From: Zygnema circumcarinatum SAG 698-1b
Lineage: Eukaryota; Plantae; Zygnematophyceae
Direction: 5' to 3'
Length of the DNA: 64,000 nt
NCBI GenBank assembly: GCA_037447605.1
Contig: CM074804.1
Span: 4,999,909 to 5,063,908 of the forward strand
The notes under the pieces were generated by a model that worked only from the letters and a program-made list of their open reading frames with translations, was not told the origin of the DNA and ran no database searches. This document shows positions 1 through 64,000 of the stretch, piece by piece. Within the stretch, counting starts at the first letter, position 1; every line of letters starts with the position of its first letter. The position numbers and the translations under genes were made by a program.

Positions 1-324
1 GCTCAGCTTCGCAAAAGTAACCCACAGGTGACGGGCCTGGGCCTACTCTCTCCAATCAATGGGAATCTCGTTAAGCTGCCTTTCGTCCTGCAGGACATGG
101 CAATACCTTTTTTTAGGTGCATGGCTGCCTTCAAATGCGTACGTGAATACGACGACATGCTCACAGGAGAATGTTCCTATTGTTGGCAGGCCTTCCAGAA
201 CATTCTGAAGCGAATGCTGGAAGCAGCAGGTCGCGGGTTCTGGAATGCGGACGAGGAGACCATGCGCAGACTCCGCGACCTTTACGCGGAAATGGATAAC
301 GAGCTCGAGGGGGTGAGGGTGTGA
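1..324 (+). CDS. CHLH: Last two exons (1-27, 190-324) of a Mg-chelatase subunit H / CobN-family protein, probably the CHLH2-type paralog; gene continues upstream of the window
   Basis: Splicing GT at 28 to AG at 188-189 gives AQLRKSNPQ|AFQNILKRMLEAAGRGFWNADEETMRRLRDLYAEMDNELEGVRV*. This matches the ChlH/BchH C-terminal motif NPxAF..ML.EA.GRG.W...L..LY...D..LEG. Confidence 0.85.
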   Translation, partial: AQLRKSNPQVTGLGLLSPINGNLVKLPFVLQDMAIPFFRCMAAFKCVREYDDMLTGECSYCWQAFQNILKRMLEAAGRGFWNADEETMRRLRDLYAEMDNELEGVRV

Positions 325-577
325 GAGCTGCGTTCTGGCTCGCGCAATGCCACGAGGGACATGGGCTTTGTATCATTATGGTTTTTGCTTTGGATTTCTC
401 GCTCTGTAGGAAAGGACCCTTACGCCTTAAAAATATCCTCAGAGAGGTGTTCCGCCTAAGCGGATTGAGGCGTTCATGACACGCAACGTTATGTTGCCGA
501 CGATGTAACATACACACATACATACATACATACATGCGTAGCCGTTGCGTGCATTTGGCTCTGCTTTTGTTCAAGGT

Positions 578-1470
578 CCACGTGGCATCGACCACGTTGT
601 CCGGCCTATGAAAAGTAGGGATGGCCGCGCTTGCGAAACTGAAATTCTAGATTATAAATAATCGATTTTAAATGAGGCGAAAAAGGACCTTTAAACGAAT
701 GAAGTGAAGGGGACGAGAGAGCTGGCCAGTGGAAGAACCGGAAGAGGACGAGGGGGAGGGAGGGACGGCGACGGAGGAAGAAAGCGCGACGTCATTAGGA
801 CGTCACCGAAACATGACGGCATACTGACGTCATCACGCTGTTGCGTCATCGTAACTTGACATGGCGTCATCGTATAATTTTAGGAAAATGATACCCCGTC
901 ACCCCATTTTAAATATCTCGTCCCCCTGATTTGCTTTTTGAGAGACCCAAATAAGGGGTGGAAATGACACTACCCAAAATTAATAATATTACAGCCATCC
1001 CTAATGACCAGTCAGCCCACAGCTGCGCCTCCCTCCCTCTCCCTGCCCTCCCTCCCTCCCTGCCCGGCGGCGGCCCCTCGTCCGGACCCCTCTCCGCGCG
1101 GTCCGCCAAGTGCCCGCGGCCTGCCCGCCCGTTCCCCGTTCCCCGCTCTCCCGTCACGTCGCGTCACTTCACTCATGCGGTCATGCCTCGCGCCGACCTC
1201 CGCCCCGGGAGGGACTCCCGCACCCCGACGCCACGTGGCGCTCGCACTGGTCGCCAGCTGTAGTCCCAACACCGCGGCCCGGCGCTTGCCACGCTCTCCT
1301 GCCGTACCGGACCAGACCGGACCGGACCGCGCGGCCGCGGCGGCGGGGGCGGTCGGTCGGTCATAGGCGCCACTACGGCTTCGGCGCGCGGGGGCGCGCG
1401 CCACGTGGCCGGCGGCAGATTGACATCGATCGTGATTTTGGCCTGCGCGAGTGGGATCGCGCCACGTGGA
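578..1470. promoter_or_regulatory. Cluster of G-box/ABRE palindromes upstream of the fasciclin gene
   Basis: CCACGTGGC at 578, GCCACGTGGC at 1230 and 1400, GCCACGTGG at 1461. Confidence 0.5.
885..975. mobile_element. Truncated, internally deleted copy of the MITE at 56891-57853
   Basis: AAAATGATACCCCGT..AAT A.CTCGTCCCCCT.ATT..TTTTTGAGA resembles ~57017-57075, and AAGGGGTGGAAATGACACTACCC resembles the right terminus at ~57831-57853. Confidence 0.65.
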
Positions 1471-1709
1471 CGCGACAAACGACCCGACCGACACGATCGC
1501 AGAGTCCGTATGGCGGCGCGTTCGGTCCGTTGCGGCGCTCCGGGTGGGTCCTTTGGCCCTTGGGCGGGGGAAAGGGGAAGGGAGGGAGGCCGCGGGGAAG
1601 CAGGGCTACTGCGGAGGAGGAGGAGGCGCAGGGAGGGGTGCATCGCGAGTGCGCGGCGGCAGGCGAGGCGAGGCGAGGGGAGAGGAGAGGAGAGGAGAGG
1701 GTGGAAGCA

Positions 1710-4700
1710 ATGGCCGCCATGGCCCCTGCGCGACAGGCCCTCGCCTGGTGCCTGCTGCTGCTCGCCGCCTCCGCTGTGGGAGTGTCAGCGCGCGGCCACC
1801 ACCGCGCGGCGGCGGCGGCAGTAGTGCTGAGTCCGCGCGCGGCGAGCATCGCGCAGAACTTGAGCGCGTACGACGCGTTCCTCTCGCTGTACCCGGCGGG
1901 CGCGGTGGCCGCGTACCTCGCGGGGCTGCGCAACGCGACCTTCCTCGTCCCCAACAACTTTGCGGTGGGGCTGCTCGCCAACAAGACGGCGGCGGCCGAC
2001 ATCGTGCGGCTTCGCGACAACTGGCTGCTCTACCTCACGCTGCCCGCGCGCCTCACACGCGCTGACTTCTTTGTGAGTGGCGGCTCTGGCAGGACGCGAA
2101 TCCTTTCTCCTGCGTGCTCGCCGCTGCATTGCGTCCTCCCTCCACCCCGCTAACCCTGATGTGAGTGGCGAGGCGTGCGCAGCTGTTCCTGAATAACACG
2201 GTGATCTACCCCTACCCGACGCTGTTCGGCATGCCCCTGTACGGCGAGGCGGTGCTGAACGGCATCTACTTCGTGGGCAGCAACCGCGTGCTTAACAACA
2301 ACGCGTACCTGAACCGCGCGGGCGTGTACAGCGACGCCGCGCTCGTCGTGCACGGCGTGGACAACTACCTCATGCCGCCCAACAACGCGCTCTTCGCCAA
2401 GCCCGCCGCCTTTCCGCCGCCCTTCCAGCCCAGTAAGCCGCCGCGCCCCCGCATCAACTTGCAAAACGTACAACGCAAGATTTGGGACAAGGCACAGTTT
2501 CAGACAGCACGTTGGACGTAGCAACGCCCAGATCCGTGACCGAGGTCGAGGGGTGATTCGGTTTTTTAATTGCTCGGTACTAATAATTTTAATTATAATT
2601 AGGTTTTTTTTCTTTTCCAGAATGTCAATTTTTTCTTTTTTCTTGTTCCAAAGGCCTTTGCGATCCTGGAGCTCCTCCATGATGTGTGCGCGTGCCCCTG
2701 ATCTCGCGGGTTTCGACCTCTGGGCCCCGCAGGTGCTTGCGGCGTCATCCAGGCGGGCTACTCGTATGAGAAAAACACCTACAGGCCGGGGCATGATTAC
2801 TACACCATCGACTTTTCGATCGTGCTCAATGTCTTTCACTGCGCACGGAACTGCACCGCCACGCCCTCCTGTCAAGGTTTCTCCGTTTTACGAAAAACCT
2901 GTTTCTTTAAGAACCGTCTCAGTCGGGCCCGCCCCTACAACGGAATCGACACATATGTCGAGTGCGTGGTGCCGTCGCCGGCGCCGCCACAGCCTCCGCC
3001 GCCGCCACCGTCGCCCCCGCCCCCGCCCTGTGAGGCTCCGGCGCTGCTCCATTGGGGATTGGGGGTTCAGGGGGTCGGTTAGGGCTAGGTGGATGGAGGC
3101 AGGGTTAAGGTTAGGGTTACGTTAGTGTTAGGGTTAGGATTTAGGTAAGGGTCAGGGTTAGAGTGGGGATTAGGGTTAGGGTAAGGGTTAGGTTCGGGTA
3201 GTGTTAGAGTCGTGTTAGGGCTTAGAGTTAGGAGTATGGCTCAGCATCAGGAAGGGTGGGAGTTTAGGGTCGCCGCCAGCGTCATGGAGGGTTAGGTTTG
3301 AGGTTAAAGTTAGAGCTAGGTTTAGCGTTAGGGTAGGGTTCGGGTTAGGTTAAGATTAGGGACAGGTTTAGTGTTAGGGTTAGGGTTCACGTAGGGGTAG
3401 GAATAGGGTTGGGGTTCGGACAGGGTTGAGGGTCTTGTCACAGATTAGGGTAAGGGTCAGGGGTCAGGGTTTAGGGTTAGGGTTAGGGTCAGGGTAGGGC
3501 CAGAGTATGGGGTAAAGGCCAGGGTTAGGATAAGGGTAGGGCTCGGTTTAAGAATGAGGGTCAGGCTCAGCATCAGGAAGGTTAGGGTTAGAGGTCACCG
3601 TTAGGGAGTGTTGGGGCTTAGATTAGGGTTAGGGTTCGTCGGAGGATTAGGGGCTAGGGTAGGATGAGGGTTAGGACTAGAGTTAGGGTAGGGATAGGTT
3701 TAGGGTTAGGAGTTAAAGTTAGGTCTAGGGCCAGGGCCAGGGCCAGGGCTAGGGCTAGGGTTAGGGTTAGGGTTAGGGTTAGGGTTAGGGTTAGGGTTAG
3801 GGTTAGGGTTAGGGTTAGGGTTAGGGTTAGGGTTAGGGTTAGGGTATAGGTTTAGTGTTGGGTTAGAGTTGAGGTGAGGGTTAGGGTTAGCGTCAGAGTT
3901 AGCGTTAGGGAGGGTCAGGGATTAGGTAGGGTCAGGGAAGGGCTAGGGTTCAGGTTAGGGTTAGCGCTAGGGTTTAGGGTTATGACCATGTTGAGGTTGT
4001 GTTCTGAGTTAGTGTTAGGCTTAGGCGCACAGATCTAGTAGTACGTTGGGGGCGGGGTTAGGAATAGGGAGGGGCTCGTGGATTCGTTCTTGATTCGTGT
4101 TGGCTGTCAATGTGTGATGACCTTGCGAGGAGAGCAAAGGAGGGTTCGCCTTTGTTCGTATGCTGATGTCTTCCCCACGTGGAGCTTGTGGTTGTTCTGC
4201 AGTCAAGGGGCAAACGCTGGTGAAGATTCCTTGGTTTTTGGGAATCACGAAAGCCAATGCGAGCAGGATAGTGGAGGAGGGGACCATCGTCTCGTGGGTG
4301 TGGGCTGACAAACTCCGTCACAGCATCCAAGGTGAGGAAAATCTGTAAATCAAAAATCCTGATTCGACAGTAAGTTTGACGATTTTCTTTCTACCTGCGT
4401 GAGATCAGGATTGATAGGGTGTCCCGTCTATTCTTCTACGCGTGGCGAGACAGTCTGTACATGAGAAATGCTAACGTTTTAGTTGTAAAGGAACAATGAA
4501 CACATACTCGCCTTTACTCATGAGATGAAGTGCAGAACCCTCAAATTCTTCGCTGCTCCCTAGTCTGCATCATTTCCTCGTTCGTCCTGGCGAGAGGCTC
4601 GTCCGTCACAAGTAGTGGAGGGTCTATTGCAGCAAGTCGCCAAGTCGGGCAGCTTCGGAGGGTCCTTCCTTTGACTCGCTGCGGGCGCTGTGCAGATATG

Positions 4701-6350
4701 AACACAACTCGCAACCTTTTTGTTGGACCGGGGGGTGGTCTCAACTTGGTGTCTGCGCCGTTCGTATTCAACTACACCTTCACCAAAGCGGGAATCTTCT
4801 ACTACAATGACGGAGCGTACAGTCTGAACATGCAAGGCATTATCACTGTGAAAGGTGGGCCTGAACTCCTTTCGCTCCAGAAAAACTTGCCCAAAAAATT
4901 AGTCAAAATTGTCAACTTTCCGATTCTGCTCTGCTGGAGGCACGAATTGAAGGGAGACAACTGATTCTGTATATGTTGTGTCGACGCGCAAACCTGTTTG
5001 AGACTTTCATCGATTTCTCAAAATCTGAAGTCCTCCTGGGTGTTGAGCTACCATGTGGCCAGCCTCAATTGATCCTTCAACTTCAGTCCAATCCAGCTTT
5101 TACCTCAAGATTCTGAGGGAAAGCCATTTATAAATGTAGAAAATTCCCAAACCCTTGGGACTCCACACGACGAGAGAGGTCTATCTCCGCAGACTTGGAG
5201 CACTCCTAGAGTTTTGGCTGTTTCTCAGCCTGAGCTGTTGGGTACTGCGAATAGTTTAGCGTAAACGTTAAACCTTCATTATCGCCTTTTTCTAGGGCTG
5301 GACCCTTTCTGCCTTAAAGGTAGATTCTATAATTGCGGCATCTTTGCATGTACCATGCAGGCGAGGGCCTTCCTGCCGTAACTGCATTCCATTCTTCGCT
5401 TCTCTTTGCCACCCCATCCCCCTTTTCCCAGCCATCCTTTATTTCTCCTTTCAGTAAGTAGGCTCACCTTAAACCCTGCAATAGAGAATCAAGCATTTAT
5501 AAACTACACTTCTCTCCCCATTCCATTCATTATCCATCTCAAACTTTTTTCCCTTCTCGATGACATTACTCTAAAGATATCGTCTATCACATTCGCTCAT
5601 GGACGTGCAGAGTGGATTCGTCACTGGTTAGAGCTCGGAGGTCCTGAATCCGTCGGCTTTAGTCGTATTAGAACTGTTGCGTTACCTTTTTTGGGGTTTC
5701 TTTGGAAACCTGAAAATTGTATGGCTCTGCGAGACATACAATGGAATGTCCTGGAACATATCCTTATCCTTATGGTTGCAGAACATACCTGCATAGGATA
5801 ACCCTAAGGGAAAAAGCGACGCTTGTTTATCTATCCATAATCGTAAATACAGCGGTTTCCCCATGTGTATGGTTTTCCTGTGTTCTAAATGCAACCTTTC
5901 TCTCTACTGCAAGCGAGAAAAATGTAAAACACTCTGATAAAAATTATTTGACTTGGTCTTCTGTTAGTTGATGTCCAGCTCACACTGCTCTGTTGCGGGT
6001 TTTCTTTGTGTTGGGAGGGCCCTATATCACTGCTCCATCTCTGCTGATCTTCGCCGCATTCGCTATCTTCCTCTCCTTCGCCTTCTTTCTCGGTACATAT
6101 GTTGGCAGGCGCTACTTCGCCCTCCTGTCAAAAGCCTCTAGCAGGATTCCGACGTGAACTCAACACCAACCGGCCGGGATATGACTACAGCATCTTCACA
6201 AGCAGGAAAAGGGGAAACTGTGCGGCGGCCTGCTTGCCTGATAGCAAGTGCCTTGGCTTCCTCGTGTATCAGAGCAAGTGCTATTTGAAGTATGCCTTGT
6301 CGGCAGCGAGGTTCCTTTTTGATGCGGAGATGTATGTGAAATGCGAATAG
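1710..6350 (+). CDS. Secreted mosaic protein, 479 aa: signal peptide - FAS1 (fasciclin) - PAN/apple - Pro-rich (SPPPP) - cupredoxin-like - PAN/apple. Exons 1710-2072, 2183-2432, 2733-3029, 4203-4331, 4696-4854, 6109-6350
   Basis: All junctions are GT-AG and in phase; the exons sum to 1440 nt ending in TAG. Motifs: signal peptide (ALAWCLLLLAASAVGVSA); FAS1 H1-like TFLVPNNFA and H2 VHGVDNYLMP; PAN1 NTYRPGHDY..CARNCTATPSCQGFS....CFFKN; cupredoxin VEEGTIVSWVWADKLRHSI..FNYTFTKAGIFYY..MQGIITV; PAN2 NTNRPGYDY..CAAACLPDSKCLGF....CYLK. Confidence 0.85.
3052..4070 (+). repeat. Intronic interstitial telomere-like array: degenerate (TTAGGG)n with a perfect 14-unit core at 3761-3844
   Basis: Directly visible. 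Variants TCAGGG, CTAGGG, CCAGGG, TTAGGA and TTAGAG flank the perfect core. The array lies inside intron 3 (3030-4202) of the mosaic gene. Confidence 0.95.
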
Positions 6351-7405
6351 AGGCACCCTGCTGCCTGAGCAGGTGTGTTACTCCGCTCATCCTGAATCCC
6401 TGAAGCTGTCAGGGGAAGACAGGTTTGGACTGTTCTAGGCATATGCATCAGAAAATTGTCGTTATCTTTTCTGTGAAGTCTGCACTCTACAGGACAGTGG
6501 ACCCTTTATTGTGATTGCAGATTTTGAATCGCCAGAGCAAGGCACAGGAACTTTACTGACGTCTCCGTGGAAGTGTGACAGCAGGTAATCTCGACTCTGT
6601 GGTCATCAATCGGGGAGAACCTATTTTTCGACAATTATGTTTTTGGAGGTTATTGGGGTATGGGTATTGTACGAACCGAAGCTCGGCCATGGATACAAAT
6701 CAACTGATGCGTCAACTGATGAATGGCATGGCCATGGCCATAGCCGCATGTTATGTCTCAATGGCTGCAGAGCTCTATTTAGGGTTGAGCCCCAGAGCGT
6801 GCGTGCTCCTGCAGGGCTCTGGCATTCAACCGACTGCTTCTCGCAGGAAGTAATTCCTTCCTGCGAGAGCAGGGATAAAAGGTAATTTGGCTTTGCTGGT
6901 CATCTTTTTTTCTGACGGGATTAGAAAATGGGAGAAAGCAACTGCTATTGCGGTTTTATGGGTTGGCGTTGAGGAGTTCCACCGGGTGAAAGGTGGAAGG
7001 GGGGTCGTGTGGACGGTTTATTAGAGTCAGGAGCACACTGAAAAGAGGCTTTTGACGAACTCTAGCTCCAGAAACGTTTGCACGTTTTTGGAAATGTTGA
7101 TTGTTTTACAATAAACGCTGATTCATAACTGTGGTTCTTTTTCACGAAGAAAGTGATTGACGCGTTTGCAGTTTCTTATTTTTGATTGTCGTCATTTAGC
7201 AAGTATCTCTCGTCCACCGTCCGCATGGCGTCTAGAGTCTAAACATGGGCGAACTCGTACGGATAAAGTGGCCCAACACGCGGACCGAGCACTCATTATC
7301 ACGTCCCTGCATCGTTTGTAACTCATCCAGCGCATGATTTGCGATCACATGCGTACCACCACAAGAACTGAACGAGCCCGAACTGACATTGGTTCTAGAA
7401 TATGT

Positions 7406-7985
7406 CTTTGTCCATGAATTTGCCGTGGTCCATGGACGTCTAATGGCATCGCCGTCACGAGGTCAGTGTCCATTTTTTCTCTTTTCGGTCTGAACCCTCA
7501 CCGCACAGCTGTAAACGCGACACCGCACTACAGCAGTGCGAAACGGGCCATGGATGGCGAGCTGCACTGGTGGGTGGCTGAACAGGAAACCCGAGGGGGG
7601 GTTCTCGTCGTCTCCATGAAGCCCTTCGATGGCTTGGCCATTGTCAGATCAATGCCAAGCCACCATACCTTCTGGGTGGGTCTAGGGTCTAGACTATAGA
7701 GCACGCCTCTGTAAATAAGTACATTTTACTAGTTGCACTTATTTAACTTTCTGAGTCCAAAAGAGGGATGGACTTGGCGTTGGTCTCACGATGGCGAGGC
7801 CATCAAATGTACATGGCCAAAAGTTAACATGGAGAACCAATAGGAAACCAGTCTCAAATGACCTATGAGATTTCTCCTCATTGCTTTTTCTCTTGGTCTT
7901 AGGTTCTTAGAGACTAGTTCCCCGCGTCTCTCCTATTTTGTCCATGTACATTTAATGGCATCGCCATTGTGAGATCAATGCCACA
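7406..7985. repeat. Cluster of 4 partial copies of a ~170-bp dispersed hairpin repeat (about 7406-7470 +, 7600-7657 +, 7776-7870 -, 7890-7985 +)
   Basis: Shared core TTTTGTCCATGTACATTTGATGGC-NTC-GCCATCGTGAGATCAATGCC, also present at ~24790, ~32760, ~33280 and ~33450. Confidence 0.75.
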
Positions 7986-9082
7986 CCATTTCTCCTATGG
8001 ACGAAGCAAAAAGCCATGGGCGGAACTAATCAGTGGCGCAAAAGATAAAAAGATGTGGGCAAGAGGAGTACGGTACATTGTTTTTGAGTATTTTTGAATA
8101 CTCATTTAGCCATGTCATGTTAATTTGGGATGCCACGTCATGAGTCATGTACGCCATTGGCTGGGAGACTCTGCAACGCGTGCGACGATTGGCCAGGACG
8201 AAGAGGACGCGCGCTGAAGCCTGCTCAAGGCTTGCGGCCGCCATGGCGCCGTTGCCCGCGAGCTTTTCACTCAGAAACCGTGAGCGTTTGCGGCAGTGGG
8301 GGTGACAGACGGCTTGCAAAAGCTTTCAGGAACACAAAGGCATGCGAGTCAGAATGTAAACAACTCTCGCCCTGTCCCCGTCTCTCGCGACCTCTCCGTG
8401 GCAGAGAGAGAGAGAGGGAGTTGGCGCGTCGTCCGTAACCAATCGGCGTCGTGCTGACTCGTACCGTATACGAGTTTGGCCGGCGGCAACAGTAGTCGCA
8501 TCGATCGAAATTTATATACAGTACGGGTTATGAAAGAGAAAAGATGTGGCATCCGCGAAAAGAAAAGAAACAAGCGAAAAGAGCGCCCTCTACATATGTG
8601 TCGACGTAGCCGAGTGAGCGCGATCGGTAGACGACCCTTGATTGACTGCAGAATGCTGGCTGCTGTAGCACGAACAGCCGGAGCTACCGTAGCGCGCGTC
8701 GCGTACGGGAAAGAGGGTGGGACCGTTGGGTGGGGAGAGGGAGAGATGAGGGGGCGGAGAGGAGAGGAGGAAATGGAATTGAAACCGAAAAAGGCATGGA
8801 TGCCGGCCTCAGAAGCATGCTTCAAGACAGTTATGTTGTTGTGGCTTTGGTCCAAAATTTAGGCTTCGTAGCACTTACTGCCCGATACCCAGCTAGCTCT
8901 CTGTCAGGTGACCTCATATATACCTCTCTTCACTGCGTAGATGCAGACTTTCGTCCTACCTCGATTTTACCTTTTCTAGCTGAATGCTGTCCCCATCTGG
9001 GAAATGCGGTTGGCGACACCTTCGTAAGACGCTATGTCGATCTAGAGGTGCTATGTCAGTCGAGAAAGGCGTACGACCAGCT

Positions 9083-12000
9083 TCAGCGGCCTTCATCCTC
9101 CAGGTGCTCGTATTCAAATTTGAAGTTATTCTTGATTCGTTGGCACCTGCATGAAATGCAAATAGAACTCCATTACTTGCCCATCGTAACACTCTACTTG
9201 GCAAACCTTCCGTCTGTTATGGTTTGCTGTTGTATTTGCGAGAGTGTAACATTACCTCTTGTTCCCCTAGAGTGTAACATTACCTTTGCTTTACGAAATA
9301 TGTGGATGTTCCATGGCGAAATCTCTAAATGACAGTTATGAATTAGGTCTACAGTTCGGTGTTGTCCAATTTTCTACAAAGGTCTTCATATTGGAATACA
9401 AGCACATTCTGAACTACAAGCATCGTTAAGTCGCTGAAAAACCTAATGGACTTGTTATACTTGAAACAGCGCTAAAGTTTGTTACTTACCAGCCATCTTG
9501 GCCGGACATATGCTCTTTGTTGCCGTGCAGATGGGGGTCGAAGTATACATAACTCCCTTGCTCGTACTCATCTGTCACCTCCTGTATAATCTCAACATGG
9601 CAGGCTCATTAGTACGTCTGCCGAGTAGTTATTTACTGCTCCCTATCCACCGATTCACTGTACATTCCTATGGAAGAACAAAGAGCCATCCAAGCCAAGC
9701 CATCTTCTTCAACTCAAAGAAGATGGCTGTCGTGTATGGAATTCCTGGCACACATTTGTCAAAATGTACAAGCAAGGCCTATAGCAGCAGATTAACCTAT
9801 TCCTTTACAAATAGATGTGGCTTCAGCTTACACCATGAGGCAATAGCTATATGCTGCCATACCCTTGGGGAGCTATTGCGCTGAAACCAAGTTTGATACT
9901 CCTTGTGGTATCTCCAAGACCGCTTTTTCAATTCCTTCGCTGCCAAATACTGCAGATACGAATTCTGCATGTAAACAACGACAGTCGTGGGTGAATTGCT
10001 GAAACAATCTTACCATCTTAGGATCTCGCAAGACGTATCCTTAGGGTGATCTAATCGGACTACCAATCAGCCTCAACTGCCTACGTCAACCGAAGTAAAA
10101 CATTTGTCATGTCCAGTCGCCCCTTTCCTGGAGTTTGGACAGTCAGTGCGAGCCCTCCCAGTTGTATTTCCAGACGACAGGTCTCAGTCAACTATGCCAG
10201 TGGATGCAGTTAGGACTTTCGGTCTCTGAGTGTTGGTGTATGAAACCCTGCAACTGCAGAGAGTTCAGAAATCATCCTTACCTGCTGGAAGTGGAAAGCG
10301 AAAAGTAATGCGTCAAGTCCTAGCTTCTGGAACAAGCCAGCAGCATGCTCTGGAGCAACTGGATCACTAGGCCAGCTGGCAGGCACCTTACAGGGTCTTG
10401 AAGAAACGTTCGTCATTGCTGGCCTGCGATGAATCAGTCCAACAGACATGATCAGCTGTGGCAAAATAAATCGGCACTGAAGCATTTACAAACTTCAAAC
10501 AAAGCTCTTGCTCCACTTATCATGCCTGCCACTCAAAACAATTGCTATCTAAACCGCTAGAAAAAAACAACCCTGAATTAACGGATTTTGACTGGTTCAG
10601 CCAGAGGCTGCAGACTCTGATAGTAGATGCCGGGACCTGATTGCGCCATACCTGGACTGAATGTCCTTCTCCAGTTGTTTGAACCCACTCGATAACTCCT
10701 GCATTGCTAGTTCAGGACTTGAAAAGGGAACGCCATCCTGCATGCTATCTCCTAAATTCCCGTGTTCCGAAGGAGCCCACTCGGCTGAAAATGAGTTTAA
10801 TTGAGTTGCAGTAGAGGTTGGTAAGGCTGGGCTATGCGGCGGAGGTTGCTCAGGGACTGGTGATGTAGGACCAAAGGTCGGGCTTCCAGACTGATTTGCA
10901 GGCCTAGCAGTCTGGCTCCAGTTGCCACTCCATTGAACGCTGGATAGTCCAGACGTGCAACCTGGCACAGGACGCTAAGAAATGAGAATGCCTTCTCCTC
11001 GTCTAGCGCTTCAAAATGTTCCCCAGCTATTCTATTTCCTCGTCTACTGCTTTGAGATCAACCTCGATTGTTTTCTTTCAATACTGCTCTTTTTCTATTC
11101 TTGGTAAGCTCTCTATTTTTTCCTGACCTGTAACCTTGTCAATTAGATAATGCTGAACATATACGGAGTCAGAAATTTCCAAACAGGTACTTTAACATGA
11201 GAAGCACATTGAGCTGACCTGCTCCTGGTACCATGCCTCCTCGTCCTGACATTTGCTCTCCAATGTACAGCCCTCCACTAGTGGATGCATGAGTCGTCGG
11301 ATTCCAACCAGCGGATGCAGGGGGCTGCAAACGCTGCCACATGGCTAATCTATGTGATGTTGGTTGAAGTGGTTGTGCTGGCTTCGACATAGGCTGGTCT
11401 GCAAGTTGCCCTGTCCAGGTTAAGTTGTCCGTATTAATAGAAAGCGAGGACTGTCCTTGCTGAAGACGACGTTTTTCAATATCTTGGTCAAACAATGTCC
11501 ATGTCTCAGACATCATGGGGGAATGCGGAACTTGCACATTAGCTGGCCTCCAGGATGGTCCTTGTGTTTGCAAGGTGGAAGTTGGCGTTTCCAGAGGTGG
11601 TTGTTCGTTTCGACGTTGCTGCTCGGAGAAGTCGGAGTGCTCAAATGTTGAAGCTGAAGAATGGCTGCTCGAGGGGCGACTCGTCTCTTGGAAAATAAAC
11701 GTGTCCTCATAATCGAGTTGGTCTGGCAACCCTGTTGTATCAGGCGTCCCGATGTCTACCTTTGTGTCTTCCACTCTCCTTCCTGATCCAGAGCATCAGA
11801 ATAAAAGGAAGCATACTGGGGAAACTTCAGTAACATGGTGTCAGCTATCTTGTCTATGCCGTGTGCGCTTAGAGAGCTGAGCAACCAGATCGTCCTAATG
11901 ATTTGAAGGAGTGGAAGTGTCAAAACCATTGGATGCAGGAAGCTGAACCAGAAACATTTGATTTTCTCCTATAAAAAGTAAGCGATCTGCTTAACTTTGT

Positions 12001-15000
12001 ATGAAGGCTCATGAGTCACAAACCTGTATCTCTTAAGGTAGTTGAAGCTGCTTTAGAGCGTTTGCTCAGGTCCTCAATTGTTCCCACTTCATGTAGCACC
12101 ACGTCAAAAGTTTCCTTGTCTTTTTCTAATTCTTCGGACACACCAGTGTCGAGGATGGCTTTTGAAGGTGTCTGAGCAACATGGTAGCAAACATCATATA
12201 AACACTAGTACGGCTATCAAGCGTCGATTTCAATCCGCAGAACAGGTTTGTCAGCAAGTCACTGTAGCATCTCCAAGAGGAAATTTTCCTAGCTTTTATT
12301 GATTCAGTTGACTTTTGCAAGTGAATAAGGAAAAGTTTGGAATAAGTATTGGGAAGTATACACACAGCATGTAGTGCAGGTACAGAATATGTAGTGAGGC
12401 GCGGGTCCAACTCACCTCCTCTGAATTTTTTTTGGCATCCTTGACAGCTGGCTCATTCTGAGTCCGGTTGTACGACTGGAGTCGTTCCTCCCCATTCATC
12501 TTGTCCTCCTCATATGACTCGTTTTTACTTTGTATCGCAAGCACCCTCCTGCATCCTTGTGCAGTTCCCCTCACCACAAGGATTTTCCGCGAAGGGGCCT
12601 CGTCTGGAGAACTAAGCCTGTCTACAGCACGGTCTTTGTCAATGGCTCCTGGAAGGTTTTTACCATCTAGGCTCAAGACAGAGTCGTTGGCTAAAAGGCT
12701 GGTACTTTTTGCACCAGTTTTTAGGATGTGTGAAAGTAGCGGTTTCGGTTGTGGTGCTGACTGGCTGCCTGCGATTGGTGGCATTGTTGGTATGGGCCCT
12801 GTACTGGACACGCTCTTCTCATCATTCTCTCTCTCACTCGAGACACATTCCTTCAGACTTTTAGTTGAATCATCTGTTGAGCTGGTGGCAGTTTCCTTGT
12901 CAGGAGACGATGTCTGAGCTGTGGAAGCATTTTGATCTGGTGAAGGCCATGTTCTCAGAGCCTGGCCTACTTCTAAAGCACCTTGCTTAGCCACATCTGA
13001 CCGTCCTGAAAGACCATCTCTTGTTTGGAGCACCTGGTTATGCTCTTGAGTTGCACACGTACTTCCTCCATGTGACGTTGCTTTGGCAGCGCTCAGCGGA
13101 CTTTGTGCACGTATCTGGGATGCATTACCAGACTGTCTTTCATGATTTGCGGAACCTGGGGGCTTGGCTGCTAACCCTGGTTTGGAGTCGTCGACAGCAG
13201 GCGAAGGAAACGCGAGTGTTGGAGGTCCACTAGCCACATTTGCGGCTGTACTCATCACATTTGGAGAAGATATACGTCGTCCTATGCCATATCAAGCAGC
13301 ATGTTGTCGTTAGTAATAGTGAATACCGCATACGGACAGAGGATACTCAAAGCATTGCTTTCAGAAGAAGTGTATCTTTCCTTCCATCAAGCAAAACACA
13401 CCCCTTAGTGAGAAGCATGTGACCTTGCATGACGCTATAGCAACGATTCTCTAAAAACGACGTGGGCTCAGATCACTTCAAGATGTGCACAGCACAGGGT
13501 GGTCAGACCAGTTTGGTCTTCTTGATGAATCAACCAACGTTTCTAGCATGCAGTTGCTGTATAACTGAATGGACATGGGAGCTTACTTCGAATAGTCCAT
13601 CACGTATCAAGACATTGACAGTGTGTGAGAGCTGTGAATGTGATCGCGGAGTTAATTTATGTCATTAAGCAGCCGTAACGCTTTTGTGCTTTCTGAACTA
13701 ATGAGAAGTTTCCTAGCCATTATACTATGAGCGTAGGGATGTGAAGGGCACCTTTTGTATTTTGTTGTACACTTGACGCATCTCCTGTAGCGGGGAAGTC
13801 CTGTCCAGGATATTCAGGAAAAACCAACTCCACTCTCAATCATTGAGAAATGCATAAGCATGAAGTCTTTAGCTCACAAGTTCTTCTGCACGACTTGGGA
13901 CAGAGCGTGGCCATGAGAGGAGTCTACAGGAATCGGTTCGACAATGCGAAAAAGTCTCCAAACTGAAGGATTCGATGCGGGCTCAGCCAAATCTCCTCGT
14001 CTGCATCTAGCAGTCAAAAAACACCTAAAGCCACGATTGGGCTTCATGTGTTTGAATAGCATTCTGATGATTGTGAGGAAGATGATGTGTGTTGACGATG
14101 GTTACAATGATGGTTATGCGTACCTTGTCGGGAGTTGTAGGGCGAGTGACATTCTTTGGGCTAGCAGAAGCATCTGGAGCTTTGTCTTTCAAGGAGGTTG
14201 CAGCTGCCATCAATGACACTGAATGACACTGTCACTTTGTCAATCGTTCAGAAAATCAGCTTTCTCTGAGACAATTCAGTCCTCAGGAATAAGGGAATGG
14301 TGACCAAAATGACCGTGACCTATATTTAGACCTATATTGAAAACGCTAAGCGCAGTCCGTCGGCGGAGAAGGTTAAGTGAGCGCACCAGAATGCACCACA
14401 CTCAGTTCTTCACCAACTTTATGATCGAGTTTGTGAAAAGGCATGTCGTCATAAATGCTGTCATCAATTGCCTCGTCGATCTCCTTTTTCTGAACAAAGT
14501 AAAAGGATACAAGATGAATCAAACTGACGGTTGGACAGATGGATGCGATGTTTCCAGGGTACTAACAAATTTGTCCATACCAATCTTAACAACGAAAACT
14601 GAATTGCATTGCCTACCTTGTCAGAGCCAAACAAAGCAAGTTAACAATTACTGCTCCCATATATAAGTTATGCAAGTACACGCAATTCTCTTCCTGTGTA
14701 CTACACACATTCTCCACTATGCTTACCTGATGCTGGTCGATGTAGTACTCCAGCGACTCCCTAATTCCATCCACATCTTCAGGTGTGATTTCGTCATTCT
14801 CCAGGAGCCTGTGAACCTGCATGACAGCGAGAAAAGCATTAGTTACCACAACATAGTGCAGCATTTTACAGTAGAATGAAGGGACTGAATAATGGATGGC
14901 GAGGAGGTATGATACGCGAAATGGACAAAAAGGTGAAAAGTCTCGGACTGCTCCAGGAAGGCATCTATTATCGCGGCACTGCGAAAATGCATCGAAGACA

Positions 15001-17318
15001 GGGATGAAAAGGGTGAAATCGAAATTTTAGAAAATAAGGACCTCAATGTTGTATTGCAACATGCACAGTCATGCGTGCGCCACTAAAATCTGCATTGTGA
15101 TCCGTTCGTCTTAGGTGAGGTTTCGCTCACCACTTTAACGACAATATCGATTCTAGCGATCTTACTTGACAACTTCCTCTGTTGCATCAGTACATTATTT
15201 TCAAATTTCATAGATGCTTATTAACAATGCATCGATAACATTTCAACTTATTAGTCGCCACCAACAACCTTTACTTATTCAGCAAAGAGTAGCGGACGTT
15301 CATTGTTTGAGTGCTCAACAGGAGGAGGCACGAACCTGTTCCAGCTTCGTCCTATGCCATTTGTGCTGCAACCCCCCAGTGCCCAGGTAATGTGCATCAA
15401 AGCTGTGATGAAGCAACCGGCCTCGCTTTACAGAGGAACGCTGGAACATCCGCACAACTTTCCACCAGATATCGAGAGTCTACATGTATGGGTTACCTAA
15501 AGTCATGCGGGATAAAGACTAAAGTTTGCAAACCTTCTGGATTTGAACCTCAAGATTCAACACCTGGGCCGGAACTTTCTTTGTACTCCTTCCTGCGGTG
15601 CAAGTTACCCACATAGTTATTTTACTTATCCATACGAATTGTAATTCGTCCTGAAATAGAGCACGGAATAACAATGGACCCAAACGTGAAAAAAACGATG
15701 GGACGTCTTCAAGTCCCTCAATGAACAAAGGGTTATTGAAATTGTAGCTTGAAAATCATCACACCTGATGTAAGTCTTTCGACATCCGCCTCACAGTCAT
15801 CCACTAGCAGTTGTAAGCTGTCTAAAATCTGCATAATGTCACAAAATACTCAGCACAAATGAGTGCAGCTATGATCGTTACGACTGTGGGAATTGATATG
15901 CTTTTGAATAATTTTAGCTGTATCCGCCTGTGCACAAACCAAAAAGAATACAAACTGATTAGTCGGTCGTTGTATGACAGGCAGAAATTACAAAAAGTGA
16001 ATATACCTTGTTCAAAAAGTTGGCTGCGTCAGCCTTTGCCTGCTCTTGAGGATCCACTTTTGGCTGCATAATCGCAACATAACCTAGTCAGCACAAAACA
16101 GGAACATCCATACATGTGAATAACTTCACGAAGGCAACAGGAAAACGAGTTATGGAAAACTCTAGTTTAATGCATGGTCTTCGAGGATCGTTAGCACGTG
16201 ATTATCCTCGTGCTGGGAGAATATTCAAGCTGTGCTCACTGTCCGATTTGAACGCCGTGTCTGTTAACTGATGTAAATTCCGTGAGAGGAACAAAGTAAA
16301 CGGATTCCAAAAGCTGAAGACCAAGTAACTTGGATGCTCGTCTAAACCGACTCCAATGCAGCATGTAAATTGTTTAAAAGTGAGAAGGTAACTGTTAGAG
16401 AAGAAGGAAAGGTTTGCTTCACCTGTTGAACCAGTCCTTCTTTGGAAAAAGCCTTGATTTTGGAAGCCTTTTCAAACTGTTTGAAACGTTCCATCTCGAA
16501 TTCTATCTGCCTGCGTGCGGCTTCCAAATCTTCTTGAAAAGCTTTCGCCTCCTGAGTTGCTAGCCAAGTCCTGATTTGGTCTCTGTCCCTGGAAAAGACA
16601 TGCAAAACCAACGTAAGCGTACATCCTGTTGCGTAAATCAAGCATTCAGCAAGAACTTGATTTATGCCTTCCAGTAAGATTCCTTCAGCGAAGTGACATT
16701 CAGTATTGATAGCGTCAATAGAGACTCATTTTTTTTGGCTGTGTTCCTGGTCAGGAATTTATAGTTACCGGGGAATATGATTCATGAAAAGGAGGCTGGA
16801 AGAGCAGGAAAGCAATTAATTTGTACCTCTGAAGTCGTTTTAGCTCCTTCTTAAGTTCACCTTCAAATTTATCTCGCTTGGTTGCCTGCACGCGTCAGAT
16901 AGAATCTAATATTCACGTTAAGAAGAATCATTTCCTATTTCTTATATACGATGAACTCCTTGAGAAATCACAGAGGTTAGATTATCCCAAATAACCTAGG
17001 CGCCGCACCTTTCTCGCGTGAGGTTGCAGCAAGCTCAAGCCATCGGGTTTAAGAAATCATGCAGTATCATTCCTCCGACATCCAAGATTCATGGCGCATT
17101 CAACCGCTTTTAAAAAAATCACAAGTAACTCTGAATAAAGGAGGCTTCTCCAATTTGCAGGCCACCTACACATCCTCCCAAAAACCAGAACAGCTACAAA
17201 AACTCACATCCAGCGCCTCATCCATTTTCTTCCAGGTGATGTCGAATTCCTCAAGTGAAGTTTGGACTTTCTTCAATGTCCTTTCTATCTCCATCTGCAA
17301 TCTTCTTGTTGCGGCCAT
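9083..17318 (-). CDS. NOT3: CCR4-NOT complex subunit NOT3-like protein (multi-exon, divergent)
   Basis: N-terminal exons MAATRRLQMEIERTLKKVQ.., ATKRDKFEGELKKELKRLQR, DRDQIRTW.., EMERFKQFEKASKIKAFSKEGL, LLENDEITPEDV..YIDQHQ. Long S/Q/P-rich middle exons (ORFs 12296-13258, 11169-11774, 10597-10968). C-terminal NOT box LDALLFAFHFQQ|NSYLQYLAAKELKKRSWRYHKEYQTWFQR..|EVTDEYEQGSYVYFD..GW|CQRIKNNFKFEYEHLEDEGR*. Confidence 0.92.
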
Positions 17319-18215
17319 GATTGCGGTGAATAAACTCTGACAAAAACGCGGCAGCAACGCCTCAGCCTACCTCCTGAGCCAACCCCGATTCAAAATTCTT
17401 CCGCAAATATCTCTCCAGAAAAATAAAACGAATGAAACACAGCAGAACAGGTCGACACGTTCCTGCGGATGCAGCACGCACGCAGAGGGCGAGGGCGCGT
17501 GTGCATGGCGGGCGGGGCGGGAGGGGTTTGAAAGGCGCGCAGTGCGGCTCCCCGCCGGCCCGACTTGCGTTCGTTCGTACGTACGTACGTGCGTACGGCA
17601 GCAGGTCCATGTGCGGCCGTTTGCGGTTGCAGGCTACAGGATCCGTCCGTGCACGGCTCGGCCCCGTGATGCCCAACTGCACGCTGACGGGGGACGTTGC
17701 CGCGGCCAGCGCCCCCGGACAGTGCGAGGCCGCCTGGAATGAAACCGTCGCTTCGAACCATGTGATGGGATGTGAAGCACAATGACATGCGAATGAGCAG
17801 CATTGCACACAAGTCGTTGGTTAAGACTTGCAACTCAAACAATCACCACTTACTCAGTAGTGCAAGGCGTCGATTGCACTTCAGAAGGTAAGGAAGAGTA
17901 CATTTACGCCATGTCAAAGCATGCGAAAATCTAAGGCTAAACTTATCTACAAGGAACACGAAGCTATGCACAAATAAATTGGCAAGTATGTCTTCAGGGC
18001 CTTCTATGTACAACAAACGGTCTATACAGCAAAGCGGCTATGCCTGCCTCGCTAGCCTTCCGAACTCTTCTACATGAAGCACACGAGACCATTTTATGAA
18101 CAAATAAACGCAATGCCAGTGACCAACGAGGGGAATTTGATCCCGTCCAATTACACTTCTACATCTGTACCCCCCCCGGTGATCAGATTTTACATGTCAT
18201 GATCGCCATTACCAC

Positions 18216-21200
18216 TCAGACCACTTGTGGCAGGCCAAAACTCGGAGGTGGAGCCCATTCTGGCAGCGAGCTCAGAGGAACCGGCGGATCAAAGATGCGG
18301 TTGCTTATTGCCTCCTCCAAGTCTTCCTTCTCCACCATGAGGAAGGCGTCACCCTCATCGAAGAGGTTGCTTTTACTCGACAGTGGTTCAAGAACCTGCC
18401 AAGAAATCCACTTTCTGGATCACTTAACAGCATTTTCCATGCTCCATGCCACAAGTCAATAGCATCTTCCTCATCCAAAGTAGAACAGTTTTCCGGCAAG
18501 GTTTCAGAGTGCCATTGCATCAAAGAAAAAGGGGACTCACATCAAAATTGTTCGAGTGGTTGAAGCAGGTGCGCTTGAGGGCAGAGGCCAATGATGAAGC
18601 TAGGCCTGCCCCTGCAAGTGCTCCCAGTGCAACCCCTGTGTAACTTCCAATCTCCAGTCCAGCTGTTCCCAGACCCAACACAACGTTTGCCTCAGTAATC
18701 CCTTGTAAGGAATGGAAGCCCTTTGAACAAAATCTTTCTCTGGCAACATTTTAAAGTCAGCACACTGAAGTTTCAGACAACGGCCTTACACCCATAGGAT
18801 GCAAACCGCTAGGTACCTTTTGTATCTTTATGCAATTTGGTCGCAAAAAAACCACATGAGCTACAGTGCTATGAGAAAATCAGGACAGCAACTCTTCAGA
18901 AAAGTACTTGCTTTGGTTTGCTGAATAATCACAAAGTACACCTTACAAGATTTCCATCACAAGTTCAATGAACCATAGTAGCATATTTGAAATGCCTACA
19001 CAAACGCAGTGTCTGTTCGCATGACATTACGGTTTAAACAATATTGATTACAAAAGCCAAGTAGTTGAACACCTTACCGACTGAAAAGACGAGAGGACTT
19101 GCAAAGGGACCGCCAACGACACCTCCAGCTGTGGCTCCGACCAGGGTACTCACAACGATGGTTTTATTCAGCCACCTGCCTGGCTCTACCAAGCGCCTCT
19201 CAGGAGGCTGCTGCACATTCACTAGGCTCCATTTGTCAGGCTTCTCGATTTCAAAGTATTCAGTTTGTTCCAACTGATCCAACTGCGTCATTTCCAGTGA
19301 TCTCTTCCAACATCGAGCCGGACCCAATCCTACATCTGTACAAGATCCGGCGAAGGAGAAACTCAATTGATGAGCTCCAACAGAGAACAGCAAAGCTGGT
19401 TGCAGGGAATACAGCCAACCCCACTGCGAAGTACAGGAAGAAGTCAAGCTAGTCAATGAATAATCAGGGGTGACTTCACGGAATAGACTTCGTATGGACG
19501 GTGTAGGAGGTGTGGGAGTAAAACCGAGTTCAGTTGCTACATCCTTTGAAGTTGAATACTTCGGCAACAAGCTCTCCCCTCCTCGAAGAATATGGTGTGC
19601 TTGGCAGTTGCAGCTGATGGGAATAAGGGCTTCTTTACCGATCAAATGTCCATATTCTTCGGGAAACGGCTCACTAAGAACATCATCAATATCTTCCAGC
19701 TGGGAAGAACTTAAAATTGTGTCACCTACCAGGGGGCAGAGATTTCCGCTCCTTGAATCATTCAAATCTGCGAATGTCACTTGTGAGCACTCAGTTTTCG
19801 GTAGAACTTGAAGCACTTGCAGGAGTTCACCATTTGCCTCCACTACTGTCACCCCTTGTCTTTCGCTGACAGCTGAATCATCCTCCCATGGTTGTTCGGC
19901 CTTGAGCTCATTGGCAGGAATAAGAGCCCATGTGCTCATTGTAGGATCAGTATCGAGCTGAAATGAACCATTGGCTATATTACTCGGGGATGAATTCACC
20001 ACTTGCACTGCTTCGTCAAATGCTTTAGTTACGACTGCCTGCACCTGCGATTCTTCAAATTCGTCGGGTGCGAGGTGCTCATGCGAAACACTTATCTCGT
20101 CATTGTATTGAAACAATGACCCGTTGCCATCAGAACTCAGTCCATCCAACAGAAAGAGATCATTCTCTGTGGTTGATCCAGCCTTTGCTTCCCAAAATCC
20201 CTGTGATCCTGAACTAATTTCTGCCGCTAACTTTAGCTTACCCGTACTAGCAACACTATGAGAGTCTGTCTCTGTGTTCTCTGCGCATGGAATCTCGTCT
20301 TGGCTTGAGTCAGTGACCTTCATCAAACTTTCACCTTGCGGGAATACCATACTGCATTCACGGTTATCTTCAAAGGAACAGCCATCCCTTCCTGAAACGT
20401 GACCGGTAGCTTCACCTACACCTGAAGTTACGTGCTTATATACAACATTGGCTGACCCAGGGCCTCCTTCAACTCTCTTATCCTCATTGCCTTCTCTGCA
20501 AAAGCAATTTGAATTGATCTGCAAGTTAACCGCTGTGGCGTTATCACTTTGCGGCATGGAAGAAATTTCTTCGCTTTCAATATCACAGAGGCAGAAACTG
20601 ATGTCAAGAGCAGAAGCAAAGCCTTCAGCATCGAAGCCATCTAGTTGTTGAAGAGCATCACAACTCTCTGACATGCTTTCAGCATCATGGCAATCGATTG
20701 GTCGAGGGCTCTCAGCACAACGTTGGTTTGATGACCCGGCCACCTCTGAATCAACTTCTGAAGTCGCCAAACAGCACATTGTAGCCTCGCCTCCTTCCAC
20801 AACCGAAGCACTGCCCATCACCCTGCTTTCGAGGGAGGCAATACACCCATTATCTTCTATCATCCCTACCTCACAGGCAATTCCAGTTTCTGTTTCGCTC
20901 GCCAACAATTTTGCAGACCGAAGGGCATAATCCAAGGACTTGTTCACCTCAATCTCCCCTTGCGTTACTGGAACAACATGCCCATTTTCTAATGCCGTGT
21001 TGGCGGTGTGAAGTGAACCGTTATCATGGAATTCAGATTGCTTGCTTTCCTGCAATGTGACTATAGGCATTGCCTCAGTAGACAATTGAGCAGATGCTCG
21101 CATAACATTGGAAAATGTCCACCAACGACCCTGACACCAAGAAGCGTTGGAAGGAGCCTGGTCTGATACATTCCCATGAGTAGCTTCGACTTTAGCCGGA

Positions 21201-21970
21201 TTTTCAAAGGGTGGCACCTGGTCCAAATCTAGGTTTCCGCGGCTTTCAAATTGCTCTAACTGACCCACATTATCAGAGTCGGATTGTAATGCATTGTCAA
21301 TGCTGTTAGGTCGCAGGCGATCCGATACATCTTCAAGCTTTCCGATATCACTGATTTCACCAAAGCTGGCATCGTCCAGAAAGCTTGCATCATCATCAAA
21401 ACTGATATCTTGTGAGTTACTACAATCCTGCTGCTTCAACTTATCCTTACAACCGTTTGTACGAATGTGAGTTCGTTCTGCTGCATCCTCAATTCTTTCT
21501 TCTCTGTTCTCAGGGCTGCCACTCATAGACTTCATAGAGGATGCAACTGTAGCTAGGCGGGTAGTAACCATAGCCCCAACTGATAGAGTAGTGCCAATAT
21601 CTCCAAGAGTGAACCAACCAAAACCTGAGGCATTTCCTAGCCCAGACTGCTTCAACTTAGTGGCACGGGGGCTCCGCGGAAGGCTGCCATCCACCCGCTC
21701 CTCCACAGCGCAGCCCGTCTTCCCGTATGTATCATCTGAATCGGCATTCCCTTCAGTCTCGAGCAAAAGAGGCCTATGTACATCATGCTCAACCTCATCA
21801 GCATCCTCATCTGCGAATTGCGTTGATAAAGGCTGCAACCTTCCCTGCGATGGAGCATGCTCTCCATCGACATCCTTATAGCAAGCATCTCCCACAGAAT
21901 GGTTGCCAGACTGTTTCTCGATCTCGTCCATGTCAGGCTTCAACGAATTTGCCTCAAGGACAGGCTCCAT
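18216..21970 (-). CDS. Uncharacterised ~1,100-aa protein: one 2.9-kb exon encoding an acidic, Ser-rich disordered region, then glycine-zipper-like hydrophobic segments and a short tail
   Basis: 978-codon open frame 19034-21970 ending in IVVSTLVGATAGGVVGGPFASPLVFSVGK. Probable next exon (~18543-18740) reads NVVLGLGTAGLEIGSYTGVALGALAGAGLASSLA; probable last exon reads VLEPLSSKSNLFDEGDAFLMVEKEDLEEAIS..PQVV* (stop 18216-18218). The 3' exon structure is less certain than the long exon. Confidence 0.7.
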
Positions 21971-22288
21971 TGCTCAATCCCACTGACCTTCAGTACAGAG
22001 ACTCTTTTCAACGCCTGACTCAACCATCTAGCAATCTGTGGGAACGTGCCCTCCCTACGACGGCTGGCTGAAATTGTCCCGCGCTCCTCCCACTAAGTTT
22101 TCAGATAGGGAAAGGCTCGCAGGGTCTGAGGCTCTGAGCGCAAACCCTAACCTCGGGCCAGGCCAGGCCGTGTCCTCCACTTCGCCAAACACCTCCGCTC
22201 CGCAGGAAGACTGGCCGCTCGTTTCTTGCGAGTACCGTACGGTACCTGAGGCTCCGTACCATATCCTCGTTTGCGGTACTGTACTGTA

Positions 22289-23135
22289 CAGTAGGGGGCC
22301 CTCATATTTTCCACCCTGGTTTTGGCCAATATGAGGCGAAAATATTGATTTTGCACATATAAGGTTCGTGTTACCAATAGACGGGCGGTATTATGTTAGA
22401 GTTCATGTTGTTCCTTACGTATCGTACCGTATGATATCATACCGTATCGTTCTGTATCGTTTAGAATCGTATCGTATCGTGCCATATCGTGACGCATAAA
22501 CGTAGTTTTCCGCTTTGTTCGTCTCAGCTCGTACGGCTCGTACGGATAATACCCTGTCGGGGCGTTTCGTATCGTATCTTATCGTATCGAAGCCAAGATG
22601 AAGGGGAGAAGAGCGAGCGCCTCTTGCGGCGGCACGTGCGGGGAGATTGGGTGACTTCTGCGTAAGCCCGTAACGGCTAGTACAGCTAGTACGGCTACAG
22701 TGGGGGGTCCTCATATTTTCCACCCTGTACAGTGCGCTCCCAAGAAATTCGCCCCGATTTTGCCGAAACCACCTTTTTGTACGGTAACTCTGTGTTACCC
22801 GTACTATTTGTACTATTCGTATTATTCGTACTGTCCGTACTTGTTGTACTAGCCGTTACGGGCTTAAGCAAAACAAACCGAATCTTCCCGCAAGTGCCGC
22901 CGTAAGAGGCGCTCGCTCCTCTCCCCTTCATCTTGGCTTCGATACGGCACAATACGATACGATACTACACGATACGTTACGATACGTTACGGTATTAGAC
23001 GATACGATGTGTACGAACAAACATGAACTCTAACATAACACCGCCCGCCTATTGGTAACACGAACCTTATATTTGCAAAATCAATATTTTCGCCCCTTTT
23101 TGGCCAATACCATGGCGAAAATATGAGGACCCCTG
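22289..23135. mobile_element. Non-autonomous foldback element/MITE, TA-flanked (Tc1/mariner/pogo-like ends)
   Basis: ~115-bp outer inverted repeats (about 22295-22410 vs 23020-23135), (CGTAT)n/(ATACG)n tracts, and ~100-bp inner inverted repeats (about 22585-22685 vs 22845-22945). Ends read TA|CAGTAGGGGGCCCTCATATTTT ... AAAATATGAGGACCCCTG|TA. Confidence 0.8.
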
Positions 23136-23139
23136 TAGC

Positions 23140-23938
23140 ACAAGATAAGTGGGGTTAAAAGGAGATTGCTGAGCTAGTTGCAGGTGCTGTACGGCCACTC
23201 GAGCGTCCGTGCTGAAACTGATGAAGGGTTGGGTTGGTGCCGTGGGTCTGCCTGCAGCATAGAGCCAGGATCCGGGGGATTCAGAGGTACGCGCAGCGGA
23301 AGACGTAGGGATCCTGAAGATGTTCCCACCGGCGGCTGGACTCGATGCGCAAAGAGCCCTTCCTTGGGGGCTCTCCTCCCCTGTCCTCTCCTCGGCTAGT
23401 CTCTTAGCTAGGCTTCTAGTTATCATTGGTCATTGGGAGGAATGTAAGGCAGGATAGAACAAGATGGTAGCTTGGCATAGTGACAGCAAAGGGAAAACAG
23501 GACTCAACTTAGATAAAGGTTGTATTTTGGAAAGTCACCCCAGCCAGCGGTTGGCTGGGGATAGTCATTACAATGAAAGGATCTTCTCACTGAAATCTTT
23601 GTCTAGCTGGGCTGAATGGGACGTCTAAATGCTATCAGCAAGAAGACTCTTTCTCTCTCTCTCTCTCTATCTATGGCATGGAACTCTCTCTCTCTCTCAC
23701 ACTTAGCATCTGTTGCTGGAACTGAAGAGGAAGAAGAGAAGAACAAGACAACAAACCACACAGCAAATACAAATACTAAGCCCAGCACTAAAAGACAAAC
23801 AAGCATCACTGACATCCCATCTACTTAACACTGACAATAGATCTTGAGCCTTAGCAGTGACAGTCCCTGATTGGCCAACTGCCCACTGAGAGGCCTGACT
23901 GACTACGTGAGGCCTTCTGATAGGTCAACTGCTGACAA
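23140..23938 (-). mobile_element. Possible LTR-retroelement remnant: LTR-like segment starting TGTCA plus a gag-like ORF start (MITRSLAKRLAEE..) at 23426
   Basis: The minus strand begins TGTCAG, contains GA microsatellites, and runs into an M-x-T-R-S ORF that stops making sense at the MITE end. I found no clear PBS, second LTR or pol. Confidence 0.3.
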
Positions 23939-24369
23939 TCGGCGGCATTTTGCGGCGCTTCCGAGTGCGCCTAGCTGGATGGTGTGCTGTTCCGTGGGCC
24001 GCCAACACATGGCGCCGCCTTCTCGCATTTTCCGTCGGCAATTCCTGGATCAGGCCGGTCCGTGACACTGAATAGGAATATGGCAAGTACAACTGAACGG
24101 ACGCGGATCCGTCGAGCGCACCTCCGTTGTGCTACACCCCCCACTTGTAGTACGAACACTACGGACAGTACGAATAGTACGGCTAACACAAAGTTATCGT
24201 ACAAAAAGGTGGTTTCGGCAAAATCGGGGCGAATTTCTTGAGGACGCACTCCTTAGGGCGGTAAATACGAGGACTTTTGTTGACTGTACTGTACAGTACA
24301 GTACTGTACTTTGCCGTACGGTCCTCTATCTACTGTACGGGTGGCATGTCAGCATGCGCCCCCTCTGCC

Positions 24370-24543
24370 GGTTTCCAACCGGCGAATTCTGCTGCCCTGG
24401 TTTGCAACCAGCGAATTCTGCTGCCCGGGTTTCCAACCGGCGAATTCTGCTGCCCGGGTTTGCAACCAGCGAATTCTGCTGCCCGGGTTTCCAACCGGCG
24501 AATTCTGCTGCCCGGGTTTGCAACCGGCGAATTCTGCTACGCG
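24370..24543. repeat. Minisatellite of six 29-bp units, GGTTT(C/G)CAACC(G/A)GCGAATTCTGCTGCCCG, alternating A/B variants
   Basis: Directly visible; units are contiguous with no spacers. Confidence 0.95.
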
Positions 24544-25624
24544 GGTTTGCCGGCACGACGACGTCATACGGTACCTTATCTTATGTCATACCGTACGGAA
24601 CTTGTTAATTCGAAGACCTCTGTTTTTTGCGAAAAGATTGATAACGGGGTGAATTGGCATTGAAAAGAGGAACCATGGCCCACATTGACGACCTGCACGG
24701 CTCTCTTTTAGACCCGTGTTGCTAGGCCTAGAAAAAAAGTTCCGCGAATACGTTCCTAGGTCATTTGTAACTAGTTCACACTTGCTCTACAATTTTGTCT
24801 TTGTCCAAGACATTTGATGCCAATGCCATTGTGAGATAAATGCCAATTCACCCTCCTTGAATTTGAGTGTTGCAACAGTGTTCATGGGTGTACTGACAAC
24901 TCACAAACCCGGATGATCCACTCGGAACCCTCGACTTCCAACAGGTTTTCGTTTTGGCAGATGCGCAATGCTGATGCGCGAGACGTGACATGGAGGCTGA
25001 AAATATGGACAACCACTCCAAACTCACCTTCCGATGATCGAACAAGCATACGTTTGGCACAATGCCAGCCTCAAAATCACATTAACTACAAACACTGTAA
25101 TTCGGGCAACCTGTTTTCTCTCCTCTCAACCAACGATTGCTGCATTTGAACCATGACGTCGCACTGCGAGGACAACGTGAAACATTTTCAACTTTGGAAA
25201 CATGAGAAAAGCCCGCTTAATGAGAGAACAATCTCGAACGTCCACATGGAGCGGCTCTCTGCACTGCAACAAATTCACTCCCAACAGGAACTGGCCCTTT
25301 ATGCAAACAAAACTGCAGACCGACGATGGCCGTTCCATGCTGTCCATATCCTTCGGATCAGCCATGTGTCATAGAGAAAAGGCTTCAACAGGCCATAGTC
25401 ACGAATCCTGACGTGGAAATCGTCATGAAAAAGGGACTCGTACTTTACATGTGGCTAACGCGACATCGCAGAAATTGTAGAGCAGGTACCAGCCGGGCTC
25501 TAGAAGTGATAATAATCGCCTTCATATGTTTCATGTACAGCAACTCCGTTTAACAAAGTGCCTGTCAGCAATATGACAGCTCACAAACATTCCAAAAACT
25601 CCACAAAAGTGTCTCTGCGCCCCT

Positions 25625-28600
25625 TCAGGACTTCTCCACGAGGATTTGATGTCTTCGCCGTTCCCGCACGTATCTGATCAGCTCTCTTGCAAATGACAGG
25701 CCTACATGAAGGAACACTGGAACAAAGAAAGGCTGTCCAAACCGCCACAAAAATAGTATAAGAAGAGGCACCTGCTTTGCCTCTGTAACGAATTTAAAAT
25801 CAGCACTTAGCCAGTATCAAAATTTCTCATAGATCTTATTGTAAATAAGTGTAAGTGGCAGCGCGCAAAAGGAAATTTCATCACCGCTATCGATTATTCA
25901 ATAGCAAGATCAACACTCCATTCTTCTGTTGGTCAGTTTGAGCCACTCTCAGACAACCTATCACTTCACAGCGAGCAAAAAAAGTAAAAACGGGTGGAAG
26001 AGCAAAGCAAATCGATGAATAATTCGAATCCTTTGAAACTCACCGTATATACTGCTAAATGATGTTCCAATGGGAAATATAGCAAAGCCATCATGGAGGG
26101 ATCAAAGAATGCATCTTCAGCTTGTGCCCGGGCCCTCCGAGCTGCTGCAGCAGACGGCTCATACGCTCCCACTCCCACCATGCCTCTTACCTCGTGGGCA
26201 TTTTTTAATGCGGAGGTGACTTTTGCCCCAATCTCATGTTTTATTACCATGCTTGGCAGTGATTTCACCTACAGAAGCGAAGTTTTACAAACTAGTCAAA
26301 AGCACGCCACACTTATGCGATCGCGGAAACAACTAAATCATAAAATTTATATGCTGTTAGCATATGTTTCATGAGAAATGAAAACGAGATGGCCCTTTTC
26401 ACTTCGACCATTGAACGAGCATGATCACAATGTATACGCGGATGCATGCTTCCACAAAGGCGTTCGTTCGCTGTCGCTCAAGGCTCCTTCACCGCTAAGA
26501 TCCCATAGTTTGATTGTCGATGGAAGCATTCAAAGGCTAGAAAGACACATTTTCTTTTCATACAAGCACAGATCTTCACAGATCGCACCGAACATCTTTT
26601 AGCTTTAGTCTAATGAATTTCACAGAAATTGACTTCTGAGAGGGCTAAGAGGCTGCTTTGCTCCCTTACCAGTTTCGACAGAGACGCAAGTGTTGCAGTC
26701 GCCGCGTTTGAATCCTCCACCAATCTTTGTCGGAGCAGATAATCGACTTCCCACTCGGCGAAACCCGTTTCGCGAGAGGGGAGAATTGTAGCCTCTGAAT
26801 TGCTCTCTGATGGATACTGGCCTGGCAGCTGAAAAAGTGTTCGAATTTGTGCAACAATGGTCCTCATTGCAGGTTCAAGATCGTCTGCTGAAAGCAGTCT
26901 ATGCTTATACCCATTCACCTTTTGTGCACCGCTCTCCTGTTGATGGCAAAAATGAGGATTGTAAATGATAACCCCCCCCCATCCGGGAGAGGTGAAGGCA
27001 TTGGTGGGTGACAGTCGGCCACTGGAAAGACGAAGATGAAGGGGGGATTCTGACCTACCCGGCACATACCTGCACACGCAAAAAATTGTGACCGCAATGA
27101 ATCACATGGTACAAGCGGAGTTTTTGAGCTTGCCAACTAGCATGGATTGACCAAACACGTGGAAGTATAATCCATGACTGCCATACGCAGTAAAAGTTTA
27201 CAAGAATTTGAAGTCAGCTTCCTGGTGCCCTGGCAATGTGCAACACTGCCCAAGAAAACTGAAAATCATGCTTTTGATGATAAAATCGACACGTACACTG
27301 CAAAGTGGAGAAGTTTTGATCTTCCAGTTGCTCCAATTGAGGAATCAAGATGCCATTCATTGGCATTAACGAAGAAAAGCCAGTCTGAAAATGCCACCTC
27401 ATACACATCTGTCACAGAATTCCACACAGCCTCTGCTCCTTTTGCGGTATAATAAAGCACCTGCTCGCAAAACACGTGCAACAATTGTGTTGGAGAAAGG
27501 CCGCAGTTAGCTGACACTCAAATAAACAGTCGACCACTAGTCAAATGTTCAGCCATAGAAGCGAGGTTTGTTGGTCATCCTTATCCTGGCACAGACAAAT
27601 GGAATGGCATGAGAATGCCCGATGCAGCAATGGCTTCGCGCCTCTCAGATTTTAACCAGCAATACTTGAAATCTTATTCATTAAATTTTCTCCAGCAGCT
27701 TCAGCGCCAACTTTTCTGTCATTATTACATTTCAAACTTGCTCCTCACGCCTCACTTCACATCAAGAGAGCCTGGACAGCTAACTGACCTAATAGTCTCT
27801 GCTACTTAGACACAATGTTAGTGTAAAAATGAATTGGAATCACAACAGCAATCTCTCAAACCCCAAGCCCAACCTTAAGCGCATGCAGCATCAACCTGTC
27901 AGTCAACAATCAACAACGTTTTTCTGTTCATGGAAACACCGGCCCACCTGACTTTCCACAGATAGTTCAGCCACCGGCGCTAAGACCTCAACAATGGGAT
28001 CCAAGAAGCGTCTCTTCACTTCTGCAAAATCCCTTCACACGTCCCCAGATCTATATTGGCCTGAACCTCATGCGAGTAAACTTCAAAGTACATGCTCGTA
28101 CAGTTTCATAAGAACCGAAAAGCTGCCGAAAAGAAAAGACATTCACATTCGAAGGACGCCTCTTGAAGTGCATGTATTCCTCAACCCAAGTTCTTGCGAT
28201 ACATGTTCCTCCTTTATGTCCAGCTGGAGTGTCCATGCACTGGCACTAATCAGCCTTATTCAAAGGAGCTCCATAACTCACCAGTCGAAAATCCAGTCAT
28301 CGTCTGGATACGCATTCAGCAAACTAAAGCTCAATATTGCACTTCCGTCAGCTGCAAGAGGAAGACTTTGAGAGGTTTCATCGTTCTGGATCCTTTCCCC
28401 CTTCCCTCTGCCTTGGCCGAACTCCTTCTGTCCCCCATTGCTGAAGTACGTGGTTGCAACATCTGCAATTAGTGGAATCACCTTCTCCTGCAAAGCTTCA
28501 GTGCTAAAATCGATTGTCTCGAGCCAGGCGTTTCTATACTTTCCAACAATTGCACTCAAGCTGCCATGTACTTCAGTATGCAGCGAATGCGGTGATATTG

Positions 28601-30155
28601 AATCGCTTACTCCAGACTCATCCTCCTTCAATTTTGCCGCTTTAATATTATCCACTTCGATAAGTGTAGAATCCATTTTTTTATCATTGCCGACAAAAAC
28701 TAAAATTCGGTATAGACCATGCCGTTCTACTTCAGAGAACCCCATATGTATGCTGAAATCTCTCAACCAGTTATCAAAACCATCTGCATTTAAAACCTGT
28801 ATGGCCTCCTCTACCCCCCCTTCAGTCAAACAACAAGGCCAACTTTCCGTTTTCCTACAAATGCTCAAGACGTTGGAGCTCTTACATGCAGCCCCTCCAC
28901 TACATGTCATCATTTCCTTGATCATGCTCCCACCTGTATCTGCATATGGAAGATGAGACGAGCTCAGGCATTTGTCCCCACTATCAATTATGACACTGAC
29001 GCTGAATCGAGAATTGTTGCTTGCTGCTTCATCCAGCCTTGGAAGAATAATTTTTTTTAGAGAGTCTGGCGTATACTCCCTCATCCATTTCAGCCCTGGC
29101 CCCTGACTAACCAAGAATACCACCTGAAGATGTTGTGGAACCAAAAGAGGATCAGAGGTGGTCAGCAAGCTGTGCTTATCAATAGCAACAAATGGAAGTG
29201 GAAACCGGTGTATTTTGGTCAACTGCCACCAGACTGGTACACCTGCACAAGAATTCAGATTCTACAGATTCAGAATGTGCAGACAGGCAATGAGCCAGCA
29301 GGATGCGAAATGAAGCTCTGAATGATTTGCCTGAAGTAAGGAAAAATTCTGAATAACCTTCAGCAGATTGATAGAGCAAAAGCAGAGAGTTCTCACAATT
29401 TTCAATGTAAACAGTTTCAGGCTACATTGAGGAGGACATTCTCAACGTGGTCACTGCTGCCTCGTTTCTACAGGCCTTTTGGGTATTCGACGGCAATGCC
29501 ATGATCTCCTTCAATCTCTAGTCTTTTTTATTTTTTGCACATGAGTTCACGCAATCATGAATTTACGATTGCTCTACAAAAGCACTACCTATTGTTGGGT
29601 AGACTTTAAGATTTCTTCCTTTGTTGCAGCATCCTTGTGAAGCAAAGGACGCACATCAGTTCATAGCAAGTCTATGTGCAGTTGAAAGCATCAAATAGCA
29701 CAAACTGGAATTTGTGAAGTTTTGTTGCAACCTTTGCAACAGGTTGCAAAAGTTGCTTCTACAGGGTGACGATGAAGAGTATGTGGACTTTCCGGAAATT
29801 GGGTAGGAAAAAAAAATCAAGGCATACTGTCTAGCTTTCGATTCAATGTACTTTTGCACAAAAGCCAACCAGAAATAAAGCTACAACTGTACGCAGCTCT
29901 TCCTTAACCATGCCTTTTTACAATATTTTCAATAGCTTCTTGTCTACATATGTTTCTTCTCCAATACGCATTACAGAATTAAAAACCTCCAGGGTGCAGT
30001 TTGATGGTAGTGCAAAGCCCATGTTACGCCCCTGCTGGGCGGGATCTATAGCACGTACCGAGAAGGAGGCTGAACAATACGCTGCTGGCTATAAGAAGTC
30101 TTTTATATCCGGGAGGATGCAACTTTTGCCGCGCATGTCCATCGGTGTCAGACAT
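25625..30155 (-). CDS. PIGS: GPI transamidase component PIG-S (GPI17)
   Basis: Exons encode PPGYKRLLIASSVLFSLLLG, LFFVNANEWHLDSSIGATGRSKLLHFAVYV, NAFTSPGWGGVIIYNP, EWEVDYLLRQR, AEDAFFDPSMMALLYFPLEHHLAVY and PFFVPVFLHVGLSFARELIRY*, matching plant PIG-S motifs. The start at 30155 is approximate. Confidence 0.9.
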
Positions 30156-30480
30156 CTCTCTGCCTTCATTCACAGAATGTTTGACGACGGTTCCATAGCC
30201 TGCTTGATATCCCCAAGTCTTGGAAGGAGCAACCCGCAGCCGCCTGCAGTGACGTATCGCTCTTATCGTAGTCGAATTGTACCGAATGATACCGTGCGCA
30301 TCGGATCCGCTGCAGCTTCGGGCGCCAGTCGCAGCCTGCATCGCTCACGACTCGGCTCGCTGAGCAGAACGTTCTTGCGTTGGGTGGCGCCCGTACATTC
30401 TCTGTCTGGGAGTATTTCTGCACTATCCGGAGGTTTTCTTGCATTTTGAATAGTTTTGGGTCCTTTTATAGAGCGCGTCC

Positions 30481-31940
30481 ATGGCTCTGTGAGTGGTTTC
30501 TGCCTGAAAACCCAGATGCAGGTGCACTGACTTCTCGGTTTCGTGCTAGATAGGTTTTGTTTATCGGGCTGGCTTTTAACTGTTCAGAAAGTCCAGGGAA
30601 GTGTAGCAGTTTTTGCTTGCTCGGTTTTTTTGGCCCCACTTGAAACTGGTAGTGAATGTGGTGTCACTAAGAGAGGAAGGCTTTGGAGTTATTGAATGAT
30701 CCTGCCGAAGGTCCTTTGAGCTTGACGGGAAATTGGATGGCGTAGTTGATGAAATTAGGGGGAAAAACCATTCGCTGTACAGAAATTCATCTGTAAATAG
30801 ACCTCCGACTCCAGAACTTGACTACGGTGATCAGCAGCCTGCGGCTCCCTCACTACAAGAGTTAGTCAATATAAAGGTGACTTTTTCTATTTTTTTCTGA
30901 AATTTAATTGCTCGGGATGTATTCAATAAATATTTTTTAGGTCGTTGACTGCATAGCTCGGGATCGCAACCGAGCGGCCCCACAACCCTTTGTTGACAAG
31001 GTAGAACAAATGACCAGTCTGCTTTCCAGACAATTCTATTCTGAGAAGCGTATCTCTATCTTGTCATAACGTCTTTCATCTGTTTCTTACGCATGTGGCA
31101 GTTCATTGAAAGTGGGGAGAAGGAGCGGTTGAAAGAGCTTTTAAGAGAGCGGTTAATTGAGTGTGGTTGGCGAGATGACTTGAAGGCTCACGCGAGGTAA
31201 AAATTTCTTCTCTAACTCGTCATTATATGTTGTGTTGTTTCGAAGAAGAAAGTTTTTTGCAGAGAACCTGCTGATAACTTTTGGCGTGGCCCAAATCGGC
31301 GACCTTCGGGGGCATGTGAAAATTGAGTTTACTGGTCTGTTTCCCTGTGACACTGAGTAGGGCATTCACCAGGAAAAAAGGCAGTGGAAATTTCACGATG
31401 GATGAACTTATCCGCACCATCACTCCACGAGGCCGAGGTGAGCCTTGGGTTGAGATAAGCTTGAGACGTGCAAGTGATCTTTATAGAAAATGCAACATTG
31501 CTGTCCACATTAAGCCCAACAATTCAGCGGACTCCTCGTAAAGTATGAAGACCTCCACACGCTGGTGATTTGCGGCTTTTATTCAGTTCTGATGTTTTCA
31601 AAGTTATCTACTATGTTGCTTAGCAAATATACTTGTTGTGGGTGGTTGGATGCGTACTTGAACCTTACATTGCGTTTGTACAGCTAGCTCTTATGTTTTA
31701 TTATTTTCAAAGTCTGCTGACATGTTGTATCCTCTTCAGAGTATGCATACATCACATTTGTGATGATGGTTTTCTCTGGCGAAACTTTCGGTGTTTTGAC
31801 ATGGATAAAGCCTCGAAGGAGTTGCCCAGAAGAGCGCTAAAACTGATTTTGTCTTTTGTTCTTGTGGTGCAGCTTCTGTACCAGACTCAGTGAAGGCAGA
31901 ACTGCTACACAGAATTTGGAATTTCATAATGGCCAGCTGA
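30481..31940 (+). CDS. ENY2: Transcription and mRNA export factor ENY2/SUS1 (exons ~30481-30488, 30801-30876, 31102-31196, 31361-31437, 31873-31940)
   Basis: Spliced product ..[18 protein letters not shown]|[32 protein letters not shown]|[26 protein letters not shown]|[21 protein letters not shown]. The first micro-exon is less certain. Confidence 0.92.
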
Positions 31941-32645
31941 AATGCACACCAGCTCCGTTTGCATGTAAAAAGGAAAAAAGAAATAAATGTAGTGGATGTA
32001 CCTTCCATATCTGTATATTTGTCCTTTTCAATTTTGAAGAGGTGGGGTTGAATTGCATGTTGGTGGTTTACTTGGTGTGTTCTGATCGCGTTAATTCGTT
32101 CACCTATTTTTTGTCACCTGTCTTAACACCCTCAAACAGCTCCATGCTTCCTTCGTGTCTCAGACAGCCAAGGCCTAGCACATGGTCGTCTGCCTCTCTA
32201 GACGGTGGTTGTCCACACGTGCTGGCCTTCTTCGCCTTCTGTCAGATTTGGTTGCTGCTTTTGGGGGAGTTGTGCGAAAAAGCAGACCTTGCAAGCTCAT
32301 GTTGTACGAAGGATAGGAGGAGTTGTGAAGGAGATGTTGTGAAGGAGATGTTGTGAGGATTAAAGAAGGATTCAGCGAGCAGTTAGATATGGTGTACGGT
32401 CTGCCTGTAAATTGTGCGAGCGTGATTTTGAGATTCTGAATTTATGAGAATTCGTACGCACTAAAGTGATTCCGGGGTCACGAGCCATGCCAAAATGCCG
32501 GGATCAGTAAAACTGCACGAGTTGGAACTGGTTGCGACTAAAGAAGGAAACGTCAAAGAATGGCGATAAAACGGCTTTGAAGTGAAGCGGCTTTGTTGGT
32601 GGACTTCCGCCGCTCCCTCCTCGCAACGTGCCTCACATCGGTGAC

Positions 32646-33614
32646 CTTCGCGGCTGCTTCTAGGGCTGCGTTGTTGTGCCTAGGCGTAGTTTTCCGCTCC
32701 TAGCTTCGTTTTATTGTGTTTCGGTCCTTTGTGACCAGTCCTTCGTGGTTCCACATTTTGCCTTTATCCATGTAAATTTGATGGCCTCGCCATCGCGAGT
32801 TCAATGAAAGTTTGCCCTACTTTGAAGTGGAAACGAATGATAAGGATCGATACTGATGAAGCTGCATTCGTTACCTTCCGATGCAGATACATAAGACAAT
32901 CCATCCAATCCGACCAACCAAGTGTCCGTCTCCTTGTAGAGCAGCCACATCTGCAATGAAGGCCAGCGTTGCCTTCTTCCAGTTTAGCAAGAAGACCTCA
33001 TTTTGAAAACCAAATCGAGTCACATTTTGCAAAATTCTCCACTTATAAACCAGTCATGGCTATGGCTATAGCTGCAGATATCTCCCCCGCTTGGCAGGAG
33101 CTCTGCAAGCATTCTAATGCTATGGCTTCACATTGACGATGTCTCCAGTTCTTCACTGCATCATAGCCGAGGGCTCTAGGGTCGCGTTGTTGACCCTAGG
33201 CGTAGCTTTCAGCTCCTAGTTTTTTTCTTTTGTCCTTAGCTCCTTTGCGACCAGTTTCTCGTGGTTCCCCATAATCGTTTTGGCCATGTACATTTGATGG
33301 CATCATCGCCATCGTGAGATCAATGCCACATCACTTCCACATTCAATTTAGCCTGCACTCCATAACTCAGCACTGCCAATCAGGATCTGCCAAGTACGCA
33401 AATTGTCAAGTATTGTTTTGCAATGTAGATAAATATCAGAGAGAAAACGGCATTGAACTCACGATGGCGAGGCCATCAAATGTACATGGACAAAAGCAGC
33501 ACGGGGAACCACGAGGGACTGGTCGCAAAGGACCTGAGCACAAAAGAAAAAAGCTAAGAGCGGAAAACTACGCTTAGGCGCAACAACGCAGCCGTCCCTA
33601 GAAGCAGCCGCGAA
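32646..33614. repeat. Three near-full copies of the ~170-bp dispersed repeat (32646-32806 +, 33174-33329 +, 33449-33614 -)
   Basis: Aligned by eye: TCTAGGG..GCGTTGTTG..CCTAGGCGTAG.TTTCCGCTCCTAG..GGTCCTTTGCGACCAGT..CGTGGTTCCCC..TGTCCATGTACATTTGATGGC..GCCATCGTGAG.TCAATG. Confidence 0.85.
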
Positions 33615-34703
33615 GATAAATATCGCTTTGAGAGGTATCGACGAATATCCTTTACAATGTATTCCTAAATGTCGCTCTGCGATGTGTCGAGCTGCGGCTG
33701 AATCTAACGCCTCCGTTCGCTGCGCGGTGCCGCGCGGCTCGAGCGCGGACGGGCGGGCGCATGCCGAGAGCGGAGACGCCGCCGAGCGAGAGGAGCCGCT
33801 TGCCCGCGCCGCCTCTGCCCCTATCTATACCTCTCTCTCGCTTTCCCCCATTCTCAGCGAACAGCCTCTTTTTTTTTTGTTTCTTGGATCCCTCTTTTTT
33901 CCTATCCTTTCCCATCTTCCGCTCTCCCTCTTATTCCGCTTCATGGACCGCGATGGAATGCAGCCTCCATTGCAAGCAGAGAATCAAGTACGCATTCGCA
34001 TGCACAATCGGAGGTTACAAGCACCTTTCCCTGATGAAGGACTTGCCCCACTTTTTTAAATTTGCAATGTAAAAATATCAATGTAAACAATCAATTCTAC
34101 ATATCAAACTGTTTAATTGGATTGCGCTCAAACAATGTGGCAACATTCACAAACGATCCAAACAACCTGTTATTCGCTGAGTTTGGAAGGCATTAGTATC
34201 CATTCAAAAAGTGATTCTAGTGATCTCAAAGGTTGAAACCAACTCTTTTCTGACTAAGCGTCTATTTAATCAATAGTTGTCCATAAATGTTCTGCACACA
34301 TACGCATTAATCATTGCTTCTGCACACTAACAAACATTGGAAAGGGACCACTGCCACAGCATGGTCGGTAACCTTGGACAAACGAAAGACGGAAGAAACC
34401 TTCGTAACTTTTTACACTTGTAAGTAGGGTAACCGTAAAGAAAGCCATGCTGCCGCACAGGATGCCCTGCCTGCGGACGCTTCAAACGACACGATCACTT
34501 TCCTTGAAAAAGTGAACTTTGAGTTACAGCTTTCCCGATTCTCCGCTCCCGAAAACAGAATTTGGTCTCGTCACTATGAGACTAAACCGGAGCTGCCATT
34601 GGCACATATCTCGTTTGCCGGTACAACTCCAAGGCCTACCCATCCGACCACAATGGTACAAAGCACCCACAATTAGTCTCTCCAATTACTCATAGGATTC
34701 ACA

Positions 34704-37700
34704 CTAGGTGCTAAGGAAGTCCGCATGAGATTTTGGGCTTACATTGAGTGCCATATTCCTTGTGGGTCCAACGGAGTTGGACCTGTATACAGCAGGGGAG
34801 ACAGACTTCTCAAGTAGTTCTCGGACGTCGTTCAACGAGTCGTCATTCTGAATCGCGTCAATTGCCTGTCCTCCATATAGAGGGAACCACATGTTAGCCA
34901 CTGAGTACAGTCTTTGCTTCTCATCATCTCTTGAACTTGCCTGCATCTGAACGACCTCCAAGGCTGTAAGCAGGAGAAGAATTCGCCTGCAAAGTAACAA
35001 CGTTTTCAAACGACTGCAGTAACAGGTTGCGAGTCAGAAACTTTTCATCCTTGAAAGTTTTTTTCGCAGAACAACATCAATATAGGTTGAATTGGTTGAA
35101 CATCATAATGATCGGCTCTAACAACTGGTATATCACTGGCTTCAGCCACTTCAGGCTAAAAAACTGTCCAAACGTATCATAAACACCATTGCAATTCTTC
35201 GTGGGAGAAAAAAAAATCATAATCTTTTGAAGGACCATTATCAAAAAACCGACCCAAACATCATATTCTACACCGTCCGATCTGTCCAACACCTTTCACT
35301 TCAGGTCTACTCTCGCTCTTACCTGTCTAATGCGGTCCAATGTTTGGCCGCCATTATTTGTTGGAAGCCAGCGAATGCCGTCCAACGAGGCCATCCATGC
35401 TCTTTCCTCACTTGATCCTTGTTCCAGCCTCTTCAATTTGCGCTCCACCAAGCGTTGGCGGTGTGGCAGTCCCCAGCTCGCACTGCTTGATTGCAACATC
35501 GGCTGTGAGGGAGTGGGAGATGCTTGCTGCTGCGGTTGCTCCCAGCTCTTGCGGTTTGGTTGCGGAAGTGGCTGTGCAGGTGCAGACGATGCCTGCTGCT
35601 GCGGTCGCTGTTCTTGTGACATCTGCTGGTTTCCAGGGCTGGGGGGTCGCTCAAGATCCTGCAAAGTCCTGCCAATTATCTCATTAGCCAAAAGCACTGA
35701 ACAAGTATTATGACACATATTTTATGGAAGACACAATGAACAGAATGCCCACTTCATGATCATGTATGAGAGACAAAACTCACAAAAACTGCTGGGAGCA
35801 AGAATCTCGCTCCTATTCACAAACCTGTGGTTTGAAGCAACGTAAAACAGCACATGTAGCATGGACCAGTCAGAATACGCAATTCATACAACGTGTTTGA
35901 ACGGCAAACTCAGTGCAACGCGCCTTCACACAGATTGTGCACACACCAATAACGTACCATGCAATAGCACACTAGCTCAGTCCCTCAACCTCAAGTCCTA
36001 ATCCAACTCAGACATTCCAAGTGTGTTAAGCATTCCGACAAACTCCACTATCACGTCAGAGTAACATTCAGAAAGTTCGCAGCCTTGATCAAGCATACTC
36101 TTGCTTCGCTTGACGAAGAGCTAACTCAGGGAAAGGTTGACCACCTGACAAGTTGGGCAAACGATCTTTCTGCTCGTGGAGTTGGGTGGCATATTCTGGT
36201 GGAGGGGTCCTGCGTCTTTGATAGTTGTTGGAACATGGGTAAGGCAGAATGACTTCGGACAGCCGCGACATATGTACTTTGGCACAACACGACAGCTCTC
36301 GCCTGCTGCACACTGATGGCGAGGGCACGACCAAGTCTGCGAATCGATCTGTGCCTGCAACGACTCAGGAAAGGATGAACACCCTAATAGATGAAACCGG
36401 GGTCACGAAATGCGACAGCATGCTACATCACAAACCGAGCCGGTCACGCAAAATGAGTAGGGTCAACCTCAATCCTGCCGCCACACGATGGCATATGTTT
36501 CATGACTTCAACCAAAAAAACAATATAATTACAGGTTTTGCTGTCAGTGAAATTCATCCATGAAAGGTAGTGAAAGATTTATCATGAATACACAGTTTGG
36601 AAGCATTCGAAAGGTGCGAAGTTCAGAATCAAAGTATACAGAGTCTAACATAAAAAGCTCTTAAGTTGATTATGAATACCCGGGCAAGAATTCCATTAAC
36701 TTCATCAAGTTAGTATACAAAAAAAAAAAGGAAGAATATAACCCTGGCCTATTGGAATTCAATAAATCTATTCGATAAGCAGATGTATCTATATCGACTG
36801 AACCCATCAATGCATGCCCAATCGCCAAATGAGCATGATCATTGTGGCAGCTTGTCATTCGGATTGAAGTCTTGTATATGAGTTACATTGCATAAAATCT
36901 TAATCAAAACCTGCTGTAAACAATCACTAATAAAAGGCAGCCAGGCAAGCGTCCGCTCTCTGAAGGCAAGGAGAATTAACTCACCGTGGTTGGGACGAGG
37001 CACTGAGGATGGCATGCCTTCCAGCATAAAATCGCGCCCTCCCCACCAATACCATTTCGGCCCCACATGCAGCATGCCACCTGGCCCGCCGCGGTCTTGC
37101 AGATGAAACAAACATCCTCCCACACCTGCTGTTCACGGCAATTTGCCTCACAAGCTGCGATGTGGCATAGGTATTGGTTATGCAATACACGCTTGTGGGT
37201 CCTTGGGTCATTAAACGGTCGAGCAGCCTCCAATTCAACAGCAACTCTGCAATCAACAGGGGTTGCCAAACATCAGAGAAAATGATAACGCATGCAAACA
37301 AAAGCTAGTGTCAAAAAGTTCAATCAGCATCAAGATTTGCAAATAGGTCTTTGTTAATGGTCACCAGACAACAATTTATCCAAGAGAATACTTCATGTTC
37401 ATAGTATACAGCAGAATATGGCCCAGAAGAAGTATCCTTATTTTTCCAGAGGCAGACCGTTTCACACCGTGCAAGCATTCGTTTTCTTTAAGTGTACATG
37501 CTGCCATTAGTCACACACCGCGGGGGTGCAATGGGAATGGGTCAGAGGTTGGGAGGAAGTGAAATGGAGGCAGGAGAGAGGAAGAGAGGCAAAGGAGGAA
37601 TGGGAGTGAGGGAGAAACGGGAAGGGAAAAAGGAGAAGGAAGGGTGAGTGAAAAGGGAGACGAGAGAAAGACACAGGCAAGAAGAGGGAGAGTGAAGGGG

Positions 37701-40469
37701 AAAATGAAGGAGAGCGGAAGATCGAGGCAGATGGGAAGTGGGAAAGGAAAACTGTCATTACACGACTGATTTGAAGACTCACGCAACTCTGGCTCTTCAT
37801 TTCATTCAAGGTGTACCTTTTTAAGGATGAGTGATTAAGTGGCACGTTTAAAGCACTTTTTGCAAAAAATCCGGACTTGTCATACTTCGTTATGGCAGTG
37901 GGCCTTATATTGTATTAGCGAAGTACCGTACACCGAATGTATTTTTATACTATTTCGTCTCCACTTGCTTCTCCAGTAACTTCATATTTAAGCTATTATT
38001 TTCATCATCTCAAGAAGAATGCTTGGCACAAGGACTGCTCAAAAAACACCAAACCTAAAACTTTCGTATTCCAGGATATGGCAGGCTGGTCTCGTCAAAT
38101 AAAGAGATAATCTTGCTGTGAACAGTTGGAAACTTGCGTTAAGTTTGAAAGGTTACGATTTGTATTTCCTAAATTAAGTATGATAGACGGATGTGTCAGA
38201 AACCTTACTCGTGAGTTGATGCTCGCTCATCTTCCTTCAAGCAATCAGCCTCTTCCCCATCCTCCCCATCACTCGACTCAGCCTCTTCCTCTGCTTCTCC
38301 ATTCTGCCTGGCGCCCCCTGCTGACCCTGCGATCTCAACTGAATTTGGCGCATTCGGATAATTCGCACTTCTATCCTCTGAAGTAGGATTCTTGGCGTTA
38401 AGAGTGACATGTAGAGGAGGTGCCAGCAATTGGCTGCACCAGCCTGCCCTCTTGTAGCGCTCCCTCAATGTGCTGTGCCAATGTTTCTTGATGCCAGAAG
38501 CACTCCTGTTGGAAGAGCAGAGGATACAGACGGTGAAATACACTGACACAAACGCTTGACTTCCGAAGCAGGACAGCAACGTTTGTTAGCTGTTAAAACC
38601 TCGTATTCTCTGAGGCCTTTAAGAGCTGAATAGAAATGGAACTCACAGAATTCTAAACCAGTAATGATTAATAATCCAGTTGGTGCTCCATGCAATGAAA
38701 TACGGCCCTTGACAAGTACAAAGAAAATTGTATAAACCTGAGGAAGAGGGAAGGCAAGGCAATGGATACGTCACAAAAGTATCTTGGCTGCGTCACAGCA
38801 ATATCTTCGGTAATGGTCAAGTGAGACTCGCCTTCCAGGAAGAATCTTTTCGGCAAGCTGCCATTTATTGCCACACACGTAACGTAGCACCAGAAGCATA
38901 GCATCCTCCTCCTCCGAAAATGGTCCCGACTTCTCTTCGCCTTTGTATTTGGGTGCTTCCTCAAGTAGAATATTTAACATCACCTCTTTCCATGCCGCAT
39001 CATGCATACTTTCAGCCAACTTCTCACGATAACGCCGAATAAATTCAACTGCCACAAGTAACAATAAAGCATGATATAGATGAACGTATCTTCATGTCAA
39101 CACAAAACAGACGAGCCTGCTGTTGTTTTGACGTGATGCGCCTTACCATCTTGTCACGTTTTTTGTTTAATGCTCAGATGAGCAAGAGTTTTCCATTCAT
39201 AACAAGTTCATTTACATTCGTTAGGCTCACACTGTGTCACGCCTGATTGTTCCACGCCTTGACATTCAAGTTTAATCAAAACTATTAACATGGACTCCCA
39301 GGTGAATGAGCACTAGCGAGAATTGAAAACAAGAAACTACTCATAGATGGCAGGCCCATCACTAGCACCTCGACGGGCAGAAACTGCGTACAAACGCATA
39401 TGCTTTCATAAAAGCCAAGATAAACCAAAGTGGTACTAGCCACTCATTGATAATTTGCAGCCAAAAGTTCTTGCGAACCTTTCTACTTTCCTGTCCAAAC
39501 TACTTTAGCACTTTAAGCATGATTTGAAACGTACAACTACAGAGTCCACCTGTTAATGATACCAAAGTTTCGTCAAAGTTTCTACAAGTCCTTACAAAGG
39601 GCTATTGATAAATAACAAAAAAAAGCAAAACAAAAATTTAAGTATCCAATAGCCACTAATACTTACCGATAACTTCAAAGATATGCTGACCCAGACTTAT
39701 TTAGGTCCATATACAAAACAGTGAATTGTAATGACTATCATAACTAACAATTTCAGAATTTGCCGTACAAGACGGCAGAGGTAAAGAATGTCGGAAGGTT
39801 AAATCTAAGTCAAAAACTCTTAGTCCTAACCCCAATGTCGCAATTGCTTTCTGATTTGATACTTCCATCAAAGGTCAAAAATTTCATCTCATAATTCTAG
39901 TTTCATGATGACGACAGGCTGAACGAACCTGCTCTCCAAGCAGCAGGAAAGTCCTCCTCTTTCCCAATATGGCTTGCAGAATAACTGCTACTTGTAACTC
40001 CAGGTGTCTCCGCCCTGAAGCGCATCCTATCCCCAGCTGCGTGCTCAATACTCCCCAACCTCTGCACACTCGCAGGGCTTGCTGCGCCTGCAACACTCTT
40101 GCCCGCAAGCGAAATTGCGCTCGGCTTCCCTGTCCCGTCCCCCCCATTTGGCAGACTATACGCCCTCTCTTCCCATCCCACCCCTCTGCCATCAACGCCC
40201 GGACTCTTCCCAAACCTGGAAACCACACCCTTCCCTCCTCCCCCCCCTCCTGCCCCCTCCTGTTTCCCTGCAGCGTGCGGCAGCAAGGGAGCGTGCCACT
40301 GGCCGTAAAACTCCGGCGCTACCGGCTTCGGATCGTACACGAAGGAGCCGAAATACGCAGCTCCGGAGTCCTGATAGCGGCGGAGCTCATCCAGCACCTG
40401 GTTGTAGAAAAGCGCGTCGAGAGCAGGCTCTCCTGGCGCCCCGAACCGCGGCTTCTTCAGCCGCCCCAT
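34704..40469 (-). CDS. Myb/SANT-repeat protein with an NSD-type PHD5-C5HCH zinc-finger module and a Q/P-rich tail
   Basis: First exon 40469-39929. Myb: GPFSEEEDAMLLVLRYVCGNKWQLAEKILPGR|RSASGIKKHWHSTLRERY. Acidic linker, then EDVCFICKTAAGQVACC..CWKACHPQCL|..TWSCPRHQC..CR..KYICRGCPKSFCLTH. The joins I checked are in phase; the terminal exon (34704) is probable. Confidence 0.8.
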
Positions 40470-40871
40470 GGCTGCCCTTTGCGCGCCCTGCGGTCTGCTC
40501 AGTGCGCCTCCGGTAACCCTAAAACTACGCTGCTGTCTGCGCCTGCGAGAGGCGCCCCTGCGCCGGATCTTTGCTGTCGCTCGGCGCTCCGTTCTACGGC
40601 CGTTAGTCTGGACCGAACTGGCGTGGACATGGAACGTCACAGGTCGAGGTCCCGCGTGGCGGAAGGAGCGCGCGCGAAGGACATTCGCGCGGCCCACTGA
40701 TGAGGGCCTCCGTTTGCCCGCCTCCTCTTGCGATGCGCCTGCCCGCGTCCATGGAGAGGGTGGGACTGCCGCCGGGGGCAGGGCATGCGTTTGAGCTTCT
40801 GCGGCTGAGAGAGGTCGTCTGCAGTTCGGGAGAGTTTCTTGCTTCCTTTTGCGAACTTCTTGGCGGTGCTT

Positions 40872-43800
40872 ATGGGCTTGCGGACGATTCCCGCTGCGTA
40901 TTCTCGAATCGGGTTTCTGATAGTGCTCAGTTTTGGTTTTTCTCTCCTTATCTGGAGCAAGCAGAAGGAAAACGAGGAGAAGGAAGACAGTCTGCAAGAG
41001 GTCAATGTGATAAGGGGGCTGCATATTCTCAAGAGTTCTCCATTGCAGGATACTCGAGTTGGACTTGGACGTACGTCTGCTCACACGGTGGCTCCAGGTA
41101 TAATGTGGGTGCTTGTCTAAAAGGAAAATTTTCTTTTACTGAGTACTATGCGTTTGACCGCCGAGGTCGAGACGGGCGAATTCGGTGCATTTATGTCTCT
41201 CATATTTCTTGGGTCACGGGACTTTATCTGTAGAACTCATGCCGTAGAGCATGTAGCAAGGTAGACGTTTTAATGACATAATATTTGCTTGTTGCATATT
41301 CTGATCAGTCAGAAAGTATTAATTGTTAAATTTACCTTGATCTTGGTGACACCAACTGCATCAGACGCCGTTGCAAATTATGCCAGTTATTGTGAAGAAA
41401 CTCTGTTCGTGTTTATAAAGTGGCACGATCTCACGACGGTTAATTTAACTTGGCTTTGGCGTAGGTCTTGGTTTTCCAGTTGCTTTCCAATTCTCTCCCT
41501 TTTTTTTAAAATAGCTTCTTCTTGTCTACTCGTCGAGTCAGAGCTTGCCTAAGTATTGACACTGTGGCTCGATGTTATCACGTCGTAAGTTACATTTATA
41601 TACTTTCAGCACAAAGGCGTATTATTATTGAATGTGCTTACAGTCCCGTCTTTTCTGTGATATTCGGAGGTCAAGGCAGAATGATAACAGTAAACTTCTG
41701 AAATCCAAAATTTCGCAGGTACCTTTTTGAAATACAGAGAAATGCAAGAGATCTTGAACGTTGGACTTTTGGTTGACTAAAGATAAATCTGCTAAAGGTG
41801 GTTGTCGAACATCATGAACTTTTATGTCAGAATCTTACAAGGAATCTTATTCTTCAAAAGTTTTTTTTTTTCTGGCAGACGTATTGGATGAAGAACCAAC
41901 GAGTTCAAGCCACTTGTTGTTTGGCATTGCGTCATCTCTCGAATCGTGGTCCAGTCGAGGCAAGTTTGTAAGGTGTGTGCTCATGTAGTGACCCAATCTG
42001 CTATCGTGTACCGGTAGAAGAGACTGCATGGATGTGAAACGAATGGACCAAGTTGACTGAATGGCTCGTGTGAGACAAGTTCCGCAGGGGAGATGAGACA
42101 TATCATTTTTACACGTCTTGGAAATTCTGAACATTCGTTGCTGCTGATATTCATGTTTAGTAATTTTCAACACAGATTGTGTGACAAACAACGAACCGCT
42201 TGATTTAATGACCAATACAAATAAGAATAGCTGTTAGGTGGGGTACGTGAAGCCCTGCAACTGTCACTTATATTTGCAACTAGTGGTGCTCCATTCTACT
42301 AGTTTGCTACTAGTCTTAAGTTTACCGTCTGGTGATACGATCTTTAATCTTTGCTTTTGACATAAGGATGGGTAGATCATTTGAGTTCAAAATACTTCTT
42401 GATTTGCTCGCAGGACTTGGTGGAATATTCATAATGTCCGCGGCTTTGTATGGCTGGATGCACTCCCATCGGAGATACTTGAAATGGATCCCCCATTTCA
42501 GGTGTCTGGAGATATCAGGCATCTTCACTACCATGGGAAGGGGTTGCGATCCTATCTGCGGTTGGCACGCGTCATTAAAGATGCTTTCATGCTCAACATG
42601 CCTAATGTTCGCTGGTAATTTCAGATCTCCTGTGTTGATTGAACTCGCACGGCTGTTTGTTCAGAGAATGGAAGAGTAATAGAGGTCTGACAGTTCATCC
42701 TTATGGCTCATATCGTCCTTCCAGATTCGCGAAGGACCAAGCTGTCGATATAAATAAGAGCTTTCACAAGTTTGTTGCAATTGTGCCATTGATGTTCTTG
42801 CAGATGCAAGAACTTCTGTCTGTCTTCTTATTTTATCGACTTTTAAGGAAAAAAATCATTTCACTACCTTGCATTCATGTGGATATTGTTTATATTTGCA
42901 CGTCTTGTAGAAATTCTTTCCAGTTCTGTAATGGGTTTTTTTTCTAAGCGTTTCATGTACAGACGTTGCACTATTCCTGTGGTAAAATCTTTACGTCCTA
43001 TTAAGGTGAAGGGATGGTTTGCCATTCATCTGTAAAGCTCTTCTTTGAATCACCATCTGCAGGTTTGTAATGGGCGATGATGATACGTTTTTCAGCCCTC
43101 AGGGTGTGACAGCGCTCCTTTCCAAGTATGACCATAATGAGATGCTGTACATCGGGAGCCAATCTGAGACGCACTGGCAGAACAACGTCATGTCACACGA
43201 GATTGCCTTCGGAGGCGGCGGGTTCGCCATTAGCCGGCCACTTGCCGCAGCTCTCAATCACACACTGGACAGTTGCATGGAGCGCTATACTGAGCTCTGG
43301 GGCAGCGATCAGCGAGTTGGAATCTGCATCGCAGAGCTTGGGGTGAGCTGAAGCTGTCCTGGGTTACTATGTTTGGTAGATGCAGACTAGTTGGCACTAG
43401 ATCACAATTTGGCTTGCATTTCTCTCGATTACTGTAGTAAACTTGCTAATTTTGAAGGATATCATTGATTGAAGGAAAGTTGGGATCAATAATTCTTTAG
43501 GGTTTTGCGTACTATGAAGCAAAACGGTTTTTGCAAAGTGGAAAGGTATACTGATGACTACAATATTCAATTGGCAAAGGTTGCAGATGCGCGTTTCCTT
43601 TGCACATGTGAAATCATATAGCCCATATCTGCCTGGCTGGAATGCTAGACATTCAGAGCTTTTCTATTTCTGCGACTTTTCCAAACCAGTGGTTTCCGCT
43701 ATCCTAGCTTATATGATGCCCAGAAATTTGTTTAGGCAGCCTTGATATTCTGGAACATGCTGCTCTTCCTTGTCAGAGTCTATATCCAACGACATGCTTA

Positions 43801-45413
43801 TAGGTCCGACATACCTGAAGTAAAACTTGTTTTGCACAAATGCAGCTGCAGCGTCCTTGAGCTGTGCATTGACGGAGCAGAAGGCGTGACTCATCTGCAT
43901 TTGAATGGAAGCTACATAGTCTTACTCTGCTCTATGAAAATGCACAGGTTCATGTGACGCGTGAGAGAGGCTTCCATCAGTGTGATCTGCGTGGCTCCAT
44001 TGCTGGCCTCTTTGAAGCACATCCGCCAGAAATATTCGCCTCGCTGCACCATCTTCAGCTGCTTCAACCTGTTCTTCCACATTTCAATGACCAAACCGTC
44101 GCACTTCAAGCATTCGCAAGTGCCATGCAACCTGATCCAGTCGGTTTCCTTCAGGAAGCTATCTGCTATTTCCAGTTATGCTCTGTCCATTCATTCCCTT
44201 ATGCCTTTTTTCGAAAGGAATGCTCAGCAGAAAAGCATTACAATTGGACTTGTCGATTGTTCTTTTGAAATAGTCGAGTCCTTCTGGATGATAAGGGTGC
44301 TTGTGGCGAGTATTGCTAATCATGAACTGACATTTGGTATGTTTGCTTGAGGGTGGTTAGAGATACGAAGGCGTGGACAATATCCATTGCTTGGGGATAC
44401 TCTGTGAAGGTCTATCCCAAAGTACGAATACATCGCATATCACCACCACACATACATCACACAACATATGCTGCAATGTGAGAAAGTAACAGAGAAAAAC
44501 GTATGTTACCATTTCACAAAGTCCATCGTATTGCTGTCAAATCGAAGAGCAATCTACTTCAGTTGGTGCCTAGGGTTGGGTGAGGAGGTCGTCTCGTAGC
44601 TGATCGCTTAAAGGGTAATTTGCAGATTCTACGCTTCTCTGGTTTGGAGCGCATGGAACGGACATTTCTCACTTACAGCAAAGAATCTGATCCCAATTCC
44701 TACGACCTGAATACTCGTAAAGTTGAGGTCAGTGTTCATGTTTTGTATTGCCAGAGTCCTTTCTGTCAACTGTCGATCCTGTTATCACTTGTGTTATGAC
44801 CAATTTCCAGGTGCTGTATATTGGTCGTAGGGTTCCGCTGTTTTTCATATAGAATCCATTGTTATTGTGTTTCTCATTCTTGTAGCCAGATTTAGTTCGT
44901 TACATGCCAACTGTTTAGTTCTTTACTTCCAACTATGAATACTGGAGCTCATGCTAGCCTCTCTCCTTGATGTCAATTTTTGTCCTTTTTGTCGTTCAAT
45001 GACCCTAAGCTCTGCTATAAGCGACTACTAAAGCGTAGATTTCTCACTTTCACTCCGACTTCAATTCTTTTTGCTTTGCTTCCTGTCTTCAGGCTATGGC
45101 ATCAGGTGATTGCGGCTTGCCTTATGTCATGTATGTGGACCATGTGGCCGCAAGACCGGATGGCAGCGTGGCGAGCCGCTATGTGCGTGAGAGCAAGAAC
45201 AGAAGGCACTGTGCTCACAGGGTCGCTTCCCTCAACACGATAACTGTTGTGCGGTCAGAACCGATGCAAGTCAATAGACGGAAAGCTGGTCTCACGGTTG
45301 GACCTAACCTGAGGCGCCAGTGCTGCCATCAGATGCTTCTTCAGAATGAGGATGCTCTCACTATTTGGCTCGATTACTGCATGCCAGAACATGTGGTTGG
45401 GCCCTTTGAATAG
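40872..45413 (+). CDS. DUF604 / Fringe-like GT31 glycosyltransferase, paralog 1 (type II membrane protein)
   Basis: N-terminal TM helix, HLLFGIASS, TWWN..VRGFVWLD, FVMGDDDTFF, YIGSQSE, AFGGGGFAIS, GSDQRV, RERGFHQCDLRG, SLHHL, SIAWGYSVKVY, RRQCC. Confidence 0.93.
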
Positions 45414-46497
45414 GGACAGTAGGAATTGCTCGCCTGGAGTGATAGCCTGCAATGCATACGGTAGTAAGGATTACTCTACTTAGTGATTGGATGCAAAAGC
45501 ATTCTGAAAATAGAGAACAAGAGAGATACCGGAGATAAGGAAGTAGTGGGTGTGGGGCTGACACCAGGCTTGGAGTCCTTCTCAGGCTTTCAAGGTTCAT
45601 TTTTCAGTCCGAGTTGAGTTTATTCTATTCAAGCTTAGTGCAGAGCTGTTTGAGTCATAGGGAGAAACAAAAAGAACGATGTAGTTGTGCTGCGGAAACC
45701 GATTTGATGCTGTAGTGAGGCCTATCGTTTAGTTACAGTCGCGGGGCAAACTCTTTTTTGTGTATATATAGAGACACTGGACGACAGACAAATCAACATG
45801 ATCAGAGAGCGTTTGAACTTGGGACTCTTGTTACAGCGAGCATCGAGTGGCTTATCGCGCGGTTGTGTGCATGCAGTTCACCGGACACACACACATACAT
45901 CTCCTTGGTGTGCAAAATATCCTCGCCATTGTACTGTAATTTTAGTGTTCTGGAAAATCAAACCAGAACGAGTTTCTCCATGTTTGCAAGGATCCTACCA
46001 GAGCTGCTGATCACTGAGCGCAATTCGCAGCAGAAACTGCAACCGTAGTACGCACCGGCCCGGGCAGCTCCCCGCGCCCCAGCGTGTCCATGTCCTGCAA
46101 GGTTAGGGGTTGGACTTTGCTTGACCTCGGCGTTCGAGGCTGTGCATGGCAGCCACCTGCAGACCGCCGGCGCGGAGATGCCGCTGGCGTCGTCACCGCC
46201 GCGTGTCAGGGGGCTTTGGCAGCCACGCGGCGCTTGAGAGCAGAGCGGCGCAGTCCTCTGCTGGCAGAGAGAAACTTCCTACAGTCGCTTCAGTCAAACC
46301 GGACCCAGAGGTAAATCGGCTTACTTCTCTGATTTTGCTTTCAGGACCATTTGCTGTTTTTGTGCCGTAGGAAATCAAAGTGTGGGAAGGTTCTAGGGAA
46401 GGAATAAAAGCTTGGCACAATATCGTCCGGTACTTTTAAGTTCGGTAAAAGTAACGTGAGACAGAAGGGTTTCGCTCACCACCGGCGAAGCGCGGAG

Positions 46498-49400
46498 ATG
46501 TCAGGGCAGAGGTTCATGTTTTGGGTAGCCTTTGCGTATATGGTTATTTCCTTGCGGCTCTGTTTGACGGATGGAACAGATCGCACTCGCTGCAATTGTA
46601 AAAATGCTCAATCAAAAGAGTATCCTGCTGTTATTCCTGATGTTCAACATTTGCTATTTGCAATTGCGTCTTCCAACAGTACTTGGGAACGACGAGCTCG
46701 TTATGTGAGGTGCTCTTTGTAAACTTTACCGGAAGCTATTCAATTGCTGCAGATTTTCCTACTATTTTCTGCGGGAAAATTGCCTTCTTGTATAAGGACG
46801 AGATTAACCAGATGCATGCGTCCTTTTTATACATTGAAAGGCGTTAGTTTAATCTGCTGCAGGACTTGGTGGGATCCTGATACCTTCCGTGGACACGTGT
46901 GGTTTGATCGAGTGCCTGTAGAACGGCATGCTAGAGATCCTGAATATAAACAGTCAAGCAGTACAGAGCACCTGCACTACGACGGCACGGGAAAGCGGAG
47001 ATCATTGCGCATGGCCCGGCTTGTTGTGGATGCATTCAGGCTGAACTTACCAAATGTGCACTGGTACGCAGCGCGCCACTCATGTCCAGATTGCATTCCG
47101 ATCCTGCAGATAAAGTAGGGGTAACTTAGATTGCTGATTGTTGACATCTGTAAGAGTCCTGTAATGAATGACTTAGATTGCTGATTGTTGATATCTGTAG
47201 AGTCCTGCAATGAATTTCACCTCCTCAATTTCAATTTCCTCACATACTGGCCATAGAATTGTACTCGATGGTCGGAAGTTCATGCACTGATCGAGTTTGG
47301 GATGCAAGCAACCCAGTGCAAGAATAGCCTTTTTGGAATCAGAACTATCACATCGTTTATGTCAGCTTGAGTGATCCATTGCTATTTAACTTAGCAGACA
47401 TGTCAGATACGAACTGCTTACAAGGTCTGTGGAAACGGGCTTGCAGGTATGTGAAGGGGGATGACGACACCTTCTTCAATCCATACGGTATTGCTGCGCT
47501 TTTGTCAAAGTACAACCACAACAAGCTGCTGTATATTGGAAGCCCGTCCGAAAGCCATGGGCAAAACAGCTTGTTTTCGCATGACATGGCATTTGGCGGT
47601 GGGGGCTTCGCCATCAGTAAAGCATTAGCAGCGGCACTCAATTTCACCATGGACGAGTGCTTGGAACGCCACTCCGATCTGTGGGGCAGCGACCAGCGTG
47701 TTCGTCTTTGTGCTGCTGAGCTTGGGGTGGGATTGATACTCGTCCCAAAACTCCAGTTTTGCATATTTTTCCGAAATAGATTGAAATCTCAGTTCGTGAA
47801 AGTGCTGTGAACTGTAAAGAAATCGTTATTTTTCTTCGGAAAACTGAGCAGCGTCATTGCATTGAGGACAAGTCTACCGGGTATTTGAAGATGGCAAAAT
47901 TCGTAAATTCTTAATTTTGGGGTTGGAAAAAGCTTTTGCTTCTAGTAGCATTTGCAAATGACCAAAAGGCGGAGTACAGCAAGTCTACGTACTTGCTTCC
48001 CCATTTTCCCATGACGCGGTCCATATGAAAATCTTTTATCAGTCGCGAGAAAACGAATTAAAGTAGTTGGAGCATAAGAGAGAGCAAAAATCACTCTTAG
48101 TTCTTGGATGCTAAAGGTGTTGGGTCATGCAGGTCCAACTCGTTCGTGAACGGGGTTTCCACCAGTGTGATGTGCGCGGATCCGTTGCCGGACTGCTCGA
48201 GGCACACGTCCCCGAAGTGTTTGCATCTTTGCACCACGTAGAGCAGCTCAGTCCAGTTCTCCCCAGCACACAAAGTCGGGTGGAGGCTCTTCAGAAGCTG
48301 ACGAAAGCAGTGCGCCCTGACCCTGTCGGTTTTCTACAGCAGGCAGTTTGCTACGATCAGTAAATACTGCTACCACGCAACCATTGCCAATGGTGCTAGA
48401 AAACAACACTTTTACTAATCGTGACGAGAATTGTCGGCAAGACGTCGTATACCTGTTAGAACCTGAAGCAATCGAAGTCCTCTGCTATAGGGTGTAAAAC
48501 TAAGATGCTCTAAGCCTAGAGCTGATTCTCAAAACCGTGTTTTGCATCGTGGATGGGATGGAAGCAGGAAGTCAAGTAACTGGACAGCCTCCATTTCGTG
48601 GGGTTATTCCGTGAAGATTTACCCCAAGGTAGACCAGAAGTGGAGTGGGTCAGTCCTCGCATTTTTAAATTTCTTCAAGAGTATTATGTGATGGCATGTA
48701 GAGACACATAAGGAGCTCGAGCTTGTCTGCCATAGGACAAGGTAAAGCAGAAGTGTTTTTAAGGTACGATCCATTTGAAAACCAAATTTCACCGACTGAG
48801 TTTGAGGAATATTTTTTCCAGGAGAAAACTTCAATGCTGTTCCAAGTTACGATCTGTGATGGGTGTATTGCGCCTTCCTTCTCGCAGGTTATTAGGCTCT
48901 CTGTATTGGAGCGAGTGGAACGGACGTTTACTACATTTGACCCGGGAGACGATCCAGTTGTGTACGACTTCAACACAAGAGATGTATGGGTACGGTCTTC
49001 CCACTGCAAGTCTCGTCACTGTAGGGGACAAAGTTAGTTGTAAGCAGAATAGTTATACTTCGCAGGACATTTCTGTGGCCTGACTAGGGCATTTTGCTTC
49101 TACTCCATTTCTCCAGAGGGTTCTGACTACAGCGTTTTTGTCTTCTGCAACTTCTGTCATTTGTAGGCGATGGCTCCGCCGAATGATTTCTGCGGGCTTC
49201 CTTTTGCGATGTGTGTAAAAAATGTGGACCGGAGGGGTGATGGCGCCGTAGTAAGCACTTACGAACGTTGTAATGACTTAGGAACGGCCGTGGATCGAAG
49301 TCATTGCGATGTCGACATTGCACGAATAGGAACATTGCATGTCATACGGATGCGACCTATGCAAGTTCCAAGGTCAGACAACGGGCTTTCACAAGGGCCC

Positions 49401-49514
49401 ACTCTAAGGCGGCATTGTTGTCAACGAGTAGAATTTAATGCAAGCCCTGATCAAATATATTCAGGAACCATTTGGCTTCATGAATGCAGAGACGGGCAAG
49501 CAATAAGGCCCTGA
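46498..49514 (+). CDS. DUF604 / Fringe-like GT31 glycosyltransferase, paralog 2
   Basis: MSGQRFMFWVAFAYMVISL.., HLLFAIASS, TWWDP..FRGHVWFD, YVKGDDDTFF, AFGGGGFAIS, GSDQRV, RERGFHQCDVRG, SISWGYSVKIY, RRHCC. Same exon series as paralog 1. Confidence 0.93.
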
Positions 49515-49675
49515 TTTATTCATCTTTGCAGTGCACGCCTTGCATTGGCTGATTCGGAATGAAGCTTGCGTGTGTAGTGCGAGCTAATGTGAGGTCTATT
49601 TCCATATTGAGTACTTAAGCCCCAAGGTAAATGAGGCTGATGAAGTTGTATGTAGTTAACAAGTAGAGTACCTCA

Positions 49676-50476
49676 CTATGTAGCCAAGCTCTGTGCTTTC
49701 CATGAAGGTGTGGTCCCTTTTCTAAAATTGAGTGAGAATTTATTCTCTGTTGGCGTTGGATAATCTCTCCTGCTGCTCTCCTGCTGCTTCGTATCGTGTA
49801 TGGCAACTTCCACGTGACTAGCCGAACTCTGTCTTGCTGAGCTTCCTACAGCCTGCCGAACCTGACTCTTCGTAAAGCATCCCATAGTAAAAAGTCGAGA
49901 ATGATTTAAGGAAATGAAGCTCCTTGGCGACTCATGGCCCAACGCCTCCCACATGACATGATTGATCGGTTTCAAGCGCATGTCAATCCTATTGCTGAAG
50001 CAGCGTAACAACAACTGTCCTGCAGAAAGGCCGACCTGCAACTCTTTTTTGAAAATACGATAGTTCTTCCATCCTGCACGAATGCATTTCCGACACAAGC
50101 AAGTCGGCGAAGGAGCAACTCCCACTGCTCTTTCATTTTTGAAGGGCGAGTTCGTGGAAATTCCGCAGCCTGTTTGTACAACGGAGAACATAGGTACGAG
50201 AATGGCAACGATAACGGGAGCAGGACTGGGAGCGGGCCCTATCCGGACTCCGGAGGGATTGGAGGCATCGCGGGAACAAGCTGCTGAAGAGCTGAAGAGC
50301 TGTCCAAGTGAGAGAGGGAGAGCGACCCCCTGAAGGGTAGGGCTGACTGAAGGGAGGAAGAGAGATCGGAAAGTGGGGCCGTTCATTTTGTGGGCAGTTT
50401 GCAGAACAAGAACAGAACCCGCTTTGCTTTTGGTGATTGCCTCTGCCCGCGGCTCGCGTGTTGCATTCGGACTCAC
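49676..50476 (-). CDS. Unassigned 266-codon open frame between DUF604 paralogs 2 and 3
   Basis: Length only; no recognisable motif. First in-frame ATG is near 50390. Confidence 0.25.
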   Translation of the reverse strand: MSPNATREPRAEAITKSKAGSVLVLQTAHKMNGPTFRSLFLPSVSPTLQGVALPLSLGQLFSSSAACSRDASNPSGVRIGPAPSPAPVIVAILVPMFSVVQTGCGISTNSPFKNERAVGVAPSPTCLCRKCIRAGWKNYRIFKKELQVGLSAGQLLLRCFSNRIDMRLKPINHVMWEALGHESPRSFISLNHSRLFTMGCFTKSQVRQAVGSSARQSSASHVEVAIHDTKQQESSRRDYPTPTENKFSLNFRKGTTPSWKAQSLAT

Positions 50477-51003
50477 CTGACTGCGCTCAACGAGTTGGAT
50501 TCATCACAGCCCGAAACACGGGGATGAATCACGGCATCACTGTGAGGCCTTTGCGTGTCGCGACCACATTCCTCGAGAGAATCTCGTGGAGGTGGACTAA
50601 GCGATAATCCCGTAGTGAGGATTTAGGGCTTTAGGGCAACTTGTTACTTTCAAGTTATGAAAGTTGACACTCGAGGTCAACGCAGTCAGGGCGAGGCTGC
50701 CAGGGCTGCTCCTTGGGGAAGCACATATCAACTCTGCTGCCTCACACGCCAATACTTCTCCACTACCTTCTTGTACAAGTTGATACGACCAAGACTTAAG
50801 ATCCACCCGACTTTTGATTCCCAGTAAGATCATTGGCAAGGAGCCCCTCCCTTTGCTTTGACGCACTGCAGTGCGAGGAAACAATGCACAAAAGTATTTT
50901 TCCTGCAACGTCGACTTTGCTGAGAAATAGATCAAAGCTCAACCTACACCCTGCATGCCTGTTAGCCAGGTCTTGACGTACCCAATGGCAGCGTGCCATA
51001 CTT

Positions 51004-54000
51004 TCAGTGTGTTGTGCCCCGTCGAGGAGCGATCAGCTCCCCCTCTTCACAGTCACCCAACAGTATGGTCCCCACGGTTTGATTTTCCACTTCGTGGAAT
51101 GTGGTCTGCTTGCAGCACTGGCGCCTCATATTGGGCCCGGCAGACAGTCCGTTCTCCGGAATTTCCACCCGCATCGGGTGAGAGCGGATGACTCTTATAG
51201 AGTGAAGTCTCGCAACTTGAATGTCGCAAAAACTCCGGTCGATGTCCTTTTGTGAGTGGGGCCGCTCGTACGTACTCTGAACGCCTCCGTCAGGGAGCGA
51301 CTCCACCTTCGCAATGTACATCACATAGGGAAGGCCGCAGGGTTGGTCCGAAGGTGCCATGGGCTGAACATGACGAAAGGCGAGTGTTAGAAATGGCTAT
51401 TTTCGTAACAGGACGGAAGAGCAGCCTGAGGAATTGTGGTCGACTCATGTAGACTCGCCTTTACAGAACGTGTGTTCATGTCGTATGCTGGCGGGTCCCG
51501 ATGACCTGTAAATGTCGGACTTGTCCGCTCCATCCGATCCAATTCTATAATGCGAACAGTCTGCAAGGGATGAACCCAGCTTTGCGTTCGCTTGTCAGCA
51601 AAATCACCTCCGTGTTTAGATAAGAGATATAAGGAGCCTCGTTAAATCTCGCTGTCATTTATGGTGGGCTAATCGGACATTTCTCAGCAGCTGGAGACAT
51701 CGAAGGCGACTGACCTTTGGATAGACCTTCACCGAATAACCCCAGGCGATGGAGGCTGTCCATTCATTGGTCAATCTGAAATCATCCACCTCTAGCCTCG
51801 TCTGTTAAAATCGTTTTTCATAGCGAAGCGCAACGGTTATCTCAGCACTCTTTTGTCCTTAACTCCTTTTGAAAGTTGAAACTTCTGATGAGAGTCTCAA
51901 ATTTGTTCCGATAAGACTCGTCGAACTGGAAGTGGAAGGAGCCTATGAAAAAAGAAAACGGTAGAAATACAGGGGTGTGGGAGAGAACTCACTGGTCATA
52001 ACATATCGCTTGCTGTAAAAACCCAATTGGATCGGGTCGAATTGCATTTGACAAATGGCGAAGTGCGGATAGGCGGTCGACCATAGAAGGTATGACAGGA
52101 CGCAGCACATGCAGATGGTGCAGGGAAGCAAACACTTCCGGAGGGTGAGCTTCCATAAGGCCCGCAATAGAGCCCTGCAGGTCGCACTGGTGAAAGCCCC
52201 TCTCACGCGTCACGTGGACCTGCAGCCGATTCATATACCACAAGCATCAAGCTTTTCGACCTTTTCTTTGTAAGGACGGACTTGCTGCCACGCCGAGTGG
52301 AAACAGCCATTTCCCCCATGGCTGTAGTGTAAGGCTCTAAGTAATTGTGAAGACTCACCCCGAGCTCCGATACGCATGCAGCCACTCGCTGATCGCTGCA
52401 CCACAGTTCGCTGTACCGCTCCATGCATTCGTCAAGCGTTCTGTTCAGTGCTGCTGCCAACGCTCCGCTGATGGCGTACCCGCCACCTCCGAAGGCGATT
52501 TCGTGCGACACGATGCTGTTCTGCCAGTGAGTCTCCGACTGACTCCCAATGTACAGCATTTGGGTGTGGTCGTACTTTGACAGCAGCCCTGCGATTCCGC
52601 GAGGGCTGAAGAAGGTGTCGTCATCTCCTACCACGAACCTGAGGAGCGAGGAGACCATTACAAGACACTTGTGACTGCCCGGAAAAACTCGCTTTTGAAG
52701 TAGAAGCACTCTATTCGTAGGACCGGAAGAGCTAGCTGACTTTGCTGTTCTTATCCAGGTGGTGGCGAGTTTTGCAAACGTTGTCAGTAAAATCGAATAT
52801 ACATTTATCAGGGGTTAAGCTTATAGATAGCTCAATCGACTCCGAGGACTACTCTCATGCTTATGCTTTTAAGGATGCCTGGTATGACGTATGCCAATCG
52901 ATCGTAGAAGGGCGTTTGTCCTTACACCTTTGCAGACCAATATTTGTAGCTGCACATTTTTAATGCTGCTCAAAGAAACTTGCAATTTGTAGAGTTTAAT
53001 GTCCAGAGTAGGATGAAAGAAGAGCATTAATTCTAATGCGTACCATCGCACATTTGGCAAGTTGAGGTGAAAAGCTTCAACAACAATTCGCGCCATGCGC
53101 AAAAACGACGTCATCCCTGCTCCATGGTGACGTATGTGACTCGTGTCTCCGTAAAGCCGCAGCTCGGGATCGGAGGTCTCACGGGAGGCTGGAAGCACGT
53201 CTGTCCATACGTAGCCGCGCACCTCGGTTGCGTTCCACCACGTCCTGCACGCAACAGGTTGAATAGCCGCCTCAATCGCAAAAAGAGGAAACGACAGATG
53301 GATGGCTCACAAAAGCAAAAACAGTTGCAATTACAAACAAATGTTCTGCTACTTAATGTTTTTCTTTTTCTTGCCGGGCTTTTTTTTCCGGGAGGAAGTG
53401 ATCAGCGTTAAGCTGACTGCTTCACGATATATCCGGCTGGGCAGACGAAGTTGTCGGGAAGTAGCATCGTCGAGTGGCATTGCAGGGTATGTGATAGAAT
53501 ACTCGCAGCGGTCATTACCTGGTGAAGGCAACGCGTTGCGGCCATGTTCTGCCCGAAGAAGCTAAGTTGAACAAGACGTGCTGCAGCCCCGTCATCTCCT
53601 TGTCGGAGCGTTGCCACTTTACTTCCGTTGGTGTTGAACAACTTAGTTCTACTCCAGCAGACAAAGTTTGCAAACCGTCGAACCTCGACGTGTTAAGGCG
53701 AGGATCCGACTGCTCATTAAAATGGTACTCCGGGACAGTTCTATTCAAGCCCTTATGTGGGTTCCGAGGCGGCGCAGGCTCGTCCTCTCCCTCTATCCAC
53801 CGATTGGCCTTCTCATCTGAGATTTTTTCCTCCTCCCCTTCCACAGTCTTCATCGAGGATTCCTCAGCTATTACTTTTTTTGAATCAGCTGTGCCACTTT
53901 GATCGGGGAAATGGTGAGCACCCAATGAATTCTGCGGAGTGTCTGGTGCTGCTGCTGCTGCCATGGACTCGGTCTCCTTCTGACTGTTGCTAACACTTTT

Positions 54001-54210
54001 ATTTCCAAATGTATGGAACGGCCTCCATAAATGGCCACTAGAGGAATACTGAGGCGATACAGGGCCTAAGGTCCCAGCTCGCTGTAGCCATATCCCCGGC
54101 AAAAATGCCAAAATTCCGGTGCTGACCACGAGCATTAGCAGCATCAGCGTCAGTACTGAAAGAGGACTCTTACGCGGCCGCCTCCAGGTATGCGCAACAA
54201 AACCAGCCAT
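51004..54210 (-). CDS. DUF604 / Fringe-like GT31 glycosyltransferase, paralog 3 (long stem region)
   Basis: TM helix LSVLTLMLLMLVVSTGILAFL, HVLFNLASS, RGYVWTD, FVVGDDDTFF, AFGGGGYAIS, CSDQRV, RERGFHQCDLQG, SIAWGYSVKVY, RRQCC. First ATG in frame is at 54210. Confidence 0.92.
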
Positions 54211-54477
54211 GAAATTTGGAAATTTAATTCCCACTCTGAAGGTCTCTCGTGAGACTTCACACTGCTTTGCTTTTCTAATGCTATTTGGGCAAAGTTCTGC
54301 TCCAGTGCAGACAATCTTTCAAAATGATCTAGGGCTTACTTGCAACTTACTATCAATCTTTTTTTACGAATCTCCGCTCCCCATAACCCGCAGGAGTTGC
54401 CATGGCTGCCTTTCACCTGGTCAGAAACGGTCCACAGGAGTGGCCACGGCTGAGCGGCTCCGGCGGCCATGCACAGC

Positions 54478-54766
54478 CATGCATGCATGCAGGCCATCGC
54501 CGGGAAAACCGCTCTCCGGAACTCCCTCGAGGGCGCGCCACGTGCTCGTATCGTATCGCCCGACATCGGAGAGGCTCCTTGTGGAGGCTCAGCTGTCGCA
54601 GTTAAACTAGAATTTCTATGTTCATTTAAAAGACGTTCATCCGCACAGAACGTTGGGAACAAAACTGAAACGGGACGGAGGGTCTTTCTTCTGCCACGTG
54701 CCACCCTGAGGAGAGCCCTCCAGCGGAGATGATGGCTTGGGTCGCACGGGAGAGGCGCCACGTGTC
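54478..54766. promoter_or_regulatory. RY/Sph repeat plus three G-box/ABRE sites in the shared cystatin/DUF604-3 promoter
   Basis: CATGCATGCATGC at 54478-54490; GCCACGTG at 54537, 54693 and 54757 (the last is GCCACGTGTC). Confidence 0.55.
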
Positions 54767-54802
54767 GGTTTCCCACCCCTTCTCCCGCCGAGCTCGGGTG
54801 CC

Positions 54803-56599
54803 ATGACTCGCTCCGCTGCAGGTCAAGCGGGCGGATACTTCTTCATTCTACTTCTCTGCGGGAGAGGTTTAGGGTTCGCTATGGCGGGCATGCCCGGAGG
54901 TCTCTCTGACGTGAAGAAGACGGGAGAGAACAGCGTGCAGCTTGAGGAGTTAGGTCGGTTCGCAGTCAGCGAACATAACAGCAAGCAGGTGAATTACTCA
55001 AGACATAACAGGCATAAAGAAATAGAAGGTGACTTCTGATTTTGGTAGGAGTTCGGTATGGTTTGCAATTTGTAAGTTTTGTCGGAACCAGATCAAGTTG
55101 GGGATAGATTCTGGAATTTTGCAGCATGGTAGTGGTAAGGCGTATGTCGCCCGTATTTGGTTCCGTCAATTCTGCACTCGTTTTTTTCTCGTCGTCAGTT
55201 TCAATTCCACTCGTGGTTCTTGTGCAAGAGTCTTTAAGTGTTACCGAGGGAAGGGCGCATACAGACAGAAGCGTTGGAAAGGGTCAGGACGGAGTAAATG
55301 TGGCATTCTATCTTCGTTTATTTGGGGCCTATTTCACTGTGTTTATTCCTTGCAGAATGGAAACTTGGAATTCGTGAAGGTGGTAGACGCCAAGCAGCAG
55401 GTAGTAGCTGGCATAATGTACTATCTGACTATCGAAGTTGTCTCCGGCGGTCAACGGGGCCAGTGGATGGCGAAAGTGTGGTCAAAGCCATGGCAGCAGC
55501 ACAGGTCCCTTGAGGAATTTAAGTTTATTGGCTCGAAGGTAACTGCAGCTGATATTGGTGTTTTGACGACAGGTCAGTGTGGACTCCTTTAGAATTTAGG
55601 ATCCTGGGTGAACCTCGATAAAATATTAGTGAGGTTGCATCCTGGTTCTGCGTGCAAGGTGAATTACCGATGCTGTCGGGATAGTTTTGCAGAACAATTG
55701 TGAATTGTTAAGAAGCACGAACGTGTAAAAGAAGCACCAGATTTATAGCGAAATGATTTTTGTAAAGAATGGAAGATTGATTTTTTTGTTGCTCGCTGAT
55801 CTATCATGGGCAATGGAGTGGTCGTGTCCTAGTTGTGTTGCATAATCTTCATCATGTTACATGTGCGTGCTATTGCTACCCTTTACCTGCTTTGCATCCA
55901 TTGCCTATCCAATTCTGTACGCCCTGTGTGCGATTGCTGTGGTCATTCCCCAGCTGCAGGTATTTACTGCATGTTTAGGTCAGGGTCGGCCACATGTCAC
56001 TTGGTTGTCGAAAGCAGCTTGATTATTTTAATATATCTGTTGTTTTCTTATTGTAGAGCCATCGCACTTGAACGTGGTAGCAGTGGACGATCCATCAGTA
56101 ACCGAAGCAGCTGACTATGCCGTGAAGGCAATACAACGAAGGTCCAATTCGCTCTTTCCATACGAATTGCAGGAGATAGTGAGTGCGCATGCAGAGGTAT
56201 GCATCGACTGCTGCTTCTTGTATTGTGAATGGTACCTTTCTGGTTGGCTAGTAGTTCACAGAAGATCCATGTTCTCAATAAGTTTAATACTTCTGCAAAC
56301 TGCATAGCTCTTTGGTCATTCTTTTTTGCTTTTGTTGGAATACCAGAGCTTGACTATCTTTGCTTTATTTGTTTCCTGTATAACTATTGATTCCAGAGAG
56401 TGAAGTGTCCTTTCGAAAGTGAGCTTGTGTGGAGTTCACTGATCACTTCCTGCCTTTCATTTGTAAGCAGAGAGGAGATGGAGCACTCTTCAAAGTGGTC
56501 ATGAAATTGCGGAGAGGTACCAAAGAGGAGACGTGCAATGCGGAAGTGCACTGCAGCGGCGAGGGCCAGTGGATGCTGAAGAAGTTTGATATGGAGTGA
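54803..56599 (+). CDS. CYS: C-terminally extended phytocystatin (exons 54803-54988, 55356-55572, ~56057-56196, ~56471-56599)
   Basis: Signal-like N-terminus, PGG, LGRFAVSEHN (LARFAV motif), QQVVAG (QxVxG), KPW, and a second domain with RRSNSLFPYEL (SNSL motif). Confidence 0.93.
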
Positions 56600-56890
56600 A
56601 ACACTCGTGTATGATAGGCAACGATAATGCTTGAACTTGGTTTGAGAGTAACCCCCTCGAAGACTTCATGCTTTCTAAAGAGCGCAGAGAAAATGTTTCT
56701 TGCTGCTATGTACAGAATCTATTCGCTCGTGGGTTGACCGTGCAAGGTCTGTCGTTTTGTTGGCACCAGTGATGCTGATGGGGGAACTTCTCGGCTTCCG
56801 TCACTGAATGCCTGAAATCGTTTCATGCTGTGGTGAACGTGTTGTGATTCTCTGAATTGTTCAACTTGTTTGAATGAAATTGAACAACTT

Positions 56891-57853
56891 GGGTAGTGTT
56901 ATTTCCAGCCCTTCTCTGGATCAAAACAGATTTTAGAAAGGCTTCTAAACGGAGAATGCTTTTTTCACACCTTTTTAGAATCGGCACAAGGCATATTTTA
57001 TTCTTGCAAAAGAATGAAAATGATACCCCGTTAATTTGATTTGAATACCTCGTCCCCCTAATTACTTTTTTTGAGATAAAAAAATATCGGCCTGGCCGGA
57101 TCCGCTCGGAGTGCAGTGAGTTCTCAGCCGTCGATTTCCTCGCAGAGCGCCCCACGGAAACCGTTAGATCTGCAGGGGCCGGGCTGGGTCCCAGCGAATG
57201 GCACGAGTCCACGTGCCCCGTCAAAGCCGACTCACACTTGCGAGTGCGCGCCCCTTCAGCCCGAGATCTCCGCAAAATTATGAGCTGGACCGGGCATTCT
57301 GTGGAAAACTGGCAGCCAATCACCATCTGCCACGTGTTCTGTTTGACATAGCCAATTATGATTGGTCCAGGCTCTCAATGTTAACAAAATTTTGCGTTTC
57401 CTCAAAGTTGCGACCATATGACTTTTGTAAGGACTCACTTTTGAGTCGGCTTTGACGGGACACGTGGACTCGTGCCATTCGCTGGGACCCAGCCCGGCCC
57501 CTGCAGATCTAACGGTTGCCGTGGGGCGATCTGCGAGGATATCGACGGTTGAGATTCACTGCACGTGCTAAGGACGCACACCCGCGAACGATCTCGTGGA
57601 GGACGGATCTTCCGCTCCGAGCGGATCCGGCCAGGCCGATATTTTTTTATCTCAAAAAAAATAATTAGGGGGAAGAGGTATTCAAATCAAATTAACGGAG
57701 TATCATTTTCATTCTTTTGCAAGAATAAAATATGCCTTGTGCCGATTCTAAAAAGGTGTGAAAAAAGCATTCTCCGTTTTGAAGCCTTTCTAAAATCTGC
57801 CCGGCCAGGACGGGCTGTTTTGATCCAGAAAAGGGGTGGAAATAACACTACTC
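56891..57853. mobile_element. MITE / foldback element with ~345-bp terminal inverted repeats
   Basis: 56891-~57235 is the reverse complement of ~57441-57853, with two insertions in the right arm. Ends are GGGTAGTGTTATTTCC ... GGAAATAACACTACTC. No clean TSD seen. Confidence 0.88.
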
Positions 57854-58476
57854 TTTAACTTTGCGAAGTTTTTTTTTTTTAACATTCGGTAGAGATGACC
57901 CTAAAAATAATAAACGTGGAACTGTTTTACAATGTAAAGCAATTTAACTATTTGAAGGCAACTGTTCTCGCATGTCATTACAGAGAATGTCTGGAGTTTA
58001 AAACTGTGTATTTCCTTAATGCCTAAAGAATGCAGTGATAGGCGAACTCATGTAGTTCCAGTAGCGGTTCCATGACAAGCCACATGCGTCGTACGATGTC
58101 ATGTGAGTTGAAGGATGTACTTATTGCACAAACAGTGTACAGATTTCTTGACAACCGGGCTTCTATTACAGCCTCAATGTCAAAGACATTTGTGGAAGGT
58201 CTGGACTAAGGCGGGGCAGAACAGTCTCTTTGCACATCAACCATTCTGCTTTTCACTATACACAACAGAGTAAAACTTGCCAAAACAATGTGTCACATTA
58301 TGATTGAATAGTTTCACAAAGTGACCAATAAAGAATGCCACAGGTGTTTTGCAGTGGCAAAAGAATGACGTCAGACGACATAAGCGTAATTTCACAAAGA
58401 TAAACATAACTACATCATTCCTATCCAATGATAACTTAAAAACAACCAAGGGATAAAAAAAAGATAGCATTATGCC

Positions 58477-61400
58477 CTAACCTCTGCAAAAAAGCCCATC
58501 CAGCAACACGGAGCTTGACAGAAGTGAAGCCGGACGGGGAATGGTTCGAGCCTCCATGGCTGCCTCGCGGAGCGCGGCAATTAGCCGCTTATTTGATTCC
58601 TGCAAACCATGGACCAAGAGATTGTCATTCAGGGACCAGTCTCAATCATTCGTTTCAGCTATGGGTCTATATAAAAACAAAGAAAACTCCTGAAGCGCTG
58701 ACTCGAACGATCACCAGACTGGTAAATTTCCTCATCAAGGATAAGGATGCCGGTGCACTTGATGAGATTAACCGACCCCAGTGTGCCCAGGGAGAGGCAA
58801 GAGATGCATACCAGAAAGGAGACCGAAATATAAGGGATATCGTGGCGCTTGCATAAGGCCTTCACCATTGGCATAACGAGTCGAAGGTTATGTCGCGGCA
58901 TCCTAGGAAAGAGATGGTGCTCGATTTGGAACTGTAGACCACCATGGAACCAATCTACCTGCAGACAATGCAGCGGTGACAGACTATCAGAAAGGGGTGA
59001 CAAATCGACAGGTTCAGTTCCAGTCACACGTATGCAGTTAATCAACAGTTGAGCAAGGTGCTGATTACAAGGCAAAGGCAAAGGGGAATGGCAATCAACA
59101 CATTACTGTTAGTGTCTCTATTCTTATTTAAGAAATGACAATCATAACAACAAGAAGGCTGGTTTGTAGCACATGGACAGCTGGAGAGATTTTCGTCATC
59201 AAAGACACAAGGTTCCATGTAAAGAGCAGCAATTCGACGAACGAACGAACGTCATTCTGGAAACAACGGAGCACAATTAAAGTCATATGTGCAGGCATGA
59301 TAATTCCAAAAATTCCATGTCTGCTTTACGACAGATAGAAGAAACCCACTAGCAACTTACCCAGGGATGGCAGGAAACGTCTTGAGTTGTAAGCAGCTGT
59401 GTCCTGGCGAATTCATCATTTTCAGGTCGGCCCCTGAATGTAGCCATCGAAAAGTGACTGATGCAAATCTGCTCCCCCAAAGCACGAATGGGCCGAAGAA
59501 CAAGTGGGTAAGAAGGTCCAGCATGGGTGAATGTAATCCTCCCATAACTGCCACACCGACCAAAGAAGGTTGGACACAACTTCTCAGCTGCTTCTGCCGC
59601 ATCATTCTCTTGAGCATCCCAGCGGTGATAACCTCATATATAAATAACTAAAGCAGCCAGAACAGAAGGAGATTACCTGCACGTGGAGCATCCCAGACAT
59701 AGCAAGACACAGGAAAAGAAATCCCGCTCGCTCACCAATGCTGTTCACAAGAGGAGTTGCATCAAAATTTTCATCAGAAATCAAATTACCATAACAAATG
59801 CACGCGGTAGTCTCCTGCAAACAATCTCAAAGGTAGCCGGCATCCATCCGAGGACCAACGAGTGCCATTTCAGGAATGAGCTCATCAACTTCCAGCATGT
59901 CCACTGCACGTGAGACCCTCTATACATGCACAAACATATTGAGCCAAGGATCCTGATGCAGAAAGTTTGGAAGCAAAGACTTTACCAAAAAATGCATTTG
60001 ATACGCGGGAACGCTGGTTTACAAGTCATATCAGATCAGCGAGAAAAAAAAACTTATTGAGTGGCTGAGTTCATGGTGAAACCTGCGTACCTTGGTAATG
60101 CCGAGAGTAGAGAACCAAACCAGAGCCAGAAAAGGCCAAAGCAAAAGAACTCCTTCCCCCGACTGGGAAGGTCCTTATCGGAGAACAGCAGAAGAAGTGA
60201 TTGCAAATGTAGGTTTATCCTCGCAACTGCCATGATGGGGTAAAATGTCCAATGCTGGTAGGATACCAAGAAGCGAGCTGCCACATCGAATGTCATGTCC
60301 CGGAAATGGTAAAGCGAATAAGGAGAAGTAAAGAATTCTTTGGAAATAGCAAAAACAGGAACGTGTTGGATGTCTGGATCATATTCGACGCTGTTGCACA
60401 CAATATGGTGAACATTGTGGGTCCTCTGCCATAAAGAAAATACGCACATCAACACACAGAAAGCCCATATAATTTTAACCCCTCACAGTAACCTCCCTCA
60501 TAAAAGGCAGTGGTTTGATAGATAAGTGTGAACTTCCAGCTATTCTAGCTTTATCACATCAGCAGGCTTCCACAATAGTCGAGAATTCTCTGCAACAACT
60601 AGCTTGAAAACTGCGGGGATGACAAACCACAAAGTCTAGGAAATACCTTCCACCAACCAATGCCGATTCCTGTGATTGTGTTGCCGAAAAGGAGCCCAAT
60701 GTAAGTGTCAATTTTACGATTCTTTGTAATGCCGTTGTGACCAGTGTCATGGCCGATGAAGCTACAAATGTTCCACAAAAAGCCTAAGAGCAGAGCGCAT
60801 CCCATATGTACAATCGTACTCTTGCTCAGAACCACACCGGCGACAACTAAGCAGAAAAAGAAACCAAGAACACAGACTTGCTTATAGTAGAACCAAAGGT
60901 TTGTCTCAAAGAGGCTAGATTCTCGGATATCTTTCGCGAGCTTCCTGTAGTCTGCAGTCAAGGGCGAAACTTGCAGCGGCTCCAGGTCGCCAACATAGAA
61001 TTTCGGCAGCATTTTTTCTACCTGCAGGCCAAAAAACACATTAGTGCAAAGGTTAGGCTCTGCTAAGGACGCCAAGCTCAACCACCATGAACTTGTACAT
61101 CTCCGGCAACCTCGACGTCAGGCAATTGACCCTCCGGAGTAGTATTTCAGACTGCTATTTCAATTATTCACGGGTTGGAAGATATAAGTGAAAAGTAAAA
61201 AGATTCACTCAACAAAACAACTGCTGCAAGGTATTTCGAAGCACTTTGCAATCAGTGGACATATAGGGGTTGTCAATTCAGGTCCACTCAGCAACCGACA
61301 GTGGCAGACGAAACGTGAATTTGCATCCGCATGCGGCCAGCCCACACTCTCTGCTTGCCACAACTGAGGTCTTAAGAACACATAGTGGGTTGCTGCGTTT

Positions 61401-62107
61401 AATCCGCCAAGGATCTGACCTTAGCTGCATGAAAGGCAAGGAAAGCATCTGTAGCGTCCTGACCCGCCAAATCTAAAATTGGAAGTTTCCCTCCCGGATG
61501 CTTCTCAAGCCATAATGTGACATCATACACCTGAGTAAAGAAAGCAGCATAAACAGATGAAGGAGAGTTAGTATAATGGGTTTCAATTTTTCAAAATCTA
61601 TGCACAATGGACAACTCGTGGCCAGAATTATGTGTAACAAGGTCAACGACTTGGTCCAGTCACTTAAGTCGGAGTTTCCTCTGCTGCTACTTTAATCGAC
61701 ACAACCGGTCATCCATATCGAAACAATCGCTTGAGACATTGCAAGCAAATTTCCATCCTTCGAGCCTCTGATCAAACAGTGTCCCATAATGAGACAGTTC
61801 TGAACCTACTGCGAGCAATCAGGCAGCGAGCAACAACAACCACCACTTCACAACTGAAGGTACAGACATGCCGACCAACGACAAGAACCTTCAACCTACA
61901 AAACCCTTGCTCCTTGCTCCTGCCTCAGTACCAGTCGTAGACACAACAAACCTTTCCGCAAATGGCGATCCAGCAGTCCTTCTGAGTATTGTGAGCCTCA
62001 AGTTCCTTAAGGGAGATTCGTCGAGCAGGTTCTACCGCCTCCTTGACAGCAACGTCCTCCTTGTGAGCATCTACCGGAGCAGGCAGCGCTTCCCCTCCCC
62101 TGCCCAT
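58477..62107 (-). CDS. SLD: Cytochrome b5-fused front-end desaturase, sphingolipid Delta8 (SLD)/Delta6 family
   Basis: Cytochrome b5 domain [19 protein letters not shown]|[13 protein letters not shown]; His boxes HDTGH, HNVHH and QIEHH; [26 protein letters not shown]; last exon [21 protein letters not shown]. Confidence 0.93.
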
Positions 62108-62282
62108 GGCTGCGAAAGCTGCAGCAACTCGCCCCTCTCCTGCACGCACGCAGGCAGGCAGGCGCCTTCTACTAGGCACCAGCGGCCGCAGACTGCTGCC
62201 AGGACTGCGCCGGAACGTACGGCCCGGCCTGGCCCGCGCGGGAGACCCCAATAATCCCGCCCCGCCCCGCCCCGCGACCGGA

Positions 62283-62330
62283 GGGACGGACGCACGGACG
62301 CACGGACGGACGGACGGACGGACGGACGGG
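62283..62330. repeat. (GGAC)n microsatellite upstream of the desaturase
   Basis: Directly visible: gggacggacgcacggacgcacggacggacggacggacggacggacggg. Confidence 0.85.
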
Positions 62331-64000
62331 AATGTCAAATTTGAAAAATTTCCACTGCCGTTCCAGCCTTCAGGAGGCGGAATTTTCGGGCGGCAGCCAA
62401 CGGGCAGCCCGTGACAGGAGCCCGGGCAGGGCCTGGGCGGGCATGGCATGGACATGGCCAGGCCATGACGCCATTGACATGTGAGATGGCATCACCCAAG
62501 CGCCGCACGAGCATGCCGTACAGTACATCATTCGTACATAACCGTACGGCGCGGAGCGAGCTGGGAGTGTCGACAGGGCGCGCGCGGTCTGACAGGGCGC
62601 CGGCGACGTGGAGCCCTGCGGGCCGTGCGGCGGGGCCCCGCGCCCCCGCCCCGGCCCGCCCAGCCCCGGCCGACGCGCGAGTCCGGTACCGTACCGTGCG
62701 GGGCCTTCCTTTTTGGAGCGGGAGGAAGGAGGCGACGACTGGGCGGGTGGCGAGCGCGGCGGGAACATGGACAGGACCGTAACATGAACGGACAACTGCG
62801 AAGAGACTTTGCTGGCCGTCTGCTGACGCACGCACGCCCGCCCGCCCGCTGTAAAATGGGCCATCGCGCAAGTGGGATTGGCCGTACGATCCACGATCCC
62901 GTGTCGTGGCGGCTTTGCCTGCGCGCCGCCCGCCTGCCCTGCAGCAGCCTCGCGCCGTACGGGGAGCGCCGTCGCCATCAGGTGACCGCTGCCCGCTCAC
63001 GTACGGACGGGGAACAGACGAACTGCCCTGTCTAAAAGTTTTCCCCATGAAAAATTTTCCTCGACCGACCCGCGGCGATTGCCGCATGGTCAGCTCTCGC
63101 CTTTCCCGGAAAAAAATCTGGACGCCTCGCTGCATGCGGTCCGCATCATGTCGGCGGATCTCACGAGGGCGGCAGCGCGTTGTCGCACTCGCTGCAGCAC
63201 CGCCCACTGCCGCCGTACGGTACCGCCCAGAAATCCTGATCTCGGGGGCTGAATCCTGGACGTAGCAAGACCGGGATGGACCAGAACCTGTATCGCACAA
63301 CAGTGCCGTACATGCCACGAGGTCGGTTTCTGGGTTTGTGGATCCACAAGGTCCTTCCTCCTTCGTCCGAAGTTACGACAAAGCCCTCGCACTAATGAAT
63401 TACAACTGATAAACTGCCACGTGGCCTCCCGTGATATTAGTTTGTTGATCGGGTGGGTGTACGGTGCGGTGTAAACCTGTGTAAGTACTGTAGAGGGTTA
63501 CGGTACGGAATCAGACTCGACCAGCTTTTGCGCCTGACCGTGAGGCGACGCGTCCCGAGAAAAAAATCTGGGCGCGTGCCGGCCACGGTGGGCCTGCGGT
63601 CGGAGCGCGCTGCCCGCGTGGCGGCGGGGCTTATCCGCGCGGCGAGGGGGGGAGGGCGGCCGGGATATTTTCCTGACAAGAATCCTACCGGCCACCGCCG
63701 AACGCGGCACCGACCACTCGTGACTTTTTGCTCGCTGCAGTCGACCGGCTGCCCGTCCTCCAGTGCGCAACGGCCACGTGCACACATGTTGGCTTCGACG
63801 AAGGCTCGCAGTCTAATGCACGGCGCTGGACCGACAAGATCTGGGTCCTCGGAGATTTTTTCCACACACGTGGACAGGTCCATAGGGCACCGTACCGTAG
63901 CGTAAGGGAAAAAAAGGTTTAGGTCCCACAATGGCGGCCCTCCCCTGCCCCAAGCGGAAGCATCCTCGATCCAACGGTAGCCTGGCGCTTCTGGGAAATT

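Follow-up and report, generated by a model that had tools for sequence, protein, structure and literature searches.

Does this locus of the alga Zygnema circumcarinatum encode a single secreted protein in which a fasciclin (FAS1) domain, two PAN/apple domains, a proline-rich linker, and a cupredoxin fold share one chain, and what might such a protein do? Secreted mosaics of adhesion and lectin modules govern how cells stick to other cells, to surfaces, and to their own walls, and to our knowledge very little is known about secreted mosaic proteins in the algae nearest land plants. We examined the gene in its window (the whole stretch of DNA analysed, 64,000 nucleotides) and compared it with contig L001 from Logan run SRR9302961, which comes from a related alga and is independent of the window assembly.

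On the six-frame list of open reading frames, the gene is split into unrelated small ORFs, just as the original prediction had stated. Rebuilt from the window sequence, the model comprises six exons on the plus strand that join in phase to give 479 codons plus a TAG stop (1440 nt in total), with GT..AG borders at every intron, no internal stops in the six exon pieces, and exon start phases of 0,0,1,1,1,1. Its features are as follows:

1710..2072, + strand: exon 1 (363 nt, phase 0-0), with the start codon, the predicted signal peptide (~27 codons), and the N-terminal half of the putative FAS1-like domain
2183..2432, + strand: exon 2 (250 nt, phase 0-1), with the C-terminal half of the putative FAS1-like domain, then a short Pro-rich tail
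2733..3029, + strand: exon 3 (297 nt, symmetric phase 1-1), with PAN/apple domain 1 and the Pro-rich linker (~2969-3029)
3030..4202, + strand: intron 3 (1173 nt), with a degenerate TTAGGG-type array inside
4203..4331, + strand: exon 4 (129 nt, phase 1-1), with the N-terminal half of the putative cupredoxin-like module, ending at the retained His (HSIQ)
4696..4854, + strand: exon 5 (159 nt, phase 1-1), with the C-terminal half of the putative cupredoxin-like module
6109..6350, + strand: exon 6 (242 nt, phase 1 to stop), with PAN/apple domain 2

From exon 1 to exon 6, GC3 declines smoothly (0.89, 0.96, 0.73, 0.72, 0.62, and 0.63), with no step at intron 3.

All six exons found collinear counterparts on L001 by tblastn, in the same order and at 25–49% amino-acid identity (E values of 6e-18, 3e-23, 2e-18, 3e-8, 5e-14, and 2e-6 for exons 1 to 6). 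Exon 1 corresponds to L001 positions 2231-2470 (41% identity), exon 2 to 2560-2799 (48%), exon 4 to 3298-3408 (43%), and exon 5 to 3491-3631 (49%), and exon 3 is 43% identical to its counterpart. At 250, 297, and 129 nt, exons 2, 3, and 4 are equally long in the window and L001, and the intron phases agree as well; the L001 gene spans ~2 kb, with introns of 80, 92, 88, 67, and 114/68 nt. The chromosomal neighbourhood is shared as well—upstream lies the last exon of a Mg-chelatase gene, 77% identical between the two and covered in L001 by a gene call with a Pfam CobN-Mg_chel match, and downstream a Myb/PHD gene adjoins in both. Because collinear matches recur in this syntenic locus, the six-exon model is beyond chance. 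The claim that six exons join into one 479-aa protein was thus borne out by phase, by the GT..AG borders, by the lack of stops, and by the collinear ortholog, which together confirm the predicted union of the six pieces as one nuclear gene. A collection of 15 billion proteins contained no product of this gene from the window species, and the sole product from its relative was P0085, a partial ORF that runs on through intron 3. As a separate observation, the mosaic gene evolves fast, at 40–49% identity compared with 77% for the neighbouring chelatase exon.

At the N-terminus, a hydrophobic core (12-residue Kyte-Doolittle maximum 2.5) is followed by a cleavage-type site of small residues, both on exon 1, in keeping with the signal peptide that had been proposed and supporting the prediction that the protein is secreted. 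The C-terminus lies one residue past the last PAN Cys, with no GPI signal, transmembrane segment, or hydrophobic tail. Nine N-glycosylation sequons occur in the protein, one of them inside the H1-type motif of exon 1 described below, and outside the two PAN domains the mature protein pieces of both species contain no Cys.

The first module, originally read as a FAS1 domain, is cut by intron 1, and Pfam was run on half-domain pieces. FAS1 domains feature conserved H1 and H2 regions and a central YH motif (PMC6032426). Read by eye, an H1-type motif (T/S-x-L-[VI]-P-N-x-F-A-V) in exon 1 and an H2-type motif ([VI]-H-G-[VI]-D-N ... P-P) in exon 2 are conserved in both species, and the central YH motif is absent. 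The ten best named Atlas feature matches of exon 1 are all Fasciclin clusters (0.85, with 114 shared features, a score common for shuffled sequences too), and the best PDB match of the two-sequence profile of exon 2, to the FAS1 protein 6kgx_bH, covers the H2 region at a non-significant E of 0.58. Fasciclin (PF02469) gave no Pfam match at E<=10 on the exon 1 or exon 2 pieces of either the window or L001, single-sequence PDB searches (phmmer) with the two exons returned noise only, word searches for relatives of exon 1 found none, and an AF2 model of exon 1 alone reached a pLDDT of 43.5, too low to use. The proposed FAS1 domain therefore keeps its H1/H2-type motifs and its Fasciclin-only Atlas leads and gains neither a Pfam match on half-domains nor a significant structure match; motifs and weak leads together suggest a FAS1-like domain in exons 1-2, short of being statistically established.

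It is unlikely, though well worth weighing, that exons 1-2 of this one gene instead form an unrelated or new fold with short FAS1-like motifs, so that the chain would run unknown domain, PAN, cupredoxin-like, PAN. Such a fold would fit the absence of a Fasciclin match even at E 10 for either half in two species, the PDB phmmer and profile searches that gave noise apart from one FAS1 protein, the empty word searches, the Atlas score within reach of shuffled sequences, and the missing YH motif. Halving a domain, however, is expected to cost weak HMM matches, and what leads there are point one way: every one of the ten best named Atlas matches is a Fasciclin cluster, and a FAS1 protein is the sole family-like PDB match of exon 2, its alignment falling exactly on the H2 motif and the PP after it. 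Both motifs, moreover, are conserved in the two species, and a module of ~145 residues with H1- and H2-type motifs in this order and spacing fits FAS1 (PMC6032426). We retain the FAS1-like reading below.

Two Cys-rich PAN/apple domains had been proposed, and both are solid. In the window, exon 3 matches PAN_4 at 26.4 bits (E 7e-6), just under the Pfam cut-off of 27, and exon 6 at 23.6 bits (E 5.5e-5), also under it; their counterparts in L001 match PAN_1 at 22.7 and 26.7 bits, both above the cut-off of 21.4. Six Cys per domain are invariant across the four copies (two per species). A profile of the two window copies recovered 744 proteins at E<=1e-3, with PAN_4 present in 143 of the 146 best matches scanned. 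In the PAN fold a central helix lies against an antiparallel sheet; the AF2 model of exon 6 (pLDDT 68, pTM 0.60) shows one helix and five strands, and nearly all of its Foldseek matches are PAN/apple, the best being plasminogen (TM 0.60) and others including Eimeria PAN, the HGF N domain, SRK, MIC4, and factor XI, with weak E values of 0.06-1. Within the window, PAN 2 is 38% identical to PAN 1 (E 6e-12); the two are old paralogues, one exon each.

The linker at the end of exon 3 is ~20 residues long and carries an SP5-type run in the window; its L001 counterpart, in an exon of the same length, has only SPP/PP-type motifs, and the SP5 run is not conserved. The SPPPP linker that had been described is thus present in the window species as a Pro-rich, SP5-type spacer and does not extend to the related alga. 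In the window species, the spacer probably carries hydroxyproline-linked glycans, an idea that rests on the SP5 motif. Membership of the FLA family was considered and rejected, the linker being short and either extensin-type (window) or SPP/PP-type (L001), with no GPI signal at the C-terminus.

For the cupredoxin fold proposed in exons 4 and 5, Pfam models of Copper-bind (PF00127) and Cupredoxin_1 (PF13473) gave no match on half-domain pieces in the window or L001. In profile searches of the PDB, exon 4 matched best, at E 0.039, the blue (type 1) copper domain protein 5fc9, with an alignment that runs up to the first ligand His; exon 5 drew matches, at E 0.13-1.5, to cupredoxin domains in many copper nitrite reductases. 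The Atlas feature matches of exon 5 (0.95-0.88) are copper oxidase, Copper-bind, and Cupredoxin_1 clusters, the best of which shares 194 features. The PDB and Atlas matches for FAS1 and for cupredoxin each fall below significance. Of the type-1 copper ligands His, Cys, His, and Met, alignment in both species retains the first His alone: a conserved Asp stands where the ligand Cys would be, the second His is missing in both species, and at the position of the ligand Met the window has Met while L001 has Leu. Exons 4 and 5 in fact contain no Cys at all in either species. Without the ligand Cys and the second His, the module is not a working blue-copper site, and at most it shares the fold. The cupredoxin claim accordingly survives as a putative fold, with adjacent exons matching corresponding fold halves and an Atlas score of 0.95, and loses its copper Cys and second His; three consistent lines, weak to moderate in strength, suggest a cupredoxin-like fold. 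A plant phytocyanin or ENODL type was rejected, as exons 4-5 hold no Cys for the disulfide pair and no Cu_bind_like Pfam match in either species.

The order of the chain is thus signal peptide, FAS1-like module, PAN 1, Pro-rich linker, copper-less cupredoxin-like module, PAN 2. Apart from the gene of the related alga, neither the protein collection nor the profile searches yielded this architecture in any other protein, and the unfamiliarity of the combination, remarked on from the start, therefore holds beyond that one relative. A broad review of FAS1 proteins does not name PAN or cupredoxin among the partner domains (PMC6032426). Judged from sequence, the cell-surface mosaic is real, though its distribution is narrow.

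We think it probable that this six-exon gene encodes a secreted, non-enzymatic, multivalent mosaic glycoprotein that acts as a cross-linker of the wall or matrix, or as an adhesin; a role in wall, adhesion, or mucilage may reasonably be proposed by analogy with known proteins. Its plan would be that of two "binding module + PAN" units joined by a stiff proline-rich spacer. The protein would enter the secretory pathway and be N-glycosylated (nine sequons), three disulfides would lock each PAN domain, and the product would reside in the wall, the sheath, or the mucilage, serving there as a multivalent adhesin or cross-linker. Its PAN domains would bind proteins or glycans, and further protein-binding surfaces would come from the FAS1-like and the cupredoxin-like module.

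Several known systems resemble parts of this plan. CBEL (cellulose-binding elicitor lectin) of Phytophthora parasitica is a secreted, non-enzymatic glycoprotein of the wall with two CBM1 + PAN/Apple repeats; a versatile adhesin, it acts in wall deposition and in adhesion to cellulose (PMC3532174). Like CBEL and other oomycete CBM1-PAN/Apple proteins, the window protein has a two-unit plan (X-PAN, linker, Y-PAN), but its partner modules are FAS1-like and cupredoxin-like rather than CBM1, for which no exon piece of the window or L001 gave a Pfam match, and it belongs to a green alga rather than an oomycete. The likeness concerns a possible way of working and not family membership, sequence kinship being seen only at the PAN fold. 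Volvox algal-CAM and plant FLAs are secreted proteins that combine FAS1 with proline-rich, hydroxyproline-glycosylated regions and have been linked to cell adhesion and to the function of the wall (PMC6032426). The window protein is likewise a secreted green-lineage protein with a putative FAS1-like domain and a proline-rich region. Those proteins, however, have one or two FAS1 domains and PAST-rich regions, often with a GPI anchor, and lack PAN and cupredoxin, whereas the window protein has a single FAS1-like domain of weak support and lacks a GPI signal, and its linker is short, with an extensin-like character confined to the window species.

ENODLs, the phytocyanin-type chimeric AGPs, are extracellular cupredoxin folds without copper ligands, joined to proline-rich glycosylated regions. 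The putative cupredoxin-like module is similarly copper-less and near a proline-rich region; unlike them, it has no phytocyanin disulfide, sits between two PAN domains in a protein with no GPI anchor, and finds its weak matches outside Cu_bind_like, among nitrite reductase domains and blue copper proteins of the plastocyanin/amicyanin type. The best full-length match to exon 3, the EukProt transcriptome protein P0026 (39.7 bits for one domain), is a secreted multi-PAN protein that shares the A-C-G-type motif at the start of the PAN domain and SPPPP-type linkers between domains, but it consists of PAN domains only and has no match to exons 1, 2, 4, or 5.

Plant ENODL and FLA proteins serve receptor kinases, and it could be asked whether the main role here is one of signalling or recognition instead—as a secreted ligand or co-receptor, like those proteins, or as a mating or self-recognition factor comparable to PAN in S-locus receptor kinases. 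Copper-less cupredoxin-like and FAS1 modules are indeed protein parts of plant surface-signalling glycoproteins (ENODLs, FLAs; PMC6032426), algal and plant receptor ectodomains contain PAN domains (PMC12757656), the SRK PAN domains are among the structural matches of the exon 6 model, and the fast evolution noted above is frequent in recognition proteins. Wall proteins, however, are equally prone to fast evolution, the protein has no kinase, transmembrane segment, or GPI anchor, and its Cys-free cupredoxin-like module is not phytocyanin-type, matching bacterial/archaeal-type blue copper proteins and nitrite reductases. The data fit a structural role just as well, and we regard a chiefly signalling role as improbable, keeping to the wall or matrix cross-linker or adhesin.

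Intron 3 in the window holds an array at 3101-3982 (TRF: period 6, 148 copies, 64% matches) whose core, at ~3758-3845, is near-perfect TTAGGG-type on the sense strand; the corresponding intron of L001 is 88 nt long, GT..AG and phase 1, and lacks the array. That the locus holds two neighbouring genes—the first with signal peptide, FAS1-like module, PAN, and a Pro-rich tail ending at a stop at 3080-3082, the second with the cupredoxin-like module and PAN, and the array as a spacer or as the mark of an erroneous assembly join or of an ancient fusion of chromosome ends—is very hard to credit: read-through of the exon 3 donor does meet a stop after 17 codons (ORF 2822..3082), ~880 bp of TTAGGG-type repeats with the G-rich strand oriented as at a chromosome end do separate the halves, overall GC falls from ~65% to ~47% across the region, and each half ends with a PAN domain like tandem duplicate genes, but the corresponding junction of the syntenic ortholog is spanned by that short intron, neither species shows a second signal peptide at exon 4 despite the disulfide-rich PAN downstream, and GC3 is 0.73 versus 0.72 across intron 3, the drop in GC being a smooth 5' to 3' gradient. 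Because 88 nt leave no room for a terminator, a promoter, a start codon, and a signal peptide, and with a lone signal peptide per species, on exon 1, a split before exon 4 gives way to the single gene as first proposed.

All modules of this single gene that follow the FAS1-like domain are bounded by phase-1 introns. Given these borders and the paralogous single-exon PAN domains, the mosaic looks built by exon shuffling and duplication, and its assembly by phase-1 exon shuffling and duplication would predate the split of the two species.

Land plants use FAS1 (in FLAs) and copper-less cupredoxin (in ENODLs) separately, as their two main chimeric classes of surface glycoprotein. A more far-reaching reading, which we consider a long shot, is that the protein is an adhesin restricted to a lineage of algae close to land plants, in which both modules were brought into one chain, each paired with a lectin-like PAN, by phase-1 exon shuffling as in animal matrix proteins. 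If true, the green lineage would have here a rare and clear case of an extracellular matrix protein built by metazoan-style exon shuffling, one that would offer a handle on the first combining of wall-sensing modules. The individual modules are ordinary, and the finding has no bearing on a long-standing open question; its interest lies in a gene shared, in the same chromosomal setting, by at least two species, with modules that were not found together elsewhere. With domain borders that coincide with phase-1 introns, the gene may serve as an example of how new surface proteins arise from old parts, and the mosaic protein offers a specific target for proteomics of the wall or mucilage and for binding assays.

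Our analysis supports a single secreted mosaic gene with two PAN domains, encoded on the plus strand at 1710-6350 in six exons. Rebuilt from the sequence, these sum to 1440 nt (479 codons plus a TAG stop), with GT..AG borders at all introns, no stops in any exon piece, and start phases of 0,0,1,1,1,1, bearing out the original prediction of an in-phase 479-aa protein. The mechanical ORF list likewise breaks the gene into small, unrelated ORFs, as had been noted.

Exons of the mosaic gene in the window
1710-2072, plus strand, exon 1 (363 nt)
2183-2432, plus strand, exon 2 (250 nt)
2733-3029, plus strand, exon 3 (297 nt)
4203-4331, plus strand, exon 4 (129 nt)
4696-4854, plus strand, exon 5 (159 nt)
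6109-6350, plus strand, exon 6 (242 nt)

The predicted signal peptide was recovered as a hydrophobic core with a small-residue cleavage-type site at the N-terminus; no transmembrane or GPI tail was found in the protein, which carries nine sequons for N-glycosylation (five in the ortholog described below). Similarity searches were run exon by exon, such that the FAS1-like and cupredoxin-like domains were searched as split halves, and the exon join entered only the scripted counts of length, phase, stops, and GC3. Because the spliced model was searched by single exons, the calls for these two domains are less certain than they need be.

We searched a two-PAN profile against 1.84 billion representative proteins, retrieving 744, nearly all of them PAN proteins. 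One 171-residue ORF fragment, P0085, stood out (70.6 bits, single domain). It is encoded on a 5.5-kb Logan contig from another species (L001; run SRR9302961, 41% GC), where the upstream neighbor is a CobN/Mg-chelatase fragment whose last exon shares 77% identity with window 187-315, and the downstream neighbor, on the minus strand, corresponds to the Myb/PHD gene that the window has at 34.7-37.2 kb. As neighbors are shared on both sides, the L001 locus is orthologous, and all six window exons found collinear, plus-strand matches in it by tblastn.

Matches of the window exons in L001 (tblastn)
2231-2470, plus strand, exon 1 (41% identity)
2560-2799, plus strand, exon 2 (48% identity)
2898-3128, plus strand, exon 3 (43% identity)
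3298-3408, plus strand, exon 4 (43% identity)
3491-3631, plus strand, exon 5 (49% identity)
3868-4095, plus strand, exon 6 (25-31% identity)

Sequence reading and a script yielded an in-phase model for L001 with exons of 333, 250, 297, 129, 165, and 230 nt and introns of 80, 92, 88, 67, and 114/68 nt; phases are the same as in the window, and the lengths of exons 2, 3, and 4 are identical. An optional candidate mini-exon (48 nt, phase 1-1, L001 3756-3803) precedes the last exon, with the frame kept either way, and would place a second short proline-rich linker after the cupredoxin-like module, ahead of PAN 2; a search of window intron 5 (1254 nt) turned up no convincing counterpart. Identity is 40-49% in the mosaic gene versus 77% in the adjoining chelatase exon. 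The gene is present in at least two species and evolves fast.

P0085 itself (L001 2811-3326) starts in intron 2, reads across exon 3 and intron 3, and enters exon 4 in the wrong frame. It is the only database trace of the mosaic gene family that we found, and it illustrates how intron-bearing algal genes surface as misleading fragments in ORF-based protein collections; no product of the gene from the window's own species was present in the protein collections searched. The spacing of the locus also differs: the Myb/PHD counterpart begins ~300 bp past the mosaic gene stop in L001 (4100-4390), versus ~28 kb (about 6400-34700) in the window, a difference that points to the window's lineage having gained a large insertion or expanded its genome. 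This spacer holds a 978-codon ORF (19034-21970, minus strand) without a Pfam family, and no families came from a Pfam scan of seven long ORFs outside the mosaic gene. A tandem repeat lies at 24370-24550 (29-nt unit, 6.2 copies, 92% matches; TRF).

The main doubt about the model was that it might span two genes, or have been joined falsely at a tract resembling a telomere. Intron 3 (3030-4202) contains ~880 bp of degenerate TTAGGG-type repeats (3101-3982), whose core at ~3758-3845, roughly 14 units long, is near-perfect and whose G-rich strand is the sense strand; bulk GC falls from ~65% on the 5' side of this array to ~47% on the 3' side, and translation continued past the donor of exon 3 runs into a stop at 3080-3082. 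The ortholog has just 88 nt between its PAN-plus-linker exon and first cupredoxin exon, too short to fit the end of one gene (a terminator) and the start of another (promoter, start codon, and signal peptide), and in both species the only signal peptide is encoded by exon 1. Nor does codon composition break at the array: GC3 across exons 1-6 (0.89, 0.96, 0.73, 0.72, 0.62, and 0.63) is the same on either side of intron 3 and declines smoothly overall. The change is a steep 5' to 3' gradient leaving a GC-rich island rather than a junction of two compositions; this island (900-2400) spans the promoter and the first two exons, another lies at 62000-64000, and they have 62-74% GC versus a background of ~46%. 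We rejected a chimeric assembly, or a fusion of chromosome ends, at the array in view of the smooth GC3 gradient and the 88-nt intron. The one-gene model is thus well supported, by comparison rather than by transcripts. Given that the orthologous intron is short and repeat-free, the array was gained or expanded within the intron in the window's lineage.

Among the domains, the two predicted PAN/apple copies are solid. In the window they score 26.4 and 23.6 bits against Pfam PAN_4, slightly below the cut-off of 27, and share 38% identity (E 6e-12); the L001 copies pass Pfam PAN_1. Six cysteines are invariant across all four copies from the two species, and the mature pieces have none elsewhere, so that all 12 in the window protein fall inside the PAN domains. 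Modeled with AF2 (pLDDT 68, pTM 0.60), exon 6 matched almost exclusively PAN/apple structures.

For exons 4-5, three individually weak lines agree on a probable cupredoxin-like fold: the exon 4 profile has as its best PDB match 5fc9, a type-1 copper protein (E 0.039), with the alignment running up to the first ligand His; the exon 5 profile matches cupredoxin domains from many copper nitrite reductases over their C-terminal strands (E 0.13-1.5); and an Atlas feature search with exon 5 pointed to clusters for copper oxidase, Copper-bind, and Cupredoxin_1 (scores 0.95-0.88). The probable fold is copper-less: neither species keeps the copper site, as only the first His is left, the Cys is replaced by a conserved Asp, and the second His is lost. 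Exons 4-5 contain no Cys in either species, which excludes a plant phytocyanin-type domain.

The FAS1 assignment for exons 1-2 is the weakest of the domain calls, plausible but unproven, although we consider it rather likely. H1-type and H2-type motifs, read against a published description (PMC6032426), are conserved and occur in the correct order in both species, and the module has the size of a FAS1 domain (~145 residues). For exon 2, the top PDB match of the profile (E 0.58) was to a FAS1 protein and covered the H2 motif, the one exception to noise in the PDB searches with this module, and all Atlas matches of exon 1 are Fasciclin clusters, at only 0.85. On the other hand, neither half matched Pfam in either species. 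Single-sequence phmmer searches of the PDB with exon 1 or exon 2 of both species returned only noise (eIF2B, COX-2, phosphomannomutase), and exon 1 alone gave an AF2 model too low in confidence to use (pLDDT 43).

The SPPPP linker of the original prediction holds for the window, where exon 3 ends in an SP5-type extensin-like run, but not for L001, whose proline-rich linker, of equal exon length, has SPP/PP motifs only; the spacer is thus conserved and the extensin motif is not. P0026, a 656-aa multi-PAN protein from a EukProt transcriptome, carries a PAN run with long SPPPP-type extensin-like linkers between domains, and its PAN domains all begin with an A-C-G-type start, as exon 3 does. A PAN domain plus extensin-like spacer looks like a building block reused in at least one other eukaryote.

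Relatives of the whole architecture were sought in several ways. Searching exons 1, 2, 4, and 5 (phmmer) against the 150 best PAN matches gave no hits apart from the P0085 locus, so none of these other relatives shares the non-PAN modules, and no Fasciclin or cupredoxin family was among the Pfam families listed for 146 PAN relatives (25/28 and 25/29 families). Word searches with exon 1 found no match at E<=1e-3 among 8000 candidates scored (residues 201-321 of a 347-aa ORF) and none at E<=10 (residues 243-321), while exon 5 (within a 144-aa ORF) gave no candidate. Metagenome scans with exon 2 and exon 3 alignments produced pattern matches only, with no relative confirmed, and PAN and cupredoxin both go unmentioned as FAS1 partners in a broad review of that domain (PMC6032426). 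Beyond the two species, no protein with this architecture was found in the protein collections and metagenomes searched, and it may not yet be catalogued.

Past the FAS1-like part, a phase-1 intron lies at each module boundary: symmetric 1-1 exons encode PAN 1 plus linker (exon 3) and the cupredoxin (exons 4 and 5), the optional L001 mini-exon is also of this type, and PAN 2 is a single phase-1 exon. Window PAN 1 is closer to L001 PAN 1 (43% identity) than to window PAN 2 (38%), indicating that the PAN duplication is older than the species split. We infer that this layout and paralogy are the pattern expected of exon shuffling and duplication.

The closest working analogue, alike in plan and not in family, is CBEL of Phytophthora, which has two repeats of CBM1 plus PAN/Apple and plays a role both in adhesion and in wall deposition (PMC3532174); CBM1 is absent from the window protein. 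Volvox algal-CAM and plant FLAs similarly combine FAS1 with proline-rich regions but have neither PAN nor cupredoxin modules (PMC6032426). Plant ENODLs, of a different subfamily, display a cupredoxin without copper on the cell surface, as proposed here. We place the mosaic gene among the secreted modular adhesion or wall proteins. Its product would be secreted, glycosylated, and retained in the wall, sheath, or mucilage, where two "binding module + PAN" units upon a proline-rich spacer may serve for multivalent cross-linking or adhesion.
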